A DNA stretch of 55,468 bases, counting the filler, from Platydemus manokwari (lineage: Eukaryota), in the NCBI GenBank assembly GCA_037951405.1. It is 5 parts of 5 records of this genome, joined end to end, with 100 filler letters (N's around TTAATTAATTAA, not from the genome) between each part and the next. Parts side by side here need not be neighbours in the genome. Positions count along the whole stretch, not along the records: positions 46,068 to 55,468 come from JBBMOY011254763.1; 4 more parts are not named here. One strand, written 5' to 3'. The translations under genes and the position numbers were made by a program. Of this stretch, positions 1 through 55,468 are shown piece after piece. Below the pieces are notes generated by a model, which made no database searches, was not told the DNA's origin, and saw nothing but the letters and a program-made list of their open reading frames with translations. Every line of letters begins with the position of its first letter. Within the stretch, counting starts at the first letter, position 1.

Positions 1-129
1 TACTACTGCTACTATATTTATGATTATGATTATGATTATGATTATTATTATAGTAATTCATTTATTACAAATTATAATAGTGGAATTATATTTCAAAATA
101 AATATTTTATAAAAATCATATTTATGTAC

Positions 130-3100
130 CTTCAATTAGAGATGAACCAGGCTCGAGAGGAAAACGGAATTCAACTGGATACATTCCATATGTATAATCC
201 GAAGTTTCCTTTTTAAACGACGAAAATTGAGCTTTCGTCTTCTCTAATTCAATCTAGTGAAATTACAAATTTCATTAAGCATCAAACAAGAAAATCAATA
301 ATAGAACTCACCACTTCTTCTGGTAGATTGTTTGGATCGATTGCCTGAAATAAGTAAGAGAATTGTTAATTAATTATCCAATCAAAATGATTCTATTTTA
401 AATACTAGACAAGCAACCAAAGGTTACTTTATAATCAATCGTTTCAAAATCTTAAATGAATCAATGTATAAATAAACCTTTGATTTGAATTGTCCATTTG
501 GAATATTAACACCTCCAAATTTAATGTCAACCAAATAGTCAACAAGATCTGTCGGTGTGTAATAGATACTTTGAGTTCCATTTCCATTGTTTTCAATGTC
601 AACTGGTAATGACAAATTAGATTTTACTTCACCATTCTCTGTTAACGGTAAAACTCGACAAGTGACTTTACCATCTCCAGCTTCAGATGTATTTACAGTG
701 ATCATCATTTCAGTGTCCACCAATACGTATTCTTTAACACCATCTGAAATATTTATGAATAAAGAATATGAGCTTATAAAATTAGAAGTTTATCGAGATG
801 AATGATAAAATTAAAATTCATTCATTCACATTTAATAAAGGAATTAATAAATCAATCAATAAAATCACCTTCAAAAAAGCATTTGCTTGCATCTCCAACA
901 CTAGCAACATTGACTGTGAATGGACTATTTTTAACAGGAACATCATCAAATGACACTGTAATGCAATGTTTGCCAGAATCAACAGGAACATATTGACAAC
1001 AATATATTCCTTTGCCTTCGTCGATAATATCAAATGGTAATAACAAATCATCAGGATTCTGGAATTATTTTATTATTTTATGACAGATCTGTGAACATAT
1101 TAATTTACCGAGAGAGATAATTGAATGTCACCATGACCAGCCTCCGATACATCGATGTGAAATTGTACAGGTACTGAAGGAGCCAAAAATCCTCCAGTTG
1201 GATCAATACCTTCACCAACGACTTTGACTTTGTTTATTTCCGATCTTGGTAAGATATTTACATGGAACGGAGCTCCTGGAATTGAAGTGTTTCCGTGTTT
1301 CATTTCAATCGAATGAGGACCGACTTGAGTTGGAGTGAAGATAACATCATAAATTCCAGGCATTGCATTTTCACGAGCTTTGACTTCGACTGGGAATTCG
1401 TTTCCTTGATCATCTTTACAGGATGCCTATAATATCAGTTTTATTAAATTAGTCATTATATATAATAATAAAATAACGATAAGTGTTCCTTTAATAATAA
1501 CAACATAGATTAAAATATAAAATCCAAACCGTAAATGGGGCTTCTCCAGCTCTTGAAGCGTCAACAGCAAATGTCAAGGGCTCGTTAATACGATTAATAC
1601 TGTCTGGTTTAATTGATTCTCCGTAGCATTTGATGTTGCTAGTATTGATCGGATCCCGAATGGCCAATTTAAATGGACTATCTGTAAACAAAAAAATATT
1701 CTCAATGGATATCTAAAATTCTTTTGAAATCTATAACATAATTCAACAGAAAACAAACGAAAACAATAGTAGTAACGTATTGTTTAGTTACCAATTTTTA
1801 ATTGAGAAATACTCTGGCAATTGGCACAGAAACCAATAACTTGTGAGTCACCAATATTAAGATGTTCATGACTATCATTGACCCCAGGGTATAAACTACT
1901 TCTATGCCGATCATACAATACAATTCTATTTAGATCACATAACGATTGGGTATTACTTTTCGACATAAAATTAGTTGATGATGTTAGTAATTTATTTGAA
2001 TTTCCATATCCATTGTAACTCGGCATTGCAGAAAATCCACGTGAATGTCGTATTTTCTTATTCCACTGCTTATCGGTTTTGCTTAAATTTTCGCTCTTAG
2101 ATAAAAATTGGTCACACGTAAAGGAATTCGATATTAACGGTTTGAATCCATCACTACAACACGAATGAGCAGTGACGGCACTTCGTTGTTTAAAAGATTT
2201 GCTACTGGTGAATATATTTTCAAGACGATTAATGTTCGATCGTTTGAGTTCATTTATACACGGATCTGTATTCACTGATGTGATATCTGTGATTGATAAT
2301 TTATCCGATCTTGACAACAAATTCATTTCATTCCGTTTCGCTACACCATTAAATGAACTTTTGATTTGTTTAGGAAACTTGTTCGGTAAAATCGAACGCC
2401 TATTATCCATCCCACTACTATCAGTCGATATTGAAAATGATAACAGATTTGACATGACACTATCTTCATACACTGACGAAGCTCGAACAGAAATACATTT
2501 ATTTGGTTGAGTTTTACCACAATTGAAATTAGTGTGAAAACCACCTCCTCCTGATTGGACAGATTTTATCCGATTCATACATCGGAATCGAGACCTATCA
2601 GGTGTTTCATTAATAGAAGAAACTGATTCGTAACCGAGTTCTTGGCGTAGAGATTCCGAATTTCGATTGATTAATTCATCGACAAATGACGTTTGCTTCA
2701 ACAATTCTTGAAGAGATACACGTTTGGACTTATCGGGAAAATAATTTTGCAAATTGGAAGTCGAAGAACATTGAAACACATTACTTTGTCGCAAAATGTT
2801 TTTCATATTGAAATCAGAATTATCATTTTCATAAATATTATTTGCTTGCTTCTTAGTATAATTCAATGGTGGTAAAGGCGATGATAAAGTCGGTGTTAAT
2901 GGCGGTGGTGGTAAGGGTGGTGGTGGAGGAATTGGAAATTCATCTGTTATATCCTGAATATAATTCAATGAATCGGCTTTCGACCAGGAAAAGTGGACAT
3001 CTTCCGGTGATTGGAAATCGATTTTCTCATCAGTGTTCAATATGCGATTGCTTTGAGAAATACGAGGCAATGAATTAGACTTCAAATAATTTCGTATTAA

Positions 3101-6100
3101 CATGGAAGATTCATTCGATGAGAAATTCGTTGTGAATAATCGATCTGGATTCTGAAAGCACGGACGGATGGATTTGAGAGCTACTTGTTTAGAATATTCA
3201 TCACAAAGTAGTGTAAAACAAACGTAAAATGGCAGCTTGTTACGAATGTGAATGGAATTTTTATAATTTAGAGAATATGCTACATGGGATGTGATCTGAA
3301 TACAAGATTGACCAACATCGTATATTTCACCAAGTTGGTCTTGTTTTATTATATCAATAGAATGATAAATCTTCTTATCAATATTGGTGGATATTTTTTT
3401 GGGTTTATTTGATAAATTATTTTGATTTGTAGTAAATGTATGAGGTTGAAATTCATTATAATTATTCAACATCTTGCATATAAAACGTTCATCGACTTTC
3501 ATTTCTGAGTTTAAAGAATTAAAATCATCGAATTGTTTTATCTTTCCATCCGATAAACTTTTTGAACTTAATGAATTCGATTTTCCACTAAGCAGTTGTT
3601 GATCGATTTCTTCATTGGTTTCAATATTGGGTAAAAACAAGTTGCAATCATCAACAGCCACTTCTTCGTCGTCAAATATTTGATCTACATATGACTGAAT
3701 GACCTCATTATTCAACATTTCGATTCGTGGGCTATTAATACAATTCAATCTGTCCACTACTGAATCGCAATGCTGCCAGAATCGTTTAATGCAATGGTAA
3801 TCGATTTCTTTCAATTCGAAAATTCGTGAATCTTCTATCTTCATTAATGACTGTGGTTCGATGAATCTGAAACAATTTTTGTTTTTGCTGAATGATTTCT
3901 TGGCTATTTTGTTTGAATGAGTGGGTTTGATCAAAGAAATTGTTGATACTGATGTTAATGTATTGACATTGACATTATTATTATAATTTGCATTTGAACA
4001 CTGTTTAATATCATCAAAAGGAAAACTTGGCATCTTAAATGATTCATCTGAACCAAAATTATTCATCAAATTCTCATGAGAAAATTCTGAAGTATCAATC
4101 GATATGTCTGATGGAGGATCTGGTAGTAAACCTTCTTTATCAATAATTGTTTTATTATATTTGCTCATAGGATGTTTAACTATCTGTCGAACAATAGTAG
4201 GCAAAGGTGGTTTAGCAGCATCGGGTCGTTCTGGACTCAGATTTGGAGACTTGCAAGGCATTGGTATCGAAAATGTGATAATATCCGTGGATCTTGGTTT
4301 CTTTTTCAAATTATCAGATGATAATGATCGTCGACAAGGAATATGTTTCAATTGAGAATCACCATTTGGTGTACTAGGTGCACTACGTCTTACGAAAGAC
4401 ATTGGTGAATGTAATGCCTTGCTTGGAAATAGTTCCATATCTTCGTCACCACTTGCCATTCTGCCAATTTCATCTCTCAATGATGACCGGCTAGTAGCTT
4501 GAGAGGTACGATAACTATTCACCAAAGTGTTTTCAGAATAGCCATCCTCACTACTATCTTCAAATAATGGTGGTAATCTTGGACAACTTTGTAATTCAGG
4601 AATAAACTTTGTCAGGGATTTTTGTCCCGTATTAACATTCTCTGATTCAATAGGAAGTGAAAAATCATCACATTTCCTTTTCGCAAGACAATCTTGATCT
4701 TTATTTTGTCTGGATTTAATGAGATAAGTTTGATGCATATATTCCTCTGCATCTAATAAACTACCAGCAGATGCATCGAGAAACAAATCTGAAAAATCTG
4801 TTGATATCGATAAACTGTCATTAATGTCTTTAAATTTCCATTCATCATCTGACGGATTTTCTTGATCTTCTGAGAGTTCACTCAGTGATTTTGTTAAATT
4901 ATTCTTCATTGTAGCTGTATTAATAGTACCAAGATCATTAATTCCAGAAGACGTAGAAAATTTTTGAACCGTAGTACGATAATTACTCGCTGGCTTCGTG
5001 AAATTTTGGAATGTAGATTTGGAGTTAATCTTTGATTTACTGCTTTGATTGAAACTGATGGAGTTACTTCCACTATTCGATAATGAATGTTGGTCGGAAA
5101 TGGTCGATACAAAAGACAGATTATCTATATATGCTGGAGTTTTTTTCATCGAACTTAATGATTCGTCGCAATTTGATTGAATCTTCGAATGGAAATTAGG
5201 TGACAGATCAAAATACGAATCAACATTAGGAGGTTGAGGAAACGTTAATTTTTCATTAAAACCTGAACTGTTGTTAAACGATTGAAGAATACTATCAGCA
5301 TCTGTGCGCTCATCATCCATGGTGGCATTTAAAGATAACAATTCTTCATATGTAGATTCTTGATGCAAAACGTGCTTTGGAAAGCCTGATAAAGTATTTT
5401 GTCAATTTTATCAATGTGACACAAACACATGGAAAGTTCTATAAAATATCAAAGAATTGTTTCGAGTTCATCAAATTTGGGAACTAACCAGAGTTTCCCC
5501 AAGAGAAATTTTGTTCTAAAGAAAGAGTTCTATTTTGTAATTTGGAAAAACAACTTGAAATCATAAAGAATATTCAGAGCGAGAAAGTTGCTGCTATACC
5601 GGTGATTAATCAATTCTCATGACTATGAATTCAAAGGTACCTATTGATGATGAAACACGCTTGGAAAAAACTCAATCTCTGATATGGGTGTGCAGATTTT
5701 ATCAAAATTTCTAACAGCTATGATTCAACTATTATAACAACAAAATCCAATCTTTTTTATGTCAATGATGGATGAGACATAATAGATATCATAAATGTTC
5801 AGTATGATATTCAGCTTAGTAATAAAACTATTCATCATCCGTCTGAGTAGACACGATATCCCATTTTAAAGACAAAAGTGAATGATAAATATATTAAATA
5901 TTTATGATTCCAAACAGATAAACATGAATGATTCATCTCAAAATTATACGATTTGACCGGATTCTCAGAATCAAATTTGTCGACAAAGTTCTAATTTCAT
6001 TAGTATCATACACAGATACACAGTTGACTGTAAATACTTGAAAATCAAATCAATAAATGTTGAGTTCATTCGTATTTAAGTTATGTTTCACATATAAATC

Positions 6101-9100
6101 CATACAGGTTAAATTCTAAGGTGAATTGTCTATCGAAAATGTCACGAATATGTATATCTAACACGATCCATCATTGACAAATCGTAAATATTCATTATAT
6201 TCAGAATTCATTAATTTAAAAATACTTTAACAAAAGAAAGATTAATAAAATGCGGTATTGAAAAAGAATGTAAAAATTGAATACCAACTAGCCCCGGTAA
6301 AAAAAACCTAACAGCCACTGTGAGACAACTGAACCAATTAATAGAAATAAATATTATATAATCATATTCTAATCAGAAATTTCAACAAATAAATCACCTT
6401 TAACATCTACATCATTAAACTTGATGTATATATCATAGGTTCCTGGTATCGTTGCCGAGTATTCAACAGTGCATGTACCATCCAAATTATCCACACAATT
6501 GATTTTAGCATCAGACGGTCCTTCAATTGCCAAACCCAAATTTCCTTGACCAGCTCCATCAAGATCGATTGTGAAATAGTTTTGTTGGTTAGTATAACCA
6601 CCTTTGAGACCATCTCCATACACCAATACTCGGCTTGGATCACAGCCAGGCACAACTTCGATTTTAAAAGGACTGTTCTTTATTGGTAGATCTTCATAAG
6701 TTACTTCCAAACTATAAATTCCTGAGAAAATTACGTATGACGTCATCATCAATGTTCTGTTCAATTATTTACCAGCATCATAAGGCGAGTAGCTGCACGA
6801 ATAGGTACCATCATCATTGCTTTTTACCATACTCGCTGAATTGAATCCACTGGGATCTGTAAACACAGCTTTCACTGCTCCTTTACTTTTAGCATCAATC
6901 GCTCTGGCATTGACAGTAAATCTTATGAAAGACTCTTGGAAAATTTCTGTAAAAATCAAATAATTTTGTTCGATTTCTTAAAACCGAATTTACTGGATTC
7001 CAAATGCTCAATGAAAACCTTTGAAACATCAATGTCAGGTTTAATCGTGATTTGGAATGGACTTCCAGGAATATTGACACCATCATATGTAACAGAACAA
7101 TTATATACTGGTCCAGCAGTGTTTGGTTGATATTCAACATCAAATATATCGGCATCGGAATCATTAACAATCTTCAATGGTAACATATTGCCGATTTCAT
7201 CTGTCAATTCTACGGCAAGCACACCTTGTCCGGCATGTGTTGTATCAATACTGAAGTGAGCTGGTGAGAATCGTGTAGCAGACACAATGCCTTGACCAAT
7301 CATTCTGACATTACTCGGTACTGATGGTTTGGAAACTTTCACCTAATCAATGAAGATTTTTATAAACTTATATCGATAATTAAACATTTTCTCAAAATTC
7401 TTAAAAGTATCAAATAAAGTCTGTTTCCAGTCAAATTTTAAGCAAAAACAGTATAAAGTCAGTAGGCTTTCTTCAAATAAAATTATTTCAATTTTTGATA
7501 GAAAATTTGTTATATTTTACACTACTTATAATAGTCAATAGTATTTATTTAAATCGATATTTATACATACTTTGAATGGACTTTTTGGAACCGATTGATC
7601 ATCACAATTGACGAAGATTTTATGATTACCAGCAACGAACGGTTGATAGGTACAAGAATATTTTTTATTACCAATTGGTGTAATAGTGATTGGTACGAGT
7701 TCACCATTGCTAAGATAACAATGTGCTTCAGGTTTGATATCCGATTTATATTCACTACAATCGATTGTAAATTCATTTGGTTCATCGAGCTTGCCACTAT
7801 CCTTCATAATACCTGGTCCAGAGACTTTTATCTGCAATAAACAATGGGGTAACATAAAAAAAATCGAAAAAATTGTTGTATTTCTCACTTTTGATACGTC
7901 GGTCTTTCCAGATGATGGTAAGATATTCGCCATAAATGGTGAATTTGGAATGTCTTCACCGTCACACAAAACATGTATAGCATATTCACCAGCAACGGTT
8001 GGCCAGTAGCAAATGGTTGCACTACCATCTTGATTGTCCACACATTCAATTTTGGCTTGGCTTGGACCCTCAATTGAAAAACCTAAAACCATATTTAAAT
8101 CAAAATTCAAAATGAGATCACAAGCACTCACCTAAACTTCCCAATTCACCATTGGTATCTGTCACAAATATAGCTGGTTTTTCTGCAACACCAGTTTCTA
8201 ATCCACTTCCATACGCGACGATGTGTGATTCTTTGCTAGGCATTACGTTAATCTAAATTATATTTGTTTAACATTTATTGGCTTATTATTTGCTGATATT
8301 TCATACTTTGAATGGAGATCGGACTACCGGTACATTATCATAGTCAATTTTCAATTCATAAATTCCTGGCTTTGTAGGGATATATAGACATTCAAAATGA
8401 TTTGGATTCACTTCAACAAGTTTTATCGATTCTTCAGATTTACCGGGTGTTGTCAATCTGGCAGTCAGTACACCTGTTCCGGCATTTTCAGTATTGATTT
8501 TAATATCAGCTTTATCTCCGACCCTTAGACCATTACTCTGTACTCCACGTCCTGTTACCACAACAAGTTTAGCATTGCTCCCTATTTTTTTTGGAAAATA
8601 ACAGTTAATAAATTATAAAATAATTATTTCGATGAAATAAAGTTCAAATATTATTTCAAATGAACCGTAAAAGATCAGTTAAACTAACATTGTATTGGTA
8701 ATGTTAAAGATCAAAGTTTAATGCAAAATAATAAGTCGCATCATTCAGACAACAAAATAATCTATAGTTAGGCTAACAATTAACTTACGCACTACACTGC
8801 AATTCCGATAATAATAAATAATAATAATGATAAATATTATATAATTGTATTATTAAAAATATATTAAAGCGTTATCTTAAATTGAAAATATCGTTACTAG
8901 TCCAATCGTATCTCATCTCAAACTTCAACCAATCATTTTCAAACAAGTTTTTTAGACAACTTTCCCATCAATAACATAACAAAATCAATCAATCCTTTTG
9001 TTTACTGACGAATACCATCAAAATGATTCTTAGATATTTTTAGTGAATATCACAACCAATCCATTGAAAAATCAATGAGAAAATCACACAATTACCTGTC

Positions 9101-12100
9101 AACTTAGGAATAACGAATATGTATTTATATATATTAGCAATTGAAATATGAGACAGATAATTATCTTGTACTTGGTTTATAGATTTTTTTATATTTCTAC
9201 TGTCGCGTTTGATTGTGCGTAAAAATTGTTTTACAACTCATCATTCAATAATATTTGCCAAGTGATTATTCTCTTTTATTATGCTATTATTATTGTTAAT
9301 TTTTTTTATTAGATCAACTAAACAAAAAAACCAAATCAGCATATTTATCTATTGTTGATATCATTTATCATTTCTGGATCACTGGAAAGATCATTGAGAA
9401 TGAGCAGAATTTATAAATGTAAAAATGATAAACTATAAAATAGATGAAATTTTTTTCATACTGCGGTTTATGGTGATATTTATAATATATTCTAAATATA
9501 ATTTACTTGGTGAAACAAGTACACCGAAAGGTGAATTCGTTACTTGACGATTCGAGAAGAAGACATTTATTGAATGAACACCAGTTTCTTGAGCAGTATA
9601 TTCCACTGAATATAGGACCGGGGATATTTGAGTGATTTTTGGTATTACTTTGTTTTGATCACCGGTTGGATTAAGAATTACACAAGTAATTTCACCAGAA
9701 CCAGCATCTGTAATTGAAACAATTTCCATTAATCTCGACAACACATTTTATATCACTATCACCTTCGGTTGATATCGTAAAATTTGAGACAACAGATATC
9801 ATAACACCAGTTTTTTCAACACCGGGTCCAAACACTTTCACTTTGGTCGGATCACCAGATAATTTATCGATTGTTACAGTAAATGGTGAACGAGGAACAT
9901 CTTTATCAGCATATTTCACAGTGATTGTGTAGGTTCCTTTGGTTGGTGGAACATAAGTGCATTTGAAACAGTTAGTCTTGTCTGATAATTCTTGTATTTT
10001 AACCTAGGAGAAAATGAGTTCTTAAATTCAATGATCTTATTTAATGAATGAAACGAATAAATATATTTTAGCATTGTTTAGAAATAGATTGATACTTCAT
10101 CTAAATTTAAGCTCTTAATCCATTTGGATACATCTTTGCAGAAAATAATACACCATCTTGAAAATTGAAAATAAATTGTATATGGCTTGTTATATTGATA
10201 TATGCATTCAAAAATGTTAATAAAATATCCAAAGTAAACCATATTTCTTCACACACAAACAGATTGTGCACAATGAATTTGTCACTAATAAATAAGCTTC
10301 ACATAAACCTTATTAGATCAATGTTGATATTGCTGAAAATCATGCTATAACAAGTTATCGAGTATAGTAGGGCCTAGTGTTGAAATTAGAGCTCAGAAAA
10401 TTTAACAATTTTTCAGTATCTTCAATAATTCAATCACGAAATTTAAATTCATCTTTAAAGTTCCAAAGAATTGCATACAAATTTCTCATCGTAATAAATG
10501 AAATTATAGGATAAATTTCACGTGAACAATCGATCGAAAATTATTTAAATTATTACAGAGAACATTGGACCCTAATCAGTCGTTAGAATTTAGTGATAAT
10601 AATCGGACTTTGAAAAATAATAAACAAAATGCTTGATTATTAAAACATTCAAACAATTTCAACGTCGACATATTTGAGCAAAGCGAGCCAACAATTTTGA
10701 CTGATACCAAAAAAATGAAATGACTCGATATTTATCGACGTTTGTGTGTGCTTGTGTCCGTATGAAATAGTCATTGCATGATGTAGCAATTCTCAATGGC
10801 AATATGCAAACTGAGATTAATAATTCACACACAAACTTGTGAATAAGCACACTGAACTAAATCATTTGTTATATTCTGTGATCAATTTCCGTCATGACTC
10901 ATTCTATTTATACTTGAATAATGCCAATACATATTTCAAGGTTTATGACAAATAGATTGATTATGATTTTTAAGACCTACTTCAATTTGTTTACCATTGC
11001 CATCAACAATATTGATATCCAAAGTTCCTTTACCAGCACTGACGGTGTCTACTGTAAATTCAGCCGGTTCACCGACAATTAAGTCCTTCGATTCAACTCC
11101 TGTTAAATAAATTTATAAAGGAATTAATAAAAAGAAGAATTAAATTTAAAATAATCAAGTCTTATTATAATGTCATTTAAAATGACAATAACATACACAA
11201 AACAGCACACATTGAAATGGAGTCAACAGAAACGTATTGGAGTATAAAGATAAACAATATCAGATTAAGTATGCGTCAGACAAAGATTTGGAAAACTAAT
11301 ATTATTATATGTGAAAAATAAATCAAGCCTACGAAAAACGTAATTACTTAAATACAGTTTCAAATTTCTAGACTAATACAAACTTCTAGAAATATTCATG
11401 AAGTCTACTAAACATATTTTCTTCGATAAATAATTTCTATGGTTAAATCAGTTGAATTTTAAAAACTATTTTCAAATATATTATTATACATAAATGGTCC
11501 AAACATGTTTGCAGCTTTAGTTTCATCTTATTTGTTGTTTTGAATCGGTTTAGATGATATGAAGCAAATATACACACACACACTTTATAAATCAATTTTT
11601 GATTTGTTTTGTTTAAATATTTCAAAGTATCAAATAATAATCAAATGAAAAATAGGAATATATGACACAAATTTCCCATCAAAAATTAAATATAATTTCC
11701 GGAAGATATGTAATCAAAATGATTTAATCGATTATTATACAATCATATTTGATAATTTTAATAAAATATTACATAATTTAAATGATTTTTCTTGGAAAAT
11801 ATTTTCGATTTAGATTCTTATCAATTTCTACAATTTTCATCAAAGTTTTTCAAATAAAAATATTAGAATTATTATTTTATCGAAATCATTAAAATTATTA
11901 TGATACGAAATGAATATAAATGATAGCAAATGTAAAGCAAACTTACCGGAACCATAAACTCGGACTTTATTTGAATTGAGTTTTGGTCTGAGAACTGCAC
12001 CGGGTTTCAATTTGGCATTTGGAAATTGACTTAAATAAGTCATCATTGCCTTTTCATCAACATTTGGATCGATCATTTCTTCCGGTTTAATAAGTTGTGG

Positions 12101-13173
12101 CACATTCAACCACTGTTCAGCAGTATCCATTGCATCTTTAGTATTTGTCATTGCATCAACAGGTTTCCAATCTTGCCAATCTGGACACAAACCAGGAGCG
12201 CACGAGTCCACTAAGGCACCAATGGCTGTACCATCATTCCAGTCGGTAGTGAGATTGGTCACTACTTTATCACCCATTTTCCCTTGGATCCATGTCATCA
12301 TTTTTTGTTTGGGAGTTTGTTTGGTTTCCTAATATATTTAAGTAATTGCTTCCTCACATTTATAATATAAAAATATTCATTGCTGTGACAATTCAATTTC
12401 ACAAAAAGTGCATTGAAATTTAATTTGAAACTTACTTCTGATAAAATTCTCTAATATAAAATAAATTCATTAATAATATTGAATTAATAATATTAATAAT
12501 ATTGAATTATTATTTTCATTATTAATCATTATAAATATAATTTATGGGATTTCAAGGCATAAGTGTTAAAAAAATACCTTATTTTCCTGAAATATGAAGA
12601 AAACAAATATTAAAATTGATACTTAAAATACTACAAAATCATTAATTACCGTATTAATGGCTTCACCCTCCCATATCGATGTCGAAATGGAATAATGTAA
12701 AATTAGTGCCCATACAAGACCCAAAATCAGTTTTAATCGACAATCCACAATATCAGAACTATCTGAAATGACAATTTTAAAATTAAAATGACTTTCAATA
12801 AAAAACGTTAACCAATATTGATAAGTTTTAATCCTTCTTTATCTTCCAAATATCGCAAAACCATTGTCACATTTTCCAATTTTTGAGTTCTGAAGACGGT
12901 CTTTTTATTCGTATAAGTAAATTTATGTTCCGATAAAACTGCAATTAAAGCCATTAGCTTTAAACCATCCGAAAAATCATTTTGCAAATCATTGATAGAT
13001 TGATTTGCTTTCTTTAAGTGTACATTAACCCATCTTGTAAATGTATTTTTTTGGATAATTTTCCACTGAGCATCATCAGCTAATTCTCTTTCAGTTGAAG
13101 GCATGCTTTCGTCACTATCACAAATGATAATAGTATTGTCATCGCTCTTTGATATATAATAATTATTCTGCAT
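130..13173 (-). CDS. FLN: Filamin (CH1-CH2 actin-binding domain plus at least 11 Ig/filamin repeats); multi-exon, 3' part lies beyond the left edge of the window
   Basis: N-terminus [27 protein letters not shown] and CH2 motif [25 protein letters not shown] match filamins. Repeats show V.VYG.G...F.IDT..AG.G...DN.DGT..V.Y.P...G.Y.I.V.Y.....SPF.V. Phase-consistent GT-AG exons: 13173-12813, 12762-12650, 12328-11947, 11099-10981, 10003-9763, 9707-9507, 8581-8307, 8252-8132, 8082-7889, 7831-7571, 7342-6994, 6946-6773, 6721-6398, (5385-1792), 1681-1530, 1426-1109, 1058-869, 743-478, 344-312, 253-130. Confidence 0.96.
1792..5385 (-). CDS. Giant phase-1/phase-1 cassette exon of filamin (3594 nt, 1198 codons, low-complexity)
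   Basis: Stop-free ORF on the filamin strand. Acceptor ctttatcag at 5386 and donor G|gtaact at 1791. Length is a multiple of 3 and both flanking filamin exons (ending 6398, starting 1681) are phase 1. Confidence 0.8.
12436..12450 (-). CDS. Candidate 15-nt filamin microexon (RILSE)
   Basis: ttttatattag|AGAATTTTATCAGAA|gtaagt; consensus donor, phase 0, no stop. Confidence 0.55.
12578..12586 (-). CDS. Candidate 9-nt filamin microexon (ENK)
   Basis: tatttcag|GAAAATAAG|gtattt within a phase-0 intron in the CH1-CH2 linker. Confidence 0.6.
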
Positions 13174-14131
13174 TCTGATTGGCTAACCTTGAACATAACC
13201 AAGACAATGCATTAAATTCATTATTTTAAACAAGATCATACTATCAATGGATTATAATTTTAAGCTACTTTATACTAGGAAAATTTTAAATTTTTACTAG
13301 CTAAATTTAGAGATCGCAAAACTATCAAATAATTACAGTAGTGTTTGAATTATTTTAATTTTTTTGATTGATTACGTTTAGAGTTACAAGAAATAATAAA
13401 ATATTAATATTAATGAAAGTCAATATTCTTTATAGTAGTTATTTTAATATTAAATACGAATTTTCAAATTTATTTAGAAAATTAACATATTAATAAAAAA
13501 AATCCAAATTTTATAAAGAAACTTTTCACTATATAAATTTTAAAAAAGCTAAATAATTTCGATTAAATATTGAATAACTTACTAATTGATTTTAAAACTA
13601 GATCTTGAAAAGTTTCTAAATAGACCTAATGCTAAATGTGCTTACCGTTTTTATAGTTGCTCAAGTTAAAAAAATAAATGACCAATCAAGTCATCGACGA
13701 GAGTAATTTTGTGCGATAAAATCAAAATGGTTATTCACTGACTGAACCGTAGTCAATTGTCCAAAGTTGAGTTTCTTACTTGTGTAAATTTGTACTTTAC
13801 ATGATGTCTAACTAGTCAATCTGCGTGAATTAAGTTTAGTAAATAATTTGTCTAATATCATGATGTTAACTAAGATTAACAGTGTCTATTTCGTTAATCA
13901 AGGTTTTAAAGAATAATGAATAATTGTATTTACCATTTCGTAGGTGTCTCATTGTGTACAGAATGCAATAATCATCGATTTAAATCGATGACTTTGTTAT
14001 TACTAATACTTAAAAGTTTATAATTAAATTAACTAGTAAATTATAAAATTCAAAAACATAGATGTTTTATCTTAAGAATGGAATTAATAAAAACATTTTT
14101 AAAGTACAATATTAGTATGAAACTATGTACA

Positions 14132-14231
14132 NNNNNNNNNNNNNNNNNNNNNNNNNNNNNNNNNNNNNNNNNNNNTTAATTAATTAANNNNNNNNNNNNN
14201 NNNNNNNNNNNNNNNNNNNNNNNNNNNNNNN
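14132..14231. other. Artificial contig linker (44N-TTAATTAATTAA-44N)
   Basis: Six-frame-stop 12-mer flanked by N runs; an identical copy occurs four times. Confidence 0.97.
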
Positions 14232-14897
14232 GGAAATTACATTTTGCATTCAACTGATGAGACTAGTGTTAAGACATTTAAAAAGTCTCAGTATATCCTT
14301 ATTTTTAATAACCTTAAAGTTGAACTTTAAAGACTAATTGGAAAGAAGGTACATTATTGATTAAGAATATATATGTGTGTGAAACGTTTTGGGGTCACTA
14401 CCTTTTCTTGTCTTATTAATTCTTATTTTACGTGATCGAAATCTACGTCTTTATCAGTACTCTGAGTCCGTCTTAACCCTCAAGTAGTTATACAACTTAT
14501 ATGTTTTGATATTGCTTCGCTTCGGCGTCCTCAACTTATGTGAAGATAAGTGGAACGGTGTAGAAATTGATTTTATTGATCTTAAACTTGATGTTTGCTT
14601 CCATTATTGTACTATCTAAGTGATTGATTTTACTATCAATCTCAATTAATTTAATAATGCACTAGAATAACTTTAAAAGGTGATTAATGACAATAAACTA
14701 TTTAAAAATGAATTTATGAATTCTATAAATATCAAATGCTAATTAATATCAAAACTATTTTTAACACCTAAATATGTATTAGCAATTAAATAACAAATTC
14801 AATACTTTTATACATTTATACAAAATTTAATACTTTTATACAACTATAATTTTTTAACCTACCTATATACACATAAACGTTGAAATATATATACAAT

Positions 14898-15110
14898 TCA
14901 GGGAAGCAGATTGTGGGTCAACGAAATCCTTCGTAATATGTGTGTCAGTGTTCGTCTCAAGAAGGTTTTTCGAGCACGGCTCGATAAATTGGAAGAATAG
15001 GCAATGTAAATAATTTAATATATGATTTTAAATGTATTATTTTACTGTTTGTTCTTCCAGTAGAAAATACTGGGCATGTCCTAAACCGGGTCCCGGCAAA
15101 GAAAGGTGTT
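14898..15110 (+). mobile_element. Decayed 3' end of a CR1/L2-like LINE
   Basis: Translation ...KKVFRARLDKLEE* resembles the FK.RLDK C-terminus of CR1-type ORF2; upstream frame is disrupted. Confidence 0.4.
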
Positions 15111-17488
15111 AGATATTATGTAATGGGTCTTTTGTCTCTGTATTGTTTGTTGTGTCTTTTAATGATTGCGGTTACTGCCTTATATAGGCAGCGGTGAGTC
15201 ATTCACGGATATTCTTTGTGAATTTTATTTAATGCAGTTCGTATGTTTAATACACTATGATTTATCGTGGTAGAGAGAAATTCTCTGCGATTTAATGCAT
15301 GGTAATTTATTGTATTTAATGCATGGATATTAATTTATTATAGCTGAATATTTTATTCACTGTGCGCGATAACTTATTTTGCTTGATTATTATATGGATA
15401 AATTCACAACATGTGTTGTTTTAATTAGTGAATTTGTTATAAGGATTATAATTTTATTATATCAATGCCAAGTTTCTTATTAATTATAGGGATTATAAAT
15501 TGGGATTAAAATTATATATTATATTGTATTATACTATATAATATATTCCCGTTGGTCACAAAATTTCCCATTAATTTTCATAAAAATGTTTTCACACAAT
15601 AATAAAAATTATACATTAATGCATTCAATTACTGTTGGATTAAAAATTGTCATAGGCCTCAAAACCCAACATATATTTAAATCTATTAAACACCCCTTGA
15701 TCAAAATTATTCCCGATTCACAAATAAAAATTTAGTTTTGAATATAATATCTAATATTGAGATTGAATAAAAGAAATAAAGAAAAAAAACAGAGACCATC
15801 TTAGTTTTTAACATTGCTAGTAAAAGAAATTTACTGTTCATTATTATATTATACTGCATTTCATTTAGATATTTATTTTTTTCGTATTTTGTAGTCATGT
15901 TAAAGATTTTTCTTAATTAATCAATATTTAATGCTTTGTTAGTAGTGTTAAGATTATTACTAAAACTAAATACTCAAGAATATAGTTGTAAAATTTCATA
16001 TAAAATTAATAAGATCGTGACCACACAACATTCAAAAATTATAAATCAAAGTTACTCGGAAAAAGAAAATTTTCCAAAAGTCAAATGTCAAATCACAGTG
16101 GGTTCAGCCTTTGAAAAATTAAAAAATAGTAACAGAAGCTACTGAGTGTAAAAGACTGGAAGTCGTTTAAGAGAATTAACTCCTTATATAAACTTACAGT
16201 ATGTTGACTTTTTATCTTGCAGCTTTTCTTTTCATTTGTTAAAACCGTCTAAAGACTAGCCTATTAACAAATTTCCTTTTGTCTCTTATGTTATTGGTGT
16301 ATTTCAAAGTTCGATGTCAGGTTTCTCCAACTGACAATGAAAATCGAATCAAAGATCGATAATGTGAGGAGATGGATTTACTACTGTCACATATATATAT
16401 CGTGCTTGTCTGTATCGACCCCTTTGAGGTTTTAGTTTTGTTTTCTTTAATTGTTTTTGATCGATTTTGTTATATACTTCACATTACAGATATAGATCAA
16501 AATTAAATTGCCTTCGTCATTAAACATCAAAGGGAAAAAATAATTATAATTCACAATAACAAAAGCAAAAAAAATAGTATTTACGACAATGATTAAGAAG
16601 TAAGAACTTTACAAGTAATCTTTAAATTATTAACATTTTTATCAAGCTTTTTAAAGTGTTGACTGCCAAGAACAATAATGTAGAGATCAAGTTATGTAAC
16701 TGACAGATTAACATCTTATGTTAAATATAAAAATACCGTTTAAATTACGAATAGTAATCCTTTAACCTTATTTTATTATAATTAATTTTTGTCTATGATT
16801 TGATTTTATATTTAATTTTTTTTAATATTTTCTGAGATATACATAACTATGAATCTTAAAACATGTGATTTATGGATCACTTGAAACCCCAATCAACTGC
16901 GCAGATTTTTTCTGAGGCCTGAAAGTCGTTGAAACTCTTGTTTTATTAATAAATGAGTTATTATTATTTCCACTTAAACTTGTTCGTAAAGATATGATAT
17001 TTAGGAAATATTAATAATAATAATCCCTCTATTTAAAATGATTCCAAATCAAATTTCGGAAACGCAATCAATTATTTTTAAAAGAATTATATAAGACATA
17101 CATACAACAGGAAAACAGTTAATAACTGTGTCAACAAAAACTAAAATTTCAACAATTATCAGAGATTCTTGTTTAAAAATTATAATTACGAAATAAAGGT
17201 TTTTGGATTTCTATCGAAATACCTATCATATGTGGATATTGTTTACCTTCTAAGTATGTATTTGTATTAAAATAATCAGCCAAGATAATCAAATTATCAT
17301 CCACTACATACATGATGAATTACTTGTATGAATTCGTTAGATTGACTAATTAAAAAAATTATAACAAATAATCCGTTTTCTGTTCACAGATTATAATAAA
17401 TTTTTGTATTAAATTAATAATTTTTATTGATTAAATTATAATTAAAACAATTAATCAATATTTTATCAAATTTCATCGTAATTTATAA

Positions 17489-19125
17489 ATGGTTAGATTA
17501 TTTAGCTATCAAATAATTTTCTTTTACACGATAATTATTTATTTATTTAAGAAAGAAATCATAAGTGTTTACGTAGGTCAAGCCGGAGTTCAGTTATCAA
17601 GTGCATCTTGGGAATTATTTGCTGCAGAACATAATATAGATATTAGTGGTTTGGTTAATGAAAATATCGATGAAAACTTCCCGGGAATTGACAGACTCTT
17701 CTATATAAATTCCAGACAACAAGCTATCCCGCGATGTATTTTGATTGATACGGAACCGACGGTTATTGGTATGTGAATAATTTGTTTAGGTAATAAAAAT
17801 AAATAAAGTATATAGATGAAATACGAACTGGACCGTATAAACAATTTTTTAGTTCTATGAACTTATTAAATGGACCTGAAGACTCTTCCAGCATTTTCGC
17901 CAGAGGTTATTTTTCTCACGGTCGTCATTATATCAATGAATTACTACAAAAGTTTAATCATCAACTTGAAGTTGCCGATTGTTTGCAAGGATTGGTCTTT
18001 GTTCATTCTCTTGGAGGAGGAACTGGCTCTGGGCTTTATTCTCTTATTCTGGAAGAACTTGTTCATTATACCAAAGCAACCAAAATTAATATATCAGTTC
18101 ATCCATCATTTTCAAGTTCCCAAATAATTGTAGAACCATACAACAGTATTTTATCAGAACATTATTCTATTGATGATGCCGACATTAGTTTCATGGTTGA
18201 TAATGAAGCTTTATTCAGAATAGCAAAAGAACAATTATTAATTAATCAACCTTCCTATGCTGCTATCAATAAAATTGTTGCTCAAGCTCATAGTTTAATA
18301 CTGTCATCTTCAAGGTACGGTAATAATAGTTGTACAATCTCTGAAATTCTTCATAATCTTGTACCTTTCCCACGCATTCACAATCCCATGTGTAGTCTAT
18401 CACCATTAAGAAGTTATGAACAACTTCAACACTCTATTAATAATATTGATTGTATTACTCGTGATGGGTTATCCACTAAAACTCAATTACTTAGCTGTGA
18501 CCCCATGGAAGGCAAATTCATGGCTTGTTGCTTAATGTACAGAGGTAATGTTAATTCTGGAGACGTTTACGAAGCTATTCGAAAATTGAAATGTCACGAA
18601 AATTTGAAATTTGTTGATTGGTGTCCCACTGGCATAAAAGTGACCCTTTGCTCGAAGTGTCCGTCATTTATTGAGGGAAGTAAAATAGGACCAACAGATC
18701 GAATGTTAGCGGTTGTCTCTAATAACTCTTCCATTACTGACCCATTACTTCACAATACATTTCGGTTTCAAGTCTTATTTCAGAAACGAGCTTTTGTTCA
18801 TTGGTATGTTGGTGAAGGAATGGAAGAAGATGAATTTAAAGATTCATTAGAGAATCTGGCATGTTTAATCAAAGATTATGAGGAATGTACCCTATCACTG
18901 AAGTTATTATCAGAATTACCCCTAAATGCACATAATATGTATGACAGGGATGAGTTCAATGATAATTCGATTGTAGCTCATATCGAAAATGCCTCGAATC
19001 CATTGGATAATGACATCTCAACCCCGAAGGATGATGAATTTGATCAAATCAATAATGAAAATGATAAAGAATCTTCAATCATATCTCAGAATGCAATGTT
19101 TGACAACATTAATTCCAAACAGTAG
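17489..19125 (+). CDS. Divergent alpha-tubulin, about 509 aa, with acidic C-terminal extension
   Basis: Exons 17489-17491 (ATG only), 17552-17768, 17816-19125. Motifs GQAGVQ, DTEPTVIDEIRTG, HSLGGGTGSG, VEPYNSIL, NLVPFPRIH, FVDWCPTG, KRAFVHWYVGEGMEE. Introns after the ATG and in PTVI-D are typical of animal alpha-tubulins. Confidence 0.93.
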
Positions 19126-19499
19126 AAAACAGATAAAAATATTTTCCCCATTTTTGTGCCTATTATTGTTATCAATCAGCCTTTCTCTGACCTATATATA
19201 CACATACATGTCATTGCTTGTATTTATTTCGACGTTTATGACTTCCATAAATCAAAAAGCTATTTGCAGAAAATATTTCATTGTAATGATTTAATATTCT
19301 GTCATTAAAATTGGATATGTTTATATAAATAAAATAATATTTTATTTATTTTGAAATTGTCGATATTTTAATGAATTATGTCTAAAATTTTGACAAAGAA
19401 AACCTGATATTTAAATTTAGAAAATCATAAATATTAGCGATGGCTTTATAGTTTAAATTGATCAGGATTGTGCCCTTGATTATGAAAGTGGTATAAGTC

Positions 19500-20960
19500 A
19501 TATATTTCTTGTTTGGAGATATCAAGGGATTTGCATTTTAAAGAATTAAAAAATATTTGTGTATTATGGAATGAAATATTTAGACAATTAATTATCGCCG
19601 GTAAATCAGCATTTAATATGATTGTGAAATTTATTATCATTTTGAAATGGAAATTTGGTTTTGAACGGTTGAAATAACTTATGCCACTTTCATAATAAAG
19701 GGCTCAATTATCATTTTCACTCATCAAGCTTTTAAAAAATATTATTGTAAAATTTCATTGTAATGATTTTTACAAATATTAATTAATTTTTCAATATTTC
19801 CTACAATAACCAGTGTTGGTAAATTCTATTGCTAACTTATTTATTCCATTATTCTAATATTGAAGTCCGCTTGCTGAGAAATATTACATAATCATTTATA
19901 TCGAAAGAAATTAAAAAGCATTTCAAATTCTCTGAGACCCTTAAATGAGGAAATCTCATCTTCCACATTACGTTTTTTTAAAAAATTTCCCCTGTCTTAT
20001 TTAACATTAATCATCATTCTTTCTGATTCTTCGTTCTCTAAGAATGCCTTATCCCTGCAACTTTTCAATTTTAAAATATATTTTCAAGTCCTTGACTGTT
20101 AAGTGTAGTCTTAATGTTTTCAGAATATCGATTTATCGTTTTACTTAATCAGCACGTCTCTATAGTTTATCATTCTCATTTGTTTTGCTCCAACATTCAT
20201 TATACTACTTGTATGCATTATGTTATCGGATCTTTCTCTCGATTATTCCTAATTTACATATCTGCTGGGATAATCTCAAAACAGCTGAGGGTATTATTTT
20301 CGTCTAATATGTCCTTTTTACTTTATATCTTTTTAAAGAGCCAAAATATTTACACACAATTTAATATTTAATGGACTTTCGTAACATTGGTGGGTATTCC
20401 TGTGTTGTTGCAGCTGTGAAAATTTTATTATTAGACTATATCGGTATATGGCATTGTTTTCTCTCAATTGAGTTTCTGTGAATATTATGGTGACTGGAAA
20501 AAGAGCTATCTTAACAATGTTATTTCCATGCATATGCTAAACCTCAAATGTATGACGTTATCTTTATGTTATATCTAAGGATTATGGTGGCTTCCGAATC
20601 TTTTTGGACTCTACTACTGCTTCCGTATGATACTGTACTAAATTGTACCAATTGCTCAGCTATATATAATTACCCCATCGATAAATATGAAACTAAGAGT
20701 TGTGTTGAGCTTCTTTGATACGTATTTGATACTTTCGTTAATTTGCCCCACCAATTTTGCTTCTTTTGGTTCCTGGTATGTGAGGTTGTTCAATTCTAGA
20801 ACATCATGAAGTGTGGTGATTTCATTATTCTTTCCAGCTACTCTGCACAAAGAATATATTGATGCGTCTTCAACAACTTTGTCAGCGAAAAGACTTTCGG
20901 TCAAATTGGCTGGCAACTAAATTGAATATCATTAAAATATTGAATCCCTTTTGTTGGAAA
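19500..20960 (-). mobile_element. Highly decayed hAT-like transposase remnant(s)
   Basis: Fragments SLFADKVVED...ELNNL...KLVGQ and IVKIALFPVT...TQLR resemble hAT catalytic and C-terminal dimerisation motifs; many stops. Confidence 0.35.
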
Positions 20961-23900
20961 ATAACGAATATCTTTTTCCACACAATAGAACAGCCCGCAT
21001 TAAAAATAAAATCATTTGAAATAAATTAAAAAGAGCTGATATTTCGATGGAAAATCAACTCCAATAAAATCAGTATAAATAGGCCTTTAAAATCAAGACC
21101 CTTGCCGGAGACCACTGGTCAAGTGTGCCCAATTATCAAAAGCGTCAATTATTCGAATTCGTTAGCCGTAGAAAGCCATGCCAATTTCCCTTGAATCAAT
21201 CATATGCCCACTTCATCTGGAAGATTTTTGTTCTGATTGATTGGATCCGAGAGATCGAGAAGCCATTAGTAAACTACCATTACTGTAAAATCATCGATAA
21301 TTTATATTGAATCGCATATGCTTCCTATTTATTGGGTTGATCCCAAATATCTTGAATAATCGGTTCTAATCCTCTTGAGAACATTGTTAACCGGAACTTT
21401 GTCCAGATTTATAAAGTTTTCTGTACGTTTGAGTGTATACAAGTATTGTTCATATTTAACCATAGCTAATTGCATAAAAGTAGTAATTTATATTGCAATT
21501 TTTATATTAATAAAGGTGTATCGCAACAAAGAAGTTAGTTCTGAATTCGGCAAGTGCCCTAAGTGTCACATAATTGTTTATAATTATCACTGCATTGTCA
21601 TTTCATTACCTTTTTAGAAGGGTCTAAAGAGGCTAAAATAAATAATAAATTGAGACTCATAAATAATAAAGCAATATCATTGAGCCGTTCATCTCGTATT
21701 CATACGAGGAATGAAACGACCAAGGCGAAGGAAGGTGACAAAATGATAGGTTTAATTGATACCTGGGATTATAATAACTCCGTGAGACTGATTAGACTCT
21801 GATATTGCACAAAAGAATTCAAATAGCATCAAAGAAAGTAAGAACAAATAAAACCAAACCCCAAATCTACCACTACATACTGAAAAGTATATTTTCAATT
21901 ATCAGAAAGACTGAACTTGATATATAACGAAGAATCAAATGTTGCAATATGTGTGTCACTAACACGCTCTAATCAGTTTGAATACAGCAACTCTAAATCT
22001 TGACAAAAGTTTCATAATTAATATAGCAACATGGCAGTTGCTCTTTTTGTACTTAAATTTTGTGTGTAATTTTTGTATCACGTTTTTATTTGACTTTTTA
22101 CTGCCCAAAATCAAATTGAAATTATTGATTTTGTGTACTCTGGATTGATCAATTCATATATGTGTGATACTGTGTGGCTATGCCCATTTTTAGAATTAGA
22201 ATTTTCAATTAAGTCTTCTGTGATTAGTTGGTTGCCATGCATGTGTGATTATGTAGTCATGAAAATGCTTAAAGTGCTCAAATAGGAGTTCCAAGGTGCT
22301 AAATCGTTTTACTTCTTGTGAGATTTCATCTTTATTGTGAGATTTTTGATATGGTTTTTGCTGATTATCAATTGATAACTTTTACGGTTTTTATCGATGT
22401 CCATTTTTCGGTAATTGATATATATATATATATATATTAGTCTTTTTGAAATAAAATAAGCAAAATCTGATTTTCGATGTCTAGGAAAATCAGATCAAAA
22501 GTGTAACGGACGGATCAAAGAAGATAAATAAATTCTTTATTCAATGCAGTGACAACATAAAATTGAAAAATATAAACAACATTTTATGATGTCAAAATTA
22601 ATCAAGACAACAATATAATTTGATTAATATTAGTAATATTATTAACATAAAATTATTATTAATAAAATTTAATGTAAATTTAATCGTGGATATCAAGGTT
22701 AAAATAAAATGATTAAATTACATCTTTGATAATATTCTGTCCTTCGATTTCATTTATGATGAAGATTAAAATTGCTAAAATATGTGCCTCTGGCAATGGA
22801 TGTAGAAATTTTTCCAATATTTTCACAATATTTTCCTATATTTACATTATACATTTATTTTATATATAATTGGTCCATTGATTTTAATAACATTCGCTCG
22901 AGATTGCTTTAAAGTGATTGGCTATACTTTGACAGCTATAATGATTTGTAATTATTAGTTTGTCAAGATTATTAAACTATTTCGAGGATTTTTAGTCCAT
23001 TTTCATCACAATATAACAACCCCGAGTATTGAATAATTTGAATTATAGCTGAGTAATTTGTTTTCAAAGGCTTCATGAAATCAACAGCTTCGTACTGTTA
23101 AACAGAATAAATGATTAATACGAACATAGCGGGAAATAGTGGTCACCATATTCGAAGCACAAATATATTTAATAATCTAAAAACCAAAAGGAATAAAGCT
23201 TAAAAATAAATTCAAGTCTTAGTAAATTAAAATTCATTGGTCACTGTCAAAAAACGTATAAATAGTGCAACAATTCAATCAGAAAATCACACCAAAAGTT
23301 CAGTTAAGCTTATTAGTGAAATGAATCAGCATTAAGATGAAATTTAATTGAATTAAAAGTAAAGTCAAATTTTTAACACACTTAAAATGAATTTGGTTAA
23401 AGACTATAGTGTGGTTCAAGAGTTTAGAATTTTGTTAAAAAGTTTAGAGTGAAATTGTGCCCCGACATCTTATCAATAATTGATTAGAGCATTACAGAAT
23501 AAACAGGAGTGATCATATAATAATATTTTATGTGAGATCATGGTAGAGTTCATTTGTCCTGGTTGCAAAGTTCACCACATCATGAAGAAAACCATGTATT
23601 AAAAACCATCCATAGGCTATAGAATTAATCATACTTTTACATTCAATTTTTAGATCAGAGGAAAATTCCCAAGAAGATGGGTTTTGTTATTGTTTGCTAT
23701 TATTTCCTATTCTTATAGATTTTTAGCACAAATTTTTGATGAACTACGTGATGACTGCGAAACTGCGATTGAGGATTTTGAAGTGTGTTCACAGCGAACC
23801 AATGAATTCCAGTGCTATTCGGAGCTTACTTAAACAAAATCAACTGCAGAACGAAAAATTATTTCCCGCTGTGTACTAGTGAAGAACGAGAAATATCTTT

Positions 23901-24959
23901 GTTCTGTAATAAATCTTTACAATTTCTCTTATACAACATTGTAAAATTAATACTAAACAATAGGAAGCCATTGAGATCAGCTGTTCTTTGGTTGGTCCTC
24001 ATTGCATTTTGATCAATTATTGTGTAATATATTGTTGATGTAATTTTGTGATAATTTTTTATCAACAAATTCTAACTAATATAAAATGATAAGATTAATT
24101 CTAACAGAACTCTTTCTTTTGGATTTGTTACGATATTTTACTGACGCTAAATATCAAAATTATAATTAGTTATCACAATATTTAACTGAAACCAAAAAAT
24201 CAAAATCACCAAAATCATATAAATAATCAACAATAATGTCAGATATAACTTTATTATATCGTATTAAATAGAATTACTTGATAAAATATTATATACGCAA
24301 CTCAGAATGTATTGTCTTGTCTTTATAATATATCAGAAGATAAGGTTAATACAAAAGAATCAAACAATTAATTAAAACTAAATTTTTGACTAAGATCACA
24401 CATTTATCATGAGTAAAGACAAAGATGGTGACTAATTTTTTTATTAAAGATTAAGTTAATAAAAGACTAAGCACAAATTGAACTCATTAAGTCCCCCAAT
24501 ATACGGAGCTTCAGTGCTGAATAAACCTATGTTCTTCAGTGAAGTGACTGATTTCGAGCAAGTTGGAAATTTCGCTGATATAATAAATCAAGATTGATTA
24601 TTACAAATTTTTTTGCATCAAATTTTATCAAGCAACTATAGGCAAAATTACATCAAATTAAAAATTGAAATTAAAATTAAATTAAATAAAAGATTCACTA
24701 TAATTCACAATAAAACTTAAATTGTATTTGAAAATATTTTATATTTATGATAAATTATACTGTAACAAAATATCTGAACTACAAAAGTTAACAGTGATCA
24801 AAGTAATTCAAAGTGCCTTTCAAGGTATATATAGGATAATTCACTTGAATTTAAAATAAGTTATTTAAATTTGCTTTTCTTTTGTTTAGTTTTATTAAAA
24901 ATACACGTTTTTTTGTTTTAAAACTTAGAATTACTTTTAGTCGAAAAGTTGAAATTAAG

Positions 24960-25638
24960 ATGGAATTTGGAAACTTAAAAATCGATATTGGTATGTCCAA
25001 GTTGAACGATTATCTTTTTGATAAAAGTTACATCAATGGGTTAGTTTACTTTATTCATTGTGATTATTTTATGTCGATTTCATAGATACACTCCATCTAC
25101 TGCTGACGTTGAAGTTTTTAACTCATGTGGCACCATCAAGGAATGTTACTTCCACGCTCTACGTTGGTATAATCACATCAAGTCTTTCACTGATGCCGAA
25201 AAGAAAGCTTTCCGTCAAGCTGTAATTGAAGCCGCTAAGAAGCAAGAAGAAGAAGAGGAAGAAGTTGATCTCTTCGGATCTGATGATGAAGAAGATGAGG
25301 AAGCTGCCCGTATTAAACAAGAAAGATTGGATGCCTATGCTGCCAAGAAGGCAACCAAACCAGCTCTTATTGCTAAATCTTCAATCACACTCGATGTTAA
25401 ACCATGGGATGATGAAACTGACATGGCTGAATTGGAAAAATGTGTTCGTTCAGTTGTATGTGACGGTTTGTTGTGGGGTGCTTCTAAATTGGTTCCAGTC
25501 GGTTATGGAATCAAAAAGTTGCAAATTCTTTGCATCGTTGAAGATGACAAAGTCGGAACTGACTTTTTAGAAGAAGAAATCACTAAATTTGAAGATTTCG
25601 TCCAATCTGTCGATGTTGCTGCCTTCAATAAAATATAA
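24960..25638 (+). CDS. EEF1B2: Translation elongation factor 1-beta (210 aa)
   Basis: Exons 24960-25039 and 25086-25638. Motifs [84 protein letters not shown]. Confidence 0.97.
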
Positions 25639-25859
25639 ATAAGTCATAGTTTATTTGGATTATCAAATAAAATTTGTCAGTTGTACATTTAATTATTTAA
25701 TCTAATCTATAAACGATGGTTGTATCAATCTATTAATTTTCCAAAACTTTCACTGGTGCAAATTTAGTTTTATTGTAATTTGATTTTATTTATAATTAAT
25801 CTTTAATGAACTCAAATCAGATATCATTGTTTAGTAGATATTATTAAACTGATATTACT

Positions 25860-25959
25860 NNNNNNNNNNNNNNNNNNNNNNNNNNNNNNNNNNNNNNNNN
25901 NNNTTAATTAATTAANNNNNNNNNNNNNNNNNNNNNNNNNNNNNNNNNNNNNNNNNNNN
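25860..25959. other. Artificial contig linker
   Basis: 44N-TTAATTAATTAA-44N. Confidence 0.97.
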
Positions 25960-26539
25960 AAGCATAACTTTATAATATGAATAAGCCTGATATAAATTTT
26001 AATACTTGATTTATTGACTTTTATGCTTTATTGTTAATTTTTAATCAAATTAAATTCATCTTTTTTAGATTATTAGTAAGTATATCTGAGTATGTTAAGT
26101 ATCTTCTTAAATTTAAACAAAATAATAATATTTGAATTACTTTGATTGTTTAATTGTAAAATTCCATAGTTAGTAAAAACATCGTCTGCCTGCATCAAAA
26201 ATTTATTGTTTCCAAAAAATAACACGCGCCTCATCAAATATTCAAACAAATCCAAATATCTAATATTTACCTAATTTACCTCTCAGGTTGTTTTTGAGAT
26301 CTTTTTTAGCCACTTAATTCTTCGAGGTTTTGGCTATCTCTGGAAATCAAGAAGCACTTGATGTGAGCTAAAAAATTACTTTCTTCTTCATCTTGTGTAG
26401 TTCTTTCTTTACTAAATCTGCTTCTCCAACCGCGAAAATTCTACAACTTCTTTTTTAACATCAAATTTCCTTAAATTTGTGGTTACTGATTTTTGTTGGT
26501 TTTCGGTATCATTGATGATCTAGTCGTGGTGACTTAGCT

Positions 26540-26880
26540 AATTTAATAGTAACCCATCCTTATTAATTCGTCGTCCAAATAATATTTCAAAAAGAGAACT
26601 GAGCTTTCATATGTTGCATTGATGAAAAATTCTATCCGAGGTATTAATTTATCCCAAGCCCGTTTCTCTTATGCCAGTTTTGTTACCGCCATATCTCGGA
26701 CTGTCATAGTCATCCTTTCGGCTAAACCATTTGCCTAGTGTAGGTATGGGGAGGTCAATTCCGAAACGTATGGCTATTTCTTTCATTTCCTTTCCCTCAG
26801 TACCAATGTTATGGATCCAATTATCGAGGGTAGACTTGGAAATTCTGATATCGTCTTGGCAAATAAGTGACATTAAGCTT
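26540..26880 (-). mobile_element. Pogo/Tigger-like transposase N-terminal HTH remnant
   Basis: KEMKEIAIRFGIDLPIPTLGKWFSRKD resembles the psq/CENP-B-type HTH; premature stop follows. Confidence 0.4.
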
Positions 26881-28559
26881 ACTAGCTTACTGAAACTATC
26901 TACAGTAACCAGCGATTACTTGGTTTTAGTCATAAATCCCTCAAAATGCGCAACATCAACAACCATCTGTTTACCAACTCCAAAGTTTACCTTTCTACAA
27001 AAAAATTCGCAAAGGATCCCCAGTGCCTTAATCGTTAATTAATATTAAAATCAGTAGTTATACTACTTCGTAAGGCATAATACAATGCCGATATGAGAGA
27101 ACATTTCATTTCTTAAATTTATAAGAGTTTATTTTAGAAATAGGATCATTCGGCTTATTTTATTATTAATAAATTAAAAATAATTATACAATTTATAAAT
27201 ATTTTACACAATCCTTCGTCGAAAATAAGGTTTATTATAGTTACCAACTACATTCTACAAATGCGGCAACTAACAATATTTTTACAAATAATGTTTCTAC
27301 TTAACATAACATGTCTGAATTGCACAAAATGTAATATTAATTAATAAACTTTTTGCTATGATCCGCAACTAATTCACTCATTTAAATAGACATTCAGATT
27401 TAGTTAAAAGACAAAATTCCATTTTATAAATGTCCATTGACAGTTTGGATGATTAATATATTCAATATACCTCAGTTAGTCGATTTTGAATGAACGGGGT
27501 TTAGAAATTACTAAATATGCAAATAAAGCTAAAAGGCCGGGAAGCATTTGTTAGAAATCTAGAACTAATTGTTTTTGAAAAAGGAATATTTTAAATAAAA
27601 CAAAATATTAAAGTTTCACAATTTTAAATTTTTTGTTAAGAAAATTCGAAATATAATCAGATAAATGATGTCAATAAATTGATTGGTAATTAATCCTCAT
27701 TAATCTACAGATTATACAAAATCAACTATCAGAAATATTAAGTTCAATTTGCAATTATGATTTTAAAAATAATTAAAACCTATAGCACTACAACTACCGT
27801 CTATTAAGAACACATACGATTTATGTAACTCAAATATAGCACTCAGATTAAAATTGGTTTAAAAATTTAAATAATGGTAAATGACTAAATTTACTGACAT
27901 TTTCCAAATCAGTTAAGAATTCATCCTACACTAACCGTTAAATATCAAACTCATTAAAAGAATTTAAGGAAAATATACGAAATATTTACGCAATCCCATA
28001 AGTTTCGATTATACACGAAGATTTTATAATGGAAGTAATAAACATTAATAGCCAATTACTTCATATTTTACTTGTTTTAGCAGATGACGTCTGATCATAA
28101 TAATGAATAAGCATGTATTTAATTAAATCGTTTAAATATGCATTAGATATTGTGAAAAAATTGTTTAATTACCAAAATTTAATGAAATTGATGTCAAATA
28201 TGGACGAACAGATCAAGATCTTTAATATATTATTGCATATTAAATAATATAATCCGGAACACTTTCTATAAAATTTTAAGCTTTGTAGAGAAAATCTATA
28301 AACGAATTTATTTTCAATGTTACAAATAATTAATTAATAACCTAATTATTCAATTTATCGACAAAAATATCATTTTTATTTGCTTTTAGATATCTCAATG
28401 ATAAGGAATAATCTTAGTTATTCAAAACTTTTATTAAATATTTGAAAGTATTAAATTGAATGGTTTACGGAAAGAGTGATATGTAGTCCAATTTATGCAT
28501 AACCAAGATTATTTTTTATGATTCCCAATGATTGTTGAAATCCAATACAATGTTGAGAA

Positions 28560-29460
28560 TTCATTTATTGCTGTAGTAACATAATAGAGATATACGTCCT
28601 AAATTCAATAAGTTCAATTTGTTCAATTTTCTATTTTGATCTTTTTTGGCTTTCGAGCTTCCATGTTTTCCTTCTACAACTGTCGAGATAACGATAAGTA
28701 ATGATCTTTACAGTTTATAGAAGAATTTGTGATTTTGTAAATAAATCTTAGTTTCTTCGGTGATCTTCATTATTTTATTGAAATACTCATCAATTTTAAA
28801 CATAGACGCATTAAAATCGGTTGTAAATCCATATCGGACCTGATATGCCATCTTAAATTGTCAAGAGCAATTTTAAATTAACGAAAATTATTGCACTAAT
28901 TGCGAATGATTTGTAAAATGTTTTTATTAACGGATGCATATTGTTTCAGTATGCTTTTTCATTTACAAGAAAATTTCCATATAAAAATTTTCTTCTGATC
29001 AGTATTGAAGTATTAATATAATCTACTAGTATAAAAGGGTTTTATTTTTTGTTAAAAGTAGCTTGCTCTCATTGACCATCGTCAAGAAACCAGGTGTGAC
29101 ATAACAAGGTAATAATAATTTAATTGTTTAATTTTTTCTAGCCGATAATAATAACAAAACTTTTGAAATCAATGCTTGGAAGCTTGACCAATATATGACA
29201 ACCTCTGACATGAGATTATTTTTTGAAGTTTGTTCCGACAGTCTTTATTAGACAAAATTAACCATAAATCCAAAACTCGTTTAACTACCAATTAAACTTA
29301 TTAACAATCATTTCTTTATCTGCACTTCACTTCAAAAAGTCTCATGAATCTTTGATGTCATCACCGAGAATCTTATATGTCATATTCCTAGACCAATTGA
29401 TAATTCACTTAAAATTGTTTTAAGTTCTCCATTTTCATCTACAAAGTGAACATTAATAGT
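28560..29460 (-). mobile_element. Decayed hAT-like transposase remnant
   Basis: TINVHFVDENGELKTILSEL near 29400-29460 and an RWSMRA (TRW-like) motif near 29070; frames are broken. Confidence 0.45.
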
Positions 29461-31156
29461 AAAAGAAATTTACTTCTATTTAATTAGCATCCTTAAATAA
29501 TTTTATAAATAAAAAAGTTGATAATTTAATAAAATAAAAAACTTTCAATTTTTGCGGCACCAAACCTGACTATTTTTAACATATTTTCTAAGATACTGGA
29601 TTCTTACCTTCGGCACCCCACCCCTATTCTAACCTGTATCAGTTATTGCATTTACAAATACATCAGTACATGCAGCAGTTTCATACATATTTCCAATGTT
29701 AGTAAAAATTGTCCAATAATACAATGTGAGGCAATTTTTTCAGACATTTAGAAACATCTAATCTAATTTATCTCACTGATTTTCAAATCTGCTAAGTTTA
29801 TATACCATTTAAAAAATTAAAAATGCATTTACGTTATAATCGATTTTAATTAAAATTAATTTTAATTTGAAAACGTCCGACCATCTATTTGAAATTGAAA
29901 TTTATTGATCAATTTGTTTACAAACAAGTATTTATTTAACAAATGATTTGGAATGTATTATATTTCAATTTAACTCTACCCTTTTCAAATATGTTTTGAG
30001 CTAAATAATAACATTTTAAATAAAGTTAACATTGTGTTAATCATATCTAAATTTAGTCGAGTATTTCTAGAAAAAATATAGGAATAGAAATACATGAAAG
30101 ATACTATGAATATATTAAGAAATCAATTTATGGTCGATTTGGAAACAAGTACATCACAAAATTGAGACAAATCTTTAGTGATATGAGGAAGCATAATAGA
30201 AGATGTCTAAGATCTAATTCAAATATTGATTTTTGTGAATAATTAATAACGTTAAGTAAATGATTATCATCGGTTTTGGATTTATCTTAATTTCAAAAGG
30301 CAATTGCTCCATAACCAAATGGCTAAGTCAATATATTTGTTAAAATATTCAAAGTAAATATTCAGTAAAAATGTGAAAAGGTTTATAATCACCTTTGAAA
30401 TGTATGAGAAAGAATGAATAATATTCCCAGCATCATTAATTAAAAATTTCTATAATTCGATATATGGAAGACAATATCAAAAGAAATTTTATAGTAAAAT
30501 AAGAAACAAAAATGATCTCAAACTAATGTACGGCAATAATAAATATTATATAGCAACGTAAAAGTTATTAATATTGTGCAAACAGCACTTTGTAAAACCA
30601 ATCAGTAACTTTTGCATGATCTATTCTGAGGTTTTCCAATTGAAATTAATAGATTTTAATAATAAAGGCTTGATTTTTATAACAATTCTATTGTAAAGGG
30701 ATTATATTTCTTTAATAAAATATCCTTAAGATGTTGTAGGAAATTTTAGAGTTCGTTAGGAAAGACAATCTCTGTTGTACGGTTCAAACTTAACAATAAT
30801 TTTTTTAACAATAATTTAGGGAAATTTGTTTGAATGAATTGAGAGAAAATAATTTGGACAAAATTTTAAATTCACATTTCACACAAAACGTTAACGAAAA
30901 GGCAGCACCTAACCTGGATTATTCAGCTTAATATTAATTAGATGTATTTAGATAAGTATAACCAAACAATTAGTGATCACCTAAGCCCCGAGTGACTTTA
31001 TTGGAAGAAAATCATTAATATAATTTATTAAACATATTTAGTATTTAATTATATTTTGTGCGTTCTAAATAGATTAATTAAAAATATTAAAATTAAAAAT
31101 ATTAATTAAAAATAAATGATTTGTTCAATCATTCAAGCATTATAATTGAAACATAT

Positions 31157-31187
<31 letters not shown>

Positions 31188-31468
31188 TTGTATTAATAAC
31201 AATTACAAGAAATGATGAGAATAACCCTTTTGTTTAAATAATAATCACAAATATAAATAAAAATTTGGAAAAATATTTAAAAATTAAAAAAAAATAATAA
31301 ATAACAAATTTCCAAATCAAATAGATGTCTTATCCAATGAAAAAATATCAAAATTAAACAGAATTTCATTTCAATTAATATTCAATAATAAATTAAACAT
31401 TGTTTGTACTGTAAATAATATTTTTATAATAAAAGATAAACATAACCAACGAAAACTTTATTATTTAC

Positions 31469-32716
31469 CTGAGTGATGAATTTATCCGATAACACACATG
31501 TTGATCCAAAATCTTTGGCATTCAATGTCATGTTTTCTTTGGTTTGTGAATCAAAACTGGGATTTTCTATCAAGCATTTTACAAATATCCACATATTCAT
31601 TTTCACTTGTGCTGGCTTCAATTTCACTGCTTGTTTATCGTTTTTGATTTTTTTCTTAGCAATTTCCAATAATTTCGCAGCAGCTTGGTCAGTCAAATAA
31701 TTGACATGCGTTCCACCTTTCGTTGTTGCTATACTATTTACAAAACTGACTTGTGTGAAACTATCATTGACACTTGTTGTCATTGCTACTTCCCAACGGT
31801 CTCCATACTTCTCATATATCACTTTCAACTCCTCACCACTATCCGTTGAACTTTTTGTGTATAATTCAACGTAATCTTTGAAGTTTTTAACTGGTATTTG
31901 TTGACCGTTAAGATGAACAGTGATACCATTTGTACACGCAGCTATATCAAATGCTCGACGACTAAATAATGCAATAATATTTTCATCGAGATGACTCATT
32001 CCAAATCTTTTTAAATCGGGATAAAACGTTACACAAGTGAAATCTTCTTTAGTGCTCTTTTCAATTATTGGATCGGTGCATGAACTCATATTTCCAGACC
32101 ATGTCTGGAAGTAAATAATTAATTTGTAGATAACATATCGATTTAAGTGAATACTTGCTTGAAGCTTTTGCCATACTCTTTACATGATGTTTCCAAAGTA
32201 AATTCCATACTAAAAATATTGCATAATTTTGCACCGTAACCATTTCTACCTCCTGTAACTTGTTTTTTCTCATCATTAAAGTTGGTTGAAGTTAATAATT
32301 GACCAAAAATCATAGTTGGGACTAGAACATTCGCATCTTTATGCATAACTACTGGTATCCCTTTTCCATTGTTCCATATTCTTATCATGTTTTTGTCCCT
32401 GTCAATATTAAATAGAATTGTTACTTACTTTTCAAACTAAGACATACGCATTAATATCGATTCGAATAGCAGACATTTTCGGATCCCTTATTTTATTATC
32501 AGACGAATTTACTAAAATCTCATCAAATATTTTGTATAGTGCTGGGTTATATGTAATTTTTTTTTCAATCATTGAACATTTTTCAAAATCATATACCCAC
32601 ATAACCTTCTCTTCATTTTTAATTGACCCAACATATGAATCTGGTCTAAGCAGTATATGCTCAAGTTGAGATTTTTTCTGATAAACTTTTTCAATTACAT
32701 TATCATCAGAAGACAT
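31469..32716 (-). CDS. TOP2: DNA topoisomerase II, 5' part only (GHKL ATPase plus transducer, about 383 codons)
   Basis: Exons 32716-32448, 32398-32155, 32104-31469. Motifs YQKKSQLEHILLRPDSYVGS, KIFDEILVNSSDN, WNNGKGIP, GGRNGYGAKLCNIFS, SFVNSIATTKGGTHV, IENPSFDSQTKENMT. Ends at donor CAG|gtaaat. Confidence 0.95.
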
Positions 32717-33392
32717 TTGCGCAAATAAAGATGTTCTTTGAAATGGTGGCTTTAGAATTTTAAAATTATATAAAATTAAAACAAGTATTAATAAAGGTTA
32801 TTTTCGTTATATTTTAGATTTAAGATACAAAATTAAAATAAAGTCAGCTGATATTCTTTGCTGATTGTTAACTATATATTTAAGGTTTCTGATTATTAAA
32901 TTATATTATTGTACCCTCATCTGTAATTCATCACTATTATAAGAAATATAATCAATTTTAAACACAGTTGAGAAGAAACCAATTATCATAACTAATTTAT
33001 TATTTACGATCCATTGAAATTAACAAGTAATTTTTTTAATATTTTTCTCTGAATACATACAAGCAATGATAATAAATATTTCGATTTCCAGTAAAACTTT
33101 TTAGAAATTATTTACGTAAATACTGGGCTCTCTAATTTAGACGGAATAGCCCTTAGCATACATGTTAGAATTGTGAAAATAAATTATAATTTTTTAGTTT
33201 GTAGGTGAAGTTTTTTTTAATTAGAATTGTAAACATCATAGAATATATATAAGATAATGATTCAACGTTTTTCTTAAACAATTTCTAACCAATAATTAGC
33301 CTGTGTTCAAAAAAGTTTGCTACACAATGTTTATATGATACATTGAGATTAGTTTAATTAAGTGCGAGTTATTCAGAATCAAGAGACCCAAA

Positions 33393-33393
<1 letters not shown>

Positions 33394-33431
<38 letters not shown>
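33394..33431. repeat. (TAT)n microsatellite
   Basis: About 12 perfect repeats. Confidence 0.9.
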
Positions 33432-35478
33432 TAGTTGTTCTCATTTTCTTTAAATATTTTTTATACTTTTATTCTTTTATTTATACTTTGTCGCAGATCT
33501 TTAGTTATTCCGATTTTAAATTCCTAAGACTTATAAAACCATAATCATGTTTGGAGTTTATTATAAAATATTATTATTACAAATAGTAATCACATCAAGC
33601 CAAAGTTAATCAAAGCCTTTAAAAATTCAAAAGATTCAATCAATTTTAAGATCCAATTGTTAAAATCCAAACCCACATTGACAATAAACAAATTACACCT
33701 ACAATCAGCATTACAGCCACAAAACATAATTACACATTAAAAATAACAAAAATCATATAAATAGTATTACGAAATTCTATAAATAGATCAACAATTAAAA
33801 ACAGAATTTTAAAAAATACTAAAAGATTATAAAAGTAGAAAAATCACTATTGGCAAGAAGAAGCAACAGAATCAGTATATAAAAACAACAACATTTAGAA
33901 AAATTCGCCAAAATTTTAATCACCGAAAAATTTAACCGAGAAAACAGCATTGCCAAGGGACAAGACAGCTAAGCTACAAAATCTCATTCGCTGAAAGCAT
34001 TTCACGAGAAGATAGACTAGACAAAGCAGGAGACTAGTAAACTGTGATCCATCAACTGCTCAGAAAGCATCTTATAGATCAGAATTTCACTTTGTTCGAG
34101 TTACCATCAACTACAGTTTAGTTGGAATTTCGTATCGTGTAGTTAGATTCAATACTAATTCAAATAATTTTCGTTTTTCCCATTGCTATTTACATAAGTT
34201 TTATTAATTATATGGTTAATCCCGCATCGTGAATCGGTTTCTCTGGTTAAGTGATGCAGTACCTCGTCAGTTCTTTGTTTACATACAATATATTATAATT
34301 TGGTTGTCACCCAAATTGTTGTATATTTTTGTTGTTACTTTATTTTTCTGATAATATATTTTCAGGTCACATCGTGTTATTCATATTTATGAATAATAAC
34401 TCATATTCATATTATATCTTTAACGAAGCTCAACGGATCTTTGGAGTCAGATTGAGAAGTAAGCACAACACCTCCACATCCACACTCACGGGAAATTACC
34501 ACAATCAAATGTAAAAGTTTAATATCAGTTTAAAAGTTTCCATATTGGATCAAATTTGGATAGTTGGATTGCATAACCAGTTAAAAATGGTTGGGTTGTG
34601 GAAGGTTGAGATGAAGATCTGCGAACATTTGACTTGTTCGAATTTAGAACCTGATTGATTGTTTGTTTGAAAGTGATTGTTTGGAAGATTGAGATTGAAA
34701 GATTGGGGTTGCGTCGAATATTTGGATATGTTTGGGTTTTATATTGGGTGTGATAAAGATTAAAAATATATATACAATCAAAATATTTAACAATAACAAA
34801 ATAATTACTTCACCATTCAATTCATGAGTTATGATTAGAATCTGCACAACTCATTATAGTTGTAACAATGTCAGTTGATCAAATTTTTAATTAAATACTT
34901 ATTTCCTCATTCTTGTGACATAATAATGTTAATTCGATATTGTAAAATGAAATAAAATCAAAATTTACATAATTATCAATGAAAACAATGTACATATATG
35001 ATATTGTATTTTAATATGATAAATGACCCGATTATACTTAATTCCTTTTCAGCATCAAGAATACAATTCATTATATTCAATATGATAATACTTAAAATAT
35101 AAATTCCCAAAGTTAATAATTTATATTATTTACGAGTCATATTCATGTGTGACTGTCTTTATGAGAATGTTTCTGTATTGAAATGCTTTGTTATCATGTT
35201 TAAATATATGTCTATTTTTGACAACAGAGATTTATACTTAGTTGTTTGTTCTTTGTTATAATTAAGAAACTTCCTCTATTCAACCTTTGTTTTAGACTTC
35301 CGTGGTACCGGTAAAGCAACTGCATTCAGATTAGTATATTCTCTCACTACCTATTTTGTGATAAGAACAGCACAATTTCAATTAGAGATTTAATGTTTTA
35401 GCTTCTGAGCTCTCCAAGATGAACTATTTAATACATGGTAAAGTTCTATTTATAACAAATTCAAACACTAAAGTGGTC

Positions 35479-35824
35479 TCAACTTTTCTTTTTTTTACCT
35501 TGTTCTTCCATTTCTTTAATTTCCTTGCGTTTTCTATTGATGTCATCTTTCGTATCTTGTCTTATCCTTTTTCTGATTTCCTTGGTTTGTTTCTTGTATG
35601 TTTCTCTTTGCTCGTCACTTCTCTGGGATTTTAACTTCCTCCTTTCTTGTATCATCTCCAAAGTTCTATCTGTGATGTATTCTCTTTTTGTCGTCTTCTC
35701 CTTAGGTATGTCCGCTTTTGCAGATTCCAATATTGTATCTCTTGTGCCAACTGGTGTCATCTCTTCTTGGTTGGCCATAAAGATGTTGAATCTTTACTAG
35801 CATCAACACTATATTCTATTGGTA
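35479..35824 (-). mobile_element. Non-LTR retrotransposon (RTE-like) ORF2 fragment
   Basis: KREYITDRTLEMIQERRKLK...YKKQTKEIRKRIRQD resembles the endonuclease-RT linker of RTE-clade LINEs; truncated, at contig end. Confidence 0.7.
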
Positions 35825-35924
35825 NNNNNNNNNNNNNNNNNNNNNNNNNNNNNNNNNNNNNNNNNNNNTTAATTAATTAANNNNNNNNNNNNNNNNNNNN
35901 NNNNNNNNNNNNNNNNNNNNNNNN
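35825..35924. other. Artificial contig linker
   Basis: 44N-TTAATTAATTAA-44N. Confidence 0.97.
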
Positions 35925-36390
35925 CAATCTGGTAGATGATTACATAAGAATATTAACAATCAAAATTATTAAAAATCAATTACACGGTGACAGTGATATA
36001 TTTAAACTTTTAGTACAAATAACAGATTAAATCCTTTTTCACAACTCGTTTAAACTTCAAAAGAAATACCCTTTTTCTTTAAACTCAAAACTCAAGAACC
36101 CCTGTGCAATAATATAGCGAGTTTATGTTAAATTTAGTCTATTCAAACAATAACTAATAATAAAATAATACAAATAATAATGAAATAATAATAATAAAAT
36201 AAATTTTCGAAATTGAATTTAACATGTTGTTTATTTGTTCATTCTTCTAATTTAGAAATTGCAGAACCTCTGGAGTGTTCTGGCGGTACGCTGGCTGAAA
36301 ACCACTGTGTTAAAGAACAAGCTATTTATATAATTTAATTTTGTTCCTTTGTTAATTATAATTTTTAATTTGAATTCTTCAATCATTTAG

Positions 36391-39300
36391 AATATCCTAA
36401 AATACAGGTGTTAAGCCTTTATACCAATTTACAAAAAAATATTAGTCAGAAAATTCTAACGACATATTTACCCCATGGTTTGAAAATACCATGTGTATCA
36501 AATGTACCTAGTCAGGTAATGTTTCAATGGCAAAAAGTGGCTGGAGTTCCAAATTTAGATTTTTCCAAAGGTCAAATATTAATAATAGGATTTGATTTCA
36601 CAACGAAGCTTGATGACTTAAAGATATTGAATGTCTATGCTTGCACTATGACTTACGTACTTGATCAACAAATTTATAATACCACTTCATACTACGATTT
36701 TTTTCTTCAAGGTTATTTACATAATATAAATTAATACAGTAGAAATTCATATGTGCACTTAAGTAATAAATCATAGATCTTTTATTTTTCCAGTTATGAT
36801 CTGCCGTTTGGTCAAATTTGTTTACCTTTTTGTTTATTATAAAAATGTGTTGTTATCTTTCTAATCACATTTTTCAAAGATTAATCGAAAACCTTAAGTA
36901 GCCGGAAAATCAATAAAGTAAGCTGGTATAAAATGAACAACAAAAATTTTGAAATTCCGTACTTCTTTATTAAAACAAACTCATAATGCCGACATGTTAT
37001 TTAAGTTAAATTATAGAACTTAGGAAGTCATTGATTTTAATTCTTATTTTAATAATAAATATTTCTTATATAGTTCTATTTGTCATAGTGATTTATAAAA
37101 TAACACAATTTTAATAAATTCTACTAATTTAAAAAGAACCTTTAAGTTTGCTGCAGATCAGATTGGAAAGATTAGTGGAAAAATATTATTTTCATATTCA
37201 CGGTTAAGATTATTTACAAGAATAAATTTATTAAGTTAATTATATTAAAAGAAAGTTATTAGAAATAAAATTTAATGCCGTCAAGAATTTAAGTAAATAT
37301 TTAAATATCATTTGAAAATTATATATAATCTTTTTAATTGAAAATCTAGTAAATTATAAAGTTTCAATCGGTGATGCACAAGACAATTACGATCGCACTG
37401 AATTTGATGCTGGCGAATCGGTTTATTGTAACGCGGAAAGGACTGTCTCGGTGGATAATAATGATCAAATTCTCTGGATCCAACCTGATGTTATTGTCAA
37501 TTTGGTAAATTCTACTGGTCAATTAATTCAACCCCCTGAAAAAGTGTTGACAATAATGTATATGGACAATTTACTACCACCAATCTCAGCATTCATAATT
37601 TGCACGATTCAAGGCTATGCTGTACAAATAAGAGAAATCTCAAAAATTCTCATCACAATATTGAGTAAATTTTTCCGAAAATTCTTATTGTAATTAATTT
37701 AGAATTTTAAAAAATTGGGAAATCAAAATGATTATTAATCATTATGAATTGTATGTATTTAATCATTGGCACGAATTGACAGCCAAATTTCCATGAAAAC
37801 GAAATTATATTTGAGCTTATTTTCAAATAAATCTAATGAGATAATACACGAACAATAAAAAATTGCCACATGATTAACGTTGACAATCGTGTCCTAAATT
37901 TCACCAAAATTGTGATTAAATATTAAAAATAATTTAATATGTAACCAAAGAATAAAATCAACTAATATAAATTTTAATTAATAAAGGATTATATAAATTT
38001 GAATGCAAATAAAAATCGATAGGCTTTATTAGCCCATTACAGGTACAATGTTGTACCCATATCAATGATGTTGATATACAGAAAAATGAGATGTAATTTA
38101 TGATTAATAATCGCGTTTATAGGAAATCTTGATGGATGTGTAACATTCACTGTTGGGAAATGGTTTTTTTACATTTCCTTAATTCATTTTAACAAATGAA
38201 ACTTTAAACCTTTTGGAATAAAAATGAATGGATTCATTGACTTCTAAGATATTTTCGGAATTTAAATTATGATTAATCTACAATGTTTTAATAATAATAA
38301 TAATAATAATTTTCGCAAATAGCTACTTCAAAATCTCAATTCAAATCAACTGCTCCTTTGATTGGTATGCATTGCTACCAATTTCAAGACAAAATATATA
38401 TATTTAAAAATTCATTAAAAACACTCCCATTATCTACACTCATTAAAACATCTGAATTGGTTGACTTCAGAAAAAATTACACTGTAACCTTGAGGACGCC
38501 GGTGGATCCATCATTTTGGTATTTTCTTGTTTGTATCTATTTGAAAAGGCTTCGGACTCCAATAATACTAGACATCGGAAGTAAGTGTAATGATTTATTT
38601 AATAGTAATTTGAAAAAAGAATTTTAAAATATACATTTTAGAATTATTATTATTGATTTAGTCAAGTATTTATATTTATTATAAAATATAAATAATTAAA
38701 TGATAAGTATTGGAAGTAGCTTCATTTTAATAGTTATCGTAATAATTGCAAATTCTAAAATAAACCATGCAAGCTGGCATAAATTAAATATGACAATTAT
38801 TTTTCTAATCAAAATAATTTCGAAAAAGTTTTTATCTTGAAAGAAAGTGGGTGATAGTTGACATCAAATGCCCCATAGTTTATTGGAGGATGCGAACACT
38901 ATCTATATACCTTGAAAAATATACTAAGCTTAAGAATTCAATCAAAAAAATGCTACCAAAATTGACAATCGAACTGCTCACCATCATTATACATTGGATT
39001 GCACCAAACAACAATCAAGTATTGAAGAAACTTAGCTTCGACCAGAAGGACATCAAACCAAATTACAGTCAAATGTATCTCGTCAAATATGAAAGGGGGT
39101 TTCCTATAGTCGGTGTCCATCTTGGAAAAAGTAGTGCAACCGGTTTAGTAGTAGATGATGTTATTGATAATAAGCCTGAGATCGAGCTTATAAATGGCCT
39201 CAATTAAATACGATGAGGATTAGTATGACTAATCGATACATCGCGGGTAGAATTTTATTAATCAATGACTTTTCAGCTAGTTTTACCTAAGGCCTTTCTC

Positions 39301-41106
39301 ATCAGTGAGAAGATGATGTTTAGAAAATTAAGAAGATTAATTGACAGACAGTGAATGAAAACTGGAATTTCAAAACAGGAACTTTGAAATATTATTCGGG
39401 ACATTTGTCGGAAGTTTTCTTTGAGAATTTTGTTGAATTAATAATTGATATTTTGTGAGAATAACGTCGAATAGTAGAGTTAATTATTTTTGTTAAGTTA
39501 ATTGGTAGTAGTTTTGTTAAAGAATTGAAATAAAGTCAATTTATTTGTGATTAATTTTGAATTCTGAAAGTCGTAACAAGTCTGACATAGGTGAGACACT
39601 GGTTCGATGTGAAACATTTTATCAATTTGTTTGGTCTTGATTCCGAATTACTAAATAATTACTGACTTCAAAAATCGAAGATTATAAGCTTTATTTCTAA
39701 CCTGCTTACTAATCACTACGCCTCAAAGCAACGCAGATACAATAAAACTTGATTTACAACTGAATCTCGTAATACTCAGCAGGACGCTAAGATTCGATAC
39801 AAAAAATGTAACCAAAACTTGGTTTCCAACTGACACTTTTGCCTAAAATGGATTCTTTTTATAATATCATCACACACAATATTAAATCGATTCATGTAAG
39901 CAATTTGTTCTAGAACATTCTATTAATTTTTAGTTTTTGATTTATCTAAATTTTTAATGGTTTTCTTTTCGAATTTTTCATAGAATGTTTATTTATTTTA
40001 CATCTACTTATTTGTACATATACGTGACGATAATTTTATAAGTAATTTTATCGAAGTAAGTTCTAGAATCAGAGTTGGAGTCAGATTATCAAGTTGATTA
40101 GTACCTAAAAGAACAATATTTTATTATTATTATACATATATGGCACAAAATTTTGGTCTTGAAATTTTAGAAAATTGCTGGATAAAGTGCTTTGATATCT
40201 ATATTAGATTATAAATTTCATGTCAAAACCAAAAGAAGATTCAAATCGAACAACTCAATTATCGAATAGTTTTTAGCAAAAATGCTTTGAAAACTTGCTT
40301 TAAGTAAACAAAAGGTTTCCAATAGTTCCTTAATTTCCTTATCATAGACTTTCATCTACCATAAGCAAATATAATGATTATTTAATAGTTGTTGTTAGCC
40401 ACTACTTTTTTAAAAACCACACATTAAAAACAAACTGAAAAGTCGAGCCACCAAAAATCTATTTAAACACAAATAAATTTAATTTTATATAAATATGATT
40501 TTATATAAAATTAGAATTAAATTAGAATTAAAAATTTAATTCATTTAAAATATCTCACAGTTATAAAATATAATACGATTAAAAATAATTCATTTGAATC
40601 TAGTTATCATGATTTATAATCCCCTATTCATAGAATAATCGGATATTTCCATACATTGTTTAAAACAAAAACATTTTATTGCAAACGTTAATTTTCTGTG
40701 CCTGTATTTATCCCGGTGAGGAAGACAGTATTTTCTAATATTCTTTATTAATATTAATTTAAACGGACTAGCCAATATGTTCAGCTTCAAGAAATAACAT
40801 CTTTCTCACTTTCAGAAAAATTGGTTCTTGCTATTCAAATAATCTTTCCGAATTACAATAGACCGATCCATCAACAAATGAAAGGTTTCATCTATTCATG
40901 TATAACCAAAAATCCCAATGTTAAAATTGAATGGATATGTGATAATTGTAAACCATCAGAATTTCAAAAAACTTATTCAAAATCGAATCACTTGGTACAA
41001 TATCTCGAAATTATTTCCGATATCGATTTAAAATTGAATTATACATGTCAGGCGATATTATATAGTAAAATTATTGCCAAAGAAACCTTGCCACTTACAA
41101 TTTATG
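36391..41106 (+). CDS. Unrecognised multi-exon protein with tandem divergent Ig-like domains (partial)
   Basis: Four phase-1/phase-1 exons: 36391-36711, 37350-37664, 38323-38580, 40816-41106. Each is 86-107 codons with a Cys pair; three show C...W...C spacing (IPC..FQWQK..YAC; VYC..ILWIQ..IIC; YSC..IEWIC..YTC). Confidence 0.7.
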
Positions 41107-42076
41107 GTGAATAATTGTTAAAAATTATTTTTAATTATTTTAGCTATTTTATTTATTTAATTTCAAATACGATTAAAAGTAATTATAACTTTAATATTTT
41201 ATAATAAAATCAATTAATAAATTATAAATTTTTCAATCATAATTATATCAGTTTGACAAGTCTGATGAAGCGTTAATAAAAATATTATTTGACTTATAAA
41301 TATCGTGTAATTATTATGTATTATATCCAAGAATTATTAAACAAAAATAAGAAAGATAGAGATATAATGACAAAATTACTTAACATAAAAGCGGGATATT
41401 CATTTGTAAGACACTTCATTTTCTGGTCTAAACATTACAATTTTGATTTTCATTTGTTGTTCGTGTTCTGGAATTGTATTGATAACTTTCTGAAATTACG
41501 TTTCGCAATGGGCTATTAGAGTATTTGTTCCTTTTTTATATTTTCATCAAACAGTTATGTGTAAGGCCCACAATTTATCACAGCCCGCGAATTTAATGAA
41601 ATGTCTAGTGATGTGTGTCCATTTAATAACCATCAAATTCAAAGATCTCTGATTGACTAGTGATAGCTTGTATCTTGCTTTACTGCGGTGTTTCCCTTTC
41701 AACATCTTTTTTAGTTTTCATGGAAATTTATTGGCCGAGTTGCATTTGACATTAGCCCAAAATGAACCTTAACTTTTAAAAATCTAACCAGTAGAGGATT
41801 TAGAGCTTTTCAGTCAGCCAAAAGCTAACGGCTTCTTATTTTTCAACTTCTAATTGTTGTCATAGAAGTTAAAGTATTCTTTTTAGAATGTGGGCTTAGT
41901 TAAATAATTTACAAATTATTCTTATTATTATATTTTTTTGCATTACGGTTACTGTTCACTGTTTCGCAGGTATAAAAAATATGTTAATGGATATATTCCA
42001 TATATTAAACAATAAAATTTTTTATTGGATCTGTAATAGAAGTCTACTTCATTATTATAATTTTATATCTTATTAG

Positions 42077-42853
42077 AATATAAATTAGAAATCCTTATTC
42101 CTTTATTATTTTTATTCTCAACTAGGTAACACATTCGTACAATTAATAAAGCCAATGTATTTTTACAGCCTTGGTGATCCAGTAATGTGTTTCGGAAGAA
42201 GTAAAAATGCACTTAAACGAGCTTATATTCCGTTACCAGCGATAATTTTTGTGACAGATCCATTGATTGTTAGAGAAATATTATCCAACCAAAGCTTTGA
42301 TCCATATAATAGAGACACTTGGAATCCGAAAATTCCATCATATTCAGAATTGGATTACAAAAACCAAGAATTGTCATTTAGTGCTTGCTGCTTAAAATAT
42401 TATATAAATAATTCATCGTGCAGCCCTGTGATCAATTTCGAGGTAATAGGTTAGTAAAGATTCTTGTTTTAGTTCAAGATTGAAAACTTAATGTAGTTAA
42501 TTATACATTCAAGTATAATTATGATATTCCGGCTGAAATTATTTATCCCGGTAATATTATTAAATGTTGTATTTTACGGAAAAATTCTATGGAGCCAAGA
42601 AAAACATCTTGGACTGGAGATTCAGCCAACGATTGCTTACCAGCAAGGATATTGTTTTATGTAAATCGAGATCGATCAGCAACGCCTGAGAATCCTGGAA
42701 CTCTTTTATTTGATGAAACACACGTAAAGGTTCCTAATTCGTTTGAAGAAGTTGATATAACACGATCAGTAGTATTTGTGAAATGTTATTCTGATGAATT
42801 CAGACGAAAGAATGGCGATTTAACGGCCAGTGCTATTCAATTAAGTATCAAAT
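42077..42853 (+). CDS. Putative secreted or surface protein: signal-peptide-like exon plus two Cys-containing domain exons
   Basis: Exons about 42077-42125 (ILIPLLFLFSTS), 42169-42449 and 42497-42853 splice in frame through short GT-AG introns. Start codon not located. Possible further phase-1 exon at 43495-43838. Confidence 0.6.
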
Positions 42854-43909
42854 GTTAGTTTTGAATTATTATCGCTTTACAAAAAACAATGACATAAATA
42901 ATGTAATTAGAATTTTAATAAAGTTAAATTAATAATATAATTTAATCAATCAAATAACATTTTTTAAATATTATTAACAATAATATGTTGAAAATTGTTT
43001 ACAAAATAATTGTTAATATTATATTTAATTAAAGCCAATAAAATACAGTCGAATTCGGTTAATATTTATGTTGTAGATTTAACAAAAACATTGTTTTTGA
43101 ATATTCATTGACCATTGATGTATAAAATATTTAGTAATTATTGATGATATCGTATTGATGAGTGTGTGTTTTATAATTTCTATCTGACATTTACTTGACA
43201 TGATCTGTAAATCTTTATTATTTATATATCTTACAACAATAAGTGTAAAACACACTTGAATTAATATTAGTATCGTCAATAAAAAATGAAATCAGATGAT
43301 TAGAAAATAACAGAATGCAATATTTTGGAAAAATTCATGTAAAATAATGACAAAATAATTCTATAAGTCTTGTCGAAAATATATAATAAATGAAATAAAT
43401 TATGAATGAACAAAACTCAAATAATATTTCCTTAAATAAAAATTAATAAAATAAATAATGATTCTAGATATAATCACAGATAAATTATAAATAGGAATCA
43501 TTTTTTCAAAATACAATAAGAGAGACTCAACAATTCACGATCACAGACATTTTGAACATAGAAAATTACAGATTTCCTACGATAATCTCAGTTATTCCAA
43601 GTTAGAAGATTTTTCCATTCACTGGCCAAGTTTTATATCGAAACCACTAGGAAATCAGAAGATTATCCATCGTTATATGCTAATTATTGCCATAAAGACT
43701 ATAAATCTAAATAAGTGTATCATACATTTAAAACTTTATATTCGGTCTTATATTTTCGATTTGTCGTGTAGTCACTCAACAAACTTGTACCAATTTTATC
43801 CCGATAGAACGAAGGGTTTTTATAAATCGCGACTTTAGTGAATATCTGTCTTTTGTAATTATAACAGTTTATTTATTGAATTGCTATATAAAATATAATT
43901 TTATAAAAT

Positions 43910-44425
43910 TGTTGAGTGAGATGAAATTCTGCAAAAAGAAAAACGAAATTGCACCTTGGGACCCTTGTTTTCGCATGCCTGCACGACCATACAAGGATCC
44001 CAATCGGCCAATTACAGCGAAGCTAGCTAGCAAATTACAATAGAGAAAATGGCATAACTACACAGAATACACATATAGGGATTGACCAATCCCATTCATC
44101 TAAAAACCTAAATAACCAATAAGAACACAGAGAGGCAAAAACCAAATCAAATTGTAGTACATCATGACATAGAAAGATGCACACAGATCGCGAGTATAAA
44201 AAGTGATGTAAAGATGGACAACTGCCAGTTGGAAGGCAGATTTGGTGAAGTTATTGAGCTCATATTAATTGCCGAGATTTTGTCAGTGTAATTTGTATAT
44301 TAATTTGTCGAGGTTTATTAATGTGTTTTGTATATTGATTTGTCGAGGTTTTGTTAGTGCGTTTTTGTATATTGATTAATATACCTTCGAGGAGTCGGAG
44401 TTCAATATTCGTTAATACCCCAACA
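43910..44425 (+). mobile_element. Solo LTR (Gypsy-like) with 4-bp target-site duplication
   Basis: TGTTG...CAACA termini, AAAT on both flanks, internal TATAAA and short internal tandem repeats. Confidence 0.8.
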
Positions 44426-44492
44426 AAATCAAACAGGTAATTTTTTGATATAACACAGTGTTATTGCTTTCACATATAAAAGACAATCATAT

Positions 44493-44941
44493 TTGAGAGT
44501 GAGACGAAATCTTGCAAAAGAAGAACTGATTTGTCCCGTGGAACCTTCGTTTTTCCACTTTAAGCATTCGCATTCCTATAAAATAATGCAAACATGGCAA
44601 TCAACCAATCATAGTTGAATTAGATGGAAAACGATAATTGGAAAAAGGGACACAGCCACAGAGTAACACATATAGAGATTGATCAAAAACCAAAAGTCCA
44701 ATATAAGCATGAGAAAGTAAAGATCGAATCGAAATGTGATACAAACATAAGACAAAAATTATACACAGATCTCGAGTATAAATACCAATGTAAAAATGGC
44801 TATAGTTTTGGTTGCGTTTTTTGAGAGATTGTATTGAGTTTTAGAATCATAGTGAGCAGTACGTGAGTGAGAAATAAAGCTTACAATCTTCAATTTTTGG
44901 AGTCAGCAATTATTTGCTTATTTAGAATTGAGTCCCCAACA
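44493..44941 (+). mobile_element. Second, diverged solo LTR of the same family
   Basis: Shares GAGTGAGA.GAAAT..TGCAAAA start, ACACAGATC.CGAGTATAAA core and CCCCAACA end; ATAT on both flanks; AATAAA near 44873. Confidence 0.7.
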
Positions 44942-45967
44942 ATATTCTTTTTTGTAGTGGAATCGTTGATAGATTGTGGAATAAATATGATGAACAGTAC
45001 ATAGCGTCGATCGCCTTATTCATACGAGATTCTGATAGTTTGAGGCGAAAATAAATTATAAACAATAAACGAAACGTTTAATTTTCTTCATTTAAAATTC
45101 ATTAATGCTGAGTGTAAATATAATTCAGAATAGGAGGGAATTAAAGCTAACAATTAAACAATTTACGAAAATAATATCTCAATACAAATTTGACTACGAA
45201 GATAAATAAAAAATTGCAAGAATTACCGTAAATAAGATGTAAAATATTTAACATTTACTACAAATATTAATCAGTTAAAATCAGTCAAAATACACAAAAA
45301 AAAATTTTAATATTAATCTTGTAACATTAATTTCAGAAATCTGATTAAATTACGACTCAAGGTTTTTAGTAACCTACTAATATAGATCACCGGCAATAAG
45401 CCTTCGTGGTTACCATAGTCATAATATTATATTAAAAGCAAAAAGAAGTCAAATGGTTTATTTTCAGTGAGTCGATCTTTAAACCGAGTGTTTAGAAATA
45501 AAATTTCCAATATCAGAATATCGACATTTTATTTTTAATAAAAAATAAGAATTTAGTATTTTAAAATCAATAAACATTTTAAAAAGATTTTTTTATGTTA
45601 ATTAGAGATTAAGTATGATTGGCTAATATCATATAAAAATTGTTTTATATAACTTAGAAATTTCATTATACATTAGAAGACACAACTAAAAATAGATTAA
45701 CAGTTCTTGTTCAAATAATTGTGGATGGTAACAAAAGTCACTCATTAATTATATACGAATTTAAAAATGCCTCTTTTTATATTGAATGCTTAATAATAAT
45801 ATTCTTTATAAAATATCAATAGTCCGTTAATTTAACTATATCCTTCCAACTGGGGAGGTGATGTTGACTGAACTCACACCTATTTTTGAAACTATATAAT
45901 ATCATATTTATTTATTTTTCATTTCATTATTTATAAATATTAGTTATTTATTATTTATTGATATTTG

Positions 45968-46067
45968 NNNNNNNNNNNNNNNNNNNNNNNNNNNNNNNNN
46001 NNNNNNNNNNNTTAATTAATTAANNNNNNNNNNNNNNNNNNNNNNNNNNNNNNNNNNNNNNNNNNNN
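45968..46067. other. Artificial contig linker
   Basis: 44N-TTAATTAATTAA-44N. Confidence 0.97.
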
Positions 46068-47986
46068 TTTGGAAAAACGAATCTATTTAATCTTTAATTC
46101 ACTTATATACATTAAGATTTTTGAAACTTTTATATTTTATTTTATTTAATTACTGATTGGGTGGGAAATTGTAAATTTATTAACGATGTTTTGGGGAACA
46201 TGTAGAAGACAAATAAATTTTGTAAAATTTATCTATGATGTTTATATTCAATCTGTAGTTTTAGTGAGAGGGTTGGGCTATAAATAAAATGAAGGTTGCA
46301 ATTTATATTTATAATGAAACCTTGGAAGTCGTCACTCTTGTAAAATAATTAAAATCAATTTCGACTAGTCACTTCTACAATAGACTCATTTCTAATAGGT
46401 CTGTGGCTGACCACTGAAATCAAATAATAAAATCAATACTAGTCGGCTTACAACTGACAACAGACTACAGGTAAATACAGGTAAAGTCAACCCTACAAAA
46501 CGAGTTGAATCTCTAGAGAAACTATCAGTCTTTCATGGTCGGTAACTGTAAATCTACCTTAATTCTTTCTTGTGATCTTTATGATGACCAATTTTTTAAT
46601 GTCTTCATTTATCACGGTTTTTTCTTTTGGGTGTTGTCCCATAGTTAATTGTGAATTGCAGTCTTCTTTATGAATTAAGCAATTTATTCCTTTTGTTACG
46701 TTCGGGCCTTATTGATTTTATTGTTTAACTAAATTTAAACTTATTTGACACCACTACGGTCTTAATCGGTCTCTATGAGCTCTTGATTAAAGCGGTATGT
46801 GTAATCGACCTTATTTTGATGTTACTTCACCTCGCATAACCTTATTGTTTGAAGACAATAGATATGGCAGTAGCGATATATTTTAATTAACTTAGCTATC
46901 AGACTCAAATAAGAACTATAATTCTATTTAAACTATTGACTATATTTTTTACGATATGATTATACGATCCCTATATGATTAAGAACTAAAATTTAATGCT
47001 ACAAATGTTTATTAAATACAAAAACTGATTAACAACAATAATAAAATAAAAATTACAGATTGATTTTAAAACTACATTATACTAGATTATACTTATAACA
47101 GACCTTACAATTTCCAGATTTAAAGACGGTTTATATTTCCAACTCTAGGAGTAAAATCAGATTACCTTTCTTCAGAGTTATTTTGAGCAAAGCTCTATAA
47201 TAAGAAATATAATGATACGATATATAATATGAATCAGTATTTTACAAGAATGGGTCTTACTTTGGGTCTTCCAGTAAGATACTAGGCATATACAAAATCT
47301 CGTCCTTCTGCACTGAATGATCTTCTACTGTGGACTGATAGAATTGTGGAATATTGACTTTTCTCTTATACCATAATTGGTGGTAGTGCAATTTTGGCAG
47401 TGAAATAATGGCAGTGTTGATTGTGACTGCTGCCTTATATCTTATTGCGTATTGATATTTTATAAATTATTTTATTATTTTAGGGAATTTCGACGGATTT
47501 GCTCTTGGTGGTTTCATAGATATTTTTATTTTGTATATGTATATATAAATAATAATTAATATCAATATCAATATTTCAAATTGGTTTTTGCTAAAAATTC
47601 CAAAGGTTGTCAAAATATAAAAAATACGCATTGATTAGATAAAAATTAATACAATAAAAACTAATGCACATTTTATACGTACTGTCATGCAAATGTATAC
47701 ACATATTTTTCAATGTGAATTAATTGTTGTGGATTAAATGTTGGCCATAACCCCAACACTTTTAAGGCATTCACGACAAGGAAAGTCAATATGAAAAGTC
47801 AAAATCGAGAGATAATTCCCGATAATAAATTCGTGAAACGAATTAAACTTATCAGTTCTCATTAAACAAAAACCAAAAATATTGGATTAAATTATAATAC
47901 AAAATTAATTGCAGTATAAATTTTCTGATCCATTCACATAATTGATCAACAACTATTGATTGATAATATTATACATTTATTATCGA

Positions 47987-50900
47987 ATGCCTAAAGAAAT
48001 TGTTACTCTTCATATTGGACAGGCTGGTGTACAAATGGGAAGTGCAATGTGGGAACTTTATTGTATCGAGCATGGGGTAAGTTCGGACGGAAAACTTGTT
48101 CAAGACACCGAAACTCATTTAAATGATAGGATAGAAACGTTATTTTGTGAATCAAATGGTCAATATATTCCACGAACTGTATTTGTGGATTTAGAGCCGA
48201 CCGTCATCGGTTAGTCGTTGAAGAAACAATTAAAATATTGATATAAGACTTTCATTTTGTAGATGAAATTCGTACTGGAGTTTATAAAAACCTTTTTAGT
48301 CCTAATAGTTTAATAAGCGGTACAGAAGATGCTGCAAACAATTATGCGAGAGGATTTTACACAGTCGGCAAAGATAAACTGGAAGCATTGATGGACGCAA
48401 TTAGAAAAGTTGTCAATAATTGTGAAAGTGTATCTGCTTTTCAAATTATGCATTCATATGCAGGAGGAAGCGGATCAGGTTTGACAAGTTTGTTATTGAT
48501 GAAACTATCAGAAGCTTATGGAAAAAAATTCCGAGTATCGGTAGGCATATTTCCATCATCGGCAATGTCTCAAAGTACCGTTGATCCTTATAATTCACTT
48601 CTGCATACCCACAGCGCTATTGAGAATATAGATTGTGGCATTTTATTTGATAATGAATCCTTATATAGAAAGGCATTAAATCATTTGAAATGCGATAGAC
48701 CAACTTATATTTTAATGAATCGTTTAATAAGTCAAATGGTAACTTGTGTTTTTCTTTCTCATCGTTATCGTTATGAAGGCACACATCATATCGATGTGGA
48801 TGAATTATTAACAAATCTTGTACCGTTTCCTCGAATTCATTTTCCCGTATTGAGTTATGCTCCAATAGTTAGCCATAGTCAAATTAAACATGAAAAAATG
48901 GATGTTGCAGAACTGACGAGGTTTGTTTTTCAAAGTGATGCACACTTCCTTGACTGTTGTTTTGAGAATAGTAAATACACATCTTGTTGTTTACTGTATC
49001 GAGGATATATTAGTCCAAAAGCTGTATATGATGCAGTGGCTAAAGTTAAATGTGACAGACGAATTTCTTTTGTTGATTGGTGTCCAACCGGTTTCAAATT
49101 AGGCTTAAACACAATTCCTCCGGTTGGGGTTCCGAATTTACCATTAGCTACACCGACGAATTGTCTGTGTATGGTATCTGGGAACGTTGGAATATGTGAT
49201 GCATGGAAAAGAGATAGAAGCAAGTTTGATTTGATTTTCAACAAGCGGGCCTTTGTCCACTGGTTTGTTGGTGAGGGCTTAGAAGAAGGAGAATTTTTGG
49301 AATCTCGAGAGGATATAATGACACTAGAGAAGGATTATGAAGAAATTTCCAAAGACACGGATGATGTTGATAAAACAGTTACTCCATCAACCGAACCGAG
49401 TCCTCAAAGCAAACGGATCCCAGAAAAATCTTCCACGGTTAGTACGAACAAACCTAATCAAGTGAGCCAAAAACAATTATCGAAACTCTCAACATCTGAC
49501 ATTCAGATGAGCACAAAAGATACAAATAAAAATTCGAATCCAATTGAAACCAGAAATCCCAATTATTCGAGTCCAGTAAATGTGATGAAAGATAAAAAGA
49601 CTTCAAAGTCAAAATTGAAAGTCCAAGACTTTTCAACGAAAAGTGATAAAGAAAATAGTGAAATCACTGAACAAATGAATGAGAGCAACAATGCATTTGT
49701 ATCGAGAAGCAATAGCAATTATTTGAAGAAGCCATGTTCGTACAGACTTCCTAATGAATTCGATTTTGGTTTGGAGATCGAAGAGCCTAGTTGGATTGAT
49801 GGATCGCCAACTATTGATAAAATTAATAGTCATTTATCTAATAATGATAATCATACACGTTATGGATATAAATATAGAATAGAAGAAGGTAATCCTACAT
49901 CCACAGAGAAAAGTAAATCACGTAGAATTGGTTCAGTATCAAGAAATGAATCTTTATTTAGATCACCATCTAAAATTGCTCGAGTATTGGAATATAAGCC
50001 ACCAAATAATGTAAATAAGGAAAATGAAAAATTGAGATTCAACAACACCATTCACCGAACTCCTTCCGGTACAGGAAGATCATTTAAAAGGAAATGGTGG
50101 CGAAAAACGACGGGATCACAATCTATTAATAATTCGTCAGCCGATTCTCTGACGGGTATTCACGAAACGAATGGGCAAATATGCGATCTCCTATCAAAAA
50201 TGGATTGTGAACCATATGATAGAAATGATCTTATTCACCATAAAATTCCAATTTTGAAAAACAATTTGTTACCGAAATCATTCATTCACAATCAAAACAA
50301 ACCTTTGGAGTTCAACGAAAATGTTATTGAAAACCCATTTCAAATTTGCAGAAATACAAAACCAAACGATATCTGTTCTTCTTCTGTTTCATCATATTTT
50401 GGTAACAGCTTACCTATACAAGGATATCCTAACATATTCCAAGGTGTTCCACTGTTTTCGTATACTCAAAGCGCTTACGATCGACCTCAAACCAATTCTT
50501 CAATTCTTCCCGAAAGTAAGACTTATTCTCCAATTAATGATGATAACGATGACGATGACGATGATGATACGACTTCTGAATTTTCCATGATTTTACCACC
50601 ACCACCAGATTTCGATCATTTCAAAATCGAATCACCTTCTAAATTTGAAATAATGTCTTCCAATCAAAATTCAAACGCCATACCGATTTTTAGTAATCAA
50701 TTTTTAGTAGAAAAAAAACCACAAAAGCAAGACATATGTAATTTTATTCCTTTTACTGGTCCGAAATTTTCATCTTTTGCTCCATCACTTCCAGCTTTAA
50801 AAGTGCCTGAATATACGAAAATACCACGAAAATCTCTACCAGTACCGGTCTGTAATAATCAATCAAAACTTCATATGTCTGTCAATTATCCTCTTCCGAA

Positions 50901-51078
50901 AAAGAGAAATCTCATAATGAGCCCTATAGAGTCTCTCGACTGTGAAGCTTCAGTTTGCAAGCAACCGAAACTGTCTCTAATGAATTTTATTTATAAGAAA
51001 TTTCATAATTCTAAACAATTATCTGATGAGAAAAAATCATCTTCGAAAGCTAAATTGAATGGGAAAAGCTGTAGATAA
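47987..51078 (+). CDS. Divergent alpha-tubulin fused to a low-complexity tail of about 575 aa (about 1012 aa total)
   Basis: Exons 47987-48209 and 48263-51078. Motifs HIGQAGVQMG, VDLEPTVIDEIRTG, EDAANNYARG, HSYAGGSGSG, VDPYNSLL, TNLVPFPRIHF, FVDWCPTGFK, KRAFVHWFVGEGLEEGEF, LEKDYEE. Frame stays open for a further 1.7 kb. Confidence 0.93.
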
Positions 51079-51222
51079 TTAAATTAATTATCAGTATTAA
51101 AACTAAAAGTTGTGATAAAGTTTTTGCAAAATAGCATGAAGGAATTGGACAAAGAAGCCCAAAACCATCTTAATCTTAATTATCTAAAATAAATACATTT
51201 AGTACATTTTTAATTATTTATT

Positions 51223-51223
<1 letters not shown>

Positions 51224-51300
<77 letters not shown>
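51224..51300. repeat. (AAT)n microsatellite
   Basis: About 25 perfect repeats. Confidence 0.95.
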
Positions 51301-51301
<1 letters not shown>

Positions 51302-51899
51302 GATATCAATAACATATAGGCACTAGTATTGATGAATTAAATGAGATGATTATATATAGGGCTAACTAATAGCTATATCTAATTATCGATAAGATTAGTG
51401 AATTTGCCATAATGATAGCTATCGATGTTTGATGAGTTATCACAATCAGATATCTGATCCATAGCAGAATTTAAGTTGAGTGTAAATATTTTGTGCCGTT
51501 ATAAATGTTCATATGATAATCAATGTATTCAAAAATCACTACAATGAATGAAGATATATAAAAACATTAAATTTGCGATGGTAATCTTAAAAGACTCCCG
51601 AGTGTTATGTTCTCAATACTTTTAAATGAAAACACTAGCGATTGTTCTAAGGGTAACTTAAAATGAACGTTGTTAGATTGTTAACAATAAATACCATATT
51701 TATAGATAATTTTAATGGGTTTTATTTTTTACAGATTTGAATTCGAATGTTTTGATTTCTGAATTGTATTGTTTGTGGTCTTGAAATTGTTCTATATCTC
51801 TGACAGGCTTTATTAACAAATGAAAAATGAAACATTTATAATTTAGTACGAGAATACGTCGAGATGAAAGTGTCGCTGAACTGATCAGAAATTCACTGA

Positions 51900-53045
51900 G
51901 GTTTGCAGCTAGTCCTCGTCTCCGAAAAAAAACGCAACAACAAACCAACCATTAGAATGACTAAATGGACAAGTAGACCTGCAATCAAATAAACATGTAT
52001 GCAAAACATGGTGGGTCCGAGTTAGAAGAGCAATCACATATTTCAAAGCTATCCACAAAACAACAATATCATTCGAATGTGCAGATGGATTCTTCAATAT
52101 CAGATTTACAGATGCCAGACAAATAACATCAGTCATACAAATATGCCATCTTAAACAAATCACAAAAATCCTACACGAAACCGTTCACTTATCTTATCTG
52201 CTGCAATGGGCGACAAGTAACTCCAGCAACTATCTATGCCAAACAGTGAGCCACAACACCAAGCTCAATAAGCTAATCTACAGTGGTGAAATTGGTCCGT
52301 TTGTCTGGAACTTCATCCACAAAGCCAGAACAAACACACTTCCAGTCAACGCGAGACCAATGAATAGAGATCCAAGTAACAAGAAATGCAGAATGTGTCA
52401 AGCACAAGAAGAAACAATGGCACATGTCCTTCAAGTGTGTATAATAAATAGCACACTCATTTCCAGCAGACACGATGCTTGTTTAAAGGTCTCCTCATCT
52501 CAATCAATGAGATAATCCCATATCTCAAAGGTAGTGGTGACGAGTCCAGAATGTGCATCGATATCTATATTGAAAAGGTGTCAAAGAAAATAATCTACCT
52601 TACTGGTTTAAAGTGCCCGATTGATCAACCAGATACAATCGCTACAGCAATATTGAGGAATGAAGCCCACTATCAAAGTTTGACAGTGAAAGTACGAGAA
52701 GCAAAACCGAGCTTCAAGGTCGAGTTGCTGACAATAATAGTCGGTTCTCTCGGGACAATTTCAAACGCCTCATTATCAACACTCAAAAAGATGGGAATAC
52801 CCGAAGTTGACTTGTCGGCCATTGTAGCAGAATTATCAATCACCTCAATAAGATACTCGGCAAGAATCTGGCATCTGCAATGTTCCAATATCTATATCGG
52901 CAACGAGGAGCCATAATGAATAACTGATGTGTATGCTTGTTGTATGAATTGTTTTGTTTTGTTTTTTGTGGCCGCACAGATTGAAATGTAAATTTCAAGG
53001 CTTGCCCATGCTGGCATATAAACTGATTGAATATAAAAAATTAAG
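51900..53045 (+). mobile_element. 5'-truncated, frameshifted R2/NeSL-like (RLE) non-LTR retrotransposon
   Basis: FIHKARTNTLP, CCHC knuckle CRMCQAQEETMAHVLQVC, RHD, then frameshift near 52490 into an RLE-like domain (..LKCPID..HYQSL..IIVGSLG..LKKMGI). Confidence 0.85.
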
Positions 53046-55468
53046 CTTGTACATACAAAGTAGCACCAATAATTAGAAAAAAGATTGGCCATTTCAAGAG
53101 ATGATTCCAGATGAAGTTACGAAGCCGAACTGTATATGTCTGTGAAAGAAGGAAAGTGAAGAAGAAATGGAATAAATCAATTAAACATTCCTGGGAATAT
53201 AGTTGTATAATTCTCATGGGACCATATTGTATGATTGATTTGGATTTGTATTGAATTCCGGTTTCTTGTAGGATTTCTTTGATTCGGATTTGGATTCTAT
53301 TCTTGATTGGGAAGTTGTCCGGAATTGAATCACCGTGTTTTATATTATTCGAATCTCGAAAGTGGCGATGATTGATTACACTGCTTTCTATATTGTCAAA
53401 GACTCAAATGTTGAATTTCAGAAAAGTGAATTTCAGTAATGTTTTGATAGTACCTTTATATTTTCAGAGGCGATTAGAGCAGCATCTATCAATTTCGATA
53501 AATTTGTGTCTTCATGCTCCAACAAGGGACTTGGATTGATCTGAATCAAACTACTTGATTTCAATTGATTAATGATTCAATGAAAGGCCCAAATTCACTG
53601 AAACCATTCAGGCTTACGAGATTTGATGGTCTGATTAAAGGCTTGAATAATTTTGTCGGCATCTTATTAAACTGACAAATTCCATAGGCCAATATCAAAG
53701 TGAATCGAATCGATTTACAGAATCAATGGAAGATATAAAGTTTTTAAAATCAACCCCCCCCCAAACAAGAGCCAATATTTTCTGAAATAACAGATTTCAT
53801 AAAGTTCTAATTTAGCTTTTAATGAGTGACATAAAAATGGAAACTTTTTTCTGTAAACTAATGAGAGCAGAATCTCCAATGGTTTTTATATTTCAGCCTG
53901 AGGAATCAGAAATAAAGTTTGATCAATCTCATACCGAGTGAAATCGAATAAATTCTCCAGCTATTTTGCCAATAAATTAGTAAAATATAAGGATATTTTT
54001 GTGATTGGAATATAAAATTAGTCTTTTCTGCAAGAATATCGACTATGTCTAATAGTGACATCAACAGCATAAGTAAGGGCGCAGACTTTATTTTGAAAAA
54101 TCTCATAAGCACTGTAGTTTGCTACTCAACCACAATAAGTAATGCGTTGATGCCAATGGAAACTGGTAGCATGAATACGATGAATTTTTGCTCATCATCT
54201 GTTTCTGAAGAATCAATTCAATTTAAATAGAGATACCATTTTATGACTAAGCGATTATACTTCATTTTTATATAAATAAACATTTATATTTATACCAAAA
54301 ATGGCTTTATTTTTGTGTTGTCAAATCTTACTGTAAACATTGTTAATAGTTACTTTATTGATGAAAGCAATTTTATGCTCTGATATTTAGTATGTATGTC
54401 ATGGCATTAATATTAGTAATTAGTTTGTTATTCGATATTTATTGTAAAAACTCTTCGTTATAGTCACAATTATTAACCCAGAGAATAAATGAAGCAAATA
54501 ATTAAGCCAAATCGAAAATTAATCGATTGTATTAGAATGATGTCAATTTATGAGAAATAATAAAAGGAATTTAAATAATTAAGATATTTTAATAATTAAT
54601 AATCGCAAAAAAAACCGGCCGTAGGTCGGGTATGAAGAGTCTGAAATAACTTAATAGCCATTATGATATATTTCGATAGTCACATCGTAAGAATCTACGC
54701 TATTACTCTTGACAATAAGCCATTGTCGTGTGAAAAGAAGTCCTTCCAAGGAAGATCATTAATACTCATTCAAATAATTCAGCAGTTGAACTTAATAAGG
54801 ATTACGTGGTGTAAAATTCATATAAATATTTGTAACAATCGTCATCTATTTGCAATTTATCGATCTTTACCATAATATCACGAAAAGATTTATAAATCAT
54901 AAAATTACCACGAACTTGAAATTGGTTAACTCATTGTATTTTTATTCAGCATATATTGCCGTTTTAACCTGTCGTGTTTGTGTTAACCATAAAAGTATCC
55001 AACCCGAACGTCAGCCTGATTGAAATAAGGTTCAAACTCATAATATTGCATTGTTACCGATTGTCAAAATAATCACCTTTTTATAATTAATGTGGTGCTC
55101 AAATTATTGAAAAGGAGACTGATAAATCAAAACGACGGCACTATAGTTCAATTGTTGCACTATTTTTGGTACTCTACTAGTCATCATATTATAGGGTGTA
55201 GACCAGTGATTTCCAAAGTGGTCCATATCTACGTCCAGGTCTACGTTGTTAAAAAAATTAAGGGGGGGGTCAATGGGAAGAATTTTTCAAAATTTGCAAA
55301 AAATAGTATAATTGATACAATTTAAATTTTTAAAAAAATTATAAAAATTTAATCTTCTAGCATTATCAAATCAGGATATTCGCTCGTTGTCTTGTATATA
55401 CCAGGTTGAGTCAAAAGTTATTCATGTTTTTATGCAGGTATTTTATTAACACAAATTGTTATAACGCT

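Follow-up and report, generated by a model that had tools for sequence, protein, structure and literature searches.

A frame of 3594 nt, open from end to end on the minus strand of the window (the whole 55,468-nt stretch of DNA that was analysed), is probably an internal protein-coding exon of a filamin gene, cis-spliced between the filamin exon ending at 6398 and the one starting at 1681. Its inclusion would set about 1,198 mostly disordered residues between strands F and G (SPFKLAI) of Ig repeat 8, the putative counterpart of vertebrate Ig12, and would leave the downstream reading frame unchanged.

The host gene is a filamin. It has an actin-binding domain made of two calponin-homology (CH) domains and a rod of tandem Filamin/ABP280 Ig repeats (Table 1), with at least 10 repeat-bearing ORF pieces on the minus strand of the analysed piece; the C-terminal dimerising repeat of the filamin falls outside this piece. 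The actin-binding domain is closest to those of Macrostomum, Trichobilharzia and Elysia, and 62-66% identical to the Macrostomum and Trichobilharzia filamins, which points to a spiralian, probably a flatworm, as the host. Both exons flanking the insert match Pfam Filamin (PF00630), with E = 1.8e-23 and 1.7e-11, and the PDB matches are Ig domains of FLNA, FLNB and FLNC; those of the upstream exon break off immediately ahead of the (P)GSPF strand. Counting along the piece, the interrupted repeat is the 8th that can be recognised, in agreement with the first-pass annotation, where it was also likened to repeat 12. Its best match in a vertebrate filamin C covers residues 1322-1423, then 1431-1479, which would correspond to Ig12. 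The likeness is thus plausible, although the best PDB matches are several repeats of the same class.

Table 1. Features of the filamin gene and of its giant exon, in positions of the window.
Feature	Position	Strand	Remarks
Filamin exon, calponin-homology domain 1 (start of actin-binding domain)	12808..13173	-	Pfam CH E = 2.1e-14
Filamin exon, calponin-homology domain 2	11840..12301	-	Pfam CH E = 9.3e-17
Filamin exon upstream of insert	6398..6721	-	Ig repeat 7 end and Ig repeat 8 strands A to F; ends in phase 1 (...DVDVK + G)
Intron A	5386..6397	-	1012 nt, 28% GC; unconserved save the last ~21 nt (alignment with the relative's contig L001, composition)
Giant exon	1792..5385	-	3594 nt, phase 1 at both ends, +1198 residues; open frame, no known domain, predicted disordered
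Conserved proline motif	2900..2938	-	Insert residues 816-828; preceded by an invariant block; invariant in three sequences
Intron B	1682..1791	-	110 nt; donor context G/GTAACTA conserved; TAA 2 codons after donor
Filamin exon downstream of insert	1530..1681	-	Ig repeat 8 strand G and repeat 9 start; begins AT AGT CCA TTT, completing codon D

Read from 5385 down to 1792, the giant exon is 3 x 1198 nt long and its phase-1 frame contains no stop in 1197 codons; the other two frames contain 62 and 151. The probability of such an open frame by chance is about 1e-28 or less, which rules out a chance ORF. Codon choice correlates with that of the filamin Ig exons (r = 0.89). The exon is delimited by an acceptor AG (5387-5386), the sequence TTTATCAG terminating at 5386, and by a donor GT (1791-1790), where ...AAA ATT G is followed by GTAACT. 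The upstream filamin exon ends in ...GTT AAA G, followed by GT at 6397-6396, and GTTTACAG immediately precedes the start of the downstream filamin exon. The phases of these two filamin exons are the same as those of the giant-exon junctions, and the splice sites of the giant exon do not stand out from those of neighbouring exons. The skipped product would read DVDVK-D-SPFKL, and the included one DVDVK-G-FPKHVL...LKI-D-SPFKL. The first ATG in the frame is codon 22 (MDDERT...). Outside the exon, a TGA in the same frame precedes the acceptor by 6 codons, at 5404-5402, and the TAA following the donor is at 1784. Re-reading of the minus strand and its translation thus recovered what the first-pass annotation had described, namely an ORF devoid of ATG at its start, its acceptor at 5386, donor at 1791, phases and length, as well as the protein junctions created by skipping and by inclusion.

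That annotation had also proposed a search for a similar exon in related species. One was found in a genomic contig of a relative (L001, from run SRR33002330), at the same position and with both boundaries, and a UniParc gene model (P0002, UPI0006107BC1) is joined to filamin in the same way. The L001 exon is 3636 nt long, is bounded by the same AG and GT, and encodes a protein (P0001) 54% identical to that of the window. Its acceptor context, ATTGACAAA..TTATCAG/GC, and its donor, AAAATTG/GTAACT, are the same as in the window, and it is followed by the orthologous filamin exon (the counterpart of exon 1530..1681, from 4204 onward). The conserved end of intron A (5386-5406) consists of a branch-point-like ATTGAC, then AAA...TTATCAG. 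Beyond this acceptor block the upstream intron of L001 is unalignable with that of the window, and no conserved element was seen in the 440 nt of it available in L001.

In P0002 the order is filamin Ig, insert, filamin Ig, with FKY-G-SPFKLPIRD at the downstream junction, and the model runs on over two further filamin introns. Its residues 6-118 are 85% identical to the window exon upstream of the insert, and its residues 1320-1383 are matched by the downstream exon in tblastn. Most matches of its filamin tail were vertebrate filamins, none above 38% identity. P0002 is a fragmentary model, probably ab initio, that runs into introns at both ends, and it does not prove splicing independently.

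Comparison of the whole exon between the window and L001 gave a pS of 0.76 (saturated) and a pN of 0.27. For the 21 codons before the first ATG, pS was 0.67 and pN 0.10 (binomial p = 6.6e-4), and P0002 shares this conserved segment. Selection of the coding type reaches the splice sites and covers the part of the frame that has no start codon, as in an internal exon. The ORF is, as judged from these alignments, a real and selected coding sequence. Since in-frame stops with no ATG after them precede the acceptor (by 6 codons in the window and 10 in L001), the 21 pre-ATG codons would be untranslatable unless spliced.

The same codons bear on the possibility that the ORF is an independent gene, nested in the filamin intron on the same strand, with its own promoter or with SL trans-splicing at AG 5386, and translated from the codon-22 ATG to the TAA at 1784. 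The Met at codon 22 is conserved in all three sequences (MDDERT or MDEDRT) and could begin a separate protein, a point which weighs against an internal filamin exon. The product is devoid of filamin similarity and of any domain, a stop lies just past the donor in the window, and flatworms, among which the host probably belongs, use SL trans-splicing. However, the pre-ATG codons of coding type start exactly at the AG, the conserved GTAACT donor would have no role, and the post-donor stop is not conserved, read-through in L001 continuing for 57 codons. No AATAAA or ATTAAA was present in the downstream introns, neither in the window (110 nt) nor in L001 (127 nt). Flatworm spliced leaders end in AUG, and if such a leader were joined at the AG, translation would begin in frame 0 and meet a stop after 18 codons, in L001 as in the window; the leader AUG was discarded as a start because it is in the wrong frame. 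From the sequence, neither a start of its own for the whole conserved frame nor a 3' end of its own is apparent. The ORF resembles same-strand nested intron genes in being long, unrelated to the host and wholly contained in a host intron, and differs from them by its conserved AG-to-GT frame, by the lack of a start for its first 21 conserved codons and by the lack of a poly(A) signal. The conserved AG and GT, the coding-type pre-ATG codons, the upstream stops, the missing poly(A) signal and the junction in P0002 therefore favour a filamin exon, and we regard a nested gene as unlikely.

The first-pass annotation had further envisaged a truncated isoform, made by read-through of the donor to the TAA at 1784. 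This was abandoned, since L001 does not share the stop and its read-through continues, out of frame, into the following exon, and since neither downstream intron has an AATAAA or ATTAAA.

Conservation of the ATG, and of a donor whose phase matches the downstream exon, would also be accounted for by an alternative first coding exon of a short filamin, starting in intron A or by SL trans-splicing at 5386, and reading from codon 22 through donor 1791 into the Ig repeats. Its product would resemble the short isoforms, devoid of CH domains, that cheerio and jbug produce in Drosophila, where internal starts of short filamins are documented (bioRxiv 10.1101/2020.10.13.337626). Such an exon would leave unexplained the 21 conserved coding-type codons and the acceptor and branch-point block upstream of the ATG, nor do the 440 nt of L001 intron offer a conserved element, which makes it very improbable in our view.

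Two other points count against the internal filamin exon. Its full-length homologues are only two, which is a small comparative sample, and an Ig domain with an F-G loop of 1,198 residues might not fold; we know of no precedent for an Ig domain carrying a loop of this size. A search for sequencing runs containing the stretch yielded a single one, of uncertain kind, and no RNA run; compared with the stretch, it gave only four fragments of 20 nt, due to chance, and one joint that was spurious.

The filamin exon may be optional, i.e. a cassette, as suggested by the canonical repeat end that skipping restores and by a decayed copy in another organism. In this copy (L002, contig k141_1795707 of ENA ERZ27257134), the homologous stretch is disrupted by two stops, both within the best-conserved block, and by six or more indels that shift the frame, which suggests that the insert can be lost while the filamin is presumably kept. 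A constitutive exon, whereby all filamin from the gene would carry the insert and no skipped form would exist, nevertheless takes a substantial, if minor, share of the overall probability, within the reading of the ORF as an internal filamin exon. Nothing in the sequence demands skipping, the splice sites are like those of neighbouring exons, and the sole gene model, P0002, includes the exon. A length that is a multiple of 3, in the window as in L001, is necessary for a cassette and not diagnostic of it, and is an automatic consequence of the phases that the ancestral flanking exons had. Constitutive use is countered by the decay of L002, and by the orthologues of other flatworms, of a mollusc and of vertebrates, which function without insert. 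Between optional and constitutive use, the chances appear roughly even.

A word-index search for homologues of the insert returned two matches, and a search among 1.84 billion representatives returned P0001 and one 86-residue fragment. No insert homologue was present in a JGI metagenome scan, the exact look-up of the window ORF gave no match, and no DNA was found for P0002 or for P0003. In the Ig12 zone, the orthologous filamins of Trichobilharzia, Macrostomum, Elysia and vertebrates are devoid of insert, and in a flatworm further removed the insert site lacks any intron. The insert appears to be restricted to a small clade, with no relatives outside it, and would be an example of a lineage-restricted giant exon at a site that is intronless in a more distant flatworm.

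The insert is rich in Ser and Asn and contains about 15 conserved short blocks. A Pfam search of it found no domain, and two ESM-Atlas feature searches gave sub-threshold leads only; exophilin-5 and cingulin-like proteins scored 0.84 or lower, below threshold, and were taken as chance matches. The analysed piece had no Rfam match. AlphaFold2, run on the insert with a 3-sequence alignment, gave a pLDDT of 27.7, below 50 throughout, and no confident fold. The insert is thus predicted to be disordered, as the first-pass annotation had anticipated, a call that depends on the 3-sequence alignment. The conserved proline motif is a candidate EVH1 (FPx-phi-P), profilin or SH3 ligand; its stretch (2868-2926) was scored by TRF as a GGTGG-type repeat, and no tandem repeat was found in the insert apart from this proline run. 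An origin of the ORF from a transposable element or a repeat was rejected, given the absence of any Pfam family, of tandem repeats other than the proline run and of multiple copies. The only insert relative with flanking sequence sits at the same filamin position.

As for its function, the loop would hang off the F-G hairpin of a folded Ig domain and may act as a docking arm. The proline motif, together with acidic blocks rich in Ser and with basic RxxS sites, would bring actin regulators and kinases to filamin rod 1. More speculatively, if strand G were pulled out by force, the loop could free about 400 nm of hidden contour length. A signalling or elastic arm had also been surmised in the first-pass annotation.

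The insertion in Ig repeat 20 of filamin C has 82 residues and is involved in myotilin binding and Z-disc targeting (PMC7216277). It is, like the present insert, a non-Ig and apparently unstructured stretch within a single Ig repeat, and there it confers partners and a localisation of its own. It differs from it in size (82 versus 1,198 residues), in location (repeat 20 in rod 2 versus the Ig12-like repeat 8 in rod 1), and in not being a separate giant exon, and the two have no sequence similarity. Very long frame-preserving exons, alternatively included, add extended and largely disordered segments to ankyrin-G (480 kDa) and ankyrin-B (440 kDa). Drosophila Zasp52 is a cytoskeletal scaffold with alternatively included exons encoding disordered regions (PMC13521563). 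The likeness to these three genes is an analogy of mechanism only, one long frame-preserving exon inserting a disordered segment into a scaffold. The genes are different ones and their inserts are located between domains, whereas the present one would interrupt a folded Ig domain, and alternative use, demonstrated for those genes, is only a possibility for our exon.

Filamins crosslink actin, act as mechanosensors and are conserved. The isoforms known so far differ by hinges, by blocks of whole domains and by the FLNC insert of 82 residues; alternative splicing produces the isoforms of cheerio and jbug and, in FLNB and FLNC, the skipping of hinge 1 (PMC7216277; bioRxiv 10.1101/2020.10.13.337626). 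These isoforms, as would those of the present gene, differ in rod composition, but they do so by short hinges or whole CH or Ig blocks, none by a kilobase-scale non-Ig exon. Full-text literature searches for a filamin giant exon or giant isoform returned nothing relevant. We tentatively propose, as a possibility still rather doubtful in its entirety, that a small spiralian clade, probably of flatworms, possesses a "giant filamin". In it, an optional 3.6-kb exon would pass a disordered hub of about 1,200 residues through the F-G hairpin of a rod 1 Ig repeat of the ligand-binding class. With its proline motif of Ena/VASP or profilin type and its phosphorylation clusters, this hub would be both a recruitment platform and a force-gated length reserve. 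Such a design has not been described for any filamin. If true, a kilobase-scale disordered exon within an Ig repeat would be a new way to provide filamin with a signalling or elastic arm, and would constitute a natural test of the loop size that the Ig fold tolerates in a load-bearing rod.

The host gene lies on the minus strand of the window, and was identified as a filamin by its two calponin-homology exons together with a series of Filamin/ABP280 repeat exons. Each search used a single exon or a database protein as its query. The actin-binding domain is nearest to that of Macrostomum (66%), followed by Elysia (63%) and Trichobilharzia (62%), and the GC content of the filamin piece is 22-37%. 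The host is placed among the spiralians, and is probably a flatworm. The frame of the insert, as set by the phase-1 junction, contains no stop in 1197 codons, versus 62 and 151 stops in the other two frames. A chance open reading frame was ruled out, the probability of such an open length at the observed stop density being ~1e-28. A TGA is found six codons upstream of the acceptor, the first ATG is codon 22, and a TAA occurs two codons past the donor. The frame, phase-1 junctions, boundaries and missing early ATG are therefore all as described in the first-pass annotation. The intron at 6722-6767 (minus strand, YDAG/gtaaat … ttctcag/GA), which directly precedes the exon ending at 6398, is also in phase 1, as are both introns flanking the giant exon.

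Features of the filamin gene and of its insert, in window coordinates
Feature	Position	Strand	Details
Calponin-homology exon	12808-13173	minus	filamin marker
Calponin-homology exon	11840-12301	minus	filamin marker
Exon encoding Ig strands A to F of the eighth recognisable repeat	end 6398	minus	ends ...GTT AAA G, then GT
Giant exon (insert)	5385..1792	minus	3594 nt; preceded by ...TTTATCAG, followed by GTAACT
Proline motif, 13 residues	2900-2938	minus	first ten residues invariant in three homologues
Filamin exon downstream of insert	start 1681	minus	AT AGT CCA TTT..., preceded by ...GTTTACAG
Conserved insert block			SAP.TPNGD (three-way alignment)
Conserved insert block			KR.SLQELL.QTSF (three-way alignment)
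Conserved insert block			IRH.RG.SAM (three-way alignment)
Conserved insert block			QSLCDLN (three-way alignment)
Further conserved insert blocks			14, 23, 10, 30 and 11 letters long (three-way alignment)

A word-index search returned two relatives. The first, P0001, is encoded on L001, a 4.5-kb genomic contig from the Logan assembly of SRR33002330. The second, P0002 (UniParc UPI0006107BC1, 1568 residues), is a gene model that runs from a filamin Ig repeat through the insert and ...FKY-G-SPFKLPIRD... into two further filamin exons. Both carry the same insert; a search in related species was among the checks proposed in the first-pass annotation. Beyond these two, a search of 1.84 billion representatives of any length yielded just one 86-residue fragment, and a JGI metagenome scan revealed no insert homologue; the insert is therefore limited to a narrow lineage. 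The P0002 model, probably ab initio, covers part of a longer filamin gene. It starts at an ATG within the intron that precedes the 6721-equivalent exon (residues 1-9, MEYVSIAFL, then GTYILDV...), and ends by donor read-through into an intron (residues 1549-1568).

Comparison with these relatives makes it probable that the open reading frame is an internal, cis-spliced coding exon of filamin. On L001 the frame likewise opens directly after AG and closes directly before GTAACT. The L001 exon measures 3636 nt, again a multiple of three, and is followed by a 127-nt intron and then by the orthologous filamin exon in matching phase (LKI-D-SPYKL). The upstream intron is conserved between the window and L001 over its final ~21 nt (ATTGAC, which fits the branch-point consensus, then AAA..TTATCAG), and the remainder is not alignable. 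A short way upstream of the acceptor both genomes have an in-frame stop and no ATG between the two, so that the first 21 codons of the insert can be translated only with an upstream exon spliced on. These codons, also kept in the P0002 protein, differ between the window and L001 by 9 synonymous and 5 non-synonymous changes, over 13.5 and 49.5 sites respectively (binomial p = 6.6e-4). The exon interpretation of the first-pass annotation is thus well supported by conserved splice sites, frame and codons preceding the ATG. P0002, from a third species, connects the frame to the same two filamin exons, which is weak backing because both ends of the model are intron read-through and it is probably ab initio.

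The same synonymous excess indicates that the codons before the ATG evolve as coding sequence, which, with the conservation of the AG and GTAACT at the frame ends, makes a gene nested inside the filamin intron unlikely. Moreover, no AATAAA or ATTAAA is present in the downstream intron of the window or L001, and the stop past the donor is not conserved, L001 reading on for 57 codons. The truncated read-through isoform suggested earlier was rejected on these two points. A spliced leader ending in AUG, as flatworm leaders are known to, would not help either: joined at this AG, it would set translation in frame 0, where both species have a stop after 18 codons. An alternative first exon of filamin is judged slightly less probable still than a nested gene. 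Contigs of X1, the single run matched, align to window 1500-6700 as four ~20-nt chance pieces, some records having been filtered out; X1, probably the source assembly itself, adds no independent support. In the run index, X1 contains 100% of the sampled words of that interval.

Between the window and L001, pS was 0.76 (synonymous sites are saturated) and pN 0.27, and identity per 100-codon block ranged from 34% to 71%. The three-way alignment contains ~15 short blocks that are nearly invariant, and between them lie variable stretches rich in indels. Identity to P0002 was 85% and 72-74% for the flanking Ig exons, and 45% for the insert. In codon choice, the insert and the filamin Ig exons are correlated (r = 0.89).

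That the exon length is divisible by three follows from the ancestral phases, and is therefore not diagnostic of cassette use. Two indirect points from comparative sequence favour a dispensable insert. First, orthologues lack it: the flanks align at residues 958-1064 then 1067-1116 of Trichobilharzia filamin P0003, 937-1043 then 1046-1089 of Macrostomum P0121, and 1322-1423 then 1431-1479 of vertebrate filamin C, and are contiguous across the insertion point in Elysia filamin. Second, a 744-nt metagenome contig, L002 (ENA ERZ27257134, k141_1795707), a decayed homologue of insert codons ~195-474, has a TGA and a TAA inside the most conserved, otherwise invariant, 15-letter block, together with at least six indels whose lengths are not divisible by three. 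So short a contig fits both an exon lost in a related species and a duplicate pseudogene. The orthologous region of Macrostomum lignano (L003:28637-29605, GCA_002269645.1; P0121 residues 878-1200) is one unbroken exon, so the two introns flanking the giant exon are not ancient in flatworm filamins. As neither intron has a counterpart there, the lineage of the window may have gained introns and insert at the same time.

Ankyrins have giant-exon isoforms, which, with the disordered-region exons of Zasp52, are the closest mechanistic precedents. Those of Zasp52 are documented (PMC13521563). Among filamins, the nearest precedent is an insertion of 82 residues in repeat 20 of FLNC, which gives myotilin binding and Z-disc localisation (PMC7216277); the principle is shared, whereas repeat, size and sequence all differ. 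Nothing similar was found in the descriptions of FLN-1 and FLN-2 from C. elegans or of Drosophila Jbug and Cheerio isoforms, and full-text literature searches for a giant exon or a giant isoform of filamin returned nothing relevant.

The insertion point is directly before the (P)GSPF strand, where the upstream exon's alignments to PDB structures break off, and the insert thus falls within the F-G hairpin. Once the domain is folded, the two ends of this hairpin lie next to each other, so that a long loop would be topologically tolerable. The insert is rich in Ser (15%) and Asn (9%), with 65% disorder-promoting residues, and matched no Pfam family. The disorder prediction called for earlier gave an AlphaFold2 pLDDT of 27.7, no residue reaching 50, and four short helices only, which is suggestive of disorder, and not conclusive, as the alignment had just three sequences. 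We favour a mechanism in which the insert would hang from rod 1 as a disordered docking arm, recruiting actin regulators and tuned by phosphorylation. More speculatively, strand G might be pulled out of the domain, releasing ~400 nm of contour length. The proline motif resembles a ligand of EVH1, profilin or SH3: FPIPP matches the class-I EVH1 pattern FPx-phi-P, and the proline run would suit profilin or SH3 ligands. The motif comes directly after the insert's longest invariant block, of 19 letters.

Follow-up and report, generated by a model that had tools for sequence, protein, structure and literature searches.

Alpha- and beta-tubulin normally end in tails of 10–25 acidic residues, at which the tubulin code converges: they are tyrosinated and glutamylated, and they tune motors and MAPs. 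The locus described here raises the question of whether an alpha-tubulin can carry several hundred residues in place of such a tail, and what a protein of this kind might do. It lies in a stretch of 55,468 nucleotides from Platydemus manokwari, filler included, which we refer to as the window. An earlier note on this DNA had described a full tubulin fold followed in frame by a tail of about 575 residues, and the open reading frame, Pfam, PDB, and a second species all bear this description out. The gene, known here from genomic DNA alone, consists of two exons with a coding sequence of 3039 nt. It starts with an ATG at 47987, and its spliced coding sequence is divisible by 3 and holds a single stop, which is terminal. 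The product is an alpha-tubulin of 1012 aa and 114.5 kDa, close to the roughly 113 kDa that the note had predicted. The gene is laid out as follows.

47987–48209, plus strand: exon 1, Met1 through base 1 of codon 75, start MPKEIVTLHIGQAGVQMG, placed by open reading frame and sequence
48210–48262, plus strand: intron of 53 nt, GT..AG (GTTAGT...TAG), phase 1, directly 5' of the DEIRTG codons
48263–49350, plus strand: tubulin body part of exon 2, aa 75–437, with the remainder of the GTPase domain, the intermediate domain, and H11–H12, ending in LEKDYEEIS
49351–51075, plus strand: tail part of exon 2, aa 438–1012, 575 aa, placed by the open frame and the ortholog
51076–51078, plus strand: TAA stop, read from the sequence

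Exon 2 spans 48263–51078 with the tail stop included; residues 1–437 make up the alpha-tubulin body and residues 438–1012 the tail. The body ends at nt 49350, where the note had placed it, and the same exon indeed stays open beyond that point. A run of 575 open codons has a chance probability of 1.2e-19 given the tail's own base composition, and the other five frames across the tail contain 24–77 stops each. Searches for sequencing runs turned up a single DNA run, X1, and no RNA run. We further found a Logan contig of X1 (3527 nt) that shows 0 differences and no gaps over 47718–51210. X1 is possibly the source sample, and the contig is therefore not independent DNA; since it is gapless and identical across the body/tail junction, the junction is neither a frameshift nor a mis-join. 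The intron keeps its position and phase in a related contig, L001 (54 nt there), and in a paralog, L002. The vertebrate alpha-tubulin genes have an intron at codon 76, which we take to be the same position as that before DEIRTG. An Rfam search of the piece gave no match, and a sigma-70 promoter scan was set aside because the gene is eukaryotic. We consider it highly probable that gene and protein are real.

Further evidence came from L001 (protein P0001), a contig of a diverged species that carries the same gene. Compared with the window, its body is 96–98% identical and its tail is 60% identical and collinear, body and tail being compared separately, as the note had proposed. All indels between the two tails are in frame, and the ortholog tail is free of stops, including the stop just after the body that would have spoken against the long form. 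Exon 1 is 81% identical at the nucleotide level (z 39), while the intron sequence is essentially unalignable (z 2.2). Fourfold-degenerate sites differ by 0.57–0.64. The dN/dS ratio is about 0.005–0.02 for the body and about 0.11–0.27 for the tail (bootstrap 0.095–0.21), values that are approximate, as synonymous sites are saturated and only two species are compared. The tail stays below 0.45 in every 60-codon window, with its first ~100 residues least constrained (~0.4), and the neutral evolution that the note had named as a possible refutation is not seen. Tail p-distances at the three codon positions are 0.27, 0.22, and 0.49, with position 3 changing more than position 1 and position 1 more than position 2. 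Of 2000 neutral simulations, 0 were stop-free; the simulated tails had no fewer than 18 stops and an identity of about 12%, against 0 stops and 60% identity observed. The conservation extends past the tail stop.

51079–51193, plus strand: conserved 3'UTR block, ~88% identical to the 3' flank of L001, z 19

This block is closed by a 10-bp inverted repeat (51072–51081 and 51177–51186) and ends in an AATAAA at 51188–51193. These results demonstrate the gene structure, an uninterrupted frame, purifying selection that acts on the tail as well as the body, and conservation of the 3'UTR that follows the tail stop; the fusion of body and tail is genuine and kept by selection, and a second species conserves it. 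Among the sequences searched, the giant form occurs in these two species only; looking up the exon-1 product by exact match returned no further contigs.

With respect to the class of the body, Pfam matched exon 1 to PF00091 (E 7.4e-15) and the exon 2 body to PF00091 (E 3.4e-33) and PF03953 (E 4.6e-31), all above gathering scores. In a PDB search the best 60 matches were all alpha chains, with E of about 1e-118 to 1e-125 (about 4e-125 for the exon 2 body), and the alpha-chain match spans residues 77–443 (e.g. 3j8x and 12dl; E about 1e-125). The alpha-specific D251/E254 pair is present and the S9–S10 loop has alpha length. The N-site GTP-binding residues (T1 GQAG, D69/E71, D98–N101, T4, N206, Y224, N228) are present as well, and the helix-12 surface is likewise kept. 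Over the body as a whole, the individual positions retained are Q11, D69, E71, D98, N101, S140, G143–G146, N206, Y224, N228, D251, E254, R402, E414/415/417/420, R422, and D424. Identity to 16 canonical alpha-tubulins is 48–51%, against 68–95% within the canonical set, a divergence on which the note had not remarked, and of the 189 positions invariant in that set 144 are kept and 45 changed. The T4 signature reads AGGSGSG in place of GGGTGSG (G142A, T145S), and the nucleotide pocket also has T179Q and E183D. Two residues are inserted before T7; the M-loop, H2–S3, and S9–S10 loops are remodelled, and the T5 loop has 27% identity. The N-terminus is MPKE where canonical sequences have MREC, a Thr occupies position 40 in place of Lys, and the acidic EEY/EEF ending is absent, the E-hook being reduced to KDTDDVD before the long tail begins. 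In sum, the marks of the tubulin superfamily and of the alpha class are present, and those of a canonical isotype (conservation, MREC, K40, EEY/EEF) are missing. We take the body to be competent as an alpha-tubulin fold, in an isotype that is lineage-restricted and has diverged fast. MPKE and the missing K40 suggest that the protein has escaped both autoregulation through MREC and acetylation at K40.

The tail has 575 aa, 65 kDa, and a pI of 9.1, and is net basic. Its richness in Ser, Lys, Asn, and Pro and its GKSCR ending, both reported in the note, were confirmed (14.1% S, 10.3% K, 9.9% N, 8.3% P). It is predicted to be disordered, with a mean AF2 pLDDT of 34.6 in a model built from a 2-sequence alignment. 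The charge pattern is common to both species, and about 11 short islands are conserved relative to the ortholog. The main features are the following.

50074–50229, plus strand: best-conserved island, aa 679–730, 46 of 52 residues identical, with a KRKWWRK basic patch, a Ser/Asn stretch, and QICDLLSKMDCEPY
50537–50572, plus strand: (ATGACG)n hexamer repeat found by TRF, coding for a poly-Asp run that is shorter in the ortholog
50566–50637, plus strand: conserved island, aa 843–866, 20 of 24 residues identical, containing EFSM(I/V)LPPPPDFD
50884–51009, plus strand: C-terminal islands, aa 949–990, PLPKKR.LIMSPIESLDCEAS and KLSLM.FIYKKFH, in which a short helix is predicted

Within QICDLLSKMDCEPY AF2 predicts a short helix at tail residues 275–280. 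EFSM(I/V)LPPPPDFD is proline-rich and flanked by acidic residues, and is a candidate for the kind of motif that EVH1 domains recognise. Six Ser/Thr-Pro sites are conserved, RSPSK among them. SxIP-like motifs occur twice against 1.2 expected by chance, and are not enriched. Over the last ~22 aa there is no conservation, and the L001 stop falls ~21 codons earlier. All motif assignments in the tail are weak and describe candidates. No Pfam family, MAP/tau repeats included, scored above its cut-off in the tail at E <= 0.1, so the microtubule-binding repeat or domain by which a structural MAP is recognised was not found there. A PDB profile search with the tail gave no match, the Protein Atlas no tail relative (best score 0.75), and a JGI metagenome scan no tail homolog. 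An exhaustive profile search of 1.84e9 (1.84 billion) protein representatives found no tail homolog beyond one ortholog, and a word-index search limited to long proteins matched the tail only in one ortholog. One candidate from the profile search, P0204, was rejected as a repeat artefact.

Long tails are not confined to this one gene. In a sister paralog (P0144, P0094), which the note could not have seen, the body is followed by a tail of ~230–246 aa that is unrelated to the giant tail and could not be aligned with it when this was attempted; the paralog's frame also runs directly from EKDYEEI into the long tail. The paralog's long tail and its shared intron position make long tails a family trait. 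In a tree, the four long-tailed sequences form a separate clade (100/100) on a very long branch, and because of this branch the tree places the clade in no phylum. A few residues are shared with flatworm alpha-tubulins, which is a hint only. An exact look-up of P0094 returned no further contigs. Other "long tubulins" in the databases were rejected as precedents, since they owe their extra length to a second tubulin copy in tandem or to fusion with the gene next door, behind a normal acidic tail; the exceptions among those checked were P0001, P0144, and P0094.

The note had also stated that no tubulin with such an architecture had been described. This does not hold for tubulins at large, since chytrids and Neocallimastigomycota have beta-tubulin variants that are extended at the C-terminus by as many as 1,100 residues of low complexity (Findeisen et al., 2014, PMC4202323). 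It stands in so far as we found no report in the literature of an alpha-tubulin with a comparably long extension. The chytrid-type extensions were reported to be non-conserved across species, and are supported by conserved gene structure (PMC4202323). In both cases one gene encodes a complete body and a low-complexity extension several hundred residues long, which is an architectural parallel and not orthology. They differ in that the body here is alpha and its tail aligns collinearly between species at 60% identity, with a dN/dS of about 0.15. Among alpha-tubulins, coccidian (Toxoplasma) alpha3-tubulin has an MPREI N-terminus and a poorly conserved 48-aa tail, and has lost D251/E254 (Morrissette et al., 2023, PMC10056924); even 48 aa was termed extraordinarily long (PMC10056924). 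Both proteins are divergent alpha isotypes whose N-terminal regulatory peptide has gained a Pro (MPKEI here) and whose tail is unusually long. In contrast to alpha3-tubulin, the present protein keeps D251/E254 and has a tail 12 times longer, and no orthology is implied. With canonical alpha isotypes (TUBA1A/1B/1C) it shares both Pfam tubulin domains, the N-site GTP residues, D251/E254, the S9–S10 length, and the helix-12 surface; it departs from them in its 48–51% identity, MPKE, missing K40, AGGSGSG, 2-aa insertion, and basic 575-aa tail. Structural MAP projection domains and neurofilament side-arms are long, disordered, Ser/Lys/Pro-rich arms on a cytoskeletal polymer; they bear proline-directed phosphosites and short, conserved peptides that bind partners. 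FtsZ has a disordered C-terminal linker and a conserved C-terminal peptide on a tubulin-fold protein. The likeness to structural MAPs (tau/MAP2/MAP4), neurofilaments, and FtsZ is an analogy only, without sequence homology, and here the arm is covalent to tubulin itself.

Taken together, we favor the explanation of a divergent alpha-tubulin isotype gene whose product enters the lattice and bears a MAP-like arm, to which as a whole we assign a probability of roughly 55%. The protein would pair with beta-tubulin and enter microtubules, probably specialised or stable ones, an assumption indirectly supported by the retained interface and catalytic residues and the very low dN/dS of the body. Since the end of helix 12 lies on the outside of the lattice, the tail would extend away from the microtubule. 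It could act as a covalently attached MAP-like arm that takes the place of the substrate for tyrosination and glutamylation, might neutralise or space neighbouring filaments, and might recruit partners via the KRKWWRK patch, LPPPPDFD, TKIP/TTIP, and the six Ser/Thr-Pro sites. We infer this MAP-like or scaffold role from its fit to the GTP-site, T7-loop, and helix-12 residues and to a basic, disordered tail with islands. For the combination of lattice entry and MAP-like arm as a mechanism, our confidence is tentative and falls somewhat short of even. The divergent body, the pocket changes, the T7 insertion, and the remodelled M-loop and H2–S3 loop leave normal incorporation into the lattice not assured, and steric demands would be high if each alpha subunit bore a tail of 575 aa.

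The same observations can be read as a real protein that is not a lattice subunit, but a beta-tubulin-binding, end-capping, MTOC, or scaffold module whose main function resides in the tail, e.g. as an adaptor or a condensate-forming region. The low identity to canonical sequences, the 45 of 189 changed invariant positions, the remodelled T5, M-, H2–S3, and S9–S10 loops, the loss of MREC, K40, and the acidic tail, and the very long branch of the clade all speak for it. However, D251/E254 and the helix-12 motor/MAP surface, relevant only in a polymer, are kept, and a body dN/dS of at most 0.02 is the extreme constraint seen in assembling tubulins; we judge this reading unlikely, at about one chance in four.

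Two further readings concern the tail itself. If transcripts ended or were spliced soon after 49350, a normal-length tubulin would be the main product and the tail a minor read-through or a separate transcript. A GTTAGT hexamer at about 49438, identical to the intron-1 donor, and the weak constraint on the first ~100 tail residues (dN/dS about 0.4) are consistent with such an arrangement. We hold it to be improbable, as in both species the frame continues past the body without a stop, a ~100-codon linker stays open by chance at ~4e-4 per species, indels are all in frame, and every tail window lies below 0.45; moreover, the conserved 3'UTR block and AATAAA follow the tail stop and not 49350, and the sister paralog also continues from EKDYEEI into a long tail. 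The AT-rich, low-complexity DNA and the lack of a tail homolog outside one related species might be taken to mean that the tail is open by chance, arose as an artefact of assembly, or is the extension of a decaying pseudogene, but this reading is effectively refuted. The open-frame probability is of the order of 1e-19, the X1 assembly is identical (though X1 may be the source sample), and 60% amino acid identity persists despite saturated synonymous divergence, with no stop-free case in the 2000 neutral simulations. A fourfold-site difference of 0.64 in the body excludes that L001 and the window are one species.

Returning to the favored explanation of a lattice subunit with a MAP-like arm, one may extend it to a self-decorating microtubule subunit. 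A small alpha-tubulin family, comprising the giant and the paralog with the ~240-aa tail, would build specialised microtubules with disordered arms covering their outer surface. Covalent, selectable arms would replace the acidic tails of the tubulin code, and MAP-like spacing, bundling, and recruitment would be encoded in the tubulin gene. We regard this extension as possible but doubtful. A conserved 575-aa tail on an alpha-tubulin is unusual among tubulins and, given the chytrid beta-tubulins, not without precedent. If the favored explanation is true, the protein would represent a natural experiment in which the tubulin code was exchanged for a built-in MAP-like arm. It would show that the tubulin fold can drift to about 50% identity with its catalytic and motor-binding residues kept, and would offer a concrete, testable case of how a protein under tight constraint acquires a long disordered extension with short conserved motifs, for which the two paralogs with their unrelated tails provide an internal comparison.

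The piece at 46068-55468 holds one clear gene, on the plus strand of AT-rich DNA (roughly 17-41% GC in 300-nt windows over this piece), with the following parts:

47987, plus strand: start codon ATG, opening MPKEIVTLHIGQAGVQMG
47987-48209, plus strand: exon 1, whose frame reaches a GTTAGT donor after 48209
48210-48262, plus strand: 53-nt intron, with the GTTAGT donor and a TAG at its end (48262)
48263-51078, plus strand: exon 2, closing with TAA at 51076-51078
51188-51193, plus strand: AATAAA, putative poly(A) signal, at the end of a conserved 3'UTR block

The spliced coding sequence of this giant alpha-tubulin (3039 nt) encodes 1012 aa (114.5 kDa), and its tubulin body ends with LEKDYEEIS at nt 49350. 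The earlier note had read the frame as open for about 575 codons beyond this motif, up to GKSCR, and had judged a chance ORF of that length unlikely. We counted exactly 575 codons, with GKSCR at the end; given the tail's own base composition, the probability of 575 open codons is 1.2e-19, and each of the remaining five frames of the tail region carries 24-77 stops. A 3527-nt contig of DNA run X1, assembled separately by Logan from what is possibly the source sample itself, matched 47718-51210 with 0 differences and 0 gaps, which rules out a frameshift or mis-join at the body/tail junction.

A search with the tail only matched one protein, P0001 (921 aa, both tubulin domains; an ORF-style call beginning within the intron), whose tail is 59% identical across 96% of the query. 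Its source L001, a Logan contig from another sample, has the same two-exon layout, and its 54-nt intron lies at identical position and phase to the sole intron seen in the giant gene. The two bodies are 96-98% identical and the tails 60% identical and collinear, with few indels, every one in frame. As differences at 4-fold degenerate sites reach 0.64 for body codons and 0.57 for tail codons, the window and L001 evidently represent two well separated species, the only two in which the giant form was found. Neutral simulations of the tail at the same divergence (n=2000) gave a mean of 33 stops, a minimum of 18 and 12% amino-acid identity, against 0 stops and 60% identity observed; neither the stop in the ortholog nor the neutral tail that would have spoken against the earlier note was thus found. 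Tail p-distances of 0.27, 0.22 and 0.49 at codon positions 1, 2 and 3 are as expected if the tail is read in this frame. The dN/dS was 0.005-0.02 for the body and, for the tail, 0.15 by NG86 (bootstrap 0.095-0.21), 0.11 by ML and 0.27 by LWL85, and did not exceed 0.45 in any 60-codon window of the tail, ratios that are approximate because dS is saturated and, since dS is usually underestimated at saturation, may be overstated. Constraint was weakest in the first ~100 residues of the tail. These results demonstrate that body and tail are both under purifying selection, as one gene in one continuous frame, and effectively exclude both chance and artefact as the source of the open frame.

Upstream and intron sequence showed essentially no alignment between the window and L001 (z about 2). 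The ~115 nt past the tail stop match the 3' flank of L001 at ~88% identity (z 19), despite saturated 4-fold sites, so that the conserved 3'UTR sits after the tail, not after 49350. This block (51072-51193) had no match in Rfam. Within it, a ~115-nt domain is closed by an inverted repeat of 10 bp, perfect in both arms (TAGATAATTA, 51072-51081; TAATTATCTA, 51177-51186); two sequences give no covariation by which to judge a structure. In L001 a TAG (about 3262-3264; compared with 51010-51075) lies ~21 codons ahead of the window's stop, and the DNA past it can still be aligned with the final codons of the window's gene; the very C-terminal end (aa about 991-1012) is therefore free to vary and not conserved as protein.

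A perfect (TAA)26 microsatellite at 51224-51301, where Logan contigs break, lies just 3' of the putative poly(A) signal. A high-copy repeat at 47700-47745, ~250 nt 5' of the ATG, has a summed contig word-depth of ~790 against 14 over the gene, many loose contig ends at 47730-47744 and a 14-bp tandem repeat at 47714-47743. At 52246-52916, plus strand, the 3' part of a non-LTR retrotransposon survives in degenerate form, with one ORF carrying a zf-RVT zinc-binding motif (Pfam PF13966, E 1.6e-6) and a second, frame-shifted ORF of 145 aa resembling unnamed eukaryotic Atlas clusters (0.96). The copy is 5'-truncated, as no RT domain precedes this fragment; its C-terminus may be of R2/RLE type.

In the body, the Tubulin GTPase domain and Tubulin_C were both above the Pfam threshold, and the best 60 PDB matches were all alpha-tubulin chains (E ~1e-118 to 1e-125, alpha residues 77-443). 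Compared with 16 canonical alpha-tubulins from animals, fungi and one dinoflagellate, the body is 48-51% identical, whereas these are 68-95% identical among themselves, which places it, by sequence, far from canonical alpha-tubulin. Of 189 positions invariant in that set, 144 are kept, in standard alpha numbering. Retained are the nucleotide-site residues Q11, D69, E71, D98-N101, S140, G143-G146, N206, Y224 and N228, the alpha-specific D251 and E254, and the helix-11/12 surface (K401, R402, E414, E415, E417, E420, R422, D424). In contrast to canonical alpha-tubulin, the giant form begins MPKE rather than MREC, has Thr for K40, an AGGSGSG T4 signature, T179Q and E183D, two extra residues before the T7 loop, and strongly remodelled T5, M, H2-S3 and S9-S10 loops.

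No canonical alpha-tubulin comes as near to this body as two further proteins, P0144 and P0094 (UniParc UPI0006107164), at 55-58% identity. They represent a sister lineage: P0144 and L001 derive from one sample, so P0144 is a paralog. P0144 and P0094 are 72% identical overall and share a conserved tail of 231-246 aa after EKDYEEIAQD, for which no alignment to the giant tail was possible. That tail includes a Lys/Leu/Asn-rich helix-like stretch (KMLKKLNKLQ.RLNQMN). In L002, a Logan contig of this sister lineage from the sample of L001, the intron lies where the giant gene has it, before DEIRTG. In the maximum-likelihood tree the giant form, P0001, P0144 and P0094 group as one clade (support 100/100) whose branch is very long. 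Long tails thus characterise a small, divergent subfamily of alpha-tubulins that comprises at least two paralogous lineages. Every other 'long tubulin' in the best 120 matches of each search proved to consist of tandem copies or fused neighbouring models after a normal acidic tail.

For the giant tail, Pfam gave nothing significant, a PDB profile search no match, and the Protein Atlas (top score 0.75) and a JGI metagenome scan no relative; an exhaustive profile search across 1.84 billion representative proteins matched only P0001 and one repeat artefact. The composition (14% Ser, 10% Lys, 10% Asn, 8% Pro; pI 9.1) and an AlphaFold2 mean pLDDT of 34.6 with two short helices only, weakened by a shallow two-sequence alignment, point to an intrinsically disordered, net-basic region. 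Conservation between the window and P0001 is patchy, with eleven islands, the most notable being:

aa 679-730: 46/52 identical; KRKWWRK patch, then ...QICDLLSKMDCEPY
aa 843-866: holds LPPPPDFD
aa 897-918: conserved island
aa 949-990: conserved island

Six Ser/Thr-Pro sites, RSPSK among them, are conserved, and the charge profile is kept in both species. Motifs that we took to be EVH1-type, SxIP-like or CDK-type are without statistical support (SxIP-like: 2 observed, 1.2 expected). An (ATGACG)n repeat at 50537-50572 encodes the poly-Asp run DDNDDDDDDD, much shorter in the ortholog (GNCDDED), which shows that the tail changes length through a microsatellite within it.

Findeisen et al. 2014 (PMC4202323) describe the length of alpha- and beta-tubulins as strongly conserved. 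The exception that they name is a beta-tubulin variant of Chytridiomycota and Neocallimastigomycota, with a low-complexity, gene-structure-supported C-terminal extension that can reach 1,100 residues; unlike the giant tail, it is not conserved across species. With this precedent among fungal beta-tubulins, the earlier note's claim of an undescribed architecture is too strong for tubulins at large; for alpha-tubulin, our literature search found no tail of hundreds of residues. In Toxoplasma, a 48-aa alpha3-tubulin tail was termed extraordinarily long, and its MPREI, with Pro in the N-terminal regulatory peptide, parallels MPKEI here (Morrissette et al. 2023, PMC10056924). What is new, as far as we have seen, is that the body is of alpha type, how far it has diverged, and that selection conserves the tail.

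The main rival reading is that so divergent a fold no longer enters lattices and serves as a scaffold or regulator instead. Against it, D251/E254 and the helix-12 surface are kept and the body is extremely constrained; the retained residues should be of consequence mainly within a polymer. Of lesser weight is the reading that the tail is present only in a minor isoform, to be set beside the constraint on the tail and the 3'UTR that follows it. Most likely, we infer, the giant form serves specialised microtubules as their alpha subunit.

Helix 12 of tubulin ends on the outer microtubule surface, so the giant tail would reach out from it in the manner of a MAP projection domain or neurofilament side-arm. 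In doing so it would take the place of the substrate for tyrosination and glutamylation, and it may supply conserved docking peptides. In C. elegans, alpha tails are reported to hinder B-tubule nucleation (PMC12012489), which suggests one route by which a tail of such size could determine the architecture of the lattice.
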